Of a stretch of 34,031 nucleotides of DNA, positions 1-34,031 are shown one piece after another. The position numbers and the translations under genes were made by a program. This DNA is from an uncultured Desulfohalobiaceae bacterium. Lineage in GTDB: Bacteria; Desulfobacterota; Desulfovibrionia; Desulfovibrionales; Desulfothermaceae. A model generated the notes under the pieces. It worked only from the letters and a program-made list of their open reading frames with translations, made no database searches and was not told where the DNA came from. The stretch spans positions 1 through 34,031 of the forward strand of contig CAYNCR010000003.1 of assembly GCA_964395575.1 (NCBI GenBank), given 5' to 3'. The number at the start of each line of letters is the position of its first letter. The first letter of the stretch is position 1.

Positions 1-343
1 CTTTGTTGGTACCGCTTGAGGTGGAATTGATTCCCTCCAGTCATCATTATTCACACCATTTGAATCCTGCTTCCCCGGAAGTGATTCGGGAATGTCGATG
101 AGGTGTTGCGTATCCCATCATGGGAAACCCGGGATGAAACCTGCGCTTCAGCGTCCACCCGCCTTCGCCTCGCGCCATTTTCATGCTTGGTTGTGCCCGG
201 GTCGGCCCGGGAATGACGGTTGTAATTTTGCTCTGGTGTGTCCGCGCTTGTTCTGGCATACGTGAGGCGGGACGGGGAGAACGGAACTTCACCCGCGAGG
301 CTTGCGAACCGGATAAGGCGGTATAAGTTGCCTGGAGGTGCCC

Positions 344-1990
344 ATGCGGATCGGCCTGGCGCAGATCAATCCCACTGTCGGGGCCTTTGCCCACAACTGC
401 GAACGGATTGTTCGCTCCGCGGAACAAGCGGCTCGCGAGGGCTGCGACCTTGTGGTCCTTCCGGAGATGGCCCTACTGGGCTATCCGCCACAGGATCTCC
501 TGGACAGGGAGGGCTTTGTCAGCGATAGCCTCGTCTATTGGCAGCGCATCGCCGAGGCGAGCCGGGATGTGGCCATCCTCTGCGGCGTGGTGGCCCCCAA
601 TGAGTCCGGAGCGGGCAAGCCCTACCAAAACGCGGCCCTGTTCTGCAGCGGCGGCCGCGTCGAGCGGGTCATGGCCAAACGGCTGCTACCCTCCTACGAC
701 GTTTTCGACGAGGAGCGCTATTTCGAGCCGGGCACCGAGCCGGCCTGGGTGGATTTTGGCGGGCTGCGCCTGGGCATTACCGTCTGCGAGGATATCTGGA
801 CCCGGGAGCCTTTCGGGCCGGGCCAGCGCTATCGCCAGGACCCTGTACGGGACGTGGCGGAACACGGCCCGGACCTTCTGATCAACCTCTCGGCTTCGCC
901 CTATCATACTGGAAAGGGAGAGCGGATCGGCGAACTGCTCGCCGTCCACGCACGTGAGCACAGAATGCCCGTGCTCTACGTGAATCAGGTGGGGGGCAAC
1001 GACGAGCTCGTCTTCCACGGCCGCAGCATGGCCCTGGACCGTCAGGGGGAAGTGATCGCCCGTGGAGCGGATTTTACTGAGGACCTCATTCTATGGGACA
1101 ATGATCTATCGGGGAAGGTGGCACCGCCCGAATTCACCGCCAGTGAAGAGGGCGAAATCCTGAAAGCCCTGGAGCTGGGCCTTAGGGACTACATCGCCAA
1201 ATGCGGCTTCAGCCGGGTGGTGCTCGGCCTGAGCGGCGGGATCGATTCCGCCGTGACCGCCTGCGTGGCCGTGTCCGCCCTGGGGGCGGAAAACGTGCGA
1301 ACCGTGGCCCTGCCGGGGCCGTACAACGATCCCGCCAGCCTGGAGCTGTCCCGGGAGCTGGCGGCGAATTTGGGGACCGCCTTCGAGGTGCTTCCCATCG
1401 ACGAGCTGTACCACGGCGCGAATCAGACCCTTTCCCACGTTTTTCAAGGCCGGGAGCGGGACGTGACCGAGGAGAACGTCCAGGCCAGGCTCCGCGGCCT
1501 CCTGCTTATGGCCGTCTCCAACAAGTTCGGCGAGCTCCTGCTCAACACCGGCAACAAGTCCGAGCTGGCAGTGGGGTACTGCACCCTGTACGGAGATATG
1601 AACGGGGGCATCTCCGTCCTGGGAGACGTGCCCAAAACCTCGGTCTACGGCGTCGCCCGCCTGATCAACGAGGAACAGGGCTGGATCCCGGAAGGGATCA
1701 TTTCCCGTCCGCCCTCGGCCGAGCTGAGCCCTGATCAGAAGGACGAGGATTCCCTGCCGCCCTACCATGTCCTGGATGCTATCCTCTATGCCTATGTGGA
1801 GGAGAACCTGTCCCTGGAGGCAATCGCAGCGAGAGGGTATGACGCTGGTACAGCCGAATGGGTTGTCCACCGGATCTACACCAATGAATACAAGCGGAGG
1901 CAGGGGCCGCCGGTCCTGCGCGTGACCAGCAAGGCCTTCGGAATGGGCCGGCGCCTGCCCATCGCCCACGGATATCGGGATCGTGCATGA
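344..1990 (+). CDS. nadE: Glutamine-dependent NAD+ synthetase
   Basis: ORF 338..1990. It has an N-terminal CN-hydrolase (glutaminase) domain and a C-terminal NAD synthase domain with the SGGIDS PP-loop. I prefer ATG 344, preceded by GGAGG at 334-338, over GTG 338. Confidence 0.9.
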   Translation: MRIGLAQINPTVGAFAHNCERIVRSAEQAAREGCDLVVLPEMALLGYPPQDLLDREGFVSDSLVYWQRIAEASRDVAILCGVVAPNESGAGKPYQNAALFCSGGRVERVMAKRLLPSYDVFDEERYFEPGTEPAWVDFGGLRLGITVCEDIWTREPFGPGQRYRQDPVRDVAEHGPDLLINLSASPYHTGKGERIGELLAVHAREHRMPVLYVNQVGGNDELVFHGRSMALDRQGEVIARGADFTEDLILWDNDLSGKVAPPEFTASEEGEILKALELGLRDYIAKCGFSRVVLGLSGGIDSAVTACVAVSALGAENVRTVALPGPYNDPASLELSRELAANLGTAFEVLPIDELYHGANQTLSHVFQGRERDVTEENVQARLRGLLLMAVSNKFGELLLNTGNKSELAVGYCTLYGDMNGGISVLGDVPKTSVYGVARLINEEQGWIPEGIISRPPSAELSPDQKDEDSLPPYHVLDAILYAYVEENLSLEAIAARGYDAGTAEWVVHRIYTNEYKRRQGPPVLRVTSKAFGMGRRLPIAHGYRDRA

Positions 1991-2108
1991 GTGTGCGAGT
2001 GGAGTGTGTATGACTGTGTCTGTGTAAGTGTGTGAGAAAGAGGAGAGCGCAGTGGCGAGCAAAAGGCGGAAAGAGAGTTTTTTTCGAGAGCGTGGAATGG
2101 GTGCGTGA

Positions 2109-2498
<390 letters not shown>

Positions 2499-2531
2499 CA
2501 GGGCGTTGAAAATCTTCCAATTGCTTCGTTG

Positions 2532-2596
2532 TCCGGCACCTATTTGAGGTGACAAAAGGGCGTCTGATTGACTTGGCTTCACAAATAGGTGCCGGA
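2532..2596 (+). terminator. Long hairpin downstream of glnB: 15-bp perfect stem with 35-nt loop and no U-run
   Basis: TCCGGCACCTATTTG (2532-2546) is the exact reverse complement of CAAATAGGTGCCGGA (2582-2596). It starts 34 nt after the glnB stop. Its function as a terminator is uncertain because no T-tract follows. Confidence 0.35.
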
Positions 2597-2787
2597 TTCA
2601 AACTCTCATGGAGCTTGCTACGCAACGAGCTTGAACTTTTTTCGAGCCTGCCCCTTGAAATTTTGGGGCGCCCTGCCTGATAAGGACTTTCTCAGCAAAC
2701 CGCTAGGCCGCTGCATTCTTCTGTGCCGGGTCGACCCGCCACAGGAGCGGGAAAGCGGGTGAATCATCCATCCATTGCGGTACGTCT

Positions 2788-5481
2788 ATGTATCAAAAAG
2801 CGAATGCTGAAGACTCAATCCGGGACGGGCAGACGTCCTGGAATATATGCCTGACAAGGCTGCAGAGCATCAGGGACGCCTTTCGAAGGGAATGCGGAGA
2901 GGTGGCCCCGGGAATCGGCGGTGTCAGGAGCTACGCCCAGCGTGTCCGGGCCGTGCTGGTCCGCGATCTGCCCCGGGAAGGGTTCCCTTCCCAAGGATGG
3001 GCCCTCATCGGTGTGGGGGGTCTGGGCAGGGGAGAGCTCAGCTTCCTCTCGGACCTGGATCTGCTCCTGCTCTATCGCCGCAGGCTGCCCGGGACTCTGG
3101 AAAACTTCCTGCGGCAGCTGGTCTCCGGGCTCTGGGACAGCGGCTTCAAGGTAGGGCACGTGGTTTCCTCTCCCACCGGGCTGGACCAGCTCATGCAACA
3201 GGATTTCGCCACTCGGACCAATTATCTGGAAACCAGCCTCATAACCGGGGACACAGAGCTCTATCGCACCTGGCGCGCCCACATGAGCCGCAGTCGGGGG
3301 CCACGGCGGACCAGGCGCTTCGTGGACGAGCTTGTTCGTTATCGCGAAGAGCGCCTGTCCCGTTACGGGGAAAGCAGCTATCTCCTGGAGCCCCAGGTCA
3401 AGGAGGGTCCGGGAGGGCTGCGCGATCTGCACATCCTGCGCTGGGCAGGTGCCGTCCTGCTGGGCGATCCGGGTCTGGACACCCTGAAATCGCGGGGATT
3501 CCTTACAGACGACGAGCGGCAGTGGCTGGAGCAAGCCCAGGACTTTCTGTGGCGGGTGCGGCTGCAGCTCCACGATCTCCGCGGCAGGCAGCAGGATCAG
3601 CTTCTTCTGCAGGAACAGCAGGATGTTGCGAAAAGGCTGGGTTTTGTCCGGAGCAGCGGGGACTCTGGGGTCGAGGCCTTCATGCGCCGCTATTACCAGC
3701 ATACCGCCAGGGTTCGCAGGGTCACCTCCTTCCTGCTGGAACGCTTCCAGGAGGACGTTACTCCCGCCTCTCGGCGCCGGAAGAAGCGAACCATCCTCCC
3801 TGGTCCCTTCCTCCGGGAAGACGGCCACATCCGCTTTCAGGACCCGGAGCTCATCCCCTCCAACCCCGGTCTTCTCATGGAGCTCTTCTGGCAGGCCGCC
3901 CGTGCCGGGGCCCATTTCCATCACCAAACCGGCCAGCTGATCCGGGAGAATCTGGACACCTTCGACGAGTCCTGGCGCAAGGATCCCGCTGTTGCAGAAC
4001 GATTTTTCGACATCCTCCTGGACCCGGATACCGCCTTCCCCACCCTGAAGGTCATGCTGGAAACCGGATTTCTGGAGCAATACATCCCCGAGTTTAAGTC
4101 CATCCGCTACCGCATGCAGTACGACGTGTACCACACCTACACGGTTGACGAGCACCTCTTGCGGACCGTGAAGAAGATGCATCTGCTTCTGGGGCCGGAG
4201 CGCGAAGAGCTCCCGGCATCGGACGACGAGGACGACGTCCTGTGGAGCCGTCTTGCGGGCAAGAAGCCCCTCTTTCTGGCCGCGCTGGTCCACGATGTGG
4301 CCAAGGGGCGCGGTGGCGGCCACGCGGAAAAGGGAGAGGAGCTGGTCCGCCCCATAGGTCGGCGTCTGGGTCTGGGCACGGAGGAGAACGAAGAGCTGGC
4401 CTTCCTGGTGCGGGAGCATCTCCTCCTGCCGGAAACCGCCTTGAAACGGGACCTCTCCGATGAGAAACCCATCGAGCACTGCGCCTTCAGAGCCGGATCC
4501 AGGGAGCGGCTGTTCATGCTCTATCTTTTGACTGTCGCGGACTCCAAGGCGACCGGGCCCCAGGTGTGGAATACATGGCGCAGCTCTCTTCTCGGCGAGC
4601 TCTTTCACAAGACCAAAGCCCTCCTCTCCAGGGAGGGGTGGCAAACCCGGGACGAGCAGGCTCGCCTGGATCTGGCCCGGCTCAAAGCCGAAGAAGCCCT
4701 CCTTCGGGACCATGCATTGAGCCCCGAGGAAGTGGAGCCGTGGCTGGCGAGCCTTTCTACCCGCTATCTTTTGACCCGGTCCCCGGAAGACGTGCGACGC
4801 CATTTCTTTTTGGAGCGCCAACTGGACACGAGCGGCAAGCCACGGATCGAGGCCCGGTCCACGTCCGCGGGGTTGTGGGAGATCGTCCTGGCCTGCTTCG
4901 ATCGGCCTGGCCTGTTCGTGTTCTTGACCGGTGTCCTCTGGGCCAACGGCATCAACATCCTTTCCGCGGACATCTACACCCGTTCCTATGGCGTGGCCCT
5001 GGACGTCCTGCTCGTGGATCAGATCCCGGACCCCCTGCAGCCGGAGAGGATCTGGGACATTCTCCAGAGGGACCTGAGCAGTGTCCTCGAGGGGGAGACC
5101 TCCCTGGATGCCTTTTTCCGCCGCAAGCCGCCCAGGAAGCCTGTGGGACGGACCAAGGTCGTGCCCAAGGAAGACAGCGTGCACATCGACGAGGAAGCCT
5201 CGGATCAGTACAGTGTGATCGAGGTTTACACCTGGGAGCGGCCCGGCGTGCTCCACGTCATTTCCCAGGTGCTCTACAACTTCGGCCTCTCCATTCAGTT
5301 GGCCAAGATTGCCACTCCGGGAGCACAGGTGGTGGACGTGTTCTATGTCACGGAGGCGTCCGGGGGCAAGATCCGGGACGAAGGAGTGCATGAGCGCCTG
5401 ACCGACGCCATGCTCAGCGCCCTGCGCCGCATGGACGGCCGGGGTGGCGAGGAAAAAGCGGAATCGGATCGGGCCCAGTAG
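2788..5481 (+). CDS. glnD: [Protein-PII] uridylyltransferase / uridylyl-removing enzyme
   Basis: 897-aa ORF. It has the nucleotidyltransferase motif GGLGRGELSFLSDLDLLLLY, a central HD domain (ALVHDVAKG), and two C-terminal ACT-like domains. Confidence 0.9.
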   Translation: MYQKANAEDSIRDGQTSWNICLTRLQSIRDAFRRECGEVAPGIGGVRSYAQRVRAVLVRDLPREGFPSQGWALIGVGGLGRGELSFLSDLDLLLLYRRRLPGTLENFLRQLVSGLWDSGFKVGHVVSSPTGLDQLMQQDFATRTNYLETSLITGDTELYRTWRAHMSRSRGPRRTRRFVDELVRYREERLSRYGESSYLLEPQVKEGPGGLRDLHILRWAGAVLLGDPGLDTLKSRGFLTDDERQWLEQAQDFLWRVRLQLHDLRGRQQDQLLLQEQQDVAKRLGFVRSSGDSGVEAFMRRYYQHTARVRRVTSFLLERFQEDVTPASRRRKKRTILPGPFLREDGHIRFQDPELIPSNPGLLMELFWQAARAGAHFHHQTGQLIRENLDTFDESWRKDPAVAERFFDILLDPDTAFPTLKVMLETGFLEQYIPEFKSIRYRMQYDVYHTYTVDEHLLRTVKKMHLLLGPEREELPASDDEDDVLWSRLAGKKPLFLAALVHDVAKGRGGGHAEKGEELVRPIGRRLGLGTEENEELAFLVREHLLLPETALKRDLSDEKPIEHCAFRAGSRERLFMLYLLTVADSKATGPQVWNTWRSSLLGELFHKTKALLSREGWQTRDEQARLDLARLKAEEALLRDHALSPEEVEPWLASLSTRYLLTRSPEDVRRHFFLERQLDTSGKPRIEARSTSAGLWEIVLACFDRPGLFVFLTGVLWANGINILSADIYTRSYGVALDVLLVDQIPDPLQPERIWDILQRDLSSVLEGETSLDAFFRRKPPRKPVGRTKVVPKEDSVHIDEEASDQYSVIEVYTWERPGVLHVISQVLYNFGLSIQLAKIATPGAQVVDVFYVTEASGGKIRDEGVHERLTDAMLSALRRMDGRGGEEKAESDRAQ

Positions 5482-5513
5482 CGAGATGGAGGGCTTGGTC
5501 TCAAACGGATTGC

Positions 5514-5541
5514 GACAATGATACAAGATTGTATCATTGTC
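5514..5541. promoter_or_regulatory. AT-rich perfect 13-bp inverted repeat; candidate upstream activator site for the glnA sigma-54 promoter
   Basis: GACAATGATACAA-GA-TTGTATCATTGTC. It lies about 190 bp upstream of the -24/-12 element in an otherwise GC-rich spacer. No U-run follows, so it is a poor terminator. Confidence 0.35.
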
Positions 5542-5709
5542 ATGCCCACGCAGTTTCCGGTGTGCGTGCGAAACGACGGAAAAAAGTCCCGCGATTGAGG
5601 GATCTTTGGCTGGAGGGGCGAAAGGGGGGATACGAATTTGTGCGCTCCGGTCATTCCCTTCGCGACGCGGAACCGCTCTGTGACCATTGAAATAGTGGAA
5701 CTGGTGATT

Positions 5710-5725
5710 TGGCAAAGAAATTGCA
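5710..5725 (+). promoter_or_regulatory. Sigma-54 (-24/-12) promoter of glnA
   Basis: TGGCAAAGAAATTGCA matches TGGCAC-N5-TTGCW, with exact GG-N10-GC spacing. It lies about 125 nt upstream of the glnA ATG. Confidence 0.65.
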
Positions 5726-5849
5726 TTAAAAAGGGACAGATTGGATCCGTGCAGGAGACTCATGGCTCGGCAGTGGAGGGATGTTTTCGCTGCTTGGCCC
5801 AGTGGAGCAACTCGCGGAAGGACGTGAGATCAAGGAAACAGGAGGCAGT

Positions 5850-7262
5850 ATGAGTCCGAAAGACGTAATGGATTACGCCAAGAAGCATGGGGCCCGGATG
5901 GTGGATCTGCGCTTCCTCGACTTCCCGGGGATCTGGCAGCATTTCAGCATCCCTTTCGCTGAGTTCGACGAGGACGCCTTCGACGACGGCTTCGGCTTCG
6001 ACGGCTCGAGCATCCGTGGATGGATGCCCATCAACGCCAGCGACATGTTGGTGATTCCGGATCCGGACACCGCGATGATGGATCCCTTTACCGAGGTGCC
6101 CACTCTCACCCTGATCGGCAATATCGTGGATCCCATGACCCGGGAGAAGTTTTCCCGCGATCCGCGCTACATCGCCCAGAAGGCAGAGGACTTCGTCAAG
6201 TTCACCGGTCTTGGCGACACCGTGTTCATCGGCCCGGAGGCGGAATACTTCGTTTTCGACGACATCCGCTACGACAGCGCATCCCACTTCGGATACCACC
6301 AGATCGATTCCGTGGAGGGCATCTGGAACACCGGGAAGGACGAGAAGCCCAACCTGGGGTACAAGCCCCGGCACAAGGAGGGCTACTTCCCCGTGCCGCC
6401 AACGGACACTTATCAGGACATGCGCACCGAAATGACCGAGATCATGCAGCAGGTGGGCATGCGTATCGAGTGCCACCACCATGAGGTGGCCACCGCCGGA
6501 CAGGCGGAGATCGACATGCGCTTTACGCCCCTGGTGCACATGGGCGACCAGCTGATGTGGTTCAAGTACATCATCAAGAACGTGGCCAGGCGGCACAACA
6601 AGACCGCGACCTTCATGCCCAAGCCCCTGTACGGGGACAACGGCTCCGGGATGCACACCCATCTGAGCATCTGGAATCAGGGAGACCCCCTGTTCGCCGG
6701 GGACCGCTACGCCGGGCTGAGCGAGACCGCCATGTTCGCCATGGGAGGAATCCTGAAGCATTCCCGGGCCCTGTGCGCCCTGACCAATCCCACGACCAAC
6801 TCCTACAAGCGCCTGGTGCCCGGGTACGAGGCCCCGGTGCACCTGGCCTACTCCAGCCGGAACCGCAGCGCGGCCCTGCGCATTCCCATGTATGACACGT
6901 CGCCCAAGGCGAAGCGCATCGAGATCCGCTATCCGGACCCCTCCTGCAATGGATACATGGCCTTCAGCGCCATGCTCATGGCGGCTGTTGACGGGATCGA
7001 GAACCGCATCGACCCCGGTGAGCCCCTGGACAAGGACATCTATTCCCTGAGCCCGGAAGAGCTCCAGGGCGTGCCCTCCACGCCGGCTTCCCTGGACGAG
7101 GCCCTGGACGCCCTGGAGAAGGATCACGAGTTCCTGCTCAAGGGCGATGTGTTCACCCAGGACGTCATCGACTCCTGGATTGCCTACAAGCGGGAGCACG
7201 AAGTGGATCCCGTCCGCCTGAGGCCCCATCCCTATGAGTTCATGCTCTATTATGATATCTAG
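5850..7262 (+). CDS. glnA: Glutamine synthetase type I
   Basis: 470 aa from ATG 5850, with AGGAGG 6 nt upstream. GS-I is conserved throughout. The adenylylation-loop Tyr is retained in [10 protein letters not shown]. Confidence 0.95.
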
Positions 7263-7285
7263 GACTGAGCGCCATCCCTAGCGAT

Positions 7286-7325
7286 GCAGAAGCCGCGGCG
7301 ATGATCCATTGCCGCGGCTTTCTGC
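7286..7325 (+). terminator. Terminator-like hairpin after glnA
   Basis: GCAGAAGCCGCGGC pairs with GCCGCGGCTTTCTGC, giving 14 bp with one bulged T and an 11-nt loop. It starts 24 nt after the glnA stop. The U-tract is weak. Confidence 0.6.
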
Positions 7326-7494
7326 CTTGTGCCAGAGGCAGAGGACAGATCCCGGACGCCGGATATCAGGCACCGGATATCAAGCCTCTGAGGCCGCCTT
7401 CCATTTCAAGGGGGCCGATACAGAGTTGGCAATCCGCCTCCCGCGCAGCTTTTGCAGCAATCATCAGTCTACCGGTTGCGATACGAGGTCGACC

Positions 7495-10242
7495 ATGACC
7501 ACGGCCAGAATGGAGCACATCACCGAGATCCGGCTCATCCGGAACGCATCGACCTACTTGAGCCGGCTGCTCAACCGGCAGGAATACATGGACTGGCTCT
7601 GGAGCCGGAACAACCTCATGCGCCGCTATCCCCTGACCGAGCTTTACCGGGATCTGAGCGACGCCGCCGAGGCCTGCGCTTCCTACAGGGAGCTGGCCAG
7701 CTGCTTCCGGCAGTTCAAGCAGCGCCATTTCCTGCGCATCGGAGGCCGCGATCTCCTCGGCCTTGCGGACTTTTCCGAGACTACGCGCCAATTGAGCGAG
7801 CTGGCAGGAGTGGCCCTGCAAGTGGGCCTGAAGACATTTACGGAACGGCCCGATTTGTGGTGCGGCAATCGGGACCCAGAGGAGTTCGTCCGCAATCTGC
7901 GGGAGAACCCGGTGACCGTCATGGGTTTGGGCAAGCTGGGCGGCAGTGAGCTCAACTACGTCTCGGACGTGGATCTGGTTCTTTTTCGGCGCTTCTCCGG
8001 GGGTGACGGCGGCCACCGGAGCTTCTGCCAGGCGTTGTGCCGCCTGGTGGGGGAGCAGTTCGAGGGGGACAGGGTCTTTACAACGGACCTGCGGTTGCGG
8101 CCCATGGGCAAGGACGGAGAGTTGGTTCCGCCCATGGAGGCGGCTGCGGAGTACTACCTCAATTCCGGGAAGGCCTGGGAGCGACAGGCCCTGCTCAAGG
8201 CAAGGCCGTTTGCCGGGGACCGGGGTCTGGGACGCGCCTTCCTCCAGGAGGTAACCCCTTTTGTCTTCCGCCGGTTCATGGACTTTCAGGCACTGGAGGA
8301 GCTACGGGAAATGCGGGACCGCATTTTGGCCGAGCTCAAGCGCACGGAGCGAGACCTCTTCCAGGACGTGAAGCTGGGCCGCGGCGGAATACGGGAAATC
8401 GAGTTCACAGTGCAGTCCTTCCAGCTGATCTACGGCGGGCGCTACCGGGAGCTGGACGAGCCGAACACCCTGGCCTGCCTGGACAAGCTCCGAAAGCTGG
8501 AGCTCCTGCCGGAGGAGGTGGCTCTGCAGCTGCAGCAGGACTACCAGTTTCTGCGCAGGGTGGAGCACTGGCTGCAGCTGGACCAGAACCGCCAGACGCG
8601 GAGAATTCCCGATTCCGAGGCGGATCGGCGCAGGCTGGCCACCGCCCTCGGCTTCGGGGACAGGGTGCAGGCTTTCGCCGAGGAGCTCGAGGCCTGCGGA
8701 AACCGGGTGCACGAACACTTTACCGCCCTGTTCAGGTCAGGAGAGGAAAGAGAGGGCTCAGGAAGCAAGAGAGAGGAGACAGGAGAGACTGGAGAAAGGA
8801 CGAAGGATGGCCCAAGTGCGGCATCCCTCTCCGCCTACTCCCAGAGCCTGGAGCAGGCCCTGGCTGAATTCCCCGATCCGGTGCGGCAAACGGTCATCTC
8901 AGCGCTGGAGGACCTTTCAGGTGTGGACGGGGAGCTTTTCTCCAGGCTGATCAGCCGCATAGAGCGTTTTTTCCGGCAGGTGGCCTCCAGGCCCGGTCTG
9001 GCCAAAATGCTTGAAGCGGGCCCGCAGTGGCTGGATCAGGTGGTGCGGGGCACCCTCCGTTCGGGCATGGTGGCTTCCCTGCTGGCTCATCAGCCGGCGC
9101 TCGTGGAGGGCATTGCCTCCGCTGGCGGAGTGGGTCAGGGCTATGAGCAGTGGCGTCAGAGGGGGGAGAGCATACTCGCCGGCTGCCACGTTTTCGACGA
9201 GGCCATGGAGTGGATTCGCCGCCTGCGGAATGAGCGGCTGCTCATGCTGGCCCTGGCGGAGCAGGAGGAAGAGATCTCCGCGGAGCAAGTCAGCGGGGAG
9301 CTTTCCGATCTCGCGGACTTCGTGATCCGGCACACCTACGAGTGGGTCCGTCTTCGACTGGGGCTGGCCGAGGACCTGCCCCTCGTGGTCATGGCCCTGG
9401 GCAAGCTGGGCAGCCGGGAGTTCGGCTATCTTTCCGATCTGGATCTCATGTTCGTGTACGATCCCTCAGGCGGGGAGCAGGAAATGATCCCGGAAAAAGT
9501 GGTGCGTCTGGCGCAGCGGCTCATGCGCATGCTCAGCACCCCGCTCCAGGAGGGGCCGGGCTATTCCGTGGACGCGGAGCTCCGGCCCAGCGGGAGCTAC
9601 GGTCCGTTGGCAGTGACCCGCAAGTCCTGGGAGGATTACTACACCAATCAGGCGGATATCTGGGAGATCCAGGCCCTGCTCCGTCTCCGGGCGGTGGCCG
9701 GAAACAGGGAATTGGGACAGGACCTGGAGGAGAAGGCCCGTTCCATTTGTGCCGCCCAGCGGGCAGAGGACAGCGTCTGGCCCAGGCTGTGCCATCTGCG
9801 GCAGCGCATAGAGACGGAACGGAGCCAGGACGGCCCGGAAACCGCGGATATTAAGCTGGGGTACGGGGGAGCGGCGGATCTGGAATTTCTGGTTCAGGGC
9901 GGCCAGCTGCTCGGTTGCGGCGGAGAGATTGCCCAGGGAGAGAGAAGCGTGCTTCAGCTGACGGAGCCTGTGCTGCGAGATCTCGGCTTTTCGGATGAGC
10001 GGGCACGGACCCTGCGGCGCATCCTTGCCACCTACAGGAGCCTGGAGCATCGCCTCCAGCTGGATGTCGGCCGCAGCTCGTCCACCGTCACGAAGCAACG
10101 CTTGAGCGCGCTGCAGCAGCTTGAGCTCTGGCCCCCGGATAGCGAGGAGCAGCAGGACCTGCGGAACTGGACCGATCTGACCCGTATGCGCCAGATGGTC
10201 AGGGGGTGCTGGAGTCCCTTCTGCGAGGAGGGTCCGGGTTAG
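7495..10242 (+). CDS. glnE: Bifunctional glutamine synthetase adenylyltransferase / adenylyl-removing enzyme
   Basis: ORF 7309..10242. Two tandem GlnE nucleotidyltransferase modules are present (GKLGGSELNYVSDVDLVLF and GKLGSREFGYLSDLDLMFVY). I chose the start at ATG 7495 (MTTARMEHI) because the upstream part of the ORF covers the glnA terminator. Confidence 0.88.
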   Translation: MTTARMEHITEIRLIRNASTYLSRLLNRQEYMDWLWSRNNLMRRYPLTELYRDLSDAAEACASYRELASCFRQFKQRHFLRIGGRDLLGLADFSETTRQLSELAGVALQVGLKTFTERPDLWCGNRDPEEFVRNLRENPVTVMGLGKLGGSELNYVSDVDLVLFRRFSGGDGGHRSFCQALCRLVGEQFEGDRVFTTDLRLRPMGKDGELVPPMEAAAEYYLNSGKAWERQALLKARPFAGDRGLGRAFLQEVTPFVFRRFMDFQALEELREMRDRILAELKRTERDLFQDVKLGRGGIREIEFTVQSFQLIYGGRYRELDEPNTLACLDKLRKLELLPEEVALQLQQDYQFLRRVEHWLQLDQNRQTRRIPDSEADRRRLATALGFGDRVQAFAEELEACGNRVHEHFTALFRSGEEREGSGSKREETGETGERTKDGPSAASLSAYSQSLEQALAEFPDPVRQTVISALEDLSGVDGELFSRLISRIERFFRQVASRPGLAKMLEAGPQWLDQVVRGTLRSGMVASLLAHQPALVEGIASAGGVGQGYEQWRQRGESILAGCHVFDEAMEWIRRLRNERLLMLALAEQEEEISAEQVSGELSDLADFVIRHTYEWVRLRLGLAEDLPLVVMALGKLGSREFGYLSDLDLMFVYDPSGGEQEMIPEKVVRLAQRLMRMLSTPLQEGPGYSVDAELRPSGSYGPLAVTRKSWEDYYTNQADIWEIQALLRLRAVAGNRELGQDLEEKARSICAAQRAEDSVWPRLCHLRQRIETERSQDGPETADIKLGYGGAADLEFLVQGGQLLGCGGEIAQGERSVLQLTEPVLRDLGFSDERARTLRRILATYRSLEHRLQLDVGRSSSTVTKQRLSALQQLELWPPDSEEQQDLRNWTDLTRMRQMVRGCWSPFCEEGPG

Positions 10243-10302
10243 GCCTTGAGCGAGACTTGCCCGAACGCGCTCTCTGTGTTGCAATTTTATTTTCCTTGAG
10301 TG

Positions 10303-10535
10303 GTAACTATTCAGCACTTTGCCGAACCGTAAGCCGACACGGGGTGTTTTGCCTCATGCAGCTCCGACTCTGGATTTTCTAACGTCCGGCACTCACTCTC
10401 CCAGAACCTTAGAGAATTTGGGCAAGCGTGAAGAAAGTGAGTGCCGGACGAAGAAAATCTGGCATCGTCTCCGCTGAAATGATTCAAAATACCCCGTGTC
10501 GGCTTACAATAGTTAGTGGAGTGGTGAATAGTTAC
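10303..10535. mobile_element. MITE-like nested-palindromic element, copy 1 (233 bp)
   Basis: Terminal inverted repeats are GTAACTATTCAGCAC and GTGGTGAATAGTTAC. A perfect 8-bp direct duplication CTTGAGTG flanks it at 10295-10302 and 10536-10543. Inner inverted-repeat tiers are GTAAGCCGACACGGGGT and CGTCCGGCACTCACT. A second copy lies at 23456-23686. Confidence 0.7.
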
Positions 10536-10650
10536 CTTGAGTGAATCATTTCTTAAAGGGGCCGTTGAAAGTCTTCGGCCCCTCCTTCGTGCCGCGAGCC
10601 GAGGCTCTATCTCCGCTTCGGATGCGAAGACCCCAAAAACAGGAGAACCT

Positions 10651-11940
10651 ATGGCCACAGTGCATTCGCGGCAAAGCGAGGACTTGCTTCTGAAAAATAC
10701 CCTCACCGGCCGCCGCGACCCCTTCAGACAGCGCCACGGAGACGGGGTTCGGCTGTTCACCTGCGGCCCCTCCGTGTATAATCGTCCCCATATCGGCAAC
10801 TATCGCACCTACCTTGTCCAGGACATCCTCCAGCGCTATTTGGAGTACCGTGGGCATCACGTCCTGCGCGTGCTCAACTTCACCGACGTTGAGGACAAGG
10901 CGGTCGACGAGGCCAAGCGGCGCGGCCTGAGCCTGTTCGATCTGACCCGGGACAACGAGGCCATCTTCCTGCACGAGGCGATGCGCCTGGGCATCCGGCT
11001 TCCCGGCATCATCCCCAGATCCTCGACCAGTGTGGACCAGGCGGTGGAGCTGATCCGCATCCTGCTGGACAAGGGACACGCCTATCGCTACCGGGGAAGC
11101 GTATTCTTCGATCCCTTGACCTTGCCGGACTTCGGCAAGCTCTTCGGCCTGGATCTCTCCAAGTGGCCCCAAAAACGGATCCGTTTCTGGCGGGATACTT
11201 ATCCGGGCAAACGCTGGAATCTGGGAGATTTTATCCTCTGGCACGCGGCCAAGCGGGGCGAGCCGGAGGCCTTTGTCTGGGATACCGCCCTTGGGCGGGG
11301 GCGCCCCGCCTGGAACATCCAGGATCCGGCCATGATCAGCCAGCATCTGGGGTACGAGCTGGACATCTGCTGCGGCGGGGTGGACAATCTCTACCGTCAC
11401 CACGACTACAACATTGCGGTCATGGAGGCGGTTTCCGGGAAGGAGCTGGCTCCGTGCTGGCTGCACGGAGAGCACCTGCTGGTTCGCGGGGCCAAGATGT
11501 CCAAGAGCAAGGGCAATATCATCTATCCCGAGGATATGTTCCGGGATGGGGTGAGCCCGCATGAGCTGCGCTTCTATCTGCTGTCCGGGCACTACCGCAA
11601 AACAATGAGCCTGACCGATCGGCGTCTGGAAAGGGCACGGGAGCGATTGGACCGCATCCGGGGCCGCATCCGCCTGCTGCGGGAAGGGGCGAAAGATGCC
11701 GCTCCGGATGCTGATGCGGAAGCCTTTGAAGACGTAAGAAAGATGCGACTGCTGGCGGAGCAATACCTGGATGACGATCTCGATGTGCCGGGAGCTGTGG
11801 AGAGTTTGGAGCGGGATCTGTCCGAGCTCGTCCGGAAGCGGGAGCAAAACAGCCTTTCTTCCGGCGCTTGCGCCCTGGCTCTGAAAGAGCTGGGACGGAT
11901 CGACAGGGTGCTCGGGTTCCTGGGAGCGGCAGATGGATGA
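10651..11940 (+). CDS. cysS: Cysteine--tRNA ligase family protein (divergent active site, lacks C-terminal anticodon-binding domain)
   Basis: ORF 10537..11940, read from ATG 10651 with AGGAGA at 10641-10646. It has the class I aaRS motifs PHIGN and KMSKSKGN and is colinear with E. coli CysRS (CGPSVY, DFILWH, GRPAWNIQDPAM, RHHDYNIA, RFYLLSGHYR, DDDLDVPGA). The symbol is given at family level only; see findings. Confidence 0.75.
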   Translation: MATVHSRQSEDLLLKNTLTGRRDPFRQRHGDGVRLFTCGPSVYNRPHIGNYRTYLVQDILQRYLEYRGHHVLRVLNFTDVEDKAVDEAKRRGLSLFDLTRDNEAIFLHEAMRLGIRLPGIIPRSSTSVDQAVELIRILLDKGHAYRYRGSVFFDPLTLPDFGKLFGLDLSKWPQKRIRFWRDTYPGKRWNLGDFILWHAAKRGEPEAFVWDTALGRGRPAWNIQDPAMISQHLGYELDICCGGVDNLYRHHDYNIAVMEAVSGKELAPCWLHGEHLLVRGAKMSKSKGNIIYPEDMFRDGVSPHELRFYLLSGHYRKTMSLTDRRLERARERLDRIRGRIRLLREGAKDAAPDADAEAFEDVRKMRLLAEQYLDDDLDVPGAVESLERDLSELVRKREQNSLSSGACALALKELGRIDRVLGFLGAADG

Positions 11941-12083
11941 AGGATAGGCCTGCCCTCTTGCTTCACGAGGACGGGATTTGTTCCCGACTGTGCCAATGTG
12001 TTGCCCAATTCCGGTGAATAGGTGTATGCTGATTTCTGATACATGAAATGGTGAAATGAAGTGACCCGGAAAGGAGGAGACCT

Positions 12084-12647
12084 ATGAACAGATGGACTAC
12101 CGTGCTGCTCTCGATGCTCGTTGCCGTGTTTCTTGTCGTCAGCTTTACCTCGGGGGCCTTGGCGCAGGAAAGCAAGGCCTTCCAGGCCAGCCTGACCCCG
12201 AAGATAGCCGTGCATGACCCCGATGTCATGATCGAGGGGGTGTCGCTGGGCATTTGGAGCGAGAACCCGCAGAAGGCCTTCGCTCTCGGTTTCGTGAGCG
12301 GCAGCACCGGCCACAGCAAGGGCTTCAGCTGGTCTTTTCTCGTGAACTATGCAGACAGCTATTCCGGGGTTCACTGGGCGCCGGTCAACTATACCAAGAT
12401 GGATTTCACTGGCTGGCAGAGCGGTATGGTCAACATAACCAAGCAGGGCTTCAAGGGGTTTCAATCCGGATTCGTGAATTATGCCGGCGTAATGACAGGG
12501 CTTCAGCTGGGACTGGTGAACTACGCGAAGACAGCGGACAGCGGGCTGCAGCTCGGGCTGGCGAACGTGATCAGCGAGAACAGGTGGTTCGAGGACTTTC
12601 CCAATTCCCTCGCGCCCGGCTTTGTGATCGCCAACTGGCGCTTCTAG
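12084..12647 (+). CDS. Secreted/outer-membrane repeat protein (G-x-Q-x-G-x-V-N repeats)
   Basis: GGAGGAG RBS. The signal peptide is MNRWTTVLLSMLVAVFLVVSFTSGALA. Repeats include GWQSGMVN, GFQSGFVNY, GLQLGLVNY and GLQLGLANV. The C-terminal residue is Phe (WRF). Confidence 0.6.
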   Translation: MNRWTTVLLSMLVAVFLVVSFTSGALAQESKAFQASLTPKIAVHDPDVMIEGVSLGIWSENPQKAFALGFVSGSTGHSKGFSWSFLVNYADSYSGVHWAPVNYTKMDFTGWQSGMVNITKQGFKGFQSGFVNYAGVMTGLQLGLVNYAKTADSGLQLGLANVISENRWFEDFPNSLAPGFVIANWRF

Positions 12648-12681
12648 ACCCAGGTCGTAAGAAGCGATGCCGCGATAGCCC

Positions 12682-12716
12682 GAAAACCGGAGCGGGGATT
12701 CCCGTTCCGGTTTTTT
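12682..12716. terminator. Bidirectional rho-independent terminator between convergent genes
   Basis: GAAAACCGGA ... TCCGGTTTTTT. The A-run before and the T-run after allow function on both strands. Confidence 0.6.
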
Positions 12717-12746
12717 GAGCTAATGGGACCGTCCTCCGGGCTATCC

Positions 12747-13571
12747 TCACCTGGCGGGCTGCTTGAGAACTTCCTGCATCCATCGGGCCAGGGCCAGGCC
12801 GAAGAGACGGTTGTATCCAGCCTTGCCGCCTAGGCCCTTGGTCCCGAAGAGGAAGTTGATTTCCAGCAAAACGGGCTCCGTGTCCCCTGGAAAGGCGATG
12901 TCGAAGGCCGCCAGGTCGATGCCCGAGGCTCGGGCCGCTTCCACGGCCAGATCCCGGCCCCGCCGCTGCAGCTCGGGATGGGCATCGTGCTCGATTTCGG
13001 CCCCTTGGGCCACATTGTTGTAGAAGCCGTCCACCCCCACGCGGAAGTAGCTGCGCACTTCCCCGCCGACAACGACTACCCGCAGATCCCTGCCCCCGGT
13101 TTCCACCCAGCGCTGCAGAAGGACCGGCTCGTCATGGGGAAGACGCCACAGGCGATCCAGAAGCTGCCACTCGGTGCGCACGGGGAATACTTGGGAACCG
13201 CCGGCACCGCGGTCTCCCTTGAGCACACAGGGGAGCTCCAGGGCGGGGCCGTGTTCCTCCGTATGCCGCTTTGCCTCGGCAGGGTCTTGAAAGAGGCGGG
13301 ATTCCGGATGAGGAAGGCCCAGACGGCGCATGAGCCGGATTTGGTCCGTCTTGCCCCGGTAGTGATACCTGGCCTCGATGCGGGGGAAGATATTCTCTGC
13401 CAGAGAGGCTACCGCACGACAGCGCCCCGGAGAGAAATAGCGGGGCAGGAGCACGCCTGCGGCGCCCCGGATCAACTCTTTGCGCTGGGGAGTCAGCTCC
13501 GCGAGGGCGGGGATGTTCACGTCCAGGCGGATGCGGTGGTGCAGGGAGACGAAGTAGGCGCTGCCTTGCAT
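12747..13571 (-). CDS. ATP-grasp domain protein (RimK-like ligase)
   Basis: 274-aa ORF with ATP-grasp hallmarks: LPCVLKGDRGAGGSQV, LLQRWVE, DLRVVVVGGEV, and AAFDIAF...PVLLEINFLFG. Confidence 0.75.
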   Translation of the reverse strand: MQGSAYFVSLHHRIRLDVNIPALAELTPQRKELIRGAAGVLLPRYFSPGRCRAVASLAENIFPRIEARYHYRGKTDQIRLMRRLGLPHPESRLFQDPAEAKRHTEEHGPALELPCVLKGDRGAGGSQVFPVRTEWQLLDRLWRLPHDEPVLLQRWVETGGRDLRVVVVGGEVRSYFRVGVDGFYNNVAQGAEIEHDAHPELQRRGRDLAVEAARASGIDLAAFDIAFPGDTEPVLLEINFLFGTKGLGGKAGYNRLFGLALARWMQEVLKQPAR

Positions 13572-13689
13572 GACTCGGATATGACGCAGATGGGCGGCAA
13601 GATCAAGGGGTCGCCGCCCTGATAATCGAAACGTCCCTTGTTTCTCTGTGCAGTATTTCCACTGGGCCTATTGCAGCGGCGGGCCTTTT

Positions 13690-14724
13690 TCAGGCGAGCA
13701 TTTCCAAAGCTGCCTGACGGATTTTTCTCAAGGGTATGGATTCCACTACCGCCTCTCCGATGGATTCGAGAAGCACGAATCGGATGCTTTCCCCCTGGCG
13801 TTTCTTATCCTTGCTAAGGGCCTGGAGCATTTCATCGGGATGGGCAGCATCGATTCTGGTGGGCAGATTGAGCCTTTGCAATAGCGTCACAAGCCTTTGC
13901 AGCTCCTTCTCGGCAAGCAGGCCCCTTTGCACGGACAGCAGCCCGGCCAGAACCATCCCCTGGCTGACCGCCTCGCCGTGGGGAGCGGATGTCGTCTTCT
14001 CCACGGCGTGGCCGAAGGTGTGGCCGAAATTGAGCTTACGCCTCTGTCCGGACTCCCTCTCGTCCAGGTTGACAATCCGGGATTTGATGAGAACGGAATC
14101 CGCAACAAGGCGCTCCGTGACCGCCGGATCCAGCTGGAGCGCCCTCGGGGCGTTCTCCTCCAGGAAAGCGAACAGATCCGGGTCCGCGATCGCCCCGTGC
14201 TTGACGATCTCCGCCAGCCCGCAGCCTATGTCCTCTTCGCCCAGGGTGGGAAGCACCCCCAAGTCGCACAGCACAAGCTCAGGCTGACGGAAGAGGCCAA
14301 CCATGTTCTTGTACCCGTCCAGGTTGACCCCGTTCTTGCCGCCCACGCTGGCATCCACCTGGGCCAGGAGAGTAGTGGCGGCAAATCCGAGCTCCACCCC
14401 CCGCAGATAGGTGGAGGCCACGAATCCGGTCAGGTCGCAGACGACTCCTCCTCCTATACCCAGCAGAAATGTGTCGCGGTCTGCCTCCAGATCCAGAAGC
14501 CGTCTATAGAGCCAGCCCGCTGTGTCCAGGGTTTTGACCTCCTCCCCGCAGCCCACGGTTATTACCGGTGCTTGGGGAAAACGGGAGGAGTACAGGTTGG
14601 AGACCGTTTCATCCGTGACAATAATCAGCCGCTCCGCGGGGACATGTTCCGTCAACGCCTCCAGCCGTTCGCCGATCAAGAGCTTGGATTGCCCCGTGCC
14701 TCCGGAAATGAAAAAAGTCTGCAT
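13690..14724 (-). CDS. aroB: 3-dehydroquinate synthase
   Basis: 344 aa. Motifs are GGGVVCDLTGFVASTYLRGV, DASVGGKNGVN and NFGHTFGHAVE. Confidence 0.9.
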   Translation of the reverse strand: MQTFFISGGTGQSKLLIGERLEALTEHVPAERLIIVTDETVSNLYSSRFPQAPVITVGCGEEVKTLDTAGWLYRRLLDLEADRDTFLLGIGGGVVCDLTGFVASTYLRGVELGFAATTLLAQVDASVGGKNGVNLDGYKNMVGLFRQPELVLCDLGVLPTLGEEDIGCGLAEIVKHGAIADPDLFAFLEENAPRALQLDPAVTERLVADSVLIKSRIVNLDERESGQRRKLNFGHTFGHAVEKTTSAPHGEAVSQGMVLAGLLSVQRGLLAEKELQRLVTLLQRLNLPTRIDAAHPDEMLQALSKDKKRQGESIRFVLLESIGEAVVESIPLRKIRQAALEMLA

Positions 14725-14734
14725 GCCGCGTTTC

Positions 14735-15796
14735 CTATGCGGGTTGAGCCAGTTGGCTGCACAGCCTCTCGTGGGCGTATCCGAGCAGGCTTTCCGTGGT
14801 TTCCCAGCTGATGCAGGCGTCGGTTATGGACACCCCGTATTCGAGGTCCGCAGGATCTCCGGTGAACTTCTGTTTCCCCTCGCGGAGGTTGCTCTCCAGC
14901 ATGATCCCGATGAGGGATCCGCCTCCGCAATAGATCTGGTCCAGGACACTCTTGAGCACTGTTCCCTGGGCCTCGTGTTTTTTGTAGGAGTTGGCGTGGG
15001 AACAGTCCACCACAATGGACTGGGGAAGGCCCTTTTCCTCCAGGCTGGAACGTGTTTCCTCCACGTGGATGGGATCGTAGTTGGGTCTGTGTCCGCCCCG
15101 CAGTACCACGTGGCCGGCGGAGTTGCCTTTGGTGTGGACAGTGCAGATGCTTCCCTCCTGGTCGATTCCCAGAAAGGTCTGCGAATCCTGGGCAGCCACC
15201 ATGGCGTTGACAGCGGTGCTCAGGTTCCCCTCCGGATTGTTCTTGAAGCCAACTGGCATGGACAGGCCGCTGGCCATTTGGCGATGGGTCTGGGATTCGG
15301 TGGTCCGGGCTCCTACTGCGCCCCAGCTCACCAGATCGGCAATGTATTGAGGGGTGATGGGATCCAAAAATTCCGTTGCCGCGGGAACGCCCATCTCATT
15401 GATTTTGAGAAGCAGGCGCCGAGCCTTGTACAGCCCGGTTTCCATGTCGCAGCTATCGTCCAGGTGGGGATCGTTGATCAGGCCCTTCCATCCCCCGGTG
15501 GTGCGGGGCTTTTCGAAATAGACCCGCATGACGATGTACATGGTGTCCGCGAACCTGTCGCGCAGATCCTTGAGCCTCTGGGCGTAGTCCAGGGCCGCTT
15601 CTTCGTCGTGGATGGAGCACGGCCCGGAAATGACCAGCAGGCGCCTGTCCTTCTTGTGCACGATGTCCTCTATGGACCGCCGCGCTTCCGCCACGGTGTC
15701 GAGAACCTGCTGGCTTGCCTCCAGTTCCTGTTTAAGGCTTCTTGGTGTAAGCATTGTCTTGTACCCTTGGATTCGCGTGTCGTCTGTGGCGATCAT
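14735..15796 (-). CDS. aroG: 3-deoxy-7-phosphoheptulonate (DAHP) synthase, class I
   Basis: ORF 14735..15832. I prefer ATG 15796 (MIATDDTRIQGY) because AAGGAGG lies 8 nt upstream. The core KDRRLLVISGPCSIHD is colinear with E. coli AroG/F/H. Confidence 0.9.
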   Translation of the reverse strand: MIATDDTRIQGYKTMLTPRSLKQELEASQQVLDTVAEARRSIEDIVHKKDRRLLVISGPCSIHDEEAALDYAQRLKDLRDRFADTMYIVMRVYFEKPRTTGGWKGLINDPHLDDSCDMETGLYKARRLLLKINEMGVPAATEFLDPITPQYIADLVSWGAVGARTTESQTHRQMASGLSMPVGFKNNPEGNLSTAVNAMVAAQDSQTFLGIDQEGSICTVHTKGNSAGHVVLRGGHRPNYDPIHVEETRSSLEEKGLPQSIVVDCSHANSYKKHEAQGTVLKSVLDQIYCGGGSLIGIMLESNLREGKQKFTGDPADLEYGVSITDACISWETTESLLGYAHERLCSQLAQPA

Positions 15797-15836
15797 GCCC
15801 AAAACCTCCTTTTTGTTGAGCCGTTTTTCCAAAATG

Positions 15837-15895
15837 CCGCGTCATTCCGGGCCCCCTGATCCATGCAGGATCCGGAGGGGGCCGAAATGACGCGG
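15837..15895 (-). promoter_or_regulatory. GC-rich 59-nt hairpin in the aroG leader (terminator/attenuator-like)
   Basis: CCGCGTCATT (15837-15846) pairs with AATGACGCGG (15886-15895). Inner CCCCC/GGGGG and GATCC/GGATC pairs are also present. On the minus strand it is followed by CAUUUUGG, about 40 nt before the aroG ATG. Confidence 0.35.
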
Positions 15896-16070
15896 AGCTC
15901 CCTTGTGGCCTCCGTTGCGCACCCCGTATGGGAAGCGAGCCCTTTGGCTCGAGGGCGCTGCAGGAGTGGGTGCTTCTCCTGTCTCTCTTTGTCGGATTTC
16001 ATGGTGCTGTGCCCTTATGCCAATCTCCTTGGCACATTTTCGGTTGCGTTTTTTGTATTGCCCGCAGAGC

Positions 16071-16105
16071 AAAAAAGGCCGTGAGGAAAACCCCCACGGC
16101 CTTTC
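16071..16105 (-). terminator. Rho-independent terminator (minus strand)
   Basis: The stem is AAAGGCCGTG / CACGGCCTTT. The minus-strand transcript ends in a UUUUUU tract. Confidence 0.55.
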
Positions 16106-16106
16106 T

Positions 16107-16154
16107 CAAAAAAGAAGCCGTGGGGACCTTTCGGTCTGCCCACGGCTTCTTTTC
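16107..16154 (-). terminator. Rho-independent terminator (minus strand, possibly bidirectional)
   Basis: The 11-bp stem is AGAAGCCGTGG (16113-16123) / CCACGGCTTCT (16140-16150). It is flanked by an A6 run upstream and a T-run downstream. Confidence 0.6.
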
Positions 16155-16314
16155 CTCGATTTTCTGCGCTGGATTCAATAAAGCCTGGACAGACTGGACC
16201 CCCAATAAAAATAGCTAAAATAAAAGTTCCAGGAGGGCCAGAGGCCTGTCAGGCTTTTTTCAGTCATGGTTTTCCCGCTTTTGGATTGAAAGATGGATAA
16301 CAATTTATTCCAAC

Positions 16315-16340
16315 GGAAAAGCCCTGTCAAGAGACAGGGC
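16315..16340 (-). terminator. Rho-independent terminator (minus strand)
   Basis: GCCCTGTC-AAGA-GACAGGGC, an 8-bp stem. It is followed on the minus strand by UUUUCC. Confidence 0.5.
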
Positions 16341-16498
16341 CATGCTGATTGCGTATTCGATATATTCGCCCGTCTCAGCGGACGTCGCAAAGCGGGAATA
16401 CTCTGTAACGCCGCGGCGCCGCGCCCCTGCGCGAGTCAATTTTTTGCTTCCGGGCCTGGAAGGGGCAATGTGTTGCCCCGAGGCATCCCCAGTGTTTT

Positions 16499-16815
16499 CT
16501 AGTCACCCGAGCCGATGAAAGGCAGCTCCTTGTCCACGCGGAAGTGGACCAGGAACTTTGCCTCGGCGTGGATCCGGTCGTCGTCCGGATAGATCCGCCT
16601 GCGCAGGAGGCGGATCTTCTCCTCGTCGACCTTGGTCAGAAAGAGGCGTTTGCCCTTGTATCACACCCCTGCCTCCAGGAAGAGATAGGCCGCGCGGGGG
16701 TTGGACTTCAGATTGTGACGAGAGAGCCGGTCGCGCATGATCAGGGCGACGGTGCCGTCCTCTACATCTTTTGGGTTTGGAGGGTTGATCAAAGCATCCC
16801 AAAAGCTTACATTGT
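16499..16815 (-). pseudogene. 5'-truncated, nonsense-containing paralogue of the PNPOx-like gene at 17672-18055
   Basis: About 90% nucleotide identity by hand to the 3' 270 nt of the intact gene, in the same frame and with a conserved C-terminus (VDKELPFIGSGD*). There is an in-frame TGA at 16661-16663 where the intact copy has GGA (Gly), and a 12-nt indel. The N-terminal roughly 35 codons are replaced by the vapB region. Confidence 0.7.
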
Positions 16816-16844
16816 CATCATAATGCTTGCATGAGGAGCTTGAT

Positions 16845-17102
16845 ATGCAAATGACAATCCGCGTGCCGGATGAATACAAGGCCCGTATAGAGGAGGTCGC
16901 CTCCAAGACGGGGCTCAAGAAGTCTGATATCGCCAGGCTGGCCATCAGGAGATTCCTGGAGGATTTTGAGACTGGGGAGCAGAGGGAAAAGCCGGAAGCC
17001 GGAGCCAGGGATCTGATAGGAGTGGTGAGTAGCGGAGTGTCTGACTTGGGAACAAACCATCGGGATTATCTTCTGAAGATGATGAGGGGCAAGGATTCGT
17101 GA
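16845..17102 (+). CDS. vapB: Ribbon-helix-helix (CopG/VapB-type) antitoxin
   Basis: 85 aa starting MQMTIRVPDEYKARIEEVASKTGLKKSDIARLAIRRFLED. GAGGAG RBS. Its stop overlaps the toxin start (GTGA). Confidence 0.8.
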   Translation: MQMTIRVPDEYKARIEEVASKTGLKKSDIARLAIRRFLEDFETGEQREKPEAGARDLIGVVSSGVSDLGTNHRDYLLKMMRGKDS

Positions 17103-17506
17103 AAGCGCTGATGGACACAGGACCGTGGGTTGCCCTCATTGACAGCAGTGAAAGAGCGCATTCATCTTGCGTGGAGTGGTTTGCCGCTTTTGAAGGGACT
17201 CTCTATTCGACAGAACCGGTGCTTACCGAAGTTCTCTACCTCCTTAACTTTTCCTTAAAGGCCCAAAAGGCGGCTTTGGAGTATGTGCTCCGCGATATTG
17301 TCACCTTGGTCCCATCCAATGTTCAGACATTGAAGGCGGCGAGATCCCTTATGGAAAAATATTCCGACCTGCCCATGGATTTTGCCGATGCCACCCTTGT
17401 TTGCCTCGCGCATGAATCGGGGATTACGAACATAGTAACTTTGGATCGAAAAGATTTCTCTGTGTACAAGACATTTGACAATCAGGGATTTGTCATCTTT
17501 CCGTGA
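17099..17506 (+). CDS. vapC: PIN-domain ribonuclease toxin
   Basis: 135 aa. The PIN acidic quartet pattern is present (MDTGPW.., TEPVLTEV, DFADATLV, TLDRKDF). There is a 4-nt overlap with the upstream antitoxin gene. Confidence 0.85.
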   Translation: MKALMDTGPWVALIDSSERAHSSCVEWFAAFEGTLYSTEPVLTEVLYLLNFSLKAQKAALEYVLRDIVTLVPSNVQTLKAARSLMEKYSDLPMDFADATLVCLAHESGITNIVTLDRKDFSVYKTFDNQGFVIFP

Positions 17507-17671
17507 TAAAACGGATGGCTGGGTAGCCGTCGCTCTCGAGGCGCAAAAGATTTTTTCCAACGTTCGTATGAATCTTCTGGAAGCAACGCCGCAACAGGAA
17601 ATCAACATTTTATCAGGGGCTGCGAAAACAAAAACCACGTGCACTCGCAACCCCTTTAGCTGGGATTTTCT

Positions 17672-18055
17672 TTACTCCCCGGACCCGATCAGGGGCAGCT
17701 CCTTGTCCACGCGGAAGTGGACCAGGAACTTCGCCTCGGCGTGAATCCGGTCGTCATCCGGATAGGTGCGTCTGCGCAGGAGGCTGATCTTCTCCTCGTC
17801 CTGCTCCTCGTCGACCTTGGTCAGATACAGGCGCTTGCCCTTGTATCCCACTCCCTCCTCCATGAAGAGATAGGCCGCGCGGGAATTGGACTTCAGGTTC
17901 TGATGGGAGAGGCGGTCGCGCATGATCAGGGCAATGGTGCCGTCCTCCATGACATGGGGCCTGGCGTAGATAGCGCTGTCCACATTGCCCTCGCTGTCCG
18001 CGGTGGAGAGCACGCCCACACCCTTGGTGTTCTCGAAGTAGTTTTTGAGATCCAT
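17672..18055 (-). CDS. Pyridoxamine 5'-phosphate oxidase-like FMN-binding protein
   Basis: ORF 17672..18124. I prefer ATG 18055 (MDLKNYFENTKGVGVLSTAD), which has GGAGAG upstream. It has the small split-barrel PNPOx-family pattern. Confidence 0.7.
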   Translation of the reverse strand: MDLKNYFENTKGVGVLSTADSEGNVDSAIYARPHVMEDGTIALIMRDRLSHQNLKSNSRAAYLFMEEGVGYKGKRLYLTKVDEEQDEEKISLLRRRTYPDDDRIHAEAKFLVHFRVDKELPLIGSGE

Positions 18056-18228
18056 TTTTTTCTCTCCGTTGCTTGTGGGTTTACGATCCGGATGGCTCGA
18101 GCTCCGCGTCTTCTTTTGCCCCAAAAAGAAGCCGGAAACTCATTGGATGCTAGCGCACCTATTCTGTTTTTTTGGGGGAAAAGTCCTTCCAGCCCGTTGC
18201 CCAATGCAAACGAGCTGACGGGGACTTC

Positions 18229-19296
18229 CTATTCCTGGAAGTGATCCAGGTACTGGCCGTAGCCCTCCTTTTCCAGGTCCTCCTTGGGAATGAAGCGCAG
18301 AGCGGCGGAGTTCATGCAGTAGCGCTTGCCCGTGGGCTCGGGGCCGTCGTCGAAGACGTGCCCCAGGTGCGAATCCGCCTGCCTGGAGCGCACCTCGGTG
18401 CGGGTCCCGAACAGAGAGCGATCTTCTTGGGTGACGATATTGTTCGCCTCCAGGGGGCGGGTGAAGCTGGGCCATCCCGTGCCGGACTCGAATTTGTGCC
18501 TGGAGGAGAACAGGGGCTCGCCGGAAACGATGTCCACGTAGATCCCCTCCTGCTTGTTGTCCCAATAGGCGTTGTCGAAAGCCGGCTCGGTCCCGTCCTG
18601 CTGAGTGACCTTGAACTGCATGGGGGTAAGCCGCTGACGCAGCTCCTCTTGGCTCGGCTTGATGAAGGAGGAGCTGCTGGAGTGTTCCTCGGTCTTGTTC
18701 GTGAACTTGTCCGGGTCATCCCAGTGCTCCTCGATAAACGAGTCCCTTCCGGAAAAGGAGCGGTAGATCTTGTAGCGGATGGCGTGCTCGTCCGCGTAGT
18801 CCTGATGCTCCTCCTCCGCGGGATAGAAGTTCTTCAGCGGCTCGATGGGGGTGACCACGGGTTGGGAGAAGCGGCCGGACCGGTCCAGCTCGCGCTTGGA
18901 TTCTTCGGCGATTTCCTTCTCCCGCTCGGTCTGGTAGAAGATGGCGGAGGTGTACTGCTCCCCCCGATCGCCAAAGGAGCCGCCCGCGTCCGTGGGGTCG
19001 AACATGCGCCAGAAGGCCTCCACCAGCTGGCGGTAGCTCACCTCCTCGGGGTCGTAGACCACCTTCACCGTCTCGCGGTGTCCCGTATCTCCGGAAGAGA
19101 CCTGCTCGTAGGAGGGATTTTCCACATGCCCTCCGCTGTATCCGGAGATCGCCTCGCGCACACCGGGGATCTTCTGGAAGTCCGCCTCGATGCACCAGAA
19201 GCATCCCCCGGCGAAGTAGGCCTCCGCGGCCTGAGCGGATGAAGCTTGGGTCAAGCCCATCAGGGAAACCAGAGTAATTGCCAGAAACGTTTTCAT
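18229..19296 (-). CDS. msrAB: Bifunctional peptide-methionine sulfoxide reductase MsrA/MsrB with signal peptide
   Basis: The signal peptide is [23 protein letters not shown]. The MsrA motif is GGCFWC. The MsrB domain has [18 protein letters not shown] and RYCMNS. An alternative start lies at 19308. Confidence 0.9.
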
Positions 19297-19366
19297 GATT
19301 GGCTCCATTTGCTGCGTCGATAAGCGACGTCTGCTCCCTTGGGAACAAGAGAGCTGTTTGAATGTT

Positions 19367-19383
19367 GATAATAATTATTATTC
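19367..19383. promoter_or_regulatory. Fur-family (Fur/PerR/Zur)-like operator candidate upstream of msrAB
   Basis: GATAATAATTATTATTC contains a perfect 14-bp palindrome, ATAATAATTATTAT (19368-19381), built of NATWAT-type hexamers. It lies about 70 nt upstream of the msrAB start. Confidence 0.35.
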
Positions 19384-19526
19384 ATTTTGTTGCTTCTGGC
19401 AAGGAGGTCGGCTCTGGCTCTGTCCGGAAATGAGCGTTTCAGCCCACGGAACACACGGAATAACAGGGAAATAGAAAATCACGTCATTAGAGGACCTCTT
19501 TATGGAAAAGGGCTCTTTGTTACCAA

Positions 19527-21356
<1,830 letters not shown>

Positions 21357-21454
21357 GGAGTTGTTCCTCCTGCTTGGCGCTTGCGACTGCCTGAGCGGAT
21401 GGAAGGGACAGCGCAGCGCGTTTTCCCCGAATCTGTTTGTCGAGGTTTTTGAGG

Positions 21455-22813
21455 CTAGGATCCCATCCAGGTCCGAATATAGGCGTTTACATCGAACTTG
21501 CGCCGGCATCCGGCATGGCTCATATAGCGGACGGTGCCGAAGACGGGGCGCTCCTTGAACCCGCGGTCGTGCAGGCCGCCCACGGACCAGAGGACACCGG
21601 TGTAGCCGTTGGGATCGCGGCCGTCCAGCTCGTAGCGGTCGTTGAGCCGAATAGCGTAGTCTATGGCCTGCTCCGGGCTCTCGGTCCATTCCAGGATCTT
21701 CTTGGCCCAGTACATGCGCATGTATCCGTGCATCTTCCCGGTACGGACCATCTGGGCCTGGGCCGCGTTCCAGAGGTCGTCGTGAGTGGCGGCCCCTTCC
21801 AGGTCCCGGTAGCTGTAGATGACGGGCCTTGGATCCTCGCGGTGCTTGTTCAGGGTGGCCCGGGCCCAGTTCGGGAGCCCCTCGAAGGCGTCGTACGCCG
21901 GATTGTGGGAGCAGTAGTTGTCCGCAAGCTCGCGACGGATGATCAGTTCCTCCAGATAGGTCGATTTGGCGGAGGAGGGCGCGGACTCGCTGTTTACCAC
22001 TTCCAGCGCCGCGCGCTGCGGTGCGATCTGCCCGAAGTGGAAATAGGGCGAAAGACGGGACAGGGCGCCGGCGTTGGGATCGTTGCGCTTGGCCTCGAAG
22101 AGGTGGAGGCCGTCGCGGAGAAAGCGGCTCAGGCGCTGCCATCCGGCATTCGGACCGGGATTGAGCCAGTCCACCGGCCCCACCTCCGTGTCCACGCGCA
22201 AGCCGGAGTCGATCGCCTCCCAATCTGGCTCTTTGAAATCGATTCCTGTGACTGCCGCGGACTGGGAAGCGGGCTCTGGGAAGGGCCCGAGGAATTCGTC
22301 CAGTTGGCGCTGGATCTTGGGGCGAATGGTGCGCGCTGCGAATTCCTGCTTGTCCGAGGCCTGCCAGCAGGGCACCACGTTGTGGGCATCCACAAGGACC
22401 AAGGGGGCCTTGATGCGCCCAGCGACCTCGCTGCGCCATTCCTCCTTGATGCGCAAGGGATCGAAGTCGCAGATCAGGCTCTCCGCGTCCGCGGAGCTGA
22501 CCAGCTCCGCGGCCCGCTCTGCCGGATTGCCCCGGCGGAGGACAAAGGGGATGCCCAGCTCAAGGCACTCCCGGCATGTCTCCCGCAGTCCGCCCAGCAT
22601 GAAGGCGTACTGCCGCCAGGTGGCCTCCAGGAATTCGGGTGCCAGACAAAAGAGCACGACGACTCCTCGTTCTGCCGCCCTTGCCCGTTCCTGGGCGTGG
22701 AGCAGGGCCCAATTGTCCCGGATACGCTGATCCCGGCTCATCCAGTAGACCACGGGGCCGGTGCCGGGCTCTCCGGCCTGCAGGGTCCGTATGCGGCGAG
22801 GGTCGATGGTCAT
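21455..22813 (-). CDS. phr: Deoxyribodipyrimidine photolyase, class II
   Basis: 452 aa. Motifs are [21 protein letters not shown] and [18 protein letters not shown], typical of class II CPD photolyases. Confidence 0.9.
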
Positions 22814-22891
22814 ATGGGATTCCGCGGGGACGGTGTTCTCTTGGCAGCCGAAGGGCTCGCGGGTGTTGCCTCAATGGATGGACAAATCATC

Positions 22892-23383
22892 TTACAGCCA
22901 GACCTCGCTGATCTGCTGGAAATTGGTGACGCTCACCGCGCGGGTGAGATCCACCCGGAAGAGGGCGGACTGGGGGCTTTTGACAAAATCCTCCAGCCGG
23001 GGATTTGCTTGAGTGAAAGCTGCTTCCCATTCTTTGCGCTGGGAAGCGCCCAGGATCTCCACGGCCTTGCCCTCCAGGGTCACCGCAGTACCCCGATCCA
23101 GATCCTGTTTCAGGGCGGGGGCGTCCAGGGCCATCAGGGAAACTGCAGGATTGTGGCGCATGGCCTCGTGCTTCGCGGTTTCCTTGGGAGTGGCCAGGGC
23201 CAGGGAGCACTCCGCGAAGGCGAGGACGAAGCTCATCAGGTTGCAGGCGGGTGCGGAATTGCTGCACGTGGCCAGAATCAGGGTTTTTTGCGCCCCCAGG
23301 AACTCCCAGAGCCAGGCGAGGAAGGCCTCGCGTTCCTGCTGGCTTACTTCGTGTTTTCGGGGCTGGAGGGGGAGGTCCGGCAT
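22892..23383 (-). CDS. PNPOx-like FMN-binding family protein (putative)
   Basis: 163-aa ORF, first gene of the phr-yyaL transcription unit. The split-barrel-like pattern is TLILATCS...PACNLMSFV...LEGKAVEI. The family assignment is tentative. Confidence 0.55.
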   Translation of the reverse strand: MPDLPLQPRKHEVSQQEREAFLAWLWEFLGAQKTLILATCSNSAPACNLMSFVLAFAECSLALATPKETAKHEAMRHNPAVSLMALDAPALKQDLDRGTAVTLEGKAVEILGASQRKEWEAAFTQANPRLEDFVKSPQSALFRVDLTRAVSVTNFQQISEVWL

Positions 23384-23394
23384 GAGGGGGCTCC

Positions 23395-23413
23395 TTTGCA
23401 GGGCACCTGCAAA
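23395..23413. promoter_or_regulatory. Perfect 8-bp inverted repeat abutting the RBS of the PNPOx-phr-yyaL operon
   Basis: TTTGCAGG-GCA-CCTGCAAA. On the mRNA its 3' arm runs into the AAGGAG Shine-Dalgarno sequence. Confidence 0.25.
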
Positions 23414-23455
23414 TCTTCAAGTTGCTGTGTTCGTTCACAAATTCAAACGCTTCTC

Positions 23456-23686
23456 GTAACTGTTCACCACCCCACTCATCATTGTAAGCCGACACGGGGT
23501 ATTTTGAATCATTTCAGCGGAGCCTGAGTGGTTTTCTTCGTCCGGCACTCACTTTCCCAGAAGCATAGAGAATTTGGGCAAGCGTAAAGAAAGTGAGTGC
23601 CGGACGTTAGAAAATCCAGAGTTGGAGCTGCATGAGGCAAAATGCCCCGTGTCGGCTTACGGTCCGGCAAGGTGGTGAATAGTTAC
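23456..23686. mobile_element. MITE-like nested-palindromic element, copy 2 (231 bp; arms inverted relative to copy 1)
   Basis: Terminal inverted repeats are GTAACTGTTCACCACC and GGTGGTGAATAGTTAC. The flanking 8-mers are CGCTTCTC (23448-23455) and CGTTTCTC (23687-23694). The inner inverted-repeat tiers are the same as in copy 1. Confidence 0.7.
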
Positions 23687-23716
23687 CGTTTCTCTTCAGC
23701 CTTGTTGAACAAGTCG

Positions 23717-24571
23717 TCACAGAAACTCGCGCATGATACGCTCCACGTTGTCCATATCCCGTTGTTGGGCGTACAGGGGCTCTTTTTCCAGGAAGGGATA
23801 GTAGGAGCGCAAGGGACGTCTGTGCTCGCTCTTATAGAGCACGCCCACGGGGATGGAGTCCCCCCATTCCATGCATCGCTGCATGGCCGCGTGCCAGTCC
23901 CCCGGGTCGTAGCCCGTCTCCAGCTCGTAGCAGCGCTGTTTGTACCAGGCGAAGGTGTTTACCCGGTTGAAGGAGACGCACTGTTGCAGGACGTCCACCA
24001 GGGCGATCCCGGTGTGGCTCATCGCCTGCCGGATGGTGTCCGCGAGCAGGTCCGGCATCCCGGTAAAGCCCCGGGCCACGAATCCGGCTCCCATGGTTAG
24101 GGCCATGGCGGTCGGCGGAAAGGGATCGCTGGGCATCCCCCGCGGCTGGGCCTTGGTCACGTGGCCCGCGGCGCTGGTGGGACTGGCCTGGCCCTTGGTC
24201 AGGCCGTAGATCTGGTTGTCGTGGACGAGCATGGTGAGGTCGATGTTGCGGCGCAGGGCTGCCAGGAAGTGGTTGCCGCCCTCGCCGTAAGAGCATCCGT
24301 CCCCGCTCTGGACCACGACCCGCAGGTCGGGATTGGCCAGCTTGGCCCCTGTTGCGACGGGAAGGGCGCGGCCGTGCAGGCCATTGAAGAGATTGCAGCG
24401 CATGTAGTGGGGCGATTTGGCCGCCTGACCGATACCGGAGACAAAAAGCGCCTGGTGCGGGGCGATTTCGCTGTCCGTCAGGGCCTGCTTGACCGCCTTG
24501 AGAATGGCGAAGTTCCCGCAGCCCGGACACCAGGCCGTTTCGAACTCGCCGAAATCTTCCGATGATACCAT
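23717..24571 (-). CDS. korB: 2-oxoacid:ferredoxin oxidoreductase, beta (TPP-binding) subunit
   Basis: 284 aa. Motifs are WCPGCGNFAILKAV and GDGCSYGEGGNHF (TPP motif). Confidence 0.88.
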   Translation of the reverse strand: MVSSEDFGEFETAWCPGCGNFAILKAVKQALTDSEIAPHQALFVSGIGQAAKSPHYMRCNLFNGLHGRALPVATGAKLANPDLRVVVQSGDGCSYGEGGNHFLAALRRNIDLTMLVHDNQIYGLTKGQASPTSAAGHVTKAQPRGMPSDPFPPTAMALTMGAGFVARGFTGMPDLLADTIRQAMSHTGIALVDVLQQCVSFNRVNTFAWYKQRCYELETGYDPGDWHAAMQRCMEWGDSIPVGVLYKSEHRRPLRSYYPFLEKEPLYAQQRDMDNVERIMREFL

Positions 24572-24589
24572 AGTTTCGCCTTCCTGGAA

Positions 24590-26278
24590 TCAGTCGAGTT
24601 GTGCGTGGATGGTTTCCGCGTCCATAGGGAGCCCGTCGTAGCGGTGGATCAGGTGATCTACCGCAAAGCCGGTCTCCTGCCGGATGAGCTGGGCAAGCTG
24701 GCCCGTGGCGTTGCCCTCCACGCAGATTGTCCGCCCTGCGGACCTCAGCCTGGTCAGGAACTGCTCCGGGACCAGGGGGCAGACCTGCCGGAAGTGGAGT
24801 GTGCCCACGGATCGCCCCTGCTTGCGCAGGTCGCTCGCCACCCGGAGTACGGCCCCCTTGCTCGAGCCCCAGGTGATGAACAGGAGCTCCGGCTCCTCCG
24901 GGCCGTCCGTCTCGGGAGGCATGGTGTTCTCCTCCAGCACCCGCCGTTTGGCGAGCCGCTTGTCCACCATGCGGGTCCGTACGGAGAGGTCCTCGGTGAT
25001 GTGCCCGTCCGGGGTGTGCTCGTCGCTGTCCGCCACGACCAAATGGGTGCCCGTTCCCGGCAGAAGCCGCTGTGAGACCCCGCTTTGATCGAAGGCGTAA
25101 CGGACATAGGCTCCCGGATCGGCCGTTTCCGTGCCGGGCCTGGTTGTCTCCGGGAGGTCGTGCAGGGAAAAGGGGGCGACGGCCCGGATGGAGTCCGCAA
25201 GATATTGATCGGTCATGAGGATGGCCGGGCTCTGGCTCCGTTCGGCCAGATCCAGGGCCTTGTAGGTCAGGTCGAAGCATTCCTCGGGCGTGCCTGGGGT
25301 GAATACTGCCCGGGGGAATTCCCCGTGGCCGCTGTACAGGGCGATCTGCAGATCGCCCTGCTCGGTGCGCGTGGGCAGTCCGGTCGCGGGTCCGGGACGC
25401 TGCCCCAGCACGATAGTTAGAGGGGTCTCGGTCATGCCGGCCAGGCTGATCCCTTCCGCCATCAGGGAGAATCCGCCCCCGGAAGTGGGGACAATGCTTC
25501 TGGCTCCGGCGAAGGAGGCGCCAATGGCCATGTTCACCGCGGCGATCTCGTCTTCGGCCTGCTCCGCCACGATGCCCAGCTCCTCCGCCTGGGCTGCCAG
25601 ATTCAGGGCCACTCCGGTGGAGGGGGTCATGGGGTAGAAGGAGCAGAAGTTCGTTCCCGCGGCCATGGCTCCGAGGGCAATGGCCTGGTTCCCGCTCATG
25701 GCGAATCGGTCCCCCTGCCGGAATGCAGGGGAGGGCGCACCCTGGAGCTGGCGGCTGTTCTGACGGATCCAGGTGTGGCCCCTGGCGAAGGCGTCCTCGT
25801 TCTTCTCCGCGGCCTCCTCGCTCTTACCGCCCAGGACCTCGCGAAGGAGATTCTTGAAGACCTCCCGGTCCAGCCGGAGGAGCGCCGTTAGGCTGCCCAG
25901 CGCGGCAGTGTTGATGTAGAGCTTTTCCGGGACAAGGTCGGAAAAGGGTGCCGTGACGATATCCTCAGCGTTCTCCTCCACCTGGGAGGCGTCAGCGAGG
26001 ATGCAGCCTCCGTCGCGCAGCTCCTCGCGGTGGCGGGTGACGGTTTCCCTGTTCATGGCCACGAGGAGATCCACCCCGGAGGCCGGAGAGAGGACTGGCT
26101 CGTTGTCCACCATGACGGAAAAGAAATTGTGTCCCCCGCGTATTCGGGACATGTAGTTCTGCGAGACCAGGATCTCGTAACCGGAACGGACCAGGCCCCG
26201 AGCCAGGAGCTGGCCCATGGTCTCCAGTCCCTGTCCCGCCTCGCCGCCGATGCGGATCTGGATGGCGCTTTTGGACAT
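24590..26278 (-). CDS. korA: 2-oxoacid:ferredoxin oxidoreductase, alpha subunit (gamma-alpha fusion)
   Basis: 562 aa. The N-terminal gamma-type domain (IRIGGEAGQGLETMGQLLA) is followed by the pyrimidine-binding alpha domain. It lies 18 nt upstream of korB. Confidence 0.88.
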   Translation of the reverse strand: MSKSAIQIRIGGEAGQGLETMGQLLARGLVRSGYEILVSQNYMSRIRGGHNFFSVMVDNEPVLSPASGVDLLVAMNRETVTRHREELRDGGCILADASQVEENAEDIVTAPFSDLVPEKLYINTAALGSLTALLRLDREVFKNLLREVLGGKSEEAAEKNEDAFARGHTWIRQNSRQLQGAPSPAFRQGDRFAMSGNQAIALGAMAAGTNFCSFYPMTPSTGVALNLAAQAEELGIVAEQAEDEIAAVNMAIGASFAGARSIVPTSGGGFSLMAEGISLAGMTETPLTIVLGQRPGPATGLPTRTEQGDLQIALYSGHGEFPRAVFTPGTPEECFDLTYKALDLAERSQSPAILMTDQYLADSIRAVAPFSLHDLPETTRPGTETADPGAYVRYAFDQSGVSQRLLPGTGTHLVVADSDEHTPDGHITEDLSVRTRMVDKRLAKRRVLEENTMPPETDGPEEPELLFITWGSSKGAVLRVASDLRKQGRSVGTLHFRQVCPLVPEQFLTRLRSAGRTICVEGNATGQLAQLIRQETGFAVDHLIHRYDGLPMDAETIHAQLD

Positions 26279-26424
26279 GGTTTCCTCGCTGCGTTTCCTA
26301 GCGCGGTATCACTTGTGATGAGAGTAAACACATCTCTATTCGAATATGATACGGCAGGCGCTTAGCGTGTGTAAACCCCGGGGCAGGCTGATTTGTTCTC
26401 GTAAGAATAAACCGCCAAGTTTGT

Positions 26425-26449
26425 TGTCCCCACGCTCTGCGTGGGGACA
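26425..26449. repeat. REP-like palindrome, copy A
   Basis: TGTCCCCACGC-TCT-GCGTGGGGACA, with an 11-bp stem. Confidence 0.6.
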
Positions 26450-26499
26450 TGTCAGGGACGTTCCGCATCCAGAATGACCGCGGGAGTGGTCGGAGCACG

Positions 26500-26520
26500 T
26501 TCCCACGCAGAGCGTGGGAA
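26500..26520. repeat. REP-like palindrome, copy B (opposite loop orientation)
   Basis: TTCCCACGC-AGA-GCGTGGGAA. It lies 50 bp from copy A, giving a BIME-like inverted pair. Confidence 0.6.
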
Positions 26521-26633
26521 GGATAATCTATTTTGGGGTGGGAATGTCGGTTTTCCGGAGACAGGCGCGGCGGCACGGCAACGGTTTCCGTGCCTGGAGC
26601 GCGTTCTTGGAGGGGAGCTAGGCTGTTTCGGGA

Positions 26634-27554
26634 TCAGGAGGAGGAACGGGCCAGCGCCTCGATCTCCTCTCTGTCAGGCAGGGAGTCCTGTGCTCCGGAG
26701 CGGGTCGTGCTGAGCGCCCCGGCAGCCGCCGCGAACCGGACGGCTTGGAGCACGGGAGCCCCTTCGGACAGGGCGGCGGCAAGGGCGCCGTTGAAGGCGT
26801 CTCCCGCCGCAACAGTGTCCACGGCCTGGACGGAATAGGGCGGAATGAGCTCCTCCCGGTCTCCGCTGGCGAAGAGGGCCCCCTGCCCACCCAGGGTGAT
26901 CAGGGCCGCTCCGCAGCCCCTCTGCAGGAGCAGGCGTGCCGCTTTTGCCGCGGTTTCCGGGGAATGGACATCCACTCCAGTGAGGTCCCCGGCCTCGCGC
27001 TCGTTGGGGGTGATGAGATCCAGCAGGGGGTAGACCGTTTCCGGGAGCTCCCGGCTGGGGGCGGGGTCCAGCACTGTGAACAGCCAGGCCTCCCTGGCGC
27101 TCTCGAGGCCGCTTTGCACAGTCTCCAGAGGGGTCTCCAGCTGGCTGAGGAAGACGGAACAACCGCTCAATAAGTGCTCCGACCGGTGCAGGTCCTGTGG
27201 GCTCAGGCGCTTGTTGCTCCCCGGAGCCACCAGGATCTGGTTGGTTCCCTCCCGGTCCACGCCGATGAGGGCCACGCCGGCGGGCGCGGTGTCATCCCGG
27301 ATCAGCCCCTCCCGGGGCAGACCGCTGCCGGCCAGATGGTCCGCCAGGCGCTCGCCGAAGGCATCCCGCCCGATCCGGGCGATAAGGCGGGTTTGCGCTC
27401 CCGCCCTGAGGGCTGCCAGGGCCTGGTTGGCGCCCTTGCCGCCGAAGGAGGCGGTGAACTCGCCGTCGGTGACCGTCTCTTGCGGCCTGGGCAGGCGTTC
27501 GGCGCGGACGGTCAGGTCCGTGTTTGCGCTGCCGAGGACAAGGACCACTCCCAT
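26634..27554 (-). CDS. rbsK: Ribokinase
   Basis: ORF 26634..27728. I prefer ATG 27554 (MGVVLVLGSANTDL). Motifs are GGKGANQALAA and DTVAAGDAFNGALAAAL. Confidence 0.85.
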   Translation of the reverse strand: MGVVLVLGSANTDLTVRAERLPRPQETVTDGEFTASFGGKGANQALAALRAGAQTRLIARIGRDAFGERLADHLAGSGLPREGLIRDDTAPAGVALIGVDREGTNQILVAPGSNKRLSPQDLHRSEHLLSGCSVFLSQLETPLETVQSGLESAREAWLFTVLDPAPSRELPETVYPLLDLITPNEREAGDLTGVDVHSPETAAKAARLLLQRGCGAALITLGGQGALFASGDREELIPPYSVQAVDTVAAGDAFNGALAAALSEGAPVLQAVRFAAAAGALSTTRSGAQDSLPDREEIEALARSSS

Positions 27555-28501
27555 AGGACACGCTCCCGGAAAAGGGTTGAAAAGGATTCCGCGGCCACGT
27601 TCAGGCAGACCCGGGCGTTGGGAGGCGCCTTCAAGCGCGAGGATATGGGCCGCCTGTCCGCCAGGCTCATTCCCTCGCAGAGCTCGCCGCGGGTCTCCAC
27701 CTGCACGGGAAGCTCCCGCACCGCGCACAGCTCGGGCCGAAAGGCCAGGGCTATGGCCAGGGGATCGTGCAGGGGGATGCTGTCCGTTTCCTCAGTCTTT
27801 TGGGTGTGGGCGAAAATACCGGAGGTGATGCGCTGCACCAGGCGGCTGCGCGGCGTGTCCGGACAGGTGTCGAGGTCACGTTGCCGCAGGCGCACCTGGC
27901 GGGTAACGTCCAGCCCGGTCAGGGTGATGCTCAGGCCCGAATCCAGAACGATTCGCGCCGCAAGGGGGTCGACGTAAAAATTGAATTCCGCGGCTGGAGT
28001 GACGTTTCCGGCCACGCCTACGGCGCCGCCCATGATAACCAGCCGCTCCAGGCGGCGCAGGGTCTGCGGCGCCTTTTGCGCGGCGAGGGCGATGTTGGTC
28101 AGCGGGCCGAGGGCCACGAGAACCGGCGGCTCCGGGGCCTGCTCGATGTGGCGCAGGATGCAGTCCGCGGCGTGCTCCCCTGTGAGCACGGGCGCGTCGT
28201 CCCCGCGCGGGTCCGGGAGCTCGCCTGCGGCATCGCCCAGCCCGTCCGTGCCGTGCAGAAAAGTGGCATGCTCCGGGGCTTTCTCCAGCGGCGCCTCGGC
28301 ACCACGGGCGATCGCGGGCGCCGCATCGGGGGCGATATGGGCCAGAATGCGCAGGATGTTGTCCGTGGCGGTGTCCACGTCGACGTTGCCGCTCACCGAG
28401 GTGATGCAGGCCGGTGCAAGCTCCGGGGAGGCGAAGGCCAGCAGCAGGGCCAGGGCATCGTCGATTCCGGGGTCGGTGTCGATGATCACGGGCTTGGGCA
28501 T
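27512..28501 (-). CDS. Nucleoside hydrolase (IunH/Rih family)
   Basis: 329 aa with the N-terminal motif MPKPVIIDTDPGIDDALAL. Its 3' end overlaps the predicted rbsK start by 43 nt. Confidence 0.88.
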   Translation of the reverse strand: MPKPVIIDTDPGIDDALALLLAFASPELAPACITSVSGNVDVDTATDNILRILAHIAPDAAPAIARGAEAPLEKAPEHATFLHGTDGLGDAAGELPDPRGDDAPVLTGEHAADCILRHIEQAPEPPVLVALGPLTNIALAAQKAPQTLRRLERLVIMGGAVGVAGNVTPAAEFNFYVDPLAARIVLDSGLSITLTGLDVTRQVRLRQRDLDTCPDTPRSRLVQRITSGIFAHTQKTEETDSIPLHDPLAIALAFRPELCAVRELPVQVETRGELCEGMSLADRRPISSRLKAPPNARVCLNVAAESFSTLFRERVLWEWSLSSAAQTRT

Positions 28502-28610
28502 AAGAGAATCACAAGTATAAAGTAGAAAGTTGAAAGAGTCGGGGAAAAAAGGAGGTTACCTCTTCACGGCTGCAAGTCAAAGAGAAGGGAACAGTTATCC
28601 AGGCTCATAT

Positions 28611-28635
28611 TGTCCCCACGCTCTGCGTAGGGATA
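28611..28635. repeat. REP-like palindrome, copy C
   Basis: TGTCCCCACGC-TCT-GCGTAGGGATA. Its left flank resembles copy A and its right flank (GGATAAT) resembles copy B. Confidence 0.55.
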
Positions 28636-28647
28636 ATTAACCTTGCG

Positions 28648-28731
28648 TCTGACCGCTGACTTCTGACGTCCGACCTCTGATTTCCGACCTCCGTCAGCCG
28701 ACCTCCGACCACTGATCTCTGACCTCTGTCC
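28648..28731. repeat. Degenerate heptanucleotide tandem array, 12 units of TCYGACC
   Basis: Exact 7-nt register: TCTGACC GCTGACT TCTGACG TCCGACC TCTGATT TCCGACC TCCGTCA GCCGACC TCCGACC ACTGATC TCTGACC TCTGTCC. The array covers the last 12 codons and the stop of the 28694-29992 gene. Confidence 0.8.
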
Positions 28732-29992
28732 CCCGTGCACTGGCAGCTGCGCTGCACCCGGCCAGAGAGCCGGTGGAAAAGGCGGCCTGCAGGTTGTATC
28801 CGCCTGTGTCCGCGGCGATGTCCAGGACTTCGCCGGCAAAGTAGAGCCCGTCCACTAGCCGCGAGCCCATGCTCTTGGGGTCCACTTCCTTCAGGCGCAC
28901 TCCGCCGCTGGTGACGATCGCCTCGTGGAAGGAGCGATAGCCGCTCACCGGGAGCCGGAAATCCTTGAGCCAGGTGCGCAGGGTCTTGCGCTCCTTGGCG
29001 GAGACCTGATTGCCGGTCCTGTCTTCCGGGATGCCCGTCTCTTCCAGGCAGACCTGGACCAGCTTGCGCGGGAGCAGCCCGCGAAGGAGATTGCCCATAT
29101 GCTGTCCGCCCCTTTGGTCCAGCTCGCGGAGAAGCCGGTTTTCCAGCTTGGTCTCGTCCAGCGCGGGTTTCAGATCCAGGCAGAGAGCGACATCGCGGCC
29201 CTGGCGCAGGGCGGCGACGATTTCCCCACTCAGAGAGAGGATTACCGGACCGGAGACCCCAAAGTGGGTGAACAGGAGCTCGCCGAAGGCGCGGCGTTTC
29301 TTCTTGCCGTCGATAAACACGGACACGCCGGCATTGTAGAGGCTCAGGCCCTGCAGCCTTGGTGCGGCCTCGCCTGCGGTCTCCAGGGGAACCAGGGCTG
29401 GATGGATCGTGTTGACCGTGTGGCCCAGTTCTTCGGCCATAGCGTATCCGTCCCCTGTGGAGCCTGTGGCCGGATAGGAGGCCCCGCCCGTGGCCAGGAT
29501 CACCGTTTGGGCGGACCGGATTTCTCCGTTTTTCAGCTCCACTCCCATCGCGGCGCCTTCTTCTGCGCGGATCCGCCGGACCGGGGCGTCTGTTTCGATC
29601 CGCGCACCGCTCTCGCGTGCGAAGCCGCGCATCGCCGCCACAACATCCGCGGCCTTCTGGCTGGCGGGGAAGACGCGCGAGCCGCGCTCCACAACGGTGG
29701 GCACGCCGAGACCCTCCATGAAGGCCACCAGGTCCTTGTCCCCCATGTGGCCGAAAGCCGGCCGCAAAAAGCGCGCCCCTGAGCCGAAGCGCTCCAGGAA
29801 GGACTCCATCAGGGCGGCGTTGGTCAGATTGCAGCGGCCCTTTCCGGTTATGTTCAGCTTGCGTCCGGTGCGGTCCTTCTTCTCCAGAACGAGGGTGCTG
29901 GCTCCAGCCCCGGCGGCCCTGCCCGCGGCCATGAGCCCGGCGGCCCCGCCGCCCACGACCAGGACGTCGTACTGTGTGTTTTCAGTTCCCAT
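28694..29992 (-). CDS. NAD(P)/FAD-dependent oxidoreductase, HI0933/BaiN family
   Basis: 432 aa. Motifs are YDVLVVGGGAAGLMAA and TGKGRCNLTN. The C-terminal tail (GTEVRDQWSEVG) is encoded by the heptamer array and is probably not ancestral. Confidence 0.85.
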   Translation of the reverse strand: MGTENTQYDVLVVGGGAAGLMAAGRAAGAGASTLVLEKKDRTGRKLNITGKGRCNLTNAALMESFLERFGSGARFLRPAFGHMGDKDLVAFMEGLGVPTVVERGSRVFPASQKAADVVAAMRGFARESGARIETDAPVRRIRAEEGAAMGVELKNGEIRSAQTVILATGGASYPATGSTGDGYAMAEELGHTVNTIHPALVPLETAGEAAPRLQGLSLYNAGVSVFIDGKKKRRAFGELLFTHFGVSGPVILSLSGEIVAALRQGRDVALCLDLKPALDETKLENRLLRELDQRGGQHMGNLLRGLLPRKLVQVCLEETGIPEDRTGNQVSAKERKTLRTWLKDFRLPVSGYRSFHEAIVTSGGVRLKEVDPKSMGSRLVDGLYFAGEVLDIAADTGGYNLQAAFSTGSLAGCSAAASARGTEVRDQWSEVG

Positions 29993-30177
29993 TGATGTTC
30001 ACGGTAATGGATGGCCCGCGCATTGGCAAGCGTGTCCAGGGAGTAGACGCGGGACAGGATGCCCCGTATTGTCACCCGGGCCTGCACAATGTAATTTATC
30101 CCGGAACAGTATGACCTCAACGCGGTGCCTCGGGTCCGGGCATGACAGGTTGTAAACGGAAAGAGCGGCGGAGTCCC

Positions 30178-32373
30178 ATGGACGAGCTCAAGGGGCGCAT
30201 CGAGCGCATTACCTACACCAACGAGGAGAACGGCTATACCGTGGCCAAGATCGCGGTGAAGAACCGCAGGGATCTGGTGACCGTGGTGGGGGCCATTCCC
30301 TCTCCCCAGCCCGGGCAGGAGCTCCATCTCCAGGGGGAGTGGGCCAATCACCCCCGCTTCGGGGAGCAGTTCCAGGCCAGGCACTGCACCACCTCCGCTC
30401 CGGCCACCGCAACCGGAATCCGCAAATTCCTCGCCTCAGGGCTCATCAAGGGAGTCGGGCCGGTCATGGCCGGTCGCATCGTGGATACCTTCGGCGAGGA
30501 CACCCTGCGCATTCTGGACGAGGAGCCGGAGAGGCTGGCCGAGGTGGAGGGGATCGGGCGGAAGCGGGTGGAGATGATCTCCCAGGGATGGCGGGAGCAG
30601 CAGGAGATTCGTGAGGTGATGCTCTTCTTGCAGGATCACGGGGTCTCCACCACCTACGCCACCAAGATCTTCAAGACCTACGGCAAGGAGGCCATCCGGA
30701 TCGTCCAGGACAACCCCTATCGCCTGGCAACGGACATCTGGGGCATCGGCTTCCTCACCGCGGACCGGATCGCGGCGAAGTTCGGCTTTGAGAAGGACTC
30801 CCCTCCACGAGTGCGGGCCGGGGTCCTGCACGTGCTGGATGAGCTCGCGGAGGAGGGGCATGTCCACTATCCGCGCTCGGATCTCGTGCCGCGCTGCCAG
30901 GAGATGCTGGAAGTGGGCCAGGAGCTGGTGGACCAGGGGCTCTCCGACCTGCAAAAGGAGCGGCGCGTTGTGGTGGAGCCCCTCGCGGGCTTCGGCGGGG
31001 AGGGAGAGGCCGTCTCCCTGAAGCAGCTGTGTCGCAGCGAAGCCGGGGTGGCGGAGAAGCTGGCGGAGATGCTGCGCGCGCCGAAGTCCATCCGCAAGGT
31101 AGACACGGACAAGGCCCTAGAGTGGGTGCAGCGGACCTATTCCCTGCAGCTTACCTCCAGACAGGCAGAGGCCGTGCGCAGGAGCCTCACGGATAAGGTG
31201 CTGGTGATCACCGGAGGGCCGGGAACGGGCAAGAGCTTTCTCTTGAGCGCCATTCTGCGGGTCATGGGCCGTCTGGAGGCCTCGATCCACCTCACCGCCC
31301 CCACGGGCAGGGCAGCCAAGCGCATGACCGAGCTCACGGGCTGGGAGGCAAAGACCATCCATAGATTGTTGGAGTTCGATCCCGGACAGGGAGGCTTCAA
31401 GAAGGACGCCGCCCATCCCCTGAGCTGCGACCTGCTCGTCGTGGACGAGACGAGCATGGTGGACACCCGCCTCATGTACCACTTGCTCCAGGCCCTCAAG
31501 CTGGACACCACCCTGGTTCTGGTGGGGGACGAGAATCAGCTTCCCTCGGTGGGCCCGGGCAACGTGCTCAAGGATATCATCGGCTCCGGGACGGTTCCCG
31601 TGGTGGAGCTCGACGAGATCTTCCGCCAGGCCAGAGAGAGCTCCATCGTGGTGGGGGCGCACCTGGTGAACCAGGGCCAGCTTCCCGAGCTCACCCCGCG
31701 CAAGGACAAGCTGGACGACTTCTTTTTCGTCAGCGAGGACGATCCCCTGAATGCGGTGGAGCGGATCAAGCATCTGGTTCTGGAGCGGATCCCCAAGCGC
31801 TTCCGCCTGGACCCCATCTCCGAGGTCCAGGTGCTCGCGCCCATGAACAAGGGGGCCGCCGGAGTGGCCAACCTGAATCTCGAGCTGCAGCAGGCCCTCA
31901 ATCCGGAGGGGCGCGAGGTCTCGCGGGGCGGAAAGGTCTTCCGCACCGGGGACAAGGTGATGCAGCTTCGGAACAACTACTTCAAGGAGGTCTTCAACGG
32001 GGACATCGGGCGCGTCGTCTCCCTGGACTCGGAGACGCAGGAGGTGAAGATCCGCTTTGAGGACAAGGACGCCGTGTACGAGCAGTCCGAGCTGGACGAG
32101 CTCGTTCCCGCCTACTGCGTGAGCATCCATAAATCCCAGGGATCGGATTTCCCGGCGGTGGTCCTGCCCCTTCTGACCCAGCACTACGTGATGCTGCAGC
32201 GCAACCTGATCTATACCGCCATCACAAGGGGCAAGCAGCTCGTGGTCCTCGTGGGCAGCACCAAGGCCCTGTCCATCGCTGTGAAGAGCCGGGGCAGCCA
32301 CAGGCGCTTCACTCTCCTCGCAGAACGTCTCCGGGCGGAGACCGCGGGCAGAGGGACGGTTGCGAGCCCCTGA
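30178..32373 (+). CDS. recD2: ATP-dependent RecD-like DNA helicase (RecD2)
   Basis: ORF 30142..32373. I prefer ATG 30178 (MDELKGRIERITYTNEENGYTVAKI). It has a HhH region, Walker A (GGPGTGKS), DETSMVD, and a C-terminal SH3-like/UvrD_C domain (SIHKSQGSDFP). Confidence 0.9.
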   Translation: MDELKGRIERITYTNEENGYTVAKIAVKNRRDLVTVVGAIPSPQPGQELHLQGEWANHPRFGEQFQARHCTTSAPATATGIRKFLASGLIKGVGPVMAGRIVDTFGEDTLRILDEEPERLAEVEGIGRKRVEMISQGWREQQEIREVMLFLQDHGVSTTYATKIFKTYGKEAIRIVQDNPYRLATDIWGIGFLTADRIAAKFGFEKDSPPRVRAGVLHVLDELAEEGHVHYPRSDLVPRCQEMLEVGQELVDQGLSDLQKERRVVVEPLAGFGGEGEAVSLKQLCRSEAGVAEKLAEMLRAPKSIRKVDTDKALEWVQRTYSLQLTSRQAEAVRRSLTDKVLVITGGPGTGKSFLLSAILRVMGRLEASIHLTAPTGRAAKRMTELTGWEAKTIHRLLEFDPGQGGFKKDAAHPLSCDLLVVDETSMVDTRLMYHLLQALKLDTTLVLVGDENQLPSVGPGNVLKDIIGSGTVPVVELDEIFRQARESSIVVGAHLVNQGQLPELTPRKDKLDDFFFVSEDDPLNAVERIKHLVLERIPKRFRLDPISEVQVLAPMNKGAAGVANLNLELQQALNPEGREVSRGGKVFRTGDKVMQLRNNYFKEVFNGDIGRVVSLDSETQEVKIRFEDKDAVYEQSELDELVPAYCVSIHKSQGSDFPAVVLPLLTQHYVMLQRNLIYTAITRGKQLVVLVGSTKALSIAVKSRGSHRRFTLLAERLRAETAGRGTVASP

Positions 32374-32385
32374 TCAAGGGCCCTC

Positions 32386-32421
32386 GCCGTCACGGTTTGG
32401 CGTGTCGTCGGCTCTTTTTTT
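32386..32421 (+). terminator. Rho-independent terminator after recD2
   Basis: GCCGTCACG ... CGTGTCGTCGGC is an imperfect stem, followed by TCTTTTTTT. Confidence 0.6.
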
Positions 32422-32486
32422 CCGGGTTCTTGTCCTCATCGGCAGGGGAAGAGCGGCTGTGGCCCCGCCGTGAGAGCCTTCGGGCA

Positions 32487-33965
32487 CTAAGTACGGCAGA
32501 TCAAGGTCATGTTTTTGGCGTGCTTGGCCTGATACATCGTTTTATCCGCCTCTTTCATAACCTTGTCCTTGTCTGCTGCGGTTTCCGGAGATACACAGTA
32601 GACGCCGCAGGATACGGTTACGGGAACGGATCTGTCCTCCACGACTGAGGGATTTTGCGAAATCGTCTTGCGGATGCGCTCCATTGCCCGATGCGCCCCC
32701 TGGGAGGAGAGCTCGGGCATGAGGATCACGAATTCGTCCCCCCCGTAACGGGCGACTACATCGTATTTGCGCACCTTGTTCTCCAGAAGCTCGGCTATGT
32801 GCTGCAGAACTTTGTCTCCAACCAGATGGCCGTGGGTATCGTTGACTGATTTGAAGTCATCTATATCCACAAAGCAGAAGGAAAAACACCCTCCATTGCG
32901 CCGAATCCTTTCCAGTTCCCTGTCCAGCTCCTCGGTGAATTTTTGGTAGTTGTAGGTTCTGGTCAGGGTGTCGTACGTGGCCATTTCCTTGAGTCGTGCG
33001 ATCTCGCGCTGCTGTGCCAGATAGTCGTCGATAAAGACCTGCGAGGTGTTTATCAGCTCCTGTCTGGCCTCCTCCACGACTTGCAGATAATACACGTCGT
33101 CTTCCAGGGAGAGCTCGAAGATGGGAAAAATGCTTTTGGTTTGTGTCTGGACGTGTTTGACGAGCTCTTCAATCTTCATGAACTTGTCGAAGCGGTATAG
33201 TCCCAGCAGGTGATCGATTGCGGCGAGGGTATATCCCTTGTTCCGGGTGTGGAAGAAGTGGCTGAACTGGCTCGCGAAGTGAAGTGTTTCCGTCAACAGG
33301 CGTATGTCGTTGTTTTGCGGCAGCAGATCGGGATAATGATGATGGGCGATGGGAATGGTCAAGGTGTCCGGGAATCCCCACTTTTCCGCGATATAGGACC
33401 CCACCTGAAGATGATTCACACCCAGGATCCGCTCTTCGGCCTCATATTGGGATGCTGCTTCCTTACGGACTTCCTCGAGCACTTGGCTGTAGCGTCGGGG
33501 CATGCTTTGAACCAGAACCAGGATGCCGATGTTGTGGATCAGCCCCAGGATGAAGCCGTTTTCCTTGAGCCGGGGAGCACGCTTTTGCAGAATCCAGCGC
33601 GCGCTGATCGCTGTGACCAGAGAGTCCTTCCAGAACTCGGAATAGTCGAAGAGGCCGGATTTTTCCCTTCCCGTGTTCCGTATCAGGCTAAAGCCCAATA
33701 CGAGATTCTTGATCAGCTCACCTCCCAGGATGTTCACTGCGTGCTGCACTCGGTCCACCTTCATGCCGTAAAGCGAGGAGTTGGCGATCTGCAGGACCTT
33801 GGTTGCCAAAGGGGGATCGGAATTAAGGATGTCCCCGACCTCCTTCAGCCCGGTGTCCTCCTGCCTGACCGCATCCAGGATCTGGAGGGCTATGCCCGGA
33901 AGGGTGGGGAGATTGCCTGCAGATTGGAGGATGCTTTGTATGTGCGCCTCGGTTTCAGGGGCCAT
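32487..33965 (-). CDS. HDOD domain-containing diguanylate cyclase (GGDEF)
   Basis: 492 aa. The N-terminal HDOD domain has LPTLPGIALQILDAV...DPPLATKVLQIANSSLYG. A coiled linker follows, then a C-terminal GGDEF domain with an intact RYGGDEF and an RKYD I-site-like motif. Confidence 0.88.
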   Translation of the reverse strand: MAPETEAHIQSILQSAGNLPTLPGIALQILDAVRQEDTGLKEVGDILNSDPPLATKVLQIANSSLYGMKVDRVQHAVNILGGELIKNLVLGFSLIRNTGREKSGLFDYSEFWKDSLVTAISARWILQKRAPRLKENGFILGLIHNIGILVLVQSMPRRYSQVLEEVRKEAASQYEAEERILGVNHLQVGSYIAEKWGFPDTLTIPIAHHHYPDLLPQNNDIRLLTETLHFASQFSHFFHTRNKGYTLAAIDHLLGLYRFDKFMKIEELVKHVQTQTKSIFPIFELSLEDDVYYLQVVEEARQELINTSQVFIDDYLAQQREIARLKEMATYDTLTRTYNYQKFTEELDRELERIRRNGGCFSFCFVDIDDFKSVNDTHGHLVGDKVLQHIAELLENKVRKYDVVARYGGDEFVILMPELSSQGAHRAMERIRKTISQNPSVVEDRSVPVTVSCGVYCVSPETAADKDKVMKEADKTMYQAKHAKNMTLICRT

Positions 33966-34031
33966 TTTTGTTTTCCGGGGGATTATGGGTTTTCATTCCA
34001 TTTGCCGATTGATGAGGCGTAGAGGCGGCTT

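What the first reader, a model, noticed from the sequence alone, without database searches (positions are those of the whole stretch)
10295..10543. Nested-palindromic ~232-bp MITE-like element with 8-bp target duplication (two copies in the window)
The non-coding segment 10303-10535 recurs, with its arms inverted, at 23456-23686. The arms are about 90% identical by hand alignment.

- The ends are inverted repeats: GTAACTATTCAGCAC and GTGGTGAATAGTTAC.
- Copy 1 is bracketed by a perfect direct 8-mer, CTTGAGTG (10295-10302 and 10536-10543).
- Copy 2 is bracketed by CGCTTCTC and CGTTTCTC (7 of 8 identical).
- Two more inverted-repeat tiers lie inside: GTAAGCCGACACGGGGT/ACCCCGTGTCGGCTTAC and CGTCCGGCACTCACT/AGTGAGTGCCGGACG. 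The whole unit can therefore fold into a roughly 100-bp imperfect hairpin.

Terminal inverted repeats plus a target-site duplication are the signature of a transposase-mobilised miniature element. No transposase with matching ends lies in the window. I do not recognise the sequence as a named family (ERIC, Correia, RUP, BOX, REP/BIME).
Basis: seen in the sequence. Interest (0 to 1): 0.7.

Follow-up and report, generated by a model that had tools for sequence, protein, structure and literature searches.

The report
Hairpin-shaped miniature transposon (MITE) family
The two ~232-bp hairpin-forming repeats are copies of a previously undescribed miniature non-coding transposon that has jumped many times in uncultured salt-loving sulfate-reducer relatives (Desulfohalobiaceae), and its ends match those of a known insertion-sequence group, so it is real but a fairly ordinary kind of mobile DNA.

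Summary
W1 (10303-10535) and W2 (23456-23686) are two copies of a dispersed, non-coding element.

- **Ends:** 15-bp terminal inverted repeats, GTAACTATTCA(G/C)CAC, and 8-bp target-site duplications.
- **Copy number:** dozens of copies in two Desulfohalobiaceae MAGs and more than 120 hits in JGI metagenomes, many at contig ends.
- **Duplications:** of 33 complete copies with both flanks, 14 have a perfect 8/8 duplication and 5 have 7/8.
- **Empty sites:** orthologous glnE-cysS spacers in relatives lack W1 and carry a single CTTGAGCG. Conversely, the window is empty at 19362-19369, where a relative carries a copy.
- **Family of the ends:** they are nearly identical to those of single-ORF IS66-family (ISBst12-group) insertion sequences. 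For example, Geobacillus ISGst1 has GTAACTATTCAGCC / GTAACTATTCACCCC and an 8-bp duplication.
- **Parent:** no transposase-bearing parent was found in 1.47 Mb of related DNA.

Three points were not in the finding. The central loop is flipped relative to the arms between W1 and W2, and both orientations are common. The centre is modular, and its CCGGCAC hairpin also occurs in other repeat families. The second-tier stem has at least 7 sequence variants, each mirrored on both arms.

Verdict: a new MITE family of a known kind, of moderate interest.

The parts
10295..10302 (.). Left copy of the W1 target-site duplication, CTTGAGTG
   Evidence: Relatives have a single CTTGAGCG at this site.
10303..10535 (+). 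W1, a complete class-A copy (233 bp) in L-to-R orientation with the loop in 'flip' orientation. It lies 60 nt after the glnE stop and 115 nt before the cysS ATG at 10651.
10303..10317 (+). W1 left terminal inverted repeat, GTAACTATTCAGCAC
   Evidence: It matches ISGst1 IRL GTAACTATTCAGCC.
10329..10344 (+). W1 tier-2 stem, left half, GTAAGCCGACACGGGG. It pairs with 10492-10507.
10383..10450 (+). W1 tier-3 hairpin module. The stems are 10383-10397 and 10436-10450 (CGTCCGGCACTCACT). The loop is 10398-10435.
   Evidence: (D4).
10492..10507 (-). W1 tier-2 stem, right half
10521..10535 (-). W1 right terminal inverted repeat. Read inward from the end it is GTAACTATTCACCAC.
   Evidence: It matches ISGst1 IRR GTAACTATTCACCCC.
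10536..10543 (.). Right copy of the W1 target-site duplication, CTTGAGTG
23448..23455 (.). W2 flanking 8-mer CGCTTCTC, one half of a 7/8 duplication
23456..23686 (-). W2, a complete class-A copy (231 bp) with its L end at 23686 and the loop in 'flop' orientation. It lies between the stop of the 2-oxoacid:ferredoxin oxidoreductase beta gene (23717) and the start of the PNPOx-like gene (23383). Its terminal repeats are 23456-23470 and 23672-23686, its tier-2 stems 23484-23499 and 23645-23660, and its tier-3 module 23539-23606.
   Evidence: The same insertion is present in relative L345.
23687..23694 (.). W2 flanking 8-mer CGTTTCTC
19362..19369 (.). Empty target site, ATGTTGAT. The CAYFSD Desulfohalobiaceae MAG carries a copy of the element here, flanked by TTTTTGAC and TTTTTGAT.

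Best explanation
W1 and W2 are copies of a non-autonomous DNA transposon, a MITE about 230 bp long with variants from 56 to 373 bp. It has spread in a group of uncultured Desulfohalobiaceae.

**Proposed mechanism.** A DDE transposase of the single-ORF ISBst12 group of the IS66 family, supplied in trans, would bind the 15-16-bp terminal inverted repeats GTAACTATTCA(G/C)CAC. It would insert the element with staggered cuts 8 bp apart, and repair of those cuts produces the 8-bp target duplication.

**What is shown here:**
- the element is dispersed and multi-copy;
- it has terminal inverted repeats and 8-bp duplications;
- sites are occupied in some genomes and empty in relatives;
- it has no coding capacity;
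- its ends are near-identical to those of ISBst12-group insertion sequences.

**What is inferred:**
- that such a transposase actually moves it, because no cognate gene was found;
- that the element is still active.

**Internal structure.** The interior is a three-tier imperfect palindrome. The innermost tier is an exchangeable hairpin module whose loop has been inverted in place. The most likely cause is recombination or replication template switching between its perfect 15-18-bp stems (inferred). The second-tier stems evolve in concert on both arms. This points to a constraint on hairpin or cruciform structure, or to repeated arm-to-arm correction (inferred).
For: **Copy number.**
- The core 16-mer hits at least 28 stretches of MAG JAZKRN01 and at least 14 of MAG CAYFSD01, many at contig ends.

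**Target duplication.**
- Of 33 complete copies with both flanks, 14 have 8/8, 5 have 7/8 and 5 have 6/8.

**Empty sites.**
- The glnE-cysS spacer of L097/L098/L099 reads ..CCTTCCTTGAGCGATGC.. with one 8-mer. Its length is 167 bp, which equals 408 - 233 - 8.
- The window is empty at 19362, where MAG CAYFSD01 is occupied.
- L097 lacks the L045 copy.
- L097 and L098 differ by one insertion.

**Age.**
- W2, with a 7/8 duplication, is shared with a relative 96% identical in the neighbouring protein.
- W1, with an 8/8 duplication, is absent from a relative whose CysS is 93% identical.

**Ends compared with known insertion sequences.**
- pHTA426 IS, 1635 bp, with Pfam DDE_Tnp_IS66 and zf-IS66: repeats GTATCTATTCAGCCC / GTAACTATTCAGCCC and duplication GACGAGTT on both sides.
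- ISGst1: GTAACTATTCAGCC / GTAACTATTCACCCC and duplication AAAAGAAC on both sides. It shows the same G/C difference between left and right ends as the MITE.
- ISDge4: GTAACTGCTCAGCA with an 8-bp duplication (PMC12898284).

**No alternative identity.**
- Rfam gave no family at gathering threshold and only sub-threshold generic hairpins at E <= 1.
- No coding potential; the window's GC is 61.5% and the element's is 49%.
Against: - No transposase-bearing element with these ends was found. There is none in the window.
- There is none among complete copies, where the largest distance between terminal repeats is 373 bp.
- tblastn with an ISBst12-group transposase against all 1.47 Mb of fetched related DNA found nothing.
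- About a quarter of the complete copies lack a recognisable duplication.
- Complementarity extending about 100 bp inward, with compensatory change, is more than a DDE transposase is known to need.
Confidence: 0.82

Rival explanations
1. The element is a structured non-coding RNA gene or cis-regulatory RNA. The long hairpin would be the functional product, and the copies would be paralogous genes.
For: - The fold is very stable (z = -12.8).
- Stems covary: at least 7 tier-2 haplotypes are mirrored on both arms, and there are 33 double-sided changes against 19.9 +/- 2.9 in shuffles.
- Orientation relative to neighbouring genes is biased (p = 0.006).
Against: - No Rfam family matches.
- Copies lie in unrelated intergenic contexts, with 8-bp duplications.
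- Clean empty sites exist in close relatives.
- The loop occurs in both orientations, which would change the RNA.
- Deletion derivatives of 56-70 bp keep only the ends.
Confidence: 0.03
2. The element is a REP/REPIN- or PATE-like palindromic element moved as single-stranded DNA by a Y1/HUH transposase (RAYT or IS200/IS605 TnpA) that recognises the hairpins rather than the ends.
For: - The architecture is a nested hairpin, with structure conserved while sequence drifts.
- A small CCGGCAC hairpin module is shared with other repeat families and replaces native hairpins there.
- Orientation is biased.
- A TnpB-like fragment lies in a relative.
Against: From established knowledge, HUH-mobilised elements lack terminal inverted repeats and do not make target duplications. 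Here, conserved terminal repeats and 8-bp duplications of variable sequence are the rule. The ends also match a DDE-transposase IS group. No RAYT or TnpA gene was seen.
Confidence: 0.05
3. The inner hairpin is a site-specific invertible switch (inverton), and the flip and flop states reflect phase variation by an invertase.
For: - The loop is exactly inverted between perfect 15-18-bp inverted repeats.
- Among 37 centres, 22 are flip and 15 are flop.
- W1 and its nearest relative by arms, L045 (2.3% divergence), differ in orientation.
Against: - The invertible segment is only about 30-38 bp, far shorter than known invertons (own knowledge).
- No invertase gene is linked.
- Orientation mostly follows loop sequence type, which suggests rare events and not rapid switching.
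- Two loci were seen in two assemblies, and both had the same orientation in each (L098/L230; W2/L345).
Confidence: 0.03
4. The two window copies arose by segmental duplication or by chance, and the element is not mobile.
For: None beyond the presence of two copies.
Against: There are dozens to hundreds of copies with different flanks, target duplications and empty sites. The chance expectation for the core motifs is 0.2-0.4 matches.
Confidence: 0.01

Closest known systems
ISBst12 group of the IS66 family (single-ORF DDE insertion sequences such as ISGst1, the pHTA426 copy and ISDge4)
   Same: - The terminal 14-15 nt are nearly the same: GTAACTATTCAGCC / GTAACTATTCACCCC in ISGst1, against GTAACTATTCAGCAC / GTAACTATTCACCAC here.
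- The G/C difference between left and right ends at position 12 is shared.
- Both make an 8-bp target duplication.
   Different: - The element is about 230 bp with no ORF, whereas the insertion sequences are about 1.6 kb and encode a 450-485-aa DDE_Tnp_IS66 transposase.
- Its interior is a long imperfect palindrome that is absent from the insertion sequences examined.
- The hosts are Desulfohalobiaceae, not Bacillota or Deinococcota.
- No cognate IS was found.
Bacterial MITEs in general (for example Correia, ERIC, RUP, Nezha)
   Same: - It is short, non-coding, AT-richer than the genome and intergenic.
- It has terminal inverted repeats and a fixed-length target duplication.
- It is high in copy number and breaks assemblies.
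- Internal deletion and insertion variants exist.
- It can fold into a hairpin.
   Different: - There is no sequence relation to those families (own knowledge; not tested against a library).
- The terminal repeats and duplication are of the IS66/ISBst12 type.
- It has three nested stem tiers, an exchangeable central module and loop inversion.
REPINs / BIMEs (REP doublets mobilised by RAYTs)
   Same: Conserved inverted arms flank a more variable spacer. The units are hairpin-forming, abundant and intergenic.
   Different: REPINs have no terminal inverted repeats of the DDE type and no target duplication (own knowledge). This element has both.

Membership tests
MITE (non-autonomous DNA transposon) | Short, with no coding capacity | tested here: met
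   Copies are 56-373 bp. There is no credible ORF, and the element's GC is 49% against 61.5% for the window.
MITE (non-autonomous DNA transposon) | Terminal inverted repeats conserved across copies | tested here: met
   GTAACTATTCA(G/C)CAC is present at both ends of all aligned copies.
MITE (non-autonomous DNA transposon) | Target-site duplication of fixed length and variable sequence | tested here: met
   The duplication is 8 bp. Of 33 complete copies with both flanks, 14 are perfect and 5 are 7/8.
MITE (non-autonomous DNA transposon) | Many dispersed copies | tested here: met
MITE (non-autonomous DNA transposon) | Insertion polymorphism, with empty sites holding one copy of the target | tested here: met
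   W1 site in L097-L103. Window 19362 against MAG CAYFSD01. L097 against L098.
MITE (non-autonomous DNA transposon) | An autonomous partner with the same ends in the same genome | tested here: inconclusive
   None was found in the window or in 1.47 Mb of related DNA. Complete genomes were not available and the scans were truncated.
IS66 family, ISBst12 group (as source of the ends) | Inverted repeats starting GTAA and matching the group's termini | tested here: met
   The ends match the pHTA426 IS right repeat at 14 of 15 positions and ISGst1 at 13 of 14 (left) and 13 of 15 (right). ISDge4 matches at 12 of 14 (PMC12898284).
IS66 family, ISBst12 group (as source of the ends) | 8-bp target duplication | tested here: met
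   The MITE makes 8 bp. The reference insertion sequences have GACGAGTT, AAAAGAAC and CCTCGATG.
IS66 family, ISBst12 group (as an IS member) | Encodes a DDE_Tnp_IS66 transposase | tested here: not met
   There is no ORF in the element, so it is at most a derivative of this group and not a member IS. The reference transposase has PF03050 and PF13005.
REP / REPIN (RAYT-mobilised) | No target duplication, and a linked RAYT gene | tested here: not met
   8-bp duplications are present. No RAYT was seen in the window.
Any curated RNA family (Rfam 15) | Match at the family's gathering score | tested here: not met
   There were 0 matches in the window. Only sub-threshold microRNA-precursor hairpins appeared at E <= 1.

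The most novel reading that the evidence does not exclude
The nested hairpin may be more than a by-product.

The innermost CCGGCAC...GTGCCGG hairpin (about 62-72 nt) could be an independent, very small mobile or recombining module. It would replace the apex of existing hairpins in at least three unrelated repeat families of these genomes, and it would flip in place.

The concerted evolution of the tier-2 stems, together with the orientation bias relative to genes, could mean that the whole MITE passes through, or is selected as, a folded single-stranded or cruciform form. That would be a hairpin-dependent step not known for IS66-type DDE transposition.
Probability: 0.15. Interest if true: 0.65.

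Novelty: new member of a known kind. Interest (0 to 1): 0.35.

Why it matters
**Practical value.**
- The family explains many contig breaks in Desulfohalobiaceae MAGs and metagenomes.
- Its insertion polymorphisms can serve as strain markers.
- It is a ready-made substrate for studying the poorly characterised single-ORF branch of IS66 transposases. The conserved ends define the minimal recognition sequence.

**Biological interest.**
- It is a clear example of a MITE whose interior keeps its palindromic structure through compensatory change.
- Its centre is swapped and inverted, which bears on how palindromic repeats evolve in bacterial genomes.

It does not open a new class of system.

Tried and rejected
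- **Rfam:** scans at gathering and E-value thresholds found nothing meaningful.
- **Partial copies:** I checked whether they (L022, L027, L063) were ends of a full-length IS. They are internal-deletion derivatives next to ordinary genes.
- **Viral-contig scan with the terminal repeat:** chance hits only.
- **Search for a parent IS:** I looked for pairs of terminal repeats more than 400 bp apart, for multi-copy segments over 500 bp in the fetched loci, and ran tblastn with an ISBst12-group transposase. All were negative.
- **Exact look-up of the PNPOx-like protein:** not on record.
- **Nested-insertion idea:** I considered that tier 2 (GTAAGCC..., like a classic IS66 end) marks an insertion of one MITE inside another. 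I rejected it because no duplication flanks tier 2.
- **Sigma-54-like motif in the right arm (CTGGCATCGTCTCCGCT, 10459):** it is not conserved in W2, so I did not pursue it.
- **Terminator targeting:** several sites follow T-runs, but there is no consistent pattern.
- **Covariation count on alignment A7:** it is blunted because MAFFT shifts one subclass by one column, and the slide -1 control shows this. I replaced it with a per-copy stem comparison.
- **Han et al. 2001 on IS66:** not held in the library.

Full report
**1. Observation**

- The repeat finder pairs W1 arm 10302-10400 with 23589-23687, and 10469-10535 with 23456-23522. Both pairs are 93% complementary.
- It aligns the centre 10383-10450 with 23539-23606 in direct orientation at 94%. 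A three-way alignment shows the same thing.
- So the two copies are inverted relative to each other, except for the 38-nt central loop. That loop is flipped relative to the arms.
- The 15-nt ends occur 4 times against 0.23 expected. The tier-2 16-mer occurs 4 times against 0.36 expected. The tier-3 15-mer occurs 4 times.
- The flanking 8-mers are CTTGAGTG on both sides of W1, and CGCTTCTC / CGTTTCTC around W2.
- As single-stranded DNA, W1 folds into one hairpin of -69 kcal/mol, z = -12.8.

**2. Context**

Pfam scans place W1 between glnE (7309-10242) and cysS, whose ATG is at 10651. They place W2 between the stop of a 2-oxoacid:ferredoxin oxidoreductase beta subunit (23717-24571, minus strand) and the start of a PNPOx-like gene (22892-23383, minus strand). 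No transposase lies in the window. The window is a whole 34,031-bp metagenome contig. Rfam gives no family at gathering threshold.

**3. Copies elsewhere**

- The tier-2 16-mer hits at least 28 stretches of Desulfohalobiaceae MAG JAZKRN01 and at least 14 of MAG CAYFSD01. Very often the hit is within 12-80 nt of a contig end.
- An arm motif hits more than 120 metagenome stretches, almost all from JGI 3300001136 and 3300027580, again mostly at contig ends.
- Complete copies range from 56 to 373 bp.

**4. Mobility**

- Of 33 complete copies with both flanks, 14 have a perfect 8-bp duplication, 5 have 7/8 and 5 have 6/8. The duplicated sequences differ between sites and are AT-rich.
- The orthologous glnE-cysS spacer in relatives was fetched by way of CysS homologues. 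It lacks the element.
  - In L097/L098/L099 (CysS 93% identical) the spacer is 167 bp, which equals 408 - 233 - 8. It reads ...TGCAATTTATCCTTCCTTGAGCGATGCATTCC..., with a single copy of the 8-mer.
  - L100 and L103 are empty too.
- Conversely, MAG CAYFSD01 carries a copy flanked by TTTTTGAC / TTTTTGAT where the window has only ATGTTGAT, at 19362.
- Population variants L097 and L098 differ by one extra copy. L097 also lacks the L045 copy.
- W2 is present at the same site and in the same orientation in L345, a relative 96% identical in the neighbouring protein. In relatives at 84% identity the locus is rearranged.
- W2 (7/8 duplication) therefore looks older than W1 (8/8).

**5. Which transposase family**

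GTAA ends with an 8-bp duplication suggested IS66. The literature gives ISDge4, of the ISBst12 group, with ends GTGACTACTCAGCA / GTAACTGCTCAGCA, an 8-bp duplication and a single 449-aa transposase (PMC12898284). I then examined real elements.

| Element | Size | Inverted repeats | Target duplication |
|---|---|---|---|
| G. kaustophilus pHTA426 IS (L344:14107-15741), one ORF with DDE_Tnp_IS66 and zf-IS66 | 1635 bp | GTATCTATTCAGCCC / GTAACTATTCAGCCC | GACGAGTT on both sides |
| ISGst1 on pGS18 (L347:416-2028) | 1613 bp | GTAACTATTCAGCC / GTAACTATTCACCCC | AAAAGAAC on both sides |
| Clostridium estertheticum copy | 1738 bp | GTTACTGCTCAGCC / GTTACTACTCACGC | 7/8 |

- The MITE's left end is GTAACTATTCAGCAC and its right end is GTAACTATTCACCAC. 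They match these termini, including the left/right G/C difference at position 12.
- The cognate IS was not found. No pair of terminal repeats is more than 373 bp apart. There are no multi-copy long segments. There is no tblastn hit in 1.47 Mb.

**6. Anatomy beyond the finding**

(a) *The centre is modular*.
- Class A (about 233 bp) has the stem CGTCCGGCACTCAC.
- Class B (about 305 bp) has the stem CGCTCGCCACGTGG and a longer loop.
- Other classes share only the terminal repeats and a few arm motifs.
- Near-identical arms carry different centres. For example, L085 is class B and W2 and L094 are class A.

(b) *The loop occurs in both orientations.*
- Among 37 class-A centres attached to a left arm, 22 are flip and 15 are flop.
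- There are two loop sequence types. One is always flip. The other is mostly flop, but W1 is flip.
- W1's arms are closest to those of L045 (2.3% divergence), which is flop. At least one inversion therefore happened in place.

(c) *The tier-2 stem covaries.*
- It exists in at least 7 haplotypes. These include GCCGACAC, ATGTTCGC, ATGTTCAC, ATGGTGAC, CTTCAACT and GCCTGCAC, and each is mirrored on both arms.
- The tool count gives 33 double-sided changes against 19.9 +/- 2.9 in shuffles, with 0 of 500 shuffles reaching the observed value.
- The asymmetric spacers between tiers are inherited unchanged. The pairing itself, or repeated arm-to-arm correction, is therefore being maintained.

(d) *The tier-3 hairpin is not private to this element.*
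- The CCGGCACTCACTTT...AAAGTGAGTGCCGG hairpin also sits in a second MITE-like family. That family has a copy at window 2496-2706.
- It also sits inside class-B centres, and as a short variant in a third repeat family, which the window's left edge (1-224) cuts.
- In each case it is present in some copies and absent in others.

**7. Possible effects on genes**

- The right arm carries an outward sigma-70-like motif, TTCAAA-16-TACAAT. In both window copies it points at the downstream gene start.
- Across the family the opposite orientation prevails. The crude GC3-based gene finder reproduces the Pfam-supported genes of the window.
- With it, left ends face a gene start 62 times and a gene end 34 times. 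Right ends face a start 14 times and an end 23 times (Fisher p = 0.006 after removing duplicate loci).
- This is exploratory and needs proper annotation.

**8. Verdict**

- The element is a genuine MITE family with ends of the ISBst12 group of the IS66 family, and it is not described in the searchable literature.
- It is a new member of a known kind.
- The flipped loop, the exchangeable hairpin module and the concerted stem evolution are the parts worth a specialist's attention. They do not require a new class of mechanism, but they leave room for a hairpin-dependent step.

Noticed in passing
window 2496-2706 (minus strand), with the hairpin at 2532-2596: This is a copy of a second MITE-like repeat family ('MITE-X') between glnB and glnD. 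Its ends are CTAGCAG..GGCGTT..AAAA in inverted orientation. About 12 copies lie in related loci, for example L100:2254-2427. The window copy carries the TCCGGCACCTATTTG...CAAATAGGTGCCGGA hairpin module. It lacks the CCGGCACTCAC module that the copies aligned from related loci have (I18, 58, 60, 89).
   Followed up: partly
window 1-224 (contig edge): This is part of a third repeat family of about 335 nt. L075:1-206 is 95% identical, and there are at least 12 copies in related loci. The unit starts TTTTTGTATGAAAATGC and ends with the hairpin GCCCGGGTCGGCCCGGG followed by AATGAAGGTTGTAT. Some copies have a CCCGGCACTCATTC..GAATGAGTGCCGGG hairpin in place of a native hairpin. There is no Rfam match. 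Its identity is unknown; it could be a MITE, an IS end or a multi-copy RNA.
   Followed up: partly
related loci, e.g. L001:2999, L010:5386, L246:7158, L268:99, L331:124; window 10386-10447, 23542-23603, 2533-2595: A 62-72-nt hairpin unit has perfect CCGGCAC... stems and homologous but variable loops. It recurs in three different repeat families and nested inside class-B centres. In homologous copies it is present in some and absent in others. It may be an independent, very small mobile or recombining module.
   Followed up: partly
family-wide (177 de-duplicated element ends in the fetched loci): Orientation relative to neighbouring genes is biased. The left end faces a gene start 62 times and a gene end 34 times. 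The right end faces a start 14 times and an end 23 times (Fisher p = 0.006). Gene calls came from a crude GC3-based finder. Both window copies have the minority orientation.
   Followed up: partly
window 10483-10510 (+) and 23508-23481 (-): An outward-facing sigma-70-like motif, TTCAAA-16-TACAAT, lies in the right arm. It is conserved in most copies. In both window copies it points at the adjacent gene start, cysS for W1 and the PNPOx-like gene for W2.
   Followed up: no
window 10459-10475: A sigma-54-like spacing, CTGGCATCGTCTCCGCT (GG-N10-GC), lies in the right arm. It is conserved as CTGGCAgAGTCTCCGCT in most copies but is disrupted in W2.
   Followed up: no
window 26413-26529 and 28608-28647: Another palindromic repeat, TGTCCCCACGCTCTGCGTGGGGACA, occurs three times in intergenic DNA (I5, I6, I22). 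It looks REP-like.
   Followed up: no
window 16495-16762 and 17668-17947: Two segments of about 270 nt are 88% identical and lie about 1.18 kb apart (D1, D2). They are probably tandem paralogous genes.
   Followed up: no
L098:12989-13295 compared with L097:12989-13100: A truncated right-arm fragment of the element is present in both population variants. L098 and L099 have an additional complete copy of a divergent subclass inserted 8 nt away, and L097 lacks it.
   Followed up: yes
L103:4680-14195: In a relative whose CysS is 85% identical, cysS is followed by a TnpB-like fragment (a weak Cas12f1-like_TNB hit) and then type IV secretion / conjugation genes. The window's gene order is not kept there.
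   Followed up: no

Follow-up and report, generated by a model that had tools for sequence, protein, structure and literature searches.

A non-autonomous, non-coding transposon (MITE) of about 233 bp, belonging to a Desulfohalobiaceae-like bacterium related to sulfate reducers, is present twice in the window analysed in this study (the whole stretch of DNA, 34,031 nucleotides), and the 38-nt core at the centre of the element is flipped relative to the arms in one of the two copies. The MITE family is previously undescribed and belongs to known kinds of element. As judged from comparison of copies and loci, the best reading is that the spacer between the innermost repeats has been inverted independently of a recombinase, by template switching or intramolecular recombination, and that both states have been spread by transposition, which we consider rather probable. 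The coordinates of the two copies and of their parts are given in Table 1.

Table 1. Features of the two MITE copies in the window (F and R, core orientation relative to the arms)
Feature	Position	Strand	Description
Left target-site duplication, copy 1	10295..10302		8 bp, CTTGAGTG; identical 8-mer at 10536-10543
MITE copy 1, 233 bp	10303..10535	+	long imperfect hairpin with nested inverted repeats; arms left to right on the + strand; core F
Right target-site duplication, copy 1	10536..10543		8 bp, CTTGAGTG
Outer box, left arm, GTAAGCCGACACGGGG...	10329..10357	+	pairs with 10479-10507 (29 nt, 90% complementary)
Outer box, right arm	10479..10507	+	overlaps outward sigma-70-like site at 10483-10510
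Inner inverted repeat, left arm, copy 1, CGTCCGGCACTCACT	10383..10397	+	15-mer
38-nt core (loop), copy 1	10398..10435	+	alpha subtype; F with respect to the arms
Inner inverted repeat, right arm, copy 1, AGTGAGTGCCGGACG	10436..10450	+	15-mer
Target-site duplication, copy 2, CGCTTCTC	23448..23455		7/8 match to 23687-23694
MITE copy 2, 231 bp	23456..23686	-	arms reverse-complementary to those of copy 1; core R with respect to its own arms
Inner inverted repeat arm, copy 2, CGTCCGGCACTCACT	23539..23553	+	15-mer
38-nt core, copy 2	23554..23591	+	same genomic orientation as the copy 1 core, hence flipped relative to its own arms
Inner inverted repeat arm, copy 2, AGTGAGTGCCGGACG	23592..23606	+	15-mer
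Target-site duplication, copy 2, CGTTTCTC	23687..23694		7/8 match to 23448-23455

The sequence-only reading that preceded this analysis had claimed that both arms of copy 2 are the reverse complement of those of copy 1, yet that the core reads in the same genomic orientation in both, and both claims hold. Positions 10302-10400 pair with 23589-23687 (99 nt, 93% complementary) and positions 10469-10535 with 23456-23522 (67 nt, 93% complementary), and the centres, 10383-10450 and 23539-23606 (68 nt), form a direct repeat of 94% identity. In a global alignment, copy 1 follows the reverse complement of copy 2 along its whole length apart from the core, where 34 of 38 positions are identical in direct orientation and 11 of 38 as the reverse complement. 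The innermost inverted repeats are perfect over 15 bp in both copies, as had been described. The possibility of an effectively palindromic core had been raised as well; since only 12 of 38 positions are self-complementary, the core is not palindromic and its orientation can be called.

Folded as single-stranded DNA, copy 1 forms a hairpin of -71.7 kcal/mol (z = -12.8 against shuffles) and copy 2 one long hairpin of about -72 kcal/mol (z about -12). No variation in the inner inverted repeat was found in 12 aligned full copies; special conservation of this repeat relative to the adjoining arms is unsupported, the flanking 25-30 nt being just as invariant. Two orthologues of copy 2 depart from this sequence in the left inner repeat (L171 at about 2779 and L172 at about 1992), one by a C-to-G change (ACGTCGGGCACTCACT) and the other by an N, which suggests population polymorphism inside an otherwise invariant stem. 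A sigma-70-like site, TTCAAA-16-TACAAT, lies in the right arm of the MITE (window 10483-10510 on the + strand, 23508-23481 on the - strand), faces outward and is aimed at the downstream gene in both copies, namely cysS for copy 1 and a PNPOx-like gene for copy 2. It is the sole site reported by a simple sigma-70 scan, which returned no promoter-like site in either core. A sigma-54 promoter in the stem (GGCAC...TTGC) was ruled out by eye, its spacing being one base too short.

The status of the element as a MITE follows from its 8-bp target-site duplications, from empty sites in relatives and from its multicopy dispersal; the sequence-only reading had described the structure correctly and had missed the MITE nature, the duplications and the empty sites. 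Terminal inverted repeats of the form GTAAC...GTTAC, more fully GTAACTATTCA[G/C]CAC ... GTG[G/C]TGAATAGTTAC, are found on both copies and on dozens of relatives. The target-site duplication has a fixed length of 8 bp, matches at 8/8 positions for copy 1 and at 7/8 for copy 2, and matches at no fewer than 7/8 positions in 24 of 41 end pairs across loci. Paired ends lie 186-405 bp apart, most of them 231-236 bp, and no ORF fits inside the element. When representative genomes were scanned with the pattern GTAAGCCGACACGGGGNNTTTTG, 49 loci were found, all in two Desulfohalobiaceae MAGs and many at contig ends, as is expected of a dispersed repeat; overall, the family runs to dozens of copies across Desulfohalobiaceae MAGs and metagenomes related to them. 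The site of copy 1 is empty in L057, a contig about 90% identical to the window and collinear on both sides, with a single related copy, CTTGAGCG, and the glnE-cysS spacer is without copy 1 in eight further related contigs (L184-L191), where it measures 167 bp versus 408 bp in the window. Copy 2 is present in L171, L172 and L173, and its site is empty in L174-L177 (93-bp spacer). Among the loci compared, neither an autonomous parent, sought as an end pair 0.45-5 kb apart with a duplication, nor an IS66-family transposase with matching ends was found, and no copy of the MITE or of its stem cassette was found in viral contigs (pattern scan) or in plasmids and phages (blastn). A known RNA family was ruled out by Rfam, since the whole window at the gathering threshold and the element at E<=1 gave only chance miRNA-like hairpin matches far below threshold.

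IS66 elements are reported to be marked by ends starting with GTAA and by an 8-bp direct target duplication (Ross et al. 2021, as cited in PMC11946415). The ends of the present MITE likewise begin with GTAA and its duplication is 8 bp. It shares with IS66-type MITEs a non-coding sequence of about 230 bp, GTAA-starting terminal inverted repeats, the 8-bp duplication, multicopy and intergenic occurrence, and presence/absence polymorphism. However, the IS66 consensus end is GTAAGCG and that of this MITE is GTAACTATTCA, with a closer GTAAGCC motif lying internally, and unlike IS66-type MITEs the element is palindromic over almost its whole length, with central modules that can be swapped. REPIN and BIME elements are similar in being modular, hairpin-forming intergenic repeats with a highly conserved stem and a more variable loop. 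REP and REPIN sequences lack terminal inverted repeats accompanied by a target-site duplication and rely on RAYT transposases, and an identity with them was ruled out by the clear 8-bp duplications and by the absence of a RAYT gene from the window.

A tabulation of core orientation over all copies had been called for, and it was carried out on 30 non-identical copies oriented by asymmetric arm segments. The state of copy 1 (F) and that of copy 2 (R) occur in a ratio of 18:12, and none of 213 pairwise calls is inconsistent. Three core subtypes were recognised. The alpha subtype, with signature ...GAGAATTTGGGCAAGCGTGAAGAA, is oriented F in copy 1, L127, L151 and L164, and R in copy 2, L019, L038, L047, L113, L162 and L165; the beta subtype, with signature ...TATTTGGGCAAGC.TCCAGAAA, is oriented F in 9 complete copies from the two MAGs, whereas L048 has it as R; the third subtype, gamma, is oriented R in all copies and was never seen as F. 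The alpha core of L151 and L164 is the exact reverse complement (38/38) of that of L047 with the arms unchanged, which reads as a precise flip with no substitution since. Because alpha and beta both occur in either orientation and one pair of cores is exactly reverse complementary, flips have recurred. By Fitch parsimony, the core tree takes 5 orientation changes and the arm tree 10; a tree of arms and core combined takes 7, and shuffled labels averaged 8.7 on it. All these trees are built from short sequences and hence noisy. At least two or three independent flip events are robustly indicated by these sequences, and there were probably more. Two patterns had been named beforehand as speaking against a flip: a single orientation per locus was found, at the level of assemblies, and two clean fixed subfamilies were not, because both main core subtypes run both ways.

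At single loci the orientation is stable. In all 16 orthologous pairs, recognised by unique flanks in consensus assemblies that are blind to minority orientations, the core has the same orientation (16/16), and 6 of these pairs are independent, non-identical comparisons with flanks of about 69-97% identity. At the copy 2 locus, arm and core orientation are equal in 3 other assemblies from 3 samples, the adjacent PNPOx-like protein being only 86% identical. No flip was caught in situ, since every orthologous comparison agrees, and the case for inversion at a resident locus comes solely from the pattern across the family. Core inversion looks like an ordinary, slow by-product of closely spaced inverted repeats and not like a genetic switch.

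We propose that closely spaced perfect repeats would occasionally lead to the spacer being copied or recombined in reverse, either when replication switches template from one repeat arm to the other or when a hairpin or cruciform undergoes intramolecular recombination, and that the product would be a precise inversion of the loop with breakpoints within the repeats. No dedicated invertase would be needed. Inversion would be rare on the timescale of locus divergence and seemingly neutral, and either orientation would be propagated when its copy transposes, so that the family would become a mixture of F and R copies. In the window, copy 1 would be a recent insertion and copy 2 an older one, and their source copies most likely already differed in orientation. 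The difference between them is most simply regarded as inherited, because copy 1 is lineage-specific and alpha cores exist both ways at other loci; the flip need not have arisen at either window locus, and the two copies probably came from differently oriented sources.

The geometry, a perfect 15-bp repeat, a 38-bp spacer and a precise inversion, matches that of known recombinase-independent spacer inversions, in which perfect inverted repeats of about 10 bp or more flank a short spacer (PMC12928735 citing Kim & Lee 2005; PMC8604942). Both loop orientations were also found in other arm families (38:3, 3:1, 2:1 and 1:2 among the matches listed). Two internal controls behave as spacer inversion predicts: a 7-bp stem with an 8-nt loop in the X repeat family shows no flip among the listed arm-oriented copies, and the class C module, whose 17-bp repeat encloses a spacer of about 107 nt, is oriented alike in all 13 copies. 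The mechanism favoured by the sequence-only reading, template switching at a hairpin or quasi-palindrome, is in our view the one that fits best, given the absence of a recombinase from the window and of a promoter-like site from the core by the simple sigma-70 scan, the stable orthologues and the matching geometry. Its further statement that the inverted repeats pair in vivo stands as an inference and not as direct evidence, antiparallel gene conversion between copies being a rival. It has been reported that template switching between inverted-repeat arms inverts spacers and homogenises the arms (PMC8604942), and that repeat arms are homogenised by template switching in proteobacteria too (PMC5941160).

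The stem itself recurs elsewhere. A metagenome scan for CCGGCACTCACT-N30-50-AGTGAGTGCCGG, for which all counts are among the matches listed, showed that the 12-bp stem also encloses very dissimilar loops and turns up in very dissimilar surroundings. The X repeat family comprises at least 41 non-identical copies among these matches, with loop orientation 38:3; its arms, ...CAAGCGCGAC / GCAAGGTCG..., are unrelated to those of the MITE (L001-L169, for example L062 900-1130, L007 5386-5450 and L020 1172-1237), and its loop, TTTCCCGAAGTTCAATATATTACGAGCAAACATAAAAA, is different from that of the MITE. Some X-family copies are without the module and read GCGCGA-AAAAAGTT-CAAGCTCG, and Rfam gave no match for an X-family locus. 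A 'TGCAG' repeat family also carries the 12-bp stem. Further MITE copies have identical arms around another central module of about 140 nt (class C) with its own 17-bp inverted repeat, CGCTCGCCACGTGGGGG (L002 2857-2993, L005, L026, L028, L034 and L044), and in L066/L098, L070, L080, L082, L094, L095 and L168 the class C module in turn encloses the CCGGCACTCACT cassette. The MITE is a mosaic in which hairpins sit inside other hairpins. At least three bacterial 23S rRNA genes (L064 1772-1838, L086 1359-1426 and L152 1382-1448) contain the stem as well, there with a 43-44-nt loop, at about nt 150, counted from the 5' end of the LSU match, and close to the gene's 3' end, the latter site being presumably the helix-98 region as judged by eye. 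This insert resembles an intervening sequence or a helix extension. Loop flipping occurs in every arm family with at least three members among the matches listed. An argument that a stem-specific enzyme must exist because all flipping families share the stem was rejected as circular, since these families were retrieved by a stem search. A purely generic mechanism does not explain why the stem is conserved over unrelated repeat families and 23S rRNA insertions, and the cassette may be mobile, may be exchanged by recombination or may be retained for a function, for example as an RNA-processing site.

The main rival to local inversion is antiparallel gene conversion or ectopic recombination between copies, by which a core would be imported in reverse and nothing would invert in place. 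A conversion or repair tract can import a reversed core because the inner repeats are identical in both orientations, and chimeric copies do exist: L165 has its left arm from one subfamily and its right arm from another. Moreover, identical arms are joined at one and the same point to different central modules. The arm tree hardly predicts orientation at all (10 changes, with combined-tree shuffles averaging 8.7), and since the arm and core trees disagree (10 versus 5) and chimeras occur, recombination between copies evidently shuffles parts and could mimic some of the flips. However, conversion needs a donor with the same core, its product is at the family level indistinguishable from an inversion in place, and exact 38/38 reverse-complement cores within near-identical arms are explained more simply by one local event. 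Conversion tracts limited to 38 bp with 15-bp anchors would be unusually short. We regard this rival as unlikely. An assembly artefact, in which the assembler would have routed the centre of the repeat at one locus through a different copy, is extremely improbable. The family does disturb assembly, as the many copies at contig ends attest, and copy 1, being a lineage-specific insertion, is without an independent assembly to confirm it; nevertheless, the copy 2 core orientation is reproduced in three independent assemblies of the locus (L171-L173), the core of copy 1 carries private substitutions absent from all other copies (for example C10398, C10407 and T10409), and either contig could be built only if both orientations exist in the reads. 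A 15-bp repeat is shorter than usual k-mer sizes. The sequence-only reading had also entertained a genuine miniature switch, that is, a phase-variable device in which a site-specific recombinase reads the stem, flips the core and alters downstream expression, and it had asked for a search for a nearby invertase. The perfect and highly conserved inverted repeats, the two orientations both being common (18:12) and the position of both window copies just upstream of genes would all suit such a device, but Pfam scans of 29 candidate ORFs found no recombinase or transposase gene in the 34-kb window, the core lacks a promoter-like site in the simple sigma-70 scan, and every independent assembly of a given locus has the same orientation. 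Sites only 38 bp apart are also far too close together for synapsis on duplex DNA by any tyrosine or serine invertase known. The switch is thus set aside as very improbable. Invertons such as fimS, hin and the Bacteroides capsule promoters do resemble the MITE in having inverted repeats around a segment seen both ways upstream of genes; unlike them, the MITE has a segment of only 38 bp without a promoter-like site by scan, no nearby recombinase, and an orientation fixed per locus in all assemblies compared.

The shared stem brings in a different kind of alternative, in which the 68-bp cassette, made up of the 15-bp inverted repeats and the core, would be a tiny mobile unit in its own right that enters the apical loops of hairpin-shaped elements in either orientation. 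The capping of at least three unrelated arm families by the same 12-bp stem, its nesting inside the class C module, its presence at helix tips of 23S rRNA genes and the X-family copies without the module are what such a unit would leave. Against it, no target-site duplication or consistent junction was seen around the cassette, no MITE copy with empty arms was found, and a search of 190 loci for longer elements between copies of this stem yielded nothing but cassettes that are truncated or mutated; moreover, identical arms with identical cores both ways would need repeated and precisely placed insertions. A mobile cassette of this kind appears to us decidedly doubtful. In a more elaborate form, the CCGGCACTCACT cassette would be an independent unit with a 12-15-bp stem and a family-specific loop of about 40 nt, colonising apical loops in several unrelated MITE and repeat families, in another palindromic module and in two helices of 23S rRNA, and a putative stem-recognising enzyme would both move and flip it. 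We hold this to be quite improbable; if true, loop inversion would be the footprint of a new kind of mobile DNA targeting hairpin tips. The stem common to MITEs and 23S rRNA insertions is a lead on the exchange of hairpin modules between structured elements.

Recombinase-independent inversion of the spacer, the reading preferred here, has close parallels. Chloroplast inversions of 5-50 bp are widespread and bounded by 11-24-bp repeats, as stated in PMC12928735, which cites Kim & Lee 2005. As described in PMC12928735, PMC8604942 and PMC5941160, the small 'flip-flop' inversions of hairpin loops in chloroplast non-coding DNA and the template-switch inversions of yeast and E. coli resemble the MITE in having a short spacer between perfect inverted repeats, in being precise, in being recurrent and reversible on the phylogeny, and in proceeding without a dedicated recombinase. 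Unlike the single-locus polymorphisms of chloroplasts, the MITE hairpin is the tip of a multicopy mobile element whose orientations are amplified by transposition, and unlike the chloroplast, yeast and E. coli cases its host is a Desulfohalobiaceae-like bacterium. No earlier description of such a loop inversion in a bacterial MITE was found in the literature searched. Most other evidence of spacer inversion comes from chloroplasts, yeast and E. coli reporter assays, and the MITE family offers a natural, replicated bacterial record of it, with dozens of copies, putatively several independent events, and the capacity to pass on both orientation states through transposition. Caution is also advisable, as copies of this kind could be misread by 'inverton' callers that rely on inverted repeats and by repeat classifiers, whether as phase-variable switches or as distinct subfamilies.

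The window is ordinary chromosome, coding for NAD synthase, GlnD, GlnA, GlnE, CysS, AroB, DAHP synthase, MsrAB, OFOR subunits, RecD2 and others, and all window ORFs tested are housekeeping genes. That both copies sit just upstream of genes, as noted earlier, is correct, and they likewise sit just downstream of others: copy 1 ends 115 bp before cysS (10651-11940, + strand), which lies downstream, with glnE ending at 10242 on the upstream side, and copy 2 lies about 70 bp ahead of the PNPOx-family gene (22892-23383, - strand), with the OFOR beta gene ending at 23717. An exact look-up of the OFOR-beta protein returned no record. A 13-kb inversion between the inverted copies 1 and 2 was ruled out, gene order and orientation being collinear with L057, L006, L023 and L171.

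Several minor features were also observed. Direct repeats of 88% identity at 16495-16762 and 17668-17947, about 1.2 kb apart, apparently represent tandem paralogous small genes, with a PIN-domain gene between them (17099-17506), and the related contig L006 is without about 1.3 kb of this region. A further short palindromic intergenic repeat, TGTCCCCACGC-TCT-GCGTGGGGACA, REP-like and with 3 occurrences, is found at 26413-26529 and 28611-28647. In the CAYFSD MAG (L023 1130-1147 compared with window 22826-23722), the interval from OFOR-beta to a photolyase gene is without both the PNPOx-like gene and copy 2; instead, a MITE copy lies in this MAG at the place corresponding to window ~19300-19548, and two contigs of the MAG end there. 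Finally, L189 carries at 3272-3625, downstream of cysS, a short ORF with a weak Cas12f/TnpB-like zinc-ribbon match.

Follow-up and report, generated by a model that had tools for sequence, protein, structure and literature searches.

What does a protein with the fold of cysteinyl-tRNA synthetase (CysRS) do when two of its four zinc ligands have been exchanged, its C-terminal domain has gone, and a conventional CysRS is encoded elsewhere in the same genome? The gene that raises this question occupies positions 10651..11940 of the forward strand (stop codon included) of the window – the whole stretch of 34,031 nucleotides that was analysed – and encodes a protein of 429 aa, P0001. Its frame is open from 10537 to 11940 on the same strand, and the ATG at 10651 agrees with the N-termini of the closest homologues. 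The gene is intact and, with a dN/dS of 0.19 against L009 and L010, is under purifying selection. P0001 matches PF01406 (tRNA-synt_1e) with 237 bits over aa 26-330, but scores 279.3 bits against TIGR00435, the model of canonical CysRS (EC 6.1.1.16), which is under the curated equivalog cut-off of 340; against TIGR03447, the model of MshC, it reaches 192.9 bits, again under the curated cut-off (485.1). The AF2 model (pLDDT 87.5) has the CysRS fold, and a Foldseek search with it gave TM scores of 0.85 to CysRS 8QHP, 0.81 to 1U0B and 0.79 to MshC 8HFN. The features on which the argument turns are as follows.

10483..10510, forward strand: sigma-70-like promoter match (consensus scan, 9/12 positions, a pattern match only), upstream of the P0001 gene and downstream of glnE and a MITE.
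10762..10800, forward strand: C38-GPSVY, then H47-I-G-N50; C38 is the equivalent of zinc ligand Cys28, G39 and S41 are alpha-amino binders, and the HIGH motif takes the HIGN form.
11164..11232, forward strand: family-specific basic CP1 segment, WPQKRIRFWRDTYPGKRWNLGDF in translation, standing where canonical CysRS has an acidic loop that contacts the acceptor stem.
11311..11325, forward strand: W221-N-I-Q-D225, with Asp for zinc ligand Cys209 and the substrate-packing Trp retained.
11371..11373, forward strand: C241, a new, family-invariant Cys on strand beta-4 of the model, where E. coli CysRS has G225 and archaeal-type CysRS has Thr.
11398..11412, forward strand: H250-H-D-Y-N254, with His234 retained and N at the Glu238 position.
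11494..11508, forward strand: K282-M-S-K-S286, an intact KMSKS loop.
11617..11937, forward strand: four-helix bundle (aa 323-421) from the secondary structure of the model, equivalent to the helical bundle of CysRS; the protein stops there without CysS_C.

A first issue is whether the zinc site is really altered. The preliminary description of this DNA had read C, D, H and N at the columns of the E. coli zinc ligands C28, C209, H234 and E238, and that reading is correct: HMMER alignment to E. coli CysRS (1LI5) pairs C28 with C38, W205-H-I-E-C209 with W221-N-I-Q-D225 and H234-H-E-N-E238 with H250-H-D-Y-N254, and translation of 11311-11412 returns the same letters. An alignment slip at these columns can be ruled out, since 15/15 canonical CysRSs aligned carry C/C/H/E there, a combination never seen in the family of WNIQD proteins to which P0001 belongs. 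The alignment to the E. coli enzyme is not free of gaps, as had been thought, but is interrupted by some six short indels, most of them within the CP1 insertion. D225 is invariant in the family and the Glu238 position is occupied by N, T, S or V; the family sequences show the D/N pattern to be a trait fixed among its members, not a local mutation.

C38, H250 and W221 are retained, as are the alpha-amino binders G39, S41 and T78, which correspond to G44, T46 and T83 of MshC (PMC9736012). The strand bearing C241 adjoins that of C38, and from the topology of the Rossmann fold we infer that the two cysteines lie close together; the motif to which C241 belongs, xCGGxD, is found in both subgroups of the family. 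The pocket thus looks rebuilt rather than merely lost. With Asp in place of Cys and an unconstrained Glu position the site may hold another metal or none, in which case the amino acid is perhaps not cysteine.

The machinery for ATP shows no comparable change. HIGH does read HIGN at aa 47-50, as first noted, but this is neither degeneration nor defect, because archaeal-type canonical CysRSs – those of Methanoperedens and of spirochaetes included – normally carry HIGN too; KMSKS is also present.

Loss at the C-terminus is narrower than the preliminary description had it. [quoted passage not shown] What has gone, however, is the small alpha/beta anticodon domain only: the helical bundle that precedes it (aa 323-421) is retained together with the DDDLD motif. 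A free-standing ORF of 59 aa with CysS_C occurs on contig C139 of the same genome. The idea that a split anticodon domain acts in trans as a general partner was rejected, as CysS_C in five other holders of the family is confined to the termini of canonical or fusion genes.

The CP1 domain has been remodelled. Eleven residues of its basic segment are invariant in the family (W172, P173, R178, F179, D182, T183, Y184, G186, R188, W189 and N190), the net charge of CP1 is +3.8 against -0.5 in canonical enzymes, and the median pI of the family is 8.8 against 6.25 for canonical CysRS. In the P0001 model this segment is predicted with lower confidence (pLDDT 54-75).

That the gene is a paralogue and not the housekeeping cysS, as had been suspected, follows from the genome itself: a canonical cysS lies on contig C214 and scores 547.9 bits against TIGR00435, compared to 279.3 for P0001. 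A canonical cysS was likewise present in 8/8 other family-holding genomes tested.

P0001 is one member of a large group. The WNIQD/HHDY family is found in at least 580 species genomes, among Desulfobacterota, Spirochaetes, Nitrospirota, Methanoperedens and Bathyarchaeota, and its members share CGPSxY, HxGN, WN[IV]QD, xCGGxDN, RHHDY, KMSKS and the basic CP1 segment. In about 200 of them, from several phyla, CGPSxY, HxGN, WN[IV]QD, xCGGxD, HHDY and KMSKS are fixed (WN[IV]QD in 197/202 sequences, KMSKS in 191/202). P0001 has all of these motifs, the basic WP...RF...RWNxGDF segment, and a length within the family range of 405-435 aa. [quoted passage not shown] By this tree and its motifs the family is derived from an archaeal-type (HIGN) CysRS and not from MshC. 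Its distribution is patchy – approximately 12/401 genomes in a sample of the phylum and 0/13 in the order to which P0001 belongs – a pattern that seems to fit accessory metabolism better than core RNA biology. Cultured carriers include Desulfoferrobacter suflitae DRH4, Desulfurivibrio sp. C05AmB and 'Ca. Marispirochaeta associata' JC231. Databases label the proteins 'class I tRNA ligase family protein' or, wrongly, 'cysteine--tRNA ligase', and a literature search on CysRS-like proteins, CysRS paralogues and zinc-ligand residues found no description of the family.

Aminoacyl-tRNA synthetase paralogues have repeatedly given rise to unexpected products: mycothiol in the case of MshC, glutamyl-queuosine in that of YadB and modified EF-P in that of PoxA. 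On balance, and by a small measure, we favour the view that P0001 belongs to a new ligase of this kind, a counterpart of MshC or of Glu-Q-RS, in which a rebuilt Cys/His/Asp(/Cys) metal pocket would activate cysteine, or a small amino acid outside the standard set, for attachment to RNA or to an anionic metabolite. A more specific version we advance tentatively, with somewhat less than even confidence: that the protein, descended from an archaeal-type CysRS, is an accessory, catalytically competent class I ligase. It would activate cysteine, or a small amino acid much like it, and hand this on to an anionic acceptor with no anticodon being read. In a first step ATP would be bound via HIGN, GGxD and KMSKS, and a small L-alpha-amino acid – most likely cysteine or a close small analogue – would enter the old cysteine pocket, formed by the alpha-amino binders G39, S41 and T78, the packing residue W221 and a metal site from C38, H250, D225 and probably C241, to give an aminoacyl-adenylate. 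In a second step the aminoacyl group would be handed to an acceptor entering beneath the remodelled, strongly basic CP1; no anticodon would be read, as the domain that does so is gone.

The acceptor probably carries negative charge. A tRNA or some other RNA, modified at its 3' end or on a modified base, would be the leading candidate, on the model of Glu-Q-RS (YadB) and CysRS*; a phosphorylated small molecule would come next. Glu-Q-RS is itself a truncated GluRS paralogue that glutamylates the queuosine of tRNA-Asp. A basic CP1 would nonetheless be just as appropriate for an acidic carrier protein or a metabolite bearing phosphate, and the retained SC-fold and helical bundle are no argument for RNA, since MshC has the same domain set and uses no tRNA. 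The observations establish that the gene is a paralogue, its fold and motif pattern, their conservation through the family, purifying selection and the lack of a fixed gene partner; catalytic activity, a bound metal and the identity of amino acid and acceptor are predictions, and tRNA independence and a changed amino-acid substrate are conjectures of the same order. If the wider of the two readings is true, anaerobic sediment microbes would make an RNA modification or a low-molecular-weight conjugate not described so far; identifying the amino acid and acceptor might bring to light such a new metabolite or RNA modification among sulfate reducers, syntrophs and anaerobic methane oxidisers. The family is large, strongly conserved and spans the divide between bacteria and archaea, and assigning its function would mend a systematic annotation error.

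Genomic context offers little beyond the gene. Clustering of ORFs within 7 kb at 80 loci, together with a Pfam scan of 131 immediate neighbours, revealed no conserved gene neighbour but only lineage-specific synteny: CNNM/CorC, OsmC-hydrolase, HPF-CSD and CobQ near the loci of Syntrophobacteraceae, an ArfB-like gene at six loci (Desulfobacterales plus Desulfoferrobacter suflitae), and glnE at the loci of the three closest relatives. Searching for longer homologues returned no fused form at E <= 1e-90, which is weak evidence; the lack of both a conserved neighbour and a fused form fits a self-contained enzyme. The RimK-like ATP-grasp gene and the 187-aa ORF of the window were considered as partners and discarded, being not conserved. 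The same genome encodes a CysK fused to a CysRS body that has lost HIGH and KMSKS. As an obligate partner this fusion was also rejected: the holders among spirochaetes, Methanoperedens and Nitrospiraceae do not have it, and within the phylum it is much commoner than the family.

The strongest competing explanation – possible, though we think it the less probable – is a tRNA-independent ligase of the MshC type, in which adenylated cysteine or another small amino acid is coupled to an amine or hydroxyl group on a small metabolite, which would yield a low-molecular-weight thiol or other conjugate of anaerobes. The likeness to MshC noted at the outset is borne out in architecture (Rossmann fold, CP, SC-fold and helical bundle in about 410-430 aa, no CysS_C) and in the TM score of 0.79 to 8HFN, and the patchy, seemingly horizontal spread over bacteria and archaea is typical of accessory metabolism. 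It does not extend further: P0001 falls short of the MshC cut-off (192.9 against 485.1 bits), it lacks the equivalent of the Cys231 ligand of MshC, and by descent it is nearer to archaeal-type CysRS. No acceptor-making enzyme recurs beside the gene in 80 loci; since msh genes are likewise scattered in genomes, the missing gene cluster is not fatal. The strongly basic CP1 is, in addition, unlike what a neutral sugar acceptor would need.

Rather unlikely is a specialised but genuine CysRS, for instance a stress or backup enzyme, charging tRNA-Cys or a variant of it without reading the anticodon. Every ATP motif is retained, as are W221, C38 and H250, and a Cys/His/Asp(/Cys) site could conceivably still bind zinc and a thiolate. 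An engineered D. tiedjei CysRS without ABD and with a PTVS motif supported UGA suppression using the selC* tRNA-Cys (Mukai et al., PMC5389517). Yet the C/C/H/E set of all 15 canonical enzymes never occurs in the family, the CP1 loop that reads the acceptor stem has been replaced, a full canonical CysRS co-exists in every genome tested, and the score falls under the cysS equivalog cut-off.

Slightly more doubtful still is a pseudo-synthetase without catalytic activity, acting as a regulator or as a binding protein for the sensing of ATP or an amino acid. In its favour are the loss of two zinc ligands and the precedents of HisZ and of the CysRS body in the CysK fusion. But pseudo-enzymes generally lose HIGH and KMSKS, as that fusion has done, and in some 200 members of the family HxGN, GGxD and KMSKS are conserved.

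Finally, P0001 is very improbably the CysRS* of Mukai et al. (2017), an ABD-less CysRS that serves selC* tRNA-Cys(UCA) and places Cys at UGA with SelB*: a selB homologue is present in 0/97 loci checked (80 + 17) and an adjacent tRNA in 0/77 scanned (60 + 17), the window contains no tRNA, PTVS occurs in 0/202 family members (the position reads PKKK, PQKR and similar), the assembly to which the window belongs, at 88% completeness, contains a single true tRNA-Sec (G73) and a single selB but lacks selC*, a second selB is absent in 12/16 Desulfobacterales holders, and the spirochaete and Methanoperedens holders (2/5 other holders tested) have no tRNA-Sec-like gene. In its favour are the equal domain loss (ABD absent, CP1 mutated) and the overlap of taxa in Desulfobacterales (PMC5389517, PMC7609411), along with the presence of a family member elsewhere in the genome in 4/5 Desulfobacterales with a selC*(U73, UCA)-selB* locus against 12/96 others (n=101; hypergeometric p ~0.002, uncorrected for kinship). 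A general link of the family to selenium was rejected, given that some holders are without any tRNA-Sec-like gene. A cysS-like gene stood next to selB in 0/10 Desulfobacterales genomes with a second selB, and the ABD-less Methanoperedens paralogue, considered as a candidate for CysRS*, proved to be a Methanoperedens-specific group.

Set beside known systems, P0001 has several features in common with canonical archaeal-type CysRS (TIGR00435; 8QHP, 1LI5/1U0B): the fold (TM 0.81-0.85), CGP[ST]xY, HIGN, GGVDN, KMSKS, HYR and DDDL, the packing Trp, and the equivalents of Cys28 and His234. It differs in that Cys209 is replaced by Asp, His206 by Asn and Glu208 by Gln, the Glu238 position is N/T/S/V, and a Cys is new at 225; in the exchange of the acidic CP1 loop for the basic WP(K/R)nRF...RWNLGDF segment; in the absence of CysS_C; and in being found in addition to a real CysRS. 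The ABD-less 'cysteine--tRNA ligase' of Methanoperedens (G403:C25, about 402 aa; sister branch, SH-aLRT 95) shares CGPSVY, HIGNFRTF, EDKA and GGVDN and has also lost the ABD and Glu238, but it keeps WHIEC (Cys209), has no Cys at 225, carries a CP1 net charge of -1 and, at 406 bits, scores above the cysS cut-off.

MshC (L-cysteine:GlcN-Ins ligase, TIGR03447; 3C8Z, 8HFM; about 410 aa) is a paralogue of CysRS that lacks the C-terminal anticodon domain, as does P0001. It keeps its zinc site, as the preliminary description had it, in the form Cys43/Cys231/His256 (PMC9736012), against which shared motifs and the CysRS alignment set C38/D225/H250 of P0001. In sequence and fold searches with P0001 canonical CysRS ranks above MshC, and the hosts differ, the family occurring in anaerobic Desulfobacterota, spirochaetes and archaea and MshC in Actinobacteria. 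The CysRS* of Desulfococcus biacutus (PMC5389517) resembles the family in having no ABD and a mutated CP1, and in occurring in Desulfobacterales as a copy beside a normal CysRS. Its gene follows immediately downstream of selC*-selB*, it is linked with a tRNA-Cys(UCA) that has A1:U72, and its CP1 reads PTVS instead of MSGA (PMC5389517); the family, without these neighbours and without PTVS, is set apart from it by the published description. Glu-Q-RS provides the closing parallel, in outline: like P0001 it is a class I core without an anticodon domain, encoded by a stand-alone gene besides the real synthetase, and it differs by its ancestry in GluRS.

P0001, the CysRS paralogue under study, lies in a plus-strand reading frame that stays open over 10537–11940; the ATG at 10651 gives a protein of 429 aa whose N-terminus agrees with those of its nearest homologues. 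Pfam places tRNA-synt_1e on residues 26–330 (237 bits), while the NCBIfam cysS equivalog TIGR00435 aligns over model positions 2–399 of 466 with 279 bits, below its cut-off of 340. Residue correspondences were taken from a HMMER alignment to E. coli CysRS (1LI5):

E. coli C28: C38 in P0001
E. coli W205-H-I-E-C209: W221-N-I-Q-D225 in P0001
E. coli H234-H-E-N-E238: H250-H-D-Y-N254 in P0001

The alignment stops at E. coli residue 394–397 of 461. The preliminary description had reported C, D, H and N at the zinc-ligand positions and an early end to the protein: it was right, since the alignment agrees with the translation of 11311–11412, by which the motif letters were verified. Its gapless alignment gives way to one interrupted by about six short indels, most of them in CP1, and the missing C-terminus needs qualification: the small anticodon-binding domain (ABD; CysS_C, PF23493) is absent, but in the predicted model the four-helix bundle before it is retained.

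P0001 is very probably an accessory, selected, non-housekeeping paralogue. Its own genome, an 88%-complete MAG in 383 contigs, carries a canonical cysS on contig C214 (548 bits, positions 1–464), with HIGH, WHIEC, HHENE and KMSKS present, which bears out the earlier suggestion that P0001 is not the housekeeping gene. Each of the eight further carrier genomes checked (a Desulfobacterales MAG, a spirochaete, Methanoperedens, a Nitrospiraceae MAG, Syntrophobacter and three more Desulfobacterales) likewise has a full canonical CysRS, and dN/dS between P0001 and its closest relatives is 0.19. The genome holds a third CysRS relative, a 768-aa fusion of cysteine synthase (PALP) to a CysRS-like body in which neither HIGH nor KMSKS is recognisable (contig C69, L003:549–2855, minus strand). 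ORFs of similar size (770–810 aa) are widespread in the phylum sample and far commoner than the P0001 family.

A protein search with P0001 returned more than 3,000 matches, including a Bathyarchaeota member; the best 120 are 404–476 aa long (one 303-aa fragment excepted), 50–91% identical, and carry the names 'class I tRNA ligase family protein' or 'cysteinyl-tRNA synthetase'. When each species was represented by a single genome, a pattern scan detected relatives in at least 580 species, among them Desulfohalobiaceae, Desulfonatronovibrio, Syntrophobacteraceae, Desulfobacterales, Desulfurivibrio, Spirochaetaceae, Nitrospiraceae and Methanoperedens. The family is spread unevenly: members occur in about 12 of 401 genomes sampled from the phylum, in none of 13 from P0001's own order, and in 16 of 101 in a sample of the order Desulfobacterales. 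Our literature search found no published description, and the family is an uncharacterised, CysRS-derived one.

Its origin lies close to archaeal-type CysRS, as alignment with 15 canonical enzymes illustrates:

Bacterial canonical CysRS: CGVTVY / HIGH / WHxEC / DIHGGGxD / FPHHENE
Archaeal-type canonical CysRS (Methanoperedens, a spirochaete): CGPTVY / HIGN / WHIEC / DIHTGGVD / HH(Q/T)NE
ABD-less Methanoperedens paralogue (G403:C25:6954–8147, L114; about 402 aa): CGPSVY / HIGN / WHIEC / DIHVGGVD / HHETV

CGP, HIGN and GGVDN are common to the archaeal type and the family; HIGN, though present in P0001 as first described, is thus the normal motif of archaeal-type enzymes and no departure. The Methanoperedens paralogue is the third CysRS-family gene of its genome, scores 406 bits, above the cysS cut-off, and is annotated as cysteine–tRNA ligase. 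It has V at the Glu238 position and, by its motifs, looks like an intermediate: ABD and Glu238 are gone, Cys209 is retained. The type is confined to Methanoperedens, where its group numbers at least 120 clusters. A quick IQ-TREE run recovers the family as a single clade (SH-aLRT 100) with a stem 1.41 substitutions per site long and the Methanoperedens protein as sister (SH-aLRT 95); under midpoint rooting, the only root applied, its first-diverging branches are archaeal.

Across about 200 family sequences CGPS[IVT]Y, H[IVL]GN, WN[IV]QD, xCGGxDN, RHHDY and KMSKS are invariant or nearly so, and the same holds for a basic stretch of CP1, WP(K/R)n-RF-x-DTY-x-G-x-RWN-x-GDF. The Glu238 position varies between N, T, S and V, and there is therefore no ligand there. 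In MshC, C43, C231, H256 and the thiol of the substrate coordinate the zinc, while G44, T46 and T83 bind the alpha-amino group (PMC9736012). The family equivalents are C38, D225 and H250, and G39, S41 and T78; all six, together with W221, are invariant. W221 is the Trp that packs on cysteine in 1LI7. A further invariant, C241, occupies the site of Gly225 in bacterial CysRS and of Thr in the archaeal type. The predicted model, a confident one (pLDDT 87.5, pTM 0.89), places C241 in strand 239–242 and C38 in strand 33–41; these are beta-4 and beta-1 respectively, which adjoin in a Rossmann fold, so C241 may have become a replacement metal ligand. Judged from these sequence patterns, the pocket appears rebuilt, not simply broken.

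The most altered part of the protein is the acceptor side. The CysRS CP1 loop facing the acceptor stem is the MSGA/QAGA region (Mukai et al., PMC5389517). In canonical enzymes the loop is acidic (e.g. R-V-E-V-D-E); its family counterpart is WPKKKRRF...RWNLGDF.

CP1 net charge: family +3.8; bacterial canonical –0.5; archaeal-type canonical –1; Methanoperedens ABD-less paralogue –1
Median pI: family 8.8; canonical enzymes, bacterial and archaeal-type pooled, 6.25

This basic character suggests that the acceptor is anionic; RNA, phosphorylated metabolites and acidic proteins would all fit. The ATP-site motifs of P0001 are undamaged, and its most likely role, we predict, is that of an active adenylating ligase whose metal/amino-acid pocket was rebuilt, which works independently of an anticodon and whose acceptor is probably anionic. 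The earlier interpretation finds partial support. A two-step mechanism with RNA as acceptor is proposed tentatively, at somewhat less than even chances.

The surroundings of the gene are as follows:

338–10242: nitrogen-regulation cluster upstream of P0001, comprising nadE (NAD synthase), a glnD-like uridylyltransferase, a 489-aa ORF (minus strand, without Pfam match) and glnE adenylyltransferase
10243–10650: 408-bp gap between glnE and P0001
10483–10510: sigma-70-like promoter match in that gap
12084–12647, plus: 187-aa ORF with signal-peptide-like N-terminus and repeated G-x-Q/V-x-G-x-VNY motifs
12747–13571, minus: RimK-like ATP-grasp ligase gene beside P0001, on its downstream side
further downstream: aroB and a DAHP synthase gene
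18229–19308, minus: MsrA–MsrB fusion
19527–22439, minus: DUF255/thioredoxin-domain protein, 970 aa

Only glnE is a conserved neighbour, and that in the three closest relatives alone. No Pfam domain matches the 187-aa ORF, which other genomes do not keep beside the paralogue; the RimK-like, MsrA–MsrB and DUF255/thioredoxin genes are not conserved neighbours either. Across 80 loci recurrent neighbours are lineage-specific, with no family-wide partner, and a search at E <= 1e-90 found no longer, fused form (weak evidence). A free-standing 59-aa CysS_C ORF does occur in the same genome (contig C139, L007:1429–1605, minus strand; PF23493, 29.7 bits, cut-off 23) between a class II aldolase gene and, by eye, an aldehyde-oxidoreductase-like gene. 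We rejected it as a family-wide counterpart: five other carrier genomes have no such copy.

Of the known systems, MshC had been suggested as a likeness. The family shares its lack of an anticodon domain, and the P0001 model has TM 0.79 to MshC 8HFN (0.85 to CysRS 8QHP, 0.81 to CysRS 1U0B), but the MshC model TIGR03447 gives P0001 193 bits where its cut-off is 485.

The second comparison is with the Desulfobacterales Cys-at-UGA system. There cysS*, an ABD-less CysRS with mutated CP1, lies directly downstream of selC* tRNA-Cys (UCA, A1:U72) and selB* in a Desulfobacterales subgroup (Mukai et al., PMC5389517; review PMC7609411). The window has no tRNA genes; no SelB homologue lies near family genes in stretches of 80 + 17 loci, and no tRNA adjoins them in 60 + 17 loci scanned. 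In P0001's genome there is a single selB and a single tRNA-Sec, which has G73. Genes resembling tRNA-Sec are absent from the spirochaete and Methanoperedens carriers, and no family member contains PTVS, the motif reported for CysRS*. Five Desulfobacterales loci hold a selB* of one type:

L139 (G486), L140 (G468), L142 (G454), L143 (G441): selC*-type tRNA (UCA) directly 5′ of a second SelB-like gene, the arrangement described by Mukai et al.
L141 (G401): fifth selB*; no tRNA is visible in the stretch, which is cut off by the end of the contig

In the three structures inspected, the tRNAs have U73, G1:C72 and a bulged T-stem. None of the five has a cysS-like gene beside selB*; the genes 3′ of selC*–selB* vary (HGD-D dehydratase, sulphur transporter, periplasmic binding protein). 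A family member lies on another contig in 4 of 5 selB* genomes versus 12 of 96 others in the Desulfobacterales sample (p ~0.002, kinship uncorrected). Because 12 of the 16 carriers there are without selB*, this co-occurrence is a lead, not evidence. Genomic context and the absence of PTVS speak against the family being CysRS*, although one of its sub-branches may conceivably be identical to it. CysRS* is nonetheless the nearest published architecture: loss of the ABD and an altered CP1 are common to both.
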